20,000 nt of DNA, from contig DATMBG010000003.1 of the NCBI GenBank assembly GCA_035559535.1, positions 49,156-69,155 of the forward strand. The letters are read 5' to 3'. The translations under genes and the position numbers were made by a program. The notes beneath the pieces were generated by a model. That model worked only from the letters and a program-made list of their open reading frames with translations. It made no database searches and was not told the origin of the DNA. Positions 1 to 20,000 of the stretch are shown here, in pieces (position 1 is the first letter of the stretch; each line of letters begins with the position of its first letter). The DNA comes from Candidatus Limnocylindrales bacterium. Its GTDB lineage: Bacteria > Moduliflexota > Moduliflexia > Moduliflexales > JAUQPW01.

Positions 1-3000
1 AAGAATGGAAAAAGGGAAGAAAAAAGTGAAAGCCTACGTAACTCTGAACCTTCCCGTTCTTCTTTACAGGGTCATCTGGGTGCTGTGAGAACCGTCGCCT
101 TTAACCGAGAAGGTACCCTGCTGGCTTCAGGCGGAGAGGATAAACAGATTATCCTCTGGGATGCCCAAAATGGCGTGAAACAGCGGGTATTGGAGGGACA
201 TGGGGGTTCTGTCCTAAGGCTTGCTTTCAGCCCGGATGATGCTTTTCTGGCATCCGGTGGAGACGATCAGATGATCTTCCTGTGGGATCTTCAGACCGGA
301 GAGAAGGTAAAAACCTTATGGAACCAAAGCCAGGATGTTTTGACCCTTGTTTTTAGTCCCGATGGAAAAGTTTTAATATCAGCAGGCTCCGATGGAACCA
401 TTATATTTTGGGATATAGAACAGGGAGAGCCTATCCATACCCTGACAAGACCCGGCAACTGGATGAGTTCCCTGGCCTTGAGTCCAGATGGGGAACTTTT
501 GGCTATAGGGAATCTGGATAACTCGGTAACCCTCTGGAGTATTTCCGATAACCGGGAGGTGAGAACCCTCCGGGGGCCTACAGGTCCCATTTGGAGTCTG
601 GCTTTCAGTCCGGACGGATCCCGGTTAGCAGGCGCCGGTTCAGATTCCATCATCTTCCTCTGGACCGTGAACGAAGGCCAGCTCTTCAAAACCTTAAGAG
701 GTCATACCAGTTGGGTTAATTGCCTGAGTTTTAATCAGGATGGCTCTTTGTTAATATCCGGGAGTTTTGATGGAACTGCTCTGATATGGAGAATAGACAG
801 GCCGGAAACACTACAAAGCAAAGGACTGGAAGCTGGATTCGGTAAGCCGAAAGCCGAACGTGGTGAAACGAAAAAACAGAAACCCCTGACTTCCATCCAA
901 CGTTCTTCCGGTGAAAAAGTAGAGCTCCGGGATCGGTCCTCCGATTCAACCGAAGTCACCCCGGGCTTACAGAATCCGAAAACGGAACCGGAAGAGAAAA
1001 ACAAAGACAAAGTAACCCCATCCCCTAAAGATAAAGCAATTTCCCCTCCATCCCCCTCTAAAGTAGAGGAAGTGGATAAAGAAAAGTCCGATAAGGCGGA
1101 GAAAATCAAAGCAGACCCTGAAAGTATTTTTCAAAAATGGTATGAGCTTGGCCTTGCGCGGATGGCCCAAAGGAGATGGGAGAGTGCTATTGAGAATTTA
1201 AAGCGGGCTTTGGAAGTGAAACAGGTTGAAGAAGTCAAAGAAAAGCTTAAGGAAGCTATCCATCACCGATGGTATGATTTAGGGATGGAGCGGATGAAAC
1301 AAAAACGATGGGAGGATGCCATAGAAAATTTTAACCTTGCCTTAAGTACCCTGGATACCCCGGAGTCTAGAAAAGGACTTCAGGAAGCCAGTTATCATAA
1401 ATGGTACGAAGCCGGCCTTAGTCAGGCAGAACGAGGCTTATGGTCCCAGGCAGGAGCCAGCTTTACCCTGGCCTTGGGCTTTTTAGATACCGAAGAAGCC
1501 CGTACCCATTTGAGGGAGGTCCGATATGCCCAATGGTACCAGACAGGACTCGAGCAGGTTAGCCGGGAACAATGGGCACGAGCCAGGGAGAGTTTTAGGT
1601 TGGCCCTCCAGGAGAAGGATACCGAAGAAGCTCGACGCCAGCTTCAACAGGCCATTATAAATCAAAATTATCAGGAAGGACAGATCCGGCTTCAACAACA
1701 AAACTGGAGCCAGGCCATCGCCTACTTTACCCAGGCCCTATCTGAGTTGAAAAATTCCCAATTCCCAATTCCCGATTCTGCCCTTCAAGTCCAGAAGCTC
1801 CAGGTAAACCTCTATTATGCTCAGGGCTCTCTTGCCATGGATCAGCAGGATTGGACAGAAGCCAGGAAACTCTTTGAGAAAGCCCTGGAAGTAGATCCCC
1901 ATCATTCAGATGCCCGCAGGAAGCTGAACCAGATCGTTTCCTTCATAACCCGGCAGAAACAAGAACAGATTCAGCCGCTACTGCGTTTAGGGGAAGAAAA
2001 GCTAAAAGAATGGGACTGGGATGCTGCAAGAACTTACTTCTTAAAAGCCTGGGAGATAAATCCTGCCGACCTCGAGATCTCGCAAAAGCTCGAAGAGGTA
2101 GCAACAGGCCTTCGATATTGGGAAGAAGATCAGCAACGAGAACGTCAACTCCTACGTGCTCAACAGGAACACCAGATGCGCAGCCTTTTAGAAAAAGAAA
2201 TCCATCGAAAGAATCTGATCCGATATACCGTCATCGGCTTGGGAATCCTGGGAAGTCTTCTCCTTGTCCTTATCTTAAGAAAGAAGAAATCTTTCGATTC
2301 ACTTACCCAGAGTAAAATTCTGGAAGCGGCTTTTTATAAAACTTTGGGTCGATATGCTAAAGCGGCCGAGATTTATCAGAGGATGCTGGAAAAGGATCTT
2401 TCCACGGACTCCCAGCAGACGGATAAGCTTTGGATTTATCCCCTGTTGGCAGACCTTTATATCAAAATGGGAAGACAGGATGAGGAAGCCGCAAAGGTTT
2501 ATGATCGTGCTTTATCTTTAGGCTTTACCCATCCGGAAGCCATAATCCCGGTCTCTTACCGTTACCTGAGAAACTTCAAGATCAGCGAGCGGGCCCTCTG
2601 GGTTTTTGAAAACGCGCTGAAAATAGATCCTTATAATCGGACCCTGTTAAATGCCATCCTCCTTAAAGCCTGGGTCCTTCTCCCGGAAAATCCCGGCCAT
2701 TTCAGATTTTTGTCTCTTTTTCTAAAAGCCTGTGAGAAAACAAATACCCTGGCTATGGGGATTGACTTCCTCCGTGAAATCATCCCCATAGATCCTTCTT
2801 TTACAGATCTTTACTTGAAGTTAGCGGACCTGTTCTGGGCAAAGGGAAAACCTCTTCTTGCCAAGGAGTATCTGACCCTTGCTTATAAGTTCAACAAGAA
2901 CGCCCCATCGACTTCCAAGAAAGGGAATGTACCATCCCATACCTTGGGTGTTATCCTCGATAAACTGGAAGCTATCTATCGCCTTCTAACAACAGAAAAT

Positions 3001-3810
3001 GGTCAGGCTCCGGCTGCCCATTATCAATTGGGATTGTTATATATGAAACAGGGAAAGATCCGTAAAGCCATCCGGGAGTTCAGGAAGATTCACAAAATTC
3101 CCCAATGGAGAGAGCGATCTCGAAATAAGCTCATGGAATGCTGGAATACTTTAGGGGCAACCCGAATACTCCTTTCCTTAAGACCTTCGAACCTTAAGAT
3201 TCGCTTCTATACCTCGATGGGGGCCTGGGACAGGGTCATCCGGGTTTATGAGCGACTTCTGAGCAAGAATCCCAAGAAGGTATGGATTTTTCCCCGGTTA
3301 AGTGCCCTTTATCTTAAAACAGGTCGTTTTCATGCCAGGGCTTTCTGGGTCCATCATAAGGCCCTTTCCCTGGATCCAGAACTGCGAGACCCTGCCTTAC
3401 TTTTGGCTAACTATTACCTTCAGAGAAGAATGACCGGTCCAAGGACTATCTGGGTCTATGAAAGGGCACTGGAATTTCAACCTGATAATGTGGAACTTCT
3501 TAGTCTTTTGCTGGAAGCTTATTTAAAAGCCGATGAAGCAGAATATAGAATACGGGAGGATCATCTAAGCAAGGAGCAGGCAATGGTAACCATCAGTAAG
3601 CGCCTGTATCGCCTGGGCCATCGTAGTAAACGCGTTTATCAGATCTTAAGTCGAAGTTGTCTGAAACATCAACGTATAGATCGAGAAGCCATGCACATCT
3701 ATCAGAATGCCCTTCAATACGAACCTGATAATCAAAGGCTGAGGGACATGATAGACAGGGTTCGATCCTTGCAAGAAGAAACCCTGGCACTCTGGGAAAG
3801 TCATGGATAA
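1..3810 (+). CDS. WD40-repeat + TPR-repeat single-pass membrane protein, 5'-truncated by the window edge
   Basis: Frame is open from base 1 (KNGKREEKSES...LQGHLGAVRTVAF), so the ORF-track GTG at 85 lies inside a WD40 repeat. Six GH...WD-type repeats to ~800, a Lys/Glu/Pro-rich linker, TPR-like repeats, one hydrophobic helix YTVIGLGILGSLLLVLIL followed by RKKK (~2224-2290), then more TPR-like repeats to TAA 3810. Confidence 0.9.
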   Translation, partial: KNGKREEKSESLRNSEPSRSSLQGHLGAVRTVAFNREGTLLASGGEDKQIILWDAQNGVKQRVLEGHGGSVLRLAFSPDDAFLASGGDDQMIFLWDLQTGEKVKTLWNQSQDVLTLVFSPDGKVLISAGSDGTIIFWDIEQGEPIHTLTRPGNWMSSLALSPDGELLAIGNLDNSVTLWSISDNREVRTLRGPTGPIWSLAFSPDGSRLAGAGSDSIIFLWTVNEGQLFKTLRGHTSWVNCLSFNQDGSLLISGSFDGTALIWRIDRPETLQSKGLEAGFGKPKAERGETKKQKPLTSIQRSSGEKVELRDRSSDSTEVTPGLQNPKTEPEEKNKDKVTPSPKDKAISPPSPSKVEEVDKEKSDKAEKIKADPESIFQKWYELGLARMAQRRWESAIENLKRALEVKQVEEVKEKLKEAIHHRWYDLGMERMKQKRWEDAIENFNLALSTLDTPESRKGLQEASYHKWYEAGLSQAERGLWSQAGASFTLALGFLDTEEARTHLREVRYAQWYQTGLEQVSREQWARARESFRLALQEKDTEEARRQLQQAIINQNYQEGQIRLQQQNWSQAIAYFTQALSELKNSQFPIPDSALQVQKLQVNLYYAQGSLAMDQQDWTEARKLFEKALEVDPHHSDARRKLNQIVSFITRQKQEQIQPLLRLGEEKLKEWDWDAARTYFLKAWEINPADLEISQKLEEVATGLRYWEEDQQRERQLLRAQQEHQMRSLLEKEIHRKNLIRYTVIGLGILGSLLLVLILRKKKSFDSLTQSKILEAAFYKTLGRYAKAAEIYQRMLEKDLSTDSQQTDKLWIYPLLADLYIKMGRQDEEAAKVYDRALSLGFTHPEAIIPVSYRYLRNFKISERALWVFENALKIDPYNRTLLNAILLKAWVLLPENPGHFRFLSLFLKACEKTNTLAMGIDFLREIIPIDPSFTDLYLKLADLFWAKGKPLLAKEYLTLAYKFNKNAPSTSKKGNVPSHTLGVILDKLEAIYRLLTTENGQAPAAHYQLGLLYMKQGKIRKAIREFRKIHKIPQWRERSRNKLMECWNTLGATRILLSLRPSNLKIRFYTSMGAWDRVIRVYERLLSKNPKKVWIFPRLSALYLKTGRFHARAFWVHHKALSLDPELRDPALLLANYYLQRRMTGPRTIWVYERALEFQPDNVELLSLLLEAYLKADEAEYRIREDHLSKEQAMVTISKRLYRLGHRSKRVYQILSRSCLKHQRIDREAMHIYQNALQYEPDNQRLRDMIDRVRSLQEETLALWESHG

Positions 3811-3837
3811 ATTGTATGGCAGGGGCAGGTTTTTTCT

Positions 3838-3950
3838 AACCTAACCCCTTTCCCGAGTCGGGAAGGGGGAACTCGGGAATGGCCTGGATCCCCTCGTTCC
3901 CCGCCCCACCCCTTACTCCCAACCCCTTCTGAAACTTCAGGAGAAGGGAG
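3838..3950. repeat. Cluster of GC-rich palindromic (REP-like) hairpins
   Basis: CCCCTTTCCCGA-G-TCGGGAAGGGG (~3845-3869) and CCCCTTCT...AGAAGGG (~3923-3948), between convergent genes. Similar motifs occur at ~4089-4111, ~12637-12700 and ~12904-12935. Confidence 0.6.
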
Positions 3951-3955
3951 GCCTA

Positions 3956-4173
3956 GGCGCCAGGATAAGCTGAAAAGCCCCGTCAGGGGTGAACTGTGAG
4001 TAGCCCCGGACGCAAGTCGGGGGTTTCAGTCATTCAGAATTTTCTTCAAGCCCCCAGGGAAGCCCCCCTTTCCTCTATATTATATCCTCCCCTTTCCCCC
4101 CATGCGGGGGGAATTGAGGAGCGGCCTGTGAAACAGGTTGCCCCGCCGAGGCTAACCTTCTTATCCTGGCACG
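3956..4173. mobile_element. Candidate MITE with 14-bp terminal inverted repeats flanked by TA
   Basis: TA|GGCGCCAGGATAAG (3956-3969) ... CTTATCCTGGCACG|TA (4160-4173), 12/14 matching. A third copy of the end, TA|CGCCCCAGGATAAG, lies at 12601-12616. The interior has a GTAG-preceded hairpin at 4000-4023. Confidence 0.5.
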
Positions 4174-4221
4174 TATGGGAAAGGGGGTTGAGGCAGGCGA
4201 TGTTTCAAAGTAGAAGCGGTA

Positions 4222-5373
4222 TTATTTCGGGATAATGTGGACTGCTGTTGCTTTAAAGGTAGCCAGGATAGAGCGTCCTTCCTTTAAGTTTAGCGCTTCC
4301 ACGGACTGTTTGGTTACAAACGAGGTTAACGGAAATCCACAATCCAAAACTACTTTATAATATAGGCCCTGGGGTACTACCCTCAGGATACGCCCTTTTA
4401 TCCGGTTTCTGGCGCTGGAAGTGATTTTTTCTTGCCGAAGAAGGGTAGACTCTTTCTCCTCCCTATCTTCGGATCTCCAGGTTCCCGGGTCCCTTTCCAG
4501 GGTCTCCAGGGTAACCTGCTCAGGTCTCAAACAGACCAGAACATCTTCCCCGACCCGAAGGTTGCCGATAGTTTCAATGGTGTGGCCTTCTGAGATCTTC
4601 ACCAGAAAAGTTCCTTCCCTTCCTCCTATGACTTTGCCGGGTAGAACCGTCTCGATACCCACAAAAGCGGCTACTGTTTCATTGATGGGATGATTAAAAA
4701 CCTCATCGGTTCTACCCATCTGGAGGATTTTCCCACGGTCTATAATGGCAACCCGATCTGCCAATCTAAGGACTTCAGAGCGATCATGGGTCACCAGGAT
4801 CGTGGTTGTATGGGTTTCCCGGAGGATATGTTCAAGATCTTCGATAAGAGCTTCTCGGGAAGGAGAATCTAAAGCTGCAAAGGGTTCGTCCAGGAAGAGG
4901 ATTTGGGGATTTAGAACGAAGGCGCGTGCCAGGCTGGTTCGTTGTGCTTCACCTCCTGACAGGGTTCTGGCCGAGCGATTCGCCAAATGGGAAATACCCA
5001 AACGTTCCAGCCACATAAAAACCTTTTCGTAGATCTCATGCCGGGAGACTCTCCTTAGTTTCAAGCCGGAAGCAACATTCTCGAAGACGGTGGTATCAAA
5101 TAAAAGCGGCTCTTGAAAAACGACCGCCAGAGATCGCCGTAATGGGAGGAGATTCTTTTTATAATCAACCGGCAAACCTTTAAAGAAGACGGTTCCTTCA
5201 TGGGGGGATTGGAGGAAGGCCAGAACCTGAAGCAGGGTCGTTTTCCCGGCTCCATTAGGTCCGAGAAAAGCCAGGGTTTCTCCCATCTCTACCTGAAGTT
5301 TAGGAACATCCAGAATCGTTTGTTGATCTCCCAGAACTTGTAGATTTCTGACTTCTAGAATAACTTCTTTCAC
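4222..5373 (-). CDS. tupC: Tungstate/molybdate-type ABC transporter ATP-binding protein with two C-terminal TOBE domains
   Basis: Walker A GPNGAGKTT, signature LSGGEAQR, Walker B ILFLDEP, H-loop VTHD, TOBE motifs LRPEQV and SSARNRIKG...FKATAVH. Start GTG 5373 is preferred; TTG 5424 is the alternative. Confidence 0.88.
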   Translation of the reverse strand: MKEVILEVRNLQVLGDQQTILDVPKLQVEMGETLAFLGPNGAGKTTLLQVLAFLQSPHEGTVFFKGLPVDYKKNLLPLRRSLAVVFQEPLLFDTTVFENVASGLKLRRVSRHEIYEKVFMWLERLGISHLANRSARTLSGGEAQRTSLARAFVLNPQILFLDEPFAALDSPSREALIEDLEHILRETHTTTILVTHDRSEVLRLADRVAIIDRGKILQMGRTDEVFNHPINETVAAFVGIETVLPGKVIGGREGTFLVKISEGHTIETIGNLRVGEDVLVCLRPEQVTLETLERDPGTWRSEDREEKESTLLRQEKITSSARNRIKGRILRVVPQGLYYKVVLDCGFPLTSFVTKQSVEALNLKEGRSILATFKATAVHIIPK

Positions 5374-5390
5374 GGAGGAGTCCAGAGTCA

Positions 5391-5421
5391 GAAGCCCGAA
5401 GTTCTCCGAACTTCGGGCTTC
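5391..5421. repeat. Perfect 14-bp inverted repeat between tupB and tupC
   Basis: GAAGCCCGAAGTTC-TCC-GAACTTCGGGCTTC. Confidence 0.85.
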
Positions 5422-5435
5422 CAACGCTTAGGGGC

Positions 5436-6134
5436 TTATTTGGGTCTGTCTCGCTGTTGGAGGAATGTCAGGGTCAGGTTTACACTAAAGGTTAAGAGGA
5501 AAAGCAGAATACTCAAGGCAATAGCCATACCGAATTCGCCTTTACTGGTCTCCAATACCGTAGCCGTTGTCAGTACCCGGGTTTGTCCCTTGATATTTCC
5601 TCCTACCATCATCGAAGCGCCAACCTCTGAGATAACCCCTCCAAAACCGGCCATAACGGCTGCCAGTAGGGGGAGCCTGGCTTCCTTTAAGAGAAGCCAG
5701 ACCATCTGGCAACGGGAGGCCCCGAGGGCAAGGATTTGTAAACGTAGTTTGGGGTTAAGATGCTGGATGGCCGCTATGGTTAATCCGGCCATAATGGGGG
5801 TTGCAAGGATAGTCTGGGCTATCACCATTGCCGTAGGGGTATAGAGCAGGTGAAAGAATCCTAAGGGTCCATTTCGCCAAAGTAAAATTGTAACAAACAA
5901 TCCTACCACCACGGGGGGGAGACCCATACCGGTATTAATCAAGGTAATCCATAAGCGGCGACCGGGGAAGCGACTTAAAGCCAGAAAAGTACCTATAGAA
6001 ACTCCCAGAATCAAACTACCTATTGTTGCCAATCCAGAAACCCGAAGGGAAAGCCATGTAATCTCCCATACTTCTGGGTCCCGGTGTATTAAAAGCTCGA
6101 AGGCTTTCCGAATTCCCTCCCAAATTAAATCCAC
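5436..6134 (-). CDS. tupB: Tungstate ABC transporter permease
   Basis: TupB-like motifs LINTGMGLPPVVVGL and ISEVGASMMVGGNIKGQTRVLTTA, several TM helices. Start GTG 6134 (MDLIWEG); the ORF-track extension runs through repeat DNA. Confidence 0.9.
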   Translation of the reverse strand: MDLIWEGIRKAFELLIHRDPEVWEITWLSLRVSGLATIGSLILGVSIGTFLALSRFPGRRLWITLINTGMGLPPVVVGLFVTILLWRNGPLGFFHLLYTPTAMVIAQTILATPIMAGLTIAAIQHLNPKLRLQILALGASRCQMVWLLLKEARLPLLAAVMAGFGGVISEVGASMMVGGNIKGQTRVLTTATVLETSKGEFGMAIALSILLFLLTFSVNLTLTFLQQRDRPK

Positions 6135-6200
6135 ACGCCTACACCCCCATCCCTCCACACGCCCACCCCTCTATACCCCCACCCTTCCATACTCTACTCC
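6131..6200 (+). repeat. Degenerate 8-mer tandem repeat filling the intergenic spacer
   Basis: CCACACGC CTACACCC CCATCCCT CCACACGC CCACCCCT CTATACCC CCACCCTT CCATACTC. Confidence 0.75.
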
Positions 6201-7373
6201 CTAACGAACCTCCATGAAGCTAAAAAGCTCCTTACCCAGACGTCTTTCAACAGAATTAGACGGAACTTCCAGAGTTTTAATTTCAAAAAACGGGGAAAAC
6301 AAGGCGCGGATTTCTTCGGAATCGGTGGTATAAGGGGGGCCTCCCGGCTGCCCATGGGCATAAAAGAGGGCAATAAATCGTCCACCAGGTCGCAAAAGAT
6401 TTCTTACAATTTGAACATATTCTCCTCGCCGGGCCGGATCAATGGCACAAAAGCAGGTGTGCTCTAAGACATAGTCAAATTGGTGCGCATACTTTGGAAT
6501 TAAATCAAACAGATCCTGTTGAACCAGTTTGAGGGATACTCCGGCTTTTTTTGCTATTTGTGCAGCTCCCTGAATGGCCGACGGAGCAAAATCAAACCCA
6601 ACGACCTGAAAGCCTTTTTGAGCAAAAAAAATCGCATCATGTCCACGTCCGCAACCCAATACGGCCAGAGAGCCTGGGGGAGGCGCAGCAGAAGATTCTA
6701 AAAAAGATGCCAAGGGGGGAGCGACCTGTCCAAGATCCCAAAGAGCTTCATTTTGTTGATATAAATTCTCCCAGAAACTGACCGTATTAGCCCGGTGTTT
6801 CCAGAACCCATTCGCCCAGGTCGTCATCTGATCATAAAGGTAAGGAGATACTTCTTTAGCCAAAGGGAGGTACTTCTCGCACGTTTCACGATAATATCTC
6901 AGTTGCTGTTCCTGGGAAGGCGAAAGATGCAAATACCGAATATGGTCAAGTCGATCTGACAATTTAATGAGTTGGATTTCTCGAGGGGCTTGCCAGATCT
7001 TCTCCAGGTAGGCCCGGTCTCTCTCCTCATTGGAGGAATACCGGTTGATAGCTTCTTTGGTCAATATTTTCACCATGCCTGCAATGGGTTCTCCAAAAGC
7101 TTCCTCCAAAGCTGCGTAATCGACCTGGCAATCTTCTAAAACATCCTGGAGTAGAGCCGCACAGAGCACGTTGGAATCCGTTATTTTCAACTCATCGAAG
7201 AGAATACAGACTACTCGTAAGAGATGAACCCTGTAATCTATTCCTTCATCCCGGTGTTGTCCTCTATGATTTTCCTCGGCAAAATGATAAGCTTTTTCTA
7301 GGAGAGCCAGATTAACTTCTGGATTTTTGGACAGAATTCTTTCTTTAAATTCTTGAAAATGGTTTTGAGTCAT
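6201..7373 (-). CDS. Fusion: RelA/SpoT-type HD (Mesh1/SAH-like) domain + TPMT/thiol-halide family SAM-dependent methyltransferase
   Basis: N-half: KAYHFAEENHRGQHRDEG.DY..H, AALLQDVLED, FGEPIA.MV..LTK, LIKLSDRLD. C-half: FWENLY...WDLG..APPL, motif I VLGCGRGHDA, GFDFAPSAI, EHTCFCAIDP.RR..Y, GGPPY. Start ATG 7373 or TTG 7385. Confidence 0.88.
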   Translation of the reverse strand: MTQNHFQEFKERILSKNPEVNLALLEKAYHFAEENHRGQHRDEGIDYRVHLLRVVCILFDELKITDSNVLCAALLQDVLEDCQVDYAALEEAFGEPIAGMVKILTKEAINRYSSNEERDRAYLEKIWQAPREIQLIKLSDRLDHIRYLHLSPSQEQQLRYYRETCEKYLPLAKEVSPYLYDQMTTWANGFWKHRANTVSFWENLYQQNEALWDLGQVAPPLASFLESSAAPPPGSLAVLGCGRGHDAIFFAQKGFQVVGFDFAPSAIQGAAQIAKKAGVSLKLVQQDLFDLIPKYAHQFDYVLEHTCFCAIDPARRGEYVQIVRNLLRPGGRFIALFYAHGQPGGPPYTTDSEEIRALFSPFFEIKTLEVPSNSVERRLGKELFSFMEVR

Positions 7374-7390
7374 CCTATCGGTCAAAGGAA

Positions 7391-7627
7391 TCAGGCCCGC
7401 TCGAAATAATAATCCCGTCTCTTACAATTAGAACAACGATAGGGACTAATTCGTATAATTGGAAAGATATAGGTATCTATAAAATTTCGTGGCTTTGCTT
7501 TTATCAAGGTATCTGTTTTACAATATCGGCAGGTAATGGTCTTTCGTCCATTTTCATTCTTTTTCTCTGGGGTTACAGGGGAGATATCTACCTGGGAATC
7601 TGGTTTCTTAGACTTGGCAGTTTTCAT
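7391..7627 (-). CDS. Small protein with two CxxC pairs (putative zinc ribbon)
   Basis: Strong RBS AAAGGAGGT 5 nt before ATG; CRYC...PYRCSNC; ends 17 nt before the ATG of the HD-methyltransferase gene. Confidence 0.75.
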   Translation of the reverse strand: MKTAKSKKPDSQVDISPVTPEKKNENGRKTITCRYCKTDTLIKAKPRNFIDTYIFPIIRISPYRCSNCKRRDYYFERA

Positions 7628-7813
7628 TGTTTACCTCCTTTTCTTTCTATTAAAGTTGGCAAACAGGACTTTGAAGTAAAAAAATAGGGTAAGGAAAATC
7701 TATCCTCTTTTTTTATTTTAATCTCCCCAAAAGGGGCCTTGTCAATAAAAATATTTCTGTTAAAGCAAAAGAAGACCTGCTTTTCCCTTTTCGAGGGTTG
7801 GTCGCACCTTCGA

Positions 7814-8017
7814 TTATCGGTCCCTGTAGTTTTTGTCCCTGTCTTCCAGTATATGTTTTCGGTGATCATTGGGCCCGCCGTTGTTCGGTTTCAGGTATTT
7901 TAATTTTCGTATATTTTTTGTAATCGCTTCCCGCTTTTTCACTTCCTTCTTGAACTTCATGAGATCTCTTTCCAGGGCTTCGATTTCCCTCTTGATTTTA
8001 TCCAGAAAGTTCTCCAT
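7814..8017 (-). CDS. Small charged coiled-coil protein, hypothetical
   Basis: RBS AAGGAGG upstream of ATG; heptad-like FLDKIKREIEALERDLMKFKKEV; sigma54-type motif ~70 nt upstream. Confidence 0.6.
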   Translation of the reverse strand: MENFLDKIKREIEALERDLMKFKKEVKKREAITKNIRKLKYLKPNNGGPNDHRKHILEDRDKNYRDR

Positions 8018-8085
8018 ACCTTACCCTCCTTGAAGTCAGAGCTTTATCCATAGGTAATCCTTGAGAGTCCCTGATTCCTATAGGG

Positions 8086-8100
8086 GCAATAAGTATACCA
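8086..8100 (-). promoter_or_regulatory. Sigma54 -24/-12 promoter motif with an upstream IHF-like site
   Basis: Minus strand TGGTAT-ACTTA-TTGC (GG-N10-GC). TATTAAAGGGTTA at 8130-8142 is one mismatch from the IHF consensus WATCAANNNNTTR. Confidence 0.6.
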
Positions 8101-8498
8101 GTCGAGGGATGAAGCTATAAGTTCTTTAATATTAAAGGGTTATAGATATTCTGTAACGGATTTATTTAGAGAAGAGTATGGTCTTTTCTGGATAAAGTGG
8201 GATTTTCAGACCCTAGTCGATTAGAATCGCTTTATGATCGTCCAGGTGGATCAATTTAGGCAAGAAGTCCCTGTCTAATTACAAGATAAATGTAGAGTTC
8301 ACAAAAGTGACCAAATTCTTATTGACAAAACAAAAATCAGCACCCAATATAGAATTGCTGGTCAGACGTAGCCTCTATGGAAGATGTGGATTCTTGCAAG
8401 CCGGGCTTGTCCACTCCTATTCGAGTTGCTCGAACAGGGGTTGACAGATTCAAAAGCCTAATGCCTAACTAATTATCAACCAAAAAGGAGGTATGATT

Positions 8499-9701
8499 AT
8501 GGATGTACGCGTTAAATCGATTCTCTCCCTTGTTTTAGTTGGTCTTTTAGTTACGTCTGTTTCTTTGGCCGAAGAAAAGGAAAAACCGGCTCCCCCCCCC
8601 CCTTACCCTGTTAAGGGACAGGTTATTCAAACGTTGAAAGCCTTCGACAATCCTGAAGGGGCTATTTTTAGTGCCGATGGAAAGTTTGTATTTATCTCTA
8701 ATGCGGCTGAGTTGGGGATGAAGGAAAAAGGATTTCATTGGACTGAAAAAGCCGGTTACATCAGTAAGCTGGAAGTTCAACCGGATGGAACCTTAAAGAT
8801 GGTGAAGGATAAACTGATCACAGGTCTCACGGCCCCCTTGGGAATGGCTGTCCTTCCCGTGGCTACCAAGAAATTCCCCAAAGGCACCATCTTTTTGTGT
8901 GCTGGAGCCGCTCCCATAGCCGAAGCAAACGGTACCGAAATTAAAGACGCAAAACGCATGGATCCCAAACTGGTTGCGTTTGATACTGAGGGAAAAGTCC
9001 TGGGCGAAATTAAAATGGGAATGAATTCTGCTTTTGCCAAGGCCAATGGAGGATCTCCGGCTACCCTTCCCAATGCAGCCGGTTTTGATAAAGATGGTAA
9101 CTTATATGTTGCAGATACCGGGATTGGCGGCGCCAGTTTTGATCCTCCTGTGAAAACCAATGGAGGGGTCTATATGATTCCCCATAGCGCCCTGGATGAT
9201 CTGGCAGATGGCAAAGAAGCTTCCGTTAGCTTTATCGCCATGCCCGAAGGTGGACCAGATGGTGTTGAAGTGGCTCCAGATGGGAGCATCCATACCAATA
9301 CCGTTGGTGTGGCTGCCGGTATGAAAGATCCAGCCCAGGGAGGTATGTACAAGCTCTCTGTGGAAGATTTCAAGAGTGGTAAGCTCCCGGCACCCTTCGT
9401 TACCGGTTTAGGAGCCCTGGATGGTCTGGATTTCGCCGGTAATGCCCGACTGGATACAGAGATCGTAAATACCAACTCGGTTATTGTAACCCTTCTGCCG
9501 GATGGAAAACCGATGATGTTGACCTATGATCAGCCAGATAAGAAATTAGCCGGACCGGCAGATATTGCGGTTCGTAAAATGGCCGATGGAGGCTACCTCC
9601 TGGTTATTCCCGAACTCTCTGCACTGGCGCCCAATACGAATCAAGATCCCGTTACCGTCGTAAAACTTCCGGCAGATTTTGATAAAGGCGGAAAGAAATA
9701 A
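8499..9701 (+). CDS. Secreted beta-propeller protein (SMP-30/gluconolactonase-like)
   Basis: Signal peptide ending VSLA|EE; blade motifs NPEG.IFS.DG..VFISN, APLGMAV, PNAAGFDKDGNLYVADTG, GPDGVEVAPDG, LDGLDF, GPADIAV. AGGAGGT spacing favours ATG 8499 over 8493. Confidence 0.8.
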   Translation: MDVRVKSILSLVLVGLLVTSVSLAEEKEKPAPPPPYPVKGQVIQTLKAFDNPEGAIFSADGKFVFISNAAELGMKEKGFHWTEKAGYISKLEVQPDGTLKMVKDKLITGLTAPLGMAVLPVATKKFPKGTIFLCAGAAPIAEANGTEIKDAKRMDPKLVAFDTEGKVLGEIKMGMNSAFAKANGGSPATLPNAAGFDKDGNLYVADTGIGGASFDPPVKTNGGVYMIPHSALDDLADGKEASVSFIAMPEGGPDGVEVAPDGSIHTNTVGVAAGMKDPAQGGMYKLSVEDFKSGKLPAPFVTGLGALDGLDFAGNARLDTEIVNTNSVIVTLLPDGKPMMLTYDQPDKKLAGPADIAVRKMADGGYLLVIPELSALAPNTNQDPVTVVKLPADFDKGGKK

Positions 9702-9710
9702 GAAAACTAA

Positions 9711-9749
9711 AAAAACTAAGGGTGATCAGCCAGATCGCCCTTAGTTTTT
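9711..9749. terminator. Bidirectional intrinsic terminator
   Basis: AAAAACTAAGGGTGATC-AGCCA-GATCGCCCTTAGTTTTT between convergent genes, with A and T tails. Confidence 0.8.
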
Positions 9750-9813
9750 AATCGGTTACCACAGGGATAATCCAACTATTCTTTAATACCTTTTCCAGTC
9801 AGATGTGAAGCTT

Positions 9814-10392
9814 TCAAGGTGAGGAATCCCCGGATTTATGATATATATTCATTGCTTTGTCTACTTCACCCAGTATCAGGAGTTTAACCGCTCCCACTGC
9901 TTTAGATAAGGCTTCTTTGAGCTGTTCCTGTTCTTGCGGATCAAAGGGACTTAGGACATAATCTGCTACTTCCCTAGAAGACCCAGGCCGACCGACTCCT
10001 ACTTTAACCCGCAAAAATTCATCGGTTCCCAAATGTTCTCGAATAGACCGGATTCCCTTATGGCCTCCATCTCCGCCCCTTCTTTTGATCCGAATTCTGC
10101 CGAGTTCCAGATCTATATCATCATGGACCACAATCAAATCAGAGGGAGTTAAATTAAATGCAGCAACCAGCTCCTTAACGGCCTGTCCACTGAGATTCAT
10201 ATAGGTGAGTGGTTCTACCAGCAGAACCGGTATATGGTTAAAAGTTCCCCGGCCAAAACGGGATTTAAACCCCTTTTCCGATAAAGGAATCTCGGACTCT
10301 TGTGCAAGTTGCCGAATAACCTGAAAACCTACATTATGTCGGGTAGCCTCATAAGTTCTACCGGGATTTCCCAGGCCTATTACCGCTTTCAA
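9814..10392 (-). CDS. pth: Peptidyl-tRNA hydrolase
   Basis: GLGNPG..Y..TRHNVGF, TYMNLSG, VHDDIDL, GGHKGIRSI, DYVLSPF; TTG start. Confidence 0.97.
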   Translation of the reverse strand: MKAVIGLGNPGRTYEATRHNVGFQVIRQLAQESEIPLSEKGFKSRFGRGTFNHIPVLLVEPLTYMNLSGQAVKELVAAFNLTPSDLIVVHDDIDLELGRIRIKRRGGDGGHKGIRSIREHLGTDEFLRVKVGVGRPGSSREVADYVLSPFDPQEQEQLKEALSKAVGAVKLLILGEVDKAMNIYHKSGDSSP

Positions 10393-10460
10393 TTAAGCAT
10401 TTGGAATTAGCCATGAAAAGGAACAATCCAGAGCTTGTTCGTTGTTCATGGCTTATGGAG

Positions 10461-11123
10461 TTAAGCTTTAGATTCCTCACCTTCTTCCTCAGCAGGAGCC
10501 TTACCTTTTCCGATAACCTCCGGCTCACCGGGTACCGCTTCAACTTTTTCAGCAATCTCTTCCGCCATCGGAGGTACGACGGTTACAATGGTTTTTTCCG
10601 GATCACTGACGATTTTAATCGTTTGAGGAACTTTAACATCCCGCACGGCTATAAAATCCCCAATGTTTAAGTTCGAAATGTCCACCTCAATATGCGATGG
10701 GATTACCGAAGGGAGACATTCAATAGTAAGTGTCCTCATGGCAATCTCCAGTACACCGCCACTTTCCGTGACTCCTTTCGCCTTTCCAACCAGTTCAATG
10801 GGAACTTCTACTTCAATGGGTTTATCCATAGAAATCTCAAAAAAGTCCACATGTAATACTGCCCGTGTAACCGGATCCCTTTGAACTTCTTTTACAATGG
10901 CCGTTTTTTTTGTAGCGGTATCTCCCTTCTGAATGGTTAAATCGATCAGAACATTTTCCTTTTCTAAAGTTTTAGCTAGACTTCTGGGACTGATACTGAT
11001 CGGTACAGATCCATCCGATCCTCCATAAACAATACCGGGTATACGTCCGGCTCTCCTGAGTTTTCGAGCGACTCCCTTTCCCCCGGGAGTTCTGAATTCA
11101 GTTATCAGTTCAACGGTTTCCAT
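10461..11123 (-). CDS. rplY: 50S ribosomal protein bL25 (long Ctc/TL5 form)
   Basis: GKGVARKLRRAGRIPGIVYG, VKEVQRDPV...HVDF, GKAKGV..GGVLE, acidic tail with EPEVIGKGK; conserved prs-rplY-pth order. Confidence 0.97.
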   Translation of the reverse strand: METVELITEFRTPGGKGVARKLRRAGRIPGIVYGGSDGSVPISISPRSLAKTLEKENVLIDLTIQKGDTATKKTAIVKEVQRDPVTRAVLHVDFFEISMDKPIEVEVPIELVGKAKGVTESGGVLEIAMRTLTIECLPSVIPSHIEVDISNLNIGDFIAVRDVKVPQTIKIVSDPEKTIVTVVPPMAEEIAEKVEAVPGEPEVIGKGKAPAEEEGEESKA

Positions 11124-11134
11124 AAAATATTCGT

Positions 11135-11218
11135 TGGGTATTCTTCGTCTGTTGTCTTTTGTGGATTGGTTTCTCTAAAGGTTATTACAAAGAGCAATCG
11201 ACGAAGAACAACACCCAA
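11135..11218 (-). promoter_or_regulatory. Long hairpin filling the prs-rplY spacer, candidate rplY leader
   Basis: mRNA UUGGGUG/UACCCAA, UUCUUCGUC/GACGAAGAA, UUG/CAA and UCUUUGU/ACAAAAGA can pair; no SD before the rplY AUG. Confidence 0.55.
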
Positions 11219-11222
11219 AGGA

Positions 11223-12158
11223 TTATTCAAACATTTCGCTGACCGAGGTTCGTTTAAAAATTCTATCGATGGCCTCGGCTAATAATCCGGCAATGGAAAG
11301 CACCCGGATTTTACTGCTATATTTTCCGTTCAAGGGAATGGTGTTAGTAACGACCACCTCCACCAGGTTGGAATTATCGATGGTTTCTATGGCAGGACCC
11401 GACAAAACCGGATGTGTGCAGGCTGCATAGACTTTAACGGCGCCCTGCTCTTGCAAGGCCTTCGCTGATTTTACTAGAGTTCCTGCGGTGTCGATCATGT
11501 CATCGACAATGATAGCCGTTTTTCCTCTTACGTCTCCAATGACGTTCATAACGTGGGCGACATTGGGTTCGCTTCTTCTTTTATCAATGATGGCAAGTGA
11601 ACAATTCAACTTCTTGGCATAAACCCGAGCTCTTTCAGTTCCACCGGCATCTGGCGAGACAATGATGAGGTCAGGCAAATTCTTTTTTACAATATAGTCT
11701 AAAAGGACGGACGTTGCAAAGAGGTTATCGACCGGGATATCAAAAAACCCCTGGATCTGTCCGGCATGTAAGTCAATGGTAACAACTCGATCTGCTCCGG
11801 CTGTTGTGATCAGATTGGCAACCAATTTGGCGGAGATAGGGACCCTCGGCATTGACTTACGATCCTGCCTTCCATAGCCATAATAAGGAAGAACTGCCGT
11901 AATACTCTGAGCAGATGCCCGGGACAATGCATCCATCATGATGAGAAGCTCCATGAGGTTATCATTGCTGGGATGACAGATAGATTGGATGACAAAAACC
12001 TCTGAACCTCGGACATTCTCTTCAATGCGCACAAAGGTCTCCCCGTCGCTAAATTTTGTAACGGTTGCTTTTCCCAGAGGAACTCCTAAATATTTACTGA
12101 TTTCTTCAGCTAAAGCACGATTTGAGTTACCAGTAAAGAGTTTTAACTCTCCGGTCAT
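11223..12158 (-). CDS. prs: Ribose-phosphate pyrophosphokinase
   Basis: [57 protein letters not shown]. Start ATG 12158 ([13 protein letters not shown]). Confidence 0.98.
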
Positions 12159-12390
12159 TGTTTTTCTAGCCCCTGATACGTGGACTATGATAAATAGGAT
12201 AAAGAAGAAATGGCAAATGACCAATTTAGCCATTTGCCATTCACACTTCTACCACGGGCCACCGATCAGTTGCTATTTACTCTCAGATTAATTGACTGAC
12301 CTTTGTAGATCTATTCAAAACTTTAGGATATCAGTCAACAAAGATAGTAAAAAATTTTCCATCCCTTCCGGTTCCTGAGTCCAGTTTAGT

Positions 12391-12419
12391 TAAATACCAC
12401 ACTCCTCTAGAAAATTCAA
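12391..12419 (-). promoter_or_regulatory. Candidate sigma70 promoter for prs-rplY-pth
   Basis: Minus strand TTGAAT-17 nt-TATTTA with TG before the -10. A second candidate, TTGCAG-17-TATTTC, lies at ~12473-12501. Confidence 0.4.
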
Positions 12420-12704
12420 GAAATTTTTCTGGTTTTCTACCCGGATTCGAGGCAAGAGGTTTATCTGTATAAGAAATACAACTTTTTTCCCCCTTCTGCA
12501 AGTATTTTAAAACAGGTTCAGAGATCCCCTCTCATCACCTGACTTTGAGCATCTTAACTCTTTGCTTAACTTTTAAACCGCCCCTCCCCCCCAGCCCCCA
12601 TACGCCCCAGGATAAGAGTGAGACCCTGAGAGGGCCCCTTTCCTGACCTTCTCCCGCTTTACAGGGGAAAGCACTTTGAGGTGAAGTTCCCTCCCCTGTG
12701 AAAC

Positions 12705-12903
12705 CTAACCATTACCCACATTTTTTCATTTCAGGGGATTAATAACTGGTTTAACTGTCTTGCTGGTTGAGTAGCGAAATGCATTGAATCTCCTTCGTGA
12801 GGGAAAGATTCCTCTTTTTGCAAGGTGGGTCAACCGGGATGATTGACCTACTAACCGTTTTGAGCCCCATCCTCCCAAATCGAAAAATGTGGGTAAAGGT
12901 AAG
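12705..12903. mobile_element. 199-bp MITE / internally deleted IS with 21-bp terminal inverted repeats
   Basis: Left CTAACCATTACCCACATTTTT; right end reverse-complemented CTTACCTTTACCCACATTTTT (19/21). No transposase inside and no clear target duplication. Confidence 0.75.
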
Positions 12904-13090
12904 CCCACAGCGTGGGAGAGGGGCTAGGGGGAGGGAAGAGAGTTACACAGAATTAACTTTACAAGGTACCATTTTTCTTGGTGAGGTTGAAAGTTGACCT
13001 TTCCTATCAATTCCTGGCTGCCCCCAACGGATCGCACTTCAGCTCAGCTTTGAATAAATGGGAGATACAGAAGGCAGGGTTAAACAGCTA

Positions 13091-13582
13091 TCAGGGATCT
13101 TGTAGAAAAGAATTTGTATCGTTCAGCAGTTCTTGGAGACCATCTCCTGTTTCGGAACCGGTTCTTACCTGTCTAACAATTTTGGCGATCTTCCAGGCAC
13201 CACTTTCCTTCTTGAAGAGGATGGCAGTCCAATCTTTTCTCTCTGGACCGAGTTTTTGATAAATAGCCCGGGCCATATTCTTTTTCTTTGATACATCAAT
13301 TCTTATAAATTGAGATTTCTGGGGATCCAGGTCATCTGCCGACATCCCTTTCAGTAGTTCTGGTGTGATCTGTTTGGCCATTTGGGCATATTCAGATGTC
13401 ATAACCCGCAGCGTTGCAGATACATCTCCACGTCTCGCCGATTCCAGATATTTGAGATATATCGTCTCCAGTTGCTTTGCGAAGGGGTGCTGAGGGTTCG
13501 TCGTCTTCTCCGGAGTTTGAGCTAAAGCCATGGAGAAGGGAAGGGTACTGAAAAGGGTTATCAAAAAAATTTGCAGCTTCAT
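13091..13582 (-). CDS. Secreted hypothetical protein, possibly NTF2-like fold
   Basis: RBS AAGGAGG; signal peptide ending ALA|Q; YLESARRGD...LRVMT and C-terminal FKKESGAWKI resemble NTF2-like secreted proteins. Confidence 0.8.
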   Translation of the reverse strand: MKLQIFLITLFSTLPFSMALAQTPEKTTNPQHPFAKQLETIYLKYLESARRGDVSATLRVMTSEYAQMAKQITPELLKGMSADDLDPQKSQFIRIDVSKKKNMARAIYQKLGPERKDWTAILFKKESGAWKIAKIVRQVRTGSETGDGLQELLNDTNSFLQDP

Positions 13583-13708
13583 ATTTCCTCCTTGTTTAAC
13601 CCTCTCCCAGCTTCAACCCACCGGAATGGAATGAAGGGGAATTTCCAGGGACTGAAACCAGGTTAGGGGCGCTTCTTTACTTGAATAGGGAGATGAGTTT
13701 TCAAACAC

Positions 13709-14073
13709 TTACTGGGTTCCGGCTCCGGAGGAGAGGGCCCATCCAAAGCCATCCCCAAACTCAGTCAGGTCTTCCATGCCGTTATGACCCTGGAACCAGA
13801 GTTGGTCGTCGGGCCCTCCATCCAGACCCGCCATAAGTCCCCTCTGCCAGCCATGCAACACGACAACTGTACCGACTTGAGGACTTGGAGAGAGGTCTTC
13901 GGCGGTATCTCCAATGGCCAGATCATTGTAACCATCCCCGTTGAAATCCCCTGACACTCCGGCAAAGACGAAAGAATTCAAAACTACTATCCCTCCATCC
14001 CCCATAACATCTCTTTTACCATTCCTTTTACCATTGCAAAAAAGAATGAATAAATCCGATTAAAGAATTTCAT
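13709..14073 (-). pseudogene. Remnant of a secreted FG-GAP (integrin-alpha-like) repeat protein
   Basis: RBS AAAGGAG + ATG 14073 gives MKFFNRIYSFFFAMVKGMVKEMLWGMEG*. A different frame carries GDFNGDGYNDLAIG...GTVVVLHG and a closing GDGFGWAL. Only about one blade remains. Confidence 0.7.
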
Positions 14074-14104
14074 AATTTTCTCCTTTTCTTTATCAAGATT
14101 AATT

Positions 14105-14207
14105 AAAAGTTGAGTAGGTTTTAGATTTTCTAACCTTCAGTTTTACCTGTTAGATTTAGCAGGTTCCATACCAAACTTTTAATGTCTGCGAATAGTTTAT
14201 AAAAACA
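14105..14207 (-). repeat. Copy 1 of a duplicated 103-bp sigma54 promoter/leader cassette
   Basis: Gapless manual alignment with 19516-19618 gives 84/103 identical. Contains minus-strand TGGTAT-GGAAC-CTGC at 14159-14173. Confidence 0.85.
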
Positions 14208-14465
14208 TAGATTACGGGGACTATAAGGAGGGTCAAGCCCCTTACTTCCCTCAAAAAATAACCTGACTTGCCCCTATATCCTCTGTTTTTTCCGAATTTC
14301 CCCTATTTGAAAAAAGGAATAGGGAAGAGTTCCTCTCGGTGCTTCTTGAATTCCCTTATAAAGAGGGCAGACCCCATTGGGGAAGTTCTAAAAAATTGTT
14401 CCAGTGTTAAAACGAGTTTAGATAGCGAAACTTCAGGGCCGGTCATGGAAAAATCCCCGGTAAAA

Positions 14466-14480
14466 TGGCATCGGATATGC
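14466..14480 (+). promoter_or_regulatory. Sigma54-type promoter motif for the SBP-MCP operon
   Basis: TGGCAT-CGGAT-ATGC (GG-N10-GC), ~120 nt upstream of ATG 14601. Confidence 0.55.
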
Positions 14481-14600
14481 AAAATAACCTCCCAAAAGGC
14501 AAGAATTGAATAGGGTACTTAACTACGGCTTTAGAGGCTTTTGATAGCTTTAAACTCGAAAGAATATCGGTTCTTCAAGTTGTATCAAATTGGAATTGAG

Positions 14601-15839
14601 ATGAAACTCCTCCCTGACACCATAAAATACTTATTATATTTGCTACTTTTCCTTATTTATTGTGAAGGAGTGTATGCAGATGATATCGTTATTGGGGCCT
14701 CGGCCGCATTTCGGGGACCTTCAAGGGGGCTCGGCATTGAACTCTACAGAGGATCCATGGCCTATATCCAACATATCAATCAAGGAGGTGGGATAAATGG
14801 TCGAAAGATACTTATGAAGGCTTATAATGATGGTTATAATCCCATTCCTGCTATTGAAAACACCATCAAGCTGGTTGAGGAAGATCATGTTCTCCTCCTC
14901 TTTGATTATGTAGGAACTCCCACAGTGACCCGGGTCCTGCCATTACTCAAAAGATATCGGAATGAGTTTGTCTACCTTTTCTTTCCCTTTACAGGAGCTC
15001 AACCCCATAGACAGCCTCCCTATGATGAATTTGTCTTTAATCTTAGAGCATCTTATCACCAGGAGACCGAGGGGCTGGTGGATAATTTTGTAAAGGCAGG
15101 CAGAAAGAGGATTGCTATATTCTATCAAGTGGATGCCTATGGACGAAGTGGATGGGATGGGGTGAAAAAGGCTTTAGCAAAATTCGGTCTCAAGATTGCA
15201 GGCGAAGCTACTTATCGAAGAGGGGCCAAATACTCTGAGGATTTCAAACAGCAGGTTGAAATTCTTAGAAAGGTAAATCCGGATGCGATAATTTCGGTTG
15301 GAGCCTATGCTGCCTGCGCGGGATTTATTAGAGATGCCCGGGATGCCGGTTGGGATGTTCCCATTGCCAATGTTTCCTTTGTAGGAAGTGAGAATCTGCT
15401 TAATTTACTTCTTGAGACGGGTAAGGCAACCGGACGGGATTACACCGTTAACCTGATCAATTCCCAGGTTGTACCCTCCTATGAAGAGACCTCTTTACCT
15501 GCAGTTAAGGAATACAGAGAGTTAATGGATAGATATAACCCTATGCCTCCTAAGGACCTTATGGCGGAGGAATACAAACCCTTGAGGTATAGTTTTGTCA
15601 GTTTTGAAGGGTTTCTCAATGCAAAACTCCTTGTTGAAATTCTTAAAAGGATGGGCAGTAAACCTGAAAGGGCGCGCATCAAAGAGACCGTTGAAAGTAT
15701 AGAGAATCTGGATATAGGGATCAATACCCCGGTATCCTTCGGACCCCACAAGCATCAGGGGTTGGATTTAGTCTATTATACAACGGTCAGGAATGGCTTA
15801 TTCGTTCCTATTATAGATTGGCCCGGGAGGGAAAAATGA
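14601..15839 (+). CDS. Periplasmic solute-binding protein, type 1 (LivJ/branched-chain amino acid-like)
   Basis: Signal peptide ending VYA|DD; IVIGASAAFRGP...LG, INQGGGINGRKI, DGYNP, YVGTPT, FPFTGA, VFNLRASY..E, YQVDAYG. ATG 14601 preferred over TTG 14541. Confidence 0.9.
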   Translation: MKLLPDTIKYLLYLLLFLIYCEGVYADDIVIGASAAFRGPSRGLGIELYRGSMAYIQHINQGGGINGRKILMKAYNDGYNPIPAIENTIKLVEEDHVLLLFDYVGTPTVTRVLPLLKRYRNEFVYLFFPFTGAQPHRQPPYDEFVFNLRASYHQETEGLVDNFVKAGRKRIAIFYQVDAYGRSGWDGVKKALAKFGLKIAGEATYRRGAKYSEDFKQQVEILRKVNPDAIISVGAYAACAGFIRDARDAGWDVPIANVSFVGSENLLNLLLETGKATGRDYTVNLINSQVVPSYEETSLPAVKEYRELMDRYNPMPPKDLMAEEYKPLRYSFVSFEGFLNAKLLVEILKRMGSKPERARIKETVESIENLDIGINTPVSFGPHKHQGLDLVYYTTVRNGLFVPIIDWPGREK

Positions 15840-17941
15840 GAACATCCAGGTTATTTAAAAAGATCCTTGCCATTGTAGTCCTTCTCTTTGGTATTACCGC
15901 CATTACAACGGCTGTTTTCTCAGGCTGGAATCTCCAAAAACACCTTATGGAAGAATATAAAAGCAAGGGTACTGCCATAGCCAACAGCATTGCCAGTTCA
16001 AGTGTAGAAATACTTCTTAATCGAGACGCATCGACCCTTCAGGCCGTTATCGATCAGTTTATGGAAATTCAAGGGGTTTCCTATGTTTATATTGTTGATG
16101 AACAGGGAGAAATCATAACCCATACCTTTGTCCCCAGCATCCCGGAAGAGGTATTTACTGTTAAGGGTGAAAAAGACAAAACCACCATCAAAGATTTGCA
16201 TATTAAAGGGATGGGGGATTTTACCCATATCTCTTCTCCCATATTAGCCGGTGTGGCCGGTTATGTCCATGTAGGAATGGACAAGGGGATTATATTGGCT
16301 CAAATGAAGTCCACCATGGTGAGTCAATTATATTTGATTGCCATAATCTTTCTAATCAGCGCAATGGGGGCCTATTTACTTGCAAACAAAGTTTCCCGAC
16401 CCTTGAGTAAACTTTCGGCATACGCCAGGGAACTGGCCCCTATCGAAAGTACCCAACGGGGAGATGAGATTGCCATCCTGACTACCTCTATGAAGGCCTT
16501 AATGGATTATCTTCAAGAAATGGCGGCAATGGCAAATCGTATTTCCCAGGGTGATCTGAGCCTTCACATTGAACCCAAATCCAGGCAGGACATTCTAGGG
16601 CATGCCTTTGCCCAAATGACCCGATATATCAGAGAAATGGCAGAGGTTGCCAATAAACTGGCTGGTGGGGATCTTACCCCAGATGTACATCCTAGGTCGG
16701 AAAAAGATGTCTTGGGCATGGCTTTTAAAAACATGATTATCCAATTGAGAGCCCTGGTTTCTCAAATTCGGAGCCAGGCCAATCAAATCGCCCAAATCAG
16801 TATAGAGATCCTGACGCGATCGGATGAAGACTTGAAGACGGTAGAGAACGTTACATCTTCAGCCGAGGAGACTTCCTCCGCCATGTCTGAAATGGGAGCC
16901 AGTGTCGAAGAAGTGGCGGGGAATACCCAAACTCTCTTTAGGTCCACCGAGGAGATTTCCTCTTCCATTGAACAGATGTTTAACTCGATCCGGCAAGTTA
17001 CAGAAAGCTCAAGGAGGCTTTCAGAAATATCTGAAATGACCGCTGCGGCAATGAACCAAATGGTCTTTTCCATAGAGACGATAGCTAAAAACGCTGAAAA
17101 CTCCAGGCAATTCTATCATGAAACAACGGAAATTACGCTGCAGGGACAGACTTCTATGCAACAAGTAGTCAGGAGTATGGATAAGATCCGTGAAGCGGTC
17201 TCTTCGGCAACATATACGATCCAAAGCCTGGAAAATAAATCACAACAGATCGGCTCTATTTTGGATGTGATCGACAATATTGCGGACCAGACTGCGCTGC
17301 TTGCGTTAAATGCCTCAATTTTAGCCGCTCAGGCCGGTGAACATGGAAGGGGATTTGCTGTGGTTGCCGACGAAATTAAAGACTTGGCAAACCGGGTAGC
17401 TCTCTCGACCCAGGAGATTACCCAGATTATCGAAGCAGTGCAGAGGCAATCAGCCGATGCGGTTAAGGTGATCCAGGAGGGTAATAAGGAGGTCGATGAG
17501 GGAGTAAAACGGGTCAATTTGGCCGGTCAGGCTTTGGATCGGATTACCGTCAGCGCGCAGAATTCCTTATCGGCTGCTACTGAGATTGTACAGGCCATTC
17601 AGGAACAAAAAACATCGACGCAGAAAATTATGGAATCCGTAAAGAAGGTTACGGAGCGGATAACCGAAATTAATGAAGCAACCCAGGAGCAGGAGAAGGG
17701 ATCTTCACAGATTTTGCATGCGATAGGAGAAGTCAGAGGGTTAACCGAACAGGTTAAAAGGGCGACTATGGAGCAGAGTAAGGGGGCAAATCAGGTCAGT
17801 TTAGCCATGGAAGAGGTAAAAAGTTTAATCTCTCAAAGTAGTAGCAATGCCCGTCAGTCTACCCAGGCGGCTGCAGAGTTATCTGCTCAAGCCGAAACGC
17901 TCCGTAAACTGATGGATCGGTTTAAACTGACGGGAAATTAA
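15836..17941 (+). CDS. Methyl-accepting chemotaxis protein with a small periplasmic domain and tandem HAMP domains
   Basis: Two TM helices; HAMP segments (DEIAIL, DILGHAF, DVLGMAF); hairpin tip IADQTALLALNASILAAQAGEHGRGFAVVADEIKDLA; ATGA overlap with the SBP stop; RBS GGGAGG. Confidence 0.93.
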   Translation: MRTSRLFKKILAIVVLLFGITAITTAVFSGWNLQKHLMEEYKSKGTAIANSIASSSVEILLNRDASTLQAVIDQFMEIQGVSYVYIVDEQGEIITHTFVPSIPEEVFTVKGEKDKTTIKDLHIKGMGDFTHISSPILAGVAGYVHVGMDKGIILAQMKSTMVSQLYLIAIIFLISAMGAYLLANKVSRPLSKLSAYARELAPIESTQRGDEIAILTTSMKALMDYLQEMAAMANRISQGDLSLHIEPKSRQDILGHAFAQMTRYIREMAEVANKLAGGDLTPDVHPRSEKDVLGMAFKNMIIQLRALVSQIRSQANQIAQISIEILTRSDEDLKTVENVTSSAEETSSAMSEMGASVEEVAGNTQTLFRSTEEISSSIEQMFNSIRQVTESSRRLSEISEMTAAAMNQMVFSIETIAKNAENSRQFYHETTEITLQGQTSMQQVVRSMDKIREAVSSATYTIQSLENKSQQIGSILDVIDNIADQTALLALNASILAAQAGEHGRGFAVVADEIKDLANRVALSTQEITQIIEAVQRQSADAVKVIQEGNKEVDEGVKRVNLAGQALDRITVSAQNSLSAATEIVQAIQEQKTSTQKIMESVKKVTERITEINEATQEQEKGSSQILHAIGEVRGLTEQVKRATMEQSKGANQVSLAMEEVKSLISQSSSNARQSTQAAAELSAQAETLRKLMDRFKLTGN

Positions 17942-17996
17942 TATCCGGTTACCGTTATCCCTCACCAAGACTATGATCTGATCTTAGGGTATGCCT

Positions 17997-18041
17997 ATAA
18001 CCGGCTGCCGACTATGCCGGGTTTCGTTAGCAGCCGGTTAT
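17997..18041. terminator. Inverted repeat between convergent genes, possible terminator
   Basis: ATAACCGGCTGC...GCAGCCGGTTAT 12-bp stem with a 21-nt loop and no U-tract. Confidence 0.4.
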
Positions 18042-18102
18042 GGGATATGCCAGACCCTTACCGGGGATAATATTCTGCTGTTGCTTACTCTTCCAGCCTG
18101 CT

Positions 18103-19403
18103 TCAGTTACCCGGTAGTATCGCCTTCGCCTTCAAGAGAAAGGTATAATTTGAATGGCTGGTACCCTTGGTGATCCACCAGAACTGATCGTGGTCGCAAA
18201 CATGGACATACGGCTCCCAGTCGACGCCATTAGGCCAGAAGGTATTGCATGAGTCAAGGACGGCCAGGCGCGATTCAATACTCTCCAGGGTACCAACGTC
18301 GACAAATTTGTTTGAGACCTTACCGGCTGCTGTGTTCGCCGAACTGAACGTGGTCCATGTGGTTTGGATATAACCACACTGATTCGTCACTTTTACTGCC
18401 ACGAAGCCAACGAAGTCGTGGCCCTCCGTACTTGGGATGAACTGAGCACCTGTTGCAATTGCCTCGGCAACACCAGCTACAATTGCACCATAGGGTGTGG
18501 CTGTAGCACTGGCAACCGCTGCAACCGAGTGCATTGCGGCTATAATCCCATCCTTGATATTCTTGAGATCGGAATTGTCTTGCTCCATTGCAGTAATTGA
18601 CAGTAGAGCGCTCTGACCATGATGGAGGGTACCGGACCAGAAGATCAGGTTGTTGACATGGGTCTCATCCCGGTTGGTCCAACCGTTGGAGTTGACAGTC
18701 TTTCCATTCTTGGCTTCATAGTAATCATCCTTACCGGTAACCGCTTTTCACTGCTCTGCGTACCGGGACCAAGCCGGGCAACCTTGAAATAAAGCTCATC
18801 ACGGTCACCGTCGCCACTGGTGCTGGAAGTCTGGTTAACGGTCATCTTTGGGATTTCCAATACTACCTGCCTTACGGAATTGGGTGGGACATATGTGCAA
18901 TCGTAAGGATTCGCGGGGGTGGTTGGGGCTGGTGTACAAGTGTTGCAGGGGAAGTAGTGTATACCCACTCAGCGGATAGCTTTTTCTTAAGATTTGACAA
19001 GGAGGCGGTATTTCTGGTCACCCGGAGTAGTGTTGAATCGCGGTAAAGGAGGTTGTAATTTAATCTCGAAGGTACTGCTTGTATTAGAAAGTATAGCCCC
19101 CGATAAGTTGCCAGATGCGAGCTTCTGATCTGGGCCAACGGTAAACTTATAAAGCTCCCACTGAGCCCACTCGGCCGGGTTCTTACCACTCCAGCGCACG
19201 TAGATAGAATTAGGAGCCTCAACAAAGACCAGGTTTTGAGTCCAATTTGGTGGGAACTCTGGGGTTCCAGTGCAATAGTAAGCAACCTCAACGGTACCGT
19301 TAACGGTGACCCTGGGCTTTAGGGTAGGCTGAGCAAACACCCCTGTTTCCACGATAAGCCAATATAGCCCCATAATTATTGTGAGTTTAAGCGTTTTTGA
19401 CAT
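18103..19403 (-). pseudogene. Disrupted gene for a ~430-aa secreted protein
   Basis: RBS AGGAGG, signal peptide ending VFA|Q. The ORF-track fragments join via shifts near ~18990, ~18915 and ~18735; the last frame reads GKDDYYEAKNGKT...IFWSGTL...AMEQDNSD continuously to the stop at 18103. Confidence 0.75.
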
Positions 19404-19515
19404 GATTTAAATCCTCCTAAGTAGAAAGGGTGTAAAAACAACATTTTAGGTCCCACAACTTTCTCTGAAATTTCATTCTCAGGTGAAGTCTCTAACTTTT
19501 CACCCCCTCTCGATA

Positions 19516-19618
19516 AAAAGTTGAGTATGTTCTGGATCTTCTATGCTTTGATTCTTCCTGTTAGATCCAGCAAGTTTCATACCAAACTTTTAATATCTGC
19601 TAACAGCTTATAAAAACA
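19516..19618 (-). repeat. Copy 2 of the duplicated sigma54 promoter/leader cassette
   Basis: 84/103 identical to 14105-14207. Minus-strand TGGTAT-GAAAC-TTGC at 19570-19584. Confidence 0.85.
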
Positions 19619-19738
19619 AAGGTAAGAAGAACCTTTACCCTGATTAATCCCCTTGAGTACATCACCCAGCTCCTCTTGACGCCCAAAAAACATTTTGGAG
19701 TCTTTGACGGGGAAGTTATAGGCATAGGGTGAATCCAT
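19577..19738 (-). pseudogene. N-terminal stub of a STAND/AAA_16-type ATPase (not in the ORF track)
   Basis: Manual translation MDSPYAYNFPVKDSKMFFGRQEELGDVLKGINQGKGSSYLCFYKLLADIKSLV*. It matches the PY...PV....FFGR..EL lead-in of these ATPases and loses similarity before Walker A. Confidence 0.6.
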
Positions 19739-19747
19739 TTGTTTCGC

Positions 19748-19791
19748 CTCTTATAGCCACCTTCTCATACTCTTATAGCCACCTTCTCATA
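19748..19791 (+). repeat. Perfect 22-bp tandem duplication
   Basis: CTCTTATAGCCACCTTCTCATA x2 with no spacer. Confidence 0.95.
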
Positions 19792-19824
19792 ACTAAAATG
19801 GCATCCTTTAAACTCCTCTTATAC

Positions 19825-20000
19825 TAACTATTGGTGCTAGTTTTTTAAATTGAAAGAGTCATGCAGGCTCTCCAATATTATCAACAAAAACTCTTTTTCA
19901 CTCATTTGGAGGTAACCTGCATGACTACCATAGAGTTTATCACCGAATTGTTCTGTCGGGTAGATGATCAGATGAAAAATATTCCCAAACATCCCCTGGC
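19825..20000 (+). mobile_element. Left end of an IS982-like insertion sequence; transposase starts at 19921 and runs off the window
   Basis: RBS GGAGGT; MTTIEFITELFCRVDDQMKNIPKHPL resembles IS982-type transposase N-termini. Putative terminal repeat TAACTATTGGTGCTAGTT at ~19825; exact boundary unverified. Confidence 0.7.

Follow-up and report, generated by a model that had tools for sequence, protein, structure and literature searches.

A small-alarmone-hydrolase-type HD domain fused to an anion-type methyltransferase in one uncultured bacterial lineage, with the metal-ligand histidine replaced in a single genome

The window, the whole stretch of 20,000 nucleotides that we analysed, carries on its minus strand a cassette of four genes, in which a gene encoding a two-domain fusion lies between a small zinc-ribbon-like open reading frame (ORF) and the genes of an ABC importer. 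The same genes recur in the same order at two further loci, L001 in a same-genus genome (G001) and L014 (72% identity). In order from the upstream end, the genes and predicted domains are:

7391..7627, minus strand: zinc-ribbon-like ORF of 78 aa with two CxxC pairs and a gap of 17 nt between its end and the fusion ATG (ORF list; immediately precedes the fusion in L001 and L014)
6201..7373, minus strand: HD_4 + TPMT-superfamily fusion, coding sequence of 390 aa with the stop codon at 6201–6203 (ORF list and translation, Pfam, six gapless orthologues)
6855..7292, minus strand: RSH-type HD hydrolase domain (HD_4, residues 28–173; Pfam E 4.1e-19)
6246..6779, minus strand: anion (halide/thiol)-type SAM methyltransferase domain (TPMT match, residues 199–376; Pfam E 1.1e-32)
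5436..6158, minus strand: TupB-like permease of an ABC importer (coordinates of the longest ORF, although translation may start a few codons downstream; Pfam BPD_transp_1; NCBIfam NF038017, 272 bits, cut-off 100)
4222..5424, minus strand: ABC ATPase with a C-terminal TOBE domain, WtpC-like (longest ORF; Pfam ABC_tran + TOBE)

Conservation of the cassette covers three loci of one lineage, and the flanks of L014 differ outside the four genes. The zinc-ribbon-like ORF is 95% identical in G001; it had no match in Pfam or NCBIfam, and in the protein atlas it fell only into unnamed clusters of 72–80 aa proteins, commonest in Acidobacteriota. The permease and ATPase occupy the same position in L001 and L014. 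In NCBIfam, the permease scored 174.9 bits against the TupB equivalog model (cut-off 320) and the ATPase 296.6 bits against that of WtpC (cut-off 440), which leaves the importer outside the tungstate transporters TupABC and WtpABC as defined by those cut-offs; only the broad NF038017 subfamily is reached. A search near the window on its contig found no binding-protein gene of the PBP_like_2 or SBP_bac_11 type, orphan PBP_like_2 genes lying instead on contig C32, and ABC genes were absent beside the stand-alone methyltransferases at three loci (L002, L003 and L006). Between the fusion and the permease there was no terminator-like site in a promoter and terminator scan of positions 4000–8500, where counts were at or below the shuffled expectation. 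The window held no tRNA genes and no Rfam match at the gathering score; ahead of the cassette there was no riboswitch, with positions 7350–8520 giving only a chance miRNA match at E values up to 1.

An earlier note on this DNA had read the fusion as a single uninterrupted ORF joining an HD domain to a TPMT methyltransferase. This was confirmed by a frame of 390 codons with both Pfam matches: 69.3 bits to HD_4 (PF13328; curated cut-off 27.2), which places the protein in the RSH superfamily, and 114 bits to TPMT (PF05724; cut-off 26). The start at the ATG at 7373 agrees with that of every orthologue; an in-frame upstream TTG at 7385 was considered and rejected, as the orthologues give it no support. 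Against PDB sequences, the N-terminal half matched Rel hydrolase domains (E 2.8e-21) and Mesh1 (1.8e-15), and its closest sequence relatives among the matches listed are stand-alone proteins of ~200 aa (family-profile E values as low as 5e-51). On these matches it is assigned to the RelA/SpoT-superfamily HD hydrolase domains, of the small-alarmone-hydrolase (SAH) kind.

The C-terminal half is, judged by its sequence, a SAM-dependent methyltransferase of the anion branch (halide/thiocyanate/hydrosulfide, ‘HOL/HMT’) of the TPMT superfamily. Its closest solved relatives are the thiol/halide methyltransferases 9h0d (E 2.1e-24), 9h0g and 3lcc (1.2e-22), which span E values from 2e-24 to 1e-22, while human TPMT (2bzg) follows at 1.9e-4. 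The bacterial Tpm equivalogs (thiopurine/selenium–tellurium; TIGR03840 and NF009732) were not reached, at 66.3 versus 223.2 bits and 58.7 versus 213. Of the columns conserved in an alignment of 27 subfamily members, this half kept every invariant one (12 of 12) and every near-invariant one (18 of 18), and the conserved features retained include the SAM-binding GxGxG, W..W, EHTCFCAI, GGPP and R.

Structure prediction, which the earlier note had suggested, yielded a confident two-domain model in which each half matches its expected fold. The AlphaFold model, built from a 55-row alignment, has a mean pLDDT of 94.8 and a pTM of 0.85, with pLDDT at least 50 in all segments and above 90 in the HD domain; it replaced a model from a 6-row alignment (pLDDT 74, pTM 0.56) in which the methyltransferase half was poor. 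The helical domain of the HD half is predicted to span about residues 4–190. With Foldseek, this half aligned to Drosophila Mesh1 (3nqw) over 178 columns with a TM(target) of 0.83 and an r.m.s.d. of 2.5, in keeping with the Mesh1/Rel helical fold, and the methyltransferase half aligned to halide methyltransferases with TM(target) values of 0.75–0.88. Foldseek found no chain spanning both halves, the best TM(query) being 0.46.

We then consider how widely the fusion is distributed. Five full-length fusions of 390 aa were present among the 120 matches listed, and the protein of the same-genus genome (P0122) is a sixth. All six come from other samples and have the length of 390 aa, with 71–91% identity and an alignment free of gaps or indels. 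The possibility that the fusion is unique to this assembly, raised in the earlier note, is thereby removed: because of these six indel-free orthologues, we regard the fusion as inherited and not as an assembly artefact. The unfamiliarity of the architecture to the earlier note proved well founded, as a search for HD_4 + TPMT proteins showed it to be very rare. In a search of 1.84 billion representatives of 50%-identity clusters, only one of the best 150 matches listed covered both domains, the remaining 149 being methyltransferase-only (130) or HD-only (19). Full-length fusion loci accounted for one of four relatives in the metagenome scan and one of three in the genome scan. Literature searches on a small alarmone hydrolase–methyltransferase fusion found nothing relevant among the papers listed, and one combining HD domain, thiopurine methyltransferase and ppGpp found nothing; neither of the RSH surveys PMC3153485 and PMC7229694, whose supplementary tables could list such an architecture, uses the word ‘methyltransferase’ in its main text. 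The domain architecture is new and is built from families already known; it is a real, very rare fusion, found in one small uncultured bacterial lineage. For the wider placement of that lineage, the closest named PRPP synthetases, at 66–71% identity, belong to MAGs of Thermodesulfobacteriota, ‘Deltaproteobacteria’ and Nitrospirota.

Within the HD half, the earlier note had described LLQDVLED in place of LLHDxxED, YRVHL in place of YxxHP, and His for the Asn after DRL (here DRLDH). All three readings hold, and the catalytic motifs of the window copy are degenerate as claimed, with three motif residues replaced:

7221..7223, minus strand: codon 51, CTC (Leu), replacing the Pro of YxxHP (25 of the 26 aligned members have Pro)
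7146..7148, minus strand: codon 76, CAG (Gln), replacing the His of the HD motif, a Mn2+ ligand (His77 in Rel; His in 25 of 26)
6942..6944, minus strand: codon 144, CAT (His), replacing the Asn of DRLDN and common to the same-genus genome (G001, locus L001; Asn in 24 of 26)

The aligned members are seven fusions, the window copy included, and the 19 closest stand-alone hydrolases. Alignment to Bacillus subtilis Rel (PDB 6yxa/8acu) pairs Gln76 with His77 of LHDVvED, Leu51 with Pro54 of HP, and His144 with the Asn of DRLHN. We take the catalytic and metal-binding set to be His50, His76-Asp77, Glu80-Asp81, Asp140 and Asn144, which alignment maps to Rel H53, H77-D78, E81-D82, D144 and N148. The window copy retains His50, Asp77, Glu80, Asp81, Asp140 and Arg141.

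The three substitutions differ in how far they are shared. His76 and Pro51 are kept in all six other fusions and all 19 stand-alone relatives, so that Gln76 and Leu51 each occur in one of seven fusions. Asn144 is kept in all 19 stand-alone relatives and in five of the six other fusions, the exception being P0122 (N144H), and His144 thus occurs in two of seven; the clade of the window and G001 that dates this change has a bootstrap of 62%. The full motif set of a (p)ppGpp hydrolase is lacking in the window copy, through Gln76 and His144 and also Leu51, and is present in four of the six other fusions. By motif state, four of the seven fusions are intact, two have one altered residue and the window copy has three. 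The second fusion with one altered residue, P0004 (D81N), is a single sequence on a 5-kb contig. The earlier note had suggested that the HD domain may be a pseudo-hydrolase, and the check that it set in advance went against a dedicated one: the other homologues keep HD, and the Gln is private to one genome. Across the sequences aligned, QD is a private mutation of one genome and no conserved design feature; a loss conserved among orthologues, as in a RelA-type pseudo-hydrolase, was not found. The same genome also encodes a 744-aa Rel in which HP, LLHDVVED and DRLHN are all intact, and (p)ppGpp hydrolysis would therefore not be lost from the cell.

We examined the authenticity of these codons in independent assemblies. 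The Logan assembly of run X1, probably the source sample, gave one contig of 8600 bases at a word depth of 27.5, with 0 differences over positions 6201–7400; this is a second assembly of the same sample, compared as contigs, in which minority variants at codon 76 are invisible. Run X2, from another study, contained an identical 451-base piece (6272–6722) that lies in the methyltransferase half only; runs X3 and X5 contain related strains. Gln76 is not an obvious assembly error.

Both halves are under selection, to different degrees. Between the window and L001, omega was 0.23 in the HD half and 0.116 in the methyltransferase half; between the window and L014, dN was 0.24 and 0.13, respectively. 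Residues private to the window copy number 13 in the HD half and 3 in the methyltransferase half. Private changes in the HD versus the methyltransferase half were 32 versus 6 in the genus-level trio and 85 versus 72 in four deeper orthologues (Fisher p = 0.0007, for lineages that are not independent), and the HD half evolved 3–4 times faster than the methyltransferase half in the trio and 1.0–1.4 times as fast among the deeper orthologues. As the HD half is faster across the whole family, rate alone is no proof of decay. An omega of 0.23 indicates that the HD half is still selected, and this fits a retained non-catalytic role equally well as a recent loss. The methyltransferase half is intact and strongly constrained, which argues that it is the working part of the window copy.

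Taken together, it is likely that the family is bifunctional, combining an SAH-like hydrolase with a halide/thiol-type anion methyltransferase, and that the window copy has recently lost the hydrolase metal ligand while its methyltransferase stays intact. The fusion would have arisen once in the small uncultured lineage and then been inherited without indels. With hydrolase motifs intact family-wide, the ancestor was most likely bifunctional, acting both as a 3'-pyrophosphohydrolase on (p)ppGpp or (p)ppApp-type nucleotides and as an anion or thiol methyltransferase. Asn144 would have changed to His before the window genome and its sister species diverged; the replacement of the metal ligand His76 by Gln, and of Pro51 by Leu, would have followed on the window genome's own branch. 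The hydrolase of the window copy is probably inactive, by analogy with the B. subtilis Rel mutant H77A/D78A, which is used as hydrolase-inactive in 10.1101/688689.

Of the alternatives, the one that survives best, though we consider it unlikely, is that the HD half is a dedicated pseudo-hydrolase, which would bind an alarmone or other nucleotide uncleaved and gate the methyltransferase allosterically, in the manner of RelA, whose degenerate HD domain is regulatory. The domain is full length and free of indels, with its omega of 0.23, despite the lost catalytic residues; the predicted model (pTM 0.85) is a rigidly packed two-domain body; and the HD half has run ahead of the methyltransferase half mainly within the genus-level trio. 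A canonical motif residue is also altered in three of seven fusions (three residues in the window copy, N144H in P0122 and D81N in P0004) but in only one of the 19 relatives that stand alone (Fisher p = 0.047, among related sequences), a comparison to which P0004 contributes as a lone sequence on a short contig. Against this reading, QD is private: the other six fusions all keep HD and HP, and four keep the whole canonical set. The fusion therefore did not take shape around an inactive site.

It is slightly less probable still that the hydrolase of the window copy remains active and the protein bifunctional, with Gln76 holding the metal together with His50, Asp77 and Asp140, perhaps with a changed preference for metal or substrate. 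Since some metals can be coordinated by Gln, the hydrolase may keep a residual or altered activity, and the six retained motif residues and the omega of the HD half are consistent with it. However, all 25 other sequences among the 26 aligned have the equivalent His, Pro51 and Asn144 are changed too, and Rel H77A/D78A is hydrolase-inactive, although that mutant replaces two residues by Ala rather than His alone by Gln.

We give little credence to the view that the entire gene is becoming a functionless pseudogene in the window genome. Three changes on a short branch, all in catalytic motifs of the same domain, would fit it, but the frame is open and equal in length to all orthologues, the methyltransferase half has an omega of 0.116 with all 30 conserved columns intact, and the cassette neighbours are intact. 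An artefact of sequencing, assembly or binning, in the Gln codon or the entire fusion, is the least credible account: the source is a metagenome-assembled genome of 58 contigs with 4% contamination and was compared by contigs, yet a second assembler gave an identical contig over 1200 bases, run X2 agrees over its 451 bases in the methyltransferase half, three separate single-base changes strike three motifs, and the fusion junction recurs in the six sequences from other samples.

The preferred reading, of a bifunctional family with a recent hydrolase loss in one copy, could be carried a step further, and we do so as a doubtful conjecture. The HD half may be in the process of conversion to a non-catalytic nucleotide sensor, packed rigidly on the methyltransferase, which would tie the methylation and volatilisation of an anion imported by the TupB/WtpC-like importer to the stringent-response signal, or to another 3'-phosphorylated nucleotide. 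Catalysis would have become dispensable after the Asn144 to His change in the genus ancestor, with the domain nevertheless kept. If true, a pseudo-hydrolase regulator of the RelA kind would be seen as it emerges. To our knowledge, little is established about what bacterial halide/thiol-type methyltransferases do in nature, and the same conjecture, if true, would provide a first physiological handle on those of the HOL type, with repeated HD_4, NUDIX and CoaE fusions hinting at a nucleotide link. The conserved covalent link, together with an oxyanion-type ABC importer, leads to a concrete hypothesis, open to testing, that in at least one lineage anion methylation is coupled to the turnover of alarmones or nucleotides, and the seven orthologues form a small natural series on the contribution of the HD half. 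The significance is bounded by a tiny clade and a private QD, with no pointer to a new mechanism.

Compared with known systems, the methyltransferase half resembles the anion methyltransferases of plants (HOL1/HTMT, 3lcc) and of fungi and bacteria (9h0d, 9h04, 8ajp and 6mro) in sequence (E 2e-24 to 8e-18) and predicted fold (TM(target) 0.75–0.88). This branch of the TPMT superfamily is described in PMC9303522 as methylating halides, hydrosulfide and thiocyanate; the similarity network given there is limited to proteins of 150–330 aa, and the 390-aa fusion lies outside its range. Unlike the known anion methyltransferases, the fusion has an N-terminal HD domain of 190 residues. Other fusions of the TPMT subfamily carry partners different from HD_4, namely NUDIX (P0128) and CoaE (P0070 and P0075), and other HD_4 fusions carry NUDIX (P0286, P0290 and P0294) and none TPMT; some in either set may be gene-calling artefacts. 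NUDIX and CoaE are both nucleotide-metabolising domains. Coenzyme A as a thiol substrate, a hint from the NUDIX and CoaE fusions, was considered and dropped, the NUDIX domain of P0128 looking by eye like the ADP-ribose pyrophosphatase type.

The HD half resembles the small alarmone hydrolases (Mesh1; 3nqw, 3nr1 and 5vxa) and the hydrolase domain of long Rel (6yxa, 8acu and 1vj7) in its HD_4 family and all-helical fold, and their motif set (R..Y..HP, LLHD..ED and KL.DRLDN) also occurs in the fusion orthologues. SAHs are described as small single-domain proteins in PMC3153485, a definition that a 390-aa protein with a methyltransferase falls outside. The window copy further departs from SAH and Rel at three motif positions, having lost the His of HD, the Pro of HP and the Asn of DRLDN. 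In this it is like RelA, with an RSH HD domain without catalytic residues kept within a larger protein. The degenerate HD domain of the Escherichia coli-type RelA has lost its catalytic residues, is retained in a larger protein and is regulatory, and there the hydrolase loss is fixed across a large clade; the loss seen in the window copy, by contrast, belongs to a single genome, with part of it shared by a relative in the same genus.

The window carries a gene that fuses an HD_4 hydrolase domain to a TPMT-family methyltransferase, with departures from the canonical sequence in three hydrolase motifs.

Features of the fusion gene and its product
7373 (ATG) to 6201 (stop), minus strand: fusion coding sequence, single open frame of 390 codons
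residues 28–173: HD_4 (RelA/SpoT-type HD) domain, Pfam E = 4.1e-19, 69.3 bits (cut-off 27.2)
residues 199–376: TPMT domain, Pfam E = 1.1e-32, 114 bits (cut-off 26)
7223–7221, minus strand: codon CTC, Leu51, in the motif YRVHL
7148–7146, minus strand: codon CAG, Gln76, in the motif LLQDVLED
6944–6942, minus strand: codon CAT, His144, in the motif DRLDH

An in-frame TTG lies upstream at 7385, and every orthologue starts at the ATG position. Partial NCBIfam matches to spoT_relA and thiopurine methyltransferase all fell far under the equivalog cut-offs. HMMER alignment with Bacillus subtilis Rel (8acu/6yxa) placed Gln76 at His77, Leu51 at Pro54 and His144 at the Asn of DRLHN. The reading frame, Pfam matches and codons thus bore out the earlier note in every detail of its description, one uninterrupted ORF joining the two domains with three altered motifs.

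A second assembly supports these residues. All sampled words of the stretch were present in run X1, probably the source sample, and the independent Logan assembly of that run yielded a single contig of 8600 bases, at a word depth of 27.5, that matches 6201–7400 without a difference; this is a second assembly of probably the same sample, not a second sample, and in it, as in any contig, minority alleles are hidden. Run X2, from another study, contained an identical 451-base piece lying within the methyltransferase half only, and runs X3 and X5 contained related strains that were 5–10% different. Three single-base changes across three motifs are unlike random consensus error.

A word-indexed search of 5.8 billion proteins with the fusion protein returned 305 matches, the best 120 of which included five full-length fusions (P0002–P0006; each 390 aa with both Pfam families; 91, 82, 73, 72 and 71% identity, in order) and 115 matches to the methyltransferase half only. 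A scan of GTDB genomes added a sixth orthologue, P0122 (89% identity), in a same-genus genome. Among 41 genomes searched, a full-length match occurred only in the window's genome and that same-genus genome; in the seven same-order genomes, the fusion protein matched only long RSH proteins or separate methyltransferases. A six-fusion HMMER profile, run without a length limit against 1.84 billion representatives clustered at 50% identity and reaching fusions with a total score of at least about 144 bits, matched a single representative, P0006, across both domains (820 bits), the runner-up being a methyltransferase alone (259 bits); of the best 150 matches listed, 130 had only the methyltransferase, 19 (about 170–260 aa) had only the HD domain and 1 was the fusion. 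Querying with the HD half gave no further fusion beyond the same five among the 120 matches listed (proteins of 214–683 aa). Since full-length orthologues recurred in several searches and all seven align gap-free, the fusion is, judging by these sequences, inherited and confined to one small lineage; it is not unique to this assembly, as the earlier note had allowed it might be.

Among solved structures, long Rel hydrolase domains (E = 2.8e-21) and Mesh1 (1.8e-15) resemble the HD half most in sequence; characterised bacterial SAHs such as 6z3n, 6yvc and 7smg are further away. In the protein databases, the closest relatives stand alone, measure about 200 aa and share a family-specific tail, LHLSP..EK..RY..ET..YLPLA. 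The methyltransferase half is closest to thiol/halide methyltransferases (9h0d, 2.1e-24; 9h0g, 3.8e-24; Arabidopsis thaliana HOL1, 3lcc, 1.2e-22; 8ajp, 2.4e-20) and far from mammalian TPMT (2bzg, 1.9e-4). PF05724 is described as divided between organic-thiol enzymes and anion methyltransferases, whose substrates are halide, hydrosulfide and thiocyanate (PMC9303522); by similarity, the window's domain belongs with the latter. A structure model built on a 55-row alignment reached a mean pLDDT of 94.8 and a pTM of 0.85 with no disordered linker, an earlier 6-row alignment having given a poor model. Foldseek matched the model to halide methyltransferases (TM(target) 0.75–0.88) and Drosophila Mesh1 (0.83) and found no solved chain covering both halves (best TM(query) 0.46). 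The high pTM suggests that the two halves may pack rigidly, a prediction drawn from only seven paired sequences and not evidence of regulation.

We tabulated the canonical positions across the seven fusions and the 19 closest stand-alone HD proteins (n = 26). Position 76 is His in 25/26 and position 51 is Pro in 25/26, the window being the sole exception at each; position 144 is Asn in 24/26, the exceptions being the window and same-genus P0122. His50, Asp77, Glu80, Asp140 and Arg141 are invariant in 26/26, window included. Outside the window, the only canonical changes are N144H in P0122, D81N in P0004 and D81H in stand-alone P0260, and the remaining four fusions keep the complete set. The degeneration of the hydrolase site is therefore private and recent, not the family's design. 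The earlier note had proposed that the protein may be a pseudo-hydrolase that senses a nucleotide and gates the methyltransferase. That reading is supported in part: the rare fusion exists and is conserved, and the site is degenerate here, but relatives keep HD and the Gln is private to the window, an outcome that the note had named as refuting its idea. We consider a sensor or pseudo-hydrolase role for the HD half a minority possibility and improbable.

Nei–Gojobori comparison of the window with L001, the fusion locus of the same-genus genome, gave dN 0.079, dS 0.343 and ω 0.23 for the HD half, and 0.027, 0.230 and 0.116 for the methyltransferase half. Purifying selection thus acts on both halves, though about twice as loosely on the HD half (non-synonymous:synonymous 34:34 versus 12:28; Fisher p = 0.047).

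Private residues in each half of the seven fusion orthologues (HD; methyltransferase)
Window: 13; 3
P0122: 13; 3
P0002: 6; 0
P0003: 12; 12
P0004: 21; 17
P0005: 31; 20
P0006: 21; 23

Pooled, these amount to 32 versus 6 in the genus-level trio and 85 versus 72 in the four deeper orthologues (Fisher p = 0.0007, a significance overstated by the relatedness of the lineages). The per-site HD:methyltransferase difference ratio is 2.8–4.0 within the trio and 1.0–1.4 among the deeper four. A maximum-likelihood tree paired the window with P0122 at a bootstrap of only 62%; this pair shares six derived states, N144H among them, against 2 and 1 for the alternative pairings. In the most economical history, the fusion would have begun with an intact hydrolase domain, HD evolution would have sped up at the root of the genus-level clade, N144H would have arisen in the ancestor of the two GTDB species, and H76Q and P51L would have followed in the window's lineage alone. 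Erosion of this kind is absent from the methyltransferase half, which retains 12/12 invariant and 18/18 near-invariant columns in an alignment of 27 subfamily members.

The fusion gene lies in a co-directional block, with no terminator-like site found between it and the permease gene.

Genes flanking the fusion gene in the block
7391–7627, minus strand: zinc-ribbon-like ORF, 78 aa, no family match, ending 17 nt before the fusion ATG (7747–7983 in L001; 6641–6871 in L014, a third fusion locus)
4222–6158, minus strand: TupB-like permease, 42 nt downstream of the fusion gene (NF038017, 272 bits; below the TupB cut-off), and WtpC-like ATPase with a TOBE domain, last of the block (below the WtpC cut-off)

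The same four genes occur in the same order in the window, L001 and L014. Because L014 keeps this order despite being only 72% identical and having other genes on both flanks, the arrangement argues for a putative functional unit, seen at three loci of one lineage. No ABC genes were found at three loci of stand-alone methyltransferase relatives (L002, L003, L006), and searches for riboswitches and other Rfam families came up empty. No binding-protein gene lies near the window's cassette; PBP_like_2 and SBP_bac_11 genes are on other contigs. The permease is the genome's only NF038017 member. Contig C32 of the same genome carries two PBP_like_2 genes (77010–80467) and no NF038017-type permease match; these two could be the missing partners of the TupB/WtpC-like pair.

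The zinc-ribbon-like ORF is the best conserved cassette gene: window and L001 disagree at only 1 of its last 144 nt, the adjoining fusion gene being 90.9% identical, so its synonymous sites have diverged much less than those of the fusion gene. Its atlas neighbours are unnamed 72–80-aa proteins, commonest in Acidobacteriota. Upstream of the cassette, an 860-nt 'intergenic' stretch, 93% identical between the two species, contains a Lys/Glu-rich 67-aa ORF (7814–8017, minus strand) with a strong AAGGAGG ribosome-binding site, conserved in L001. The end of a very large WD40 and TPR repeat protein (1–3810, plus strand; >1269 aa in the window) is convergent with the ABC ATPase gene, and L001 has a 1715-aa ORF in the same place. 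A 402-aa protein (8493–9701, plus strand) with a signal-peptide-like N terminus has no Pfam match, and its one similarity, to the ScyD/ScyE family, scores 22.5 bits against a cut-off of 80; L001, unlike L014, keeps it at the same place. At 14541–17941 (plus strand), a Peripla_BP_6 binding protein and a methyl-accepting chemotaxis protein (sCache_3_2 and HAMP), with overlapping stop and start, may form a ligand-binding-protein-assisted chemoreceptor pair.

In Rel and Mesh1, the HD-motif His binds Mn2+. A double mutant of B. subtilis Rel, H77A/D78A, serves as a hydrolase-inactive allele and raises alarmone levels (bioRxiv 10.1101/688689). From the loss of this ligand and the inactivity of that allele, we infer that hydrolysis by the HD half of the window's protein is probably lost or much weakened; some activity may persist, the Rel mutant being a double change to Ala and the window's a change of His to Gln. 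The genome's long Rel (744 aa) has intact HP, LLHDVVED and DRLHN motifs, so the cell would be independent of the fusion's hydrolase. We consider it probable that the protein was ancestrally a bifunctional SAH-like hydrolase and anion methyltransferase, its hydrolase site just lost in the window's genome and its methyltransferase still functional.

In two RSH surveys (PMC3153485, PMC7229694), SAHs are presented as small proteins of a single domain, and neither main text contains the word 'methyltransferase'. Full-text literature searches for an HD/SAH and methyltransferase combination gave nothing relevant. The anion-methyltransferase survey limited its network to 150–330 aa (PMC9303522), so the 390-aa fusion falls outside it. 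With the surveys silent in their main text, the searches empty and the network excluding such a length, we regard the HD_4 and TPMT architecture as undescribed in the literature searched; its two component families are well known. The same methyltransferase subfamily very often carries an unassigned N-terminal segment of 115–150 residues, and elsewhere is fused to NUDIX (P0128) or dephospho-CoA kinase (P0070, P0075); these three, P0140 and P0190 are relatives of window 6201–6803. HD_4 family fusions include NUDIX (P0286, P0290, P0294), GalT (P0270), GTPase (P0302) and PfkB (P0351). Nucleotide-metabolism partners have already been noted for small RSHs (PMC3153485), and such recurring nucleotide-handling partners offer a lead, and only a lead, to the physiological role of bacterial anion methyltransferases.
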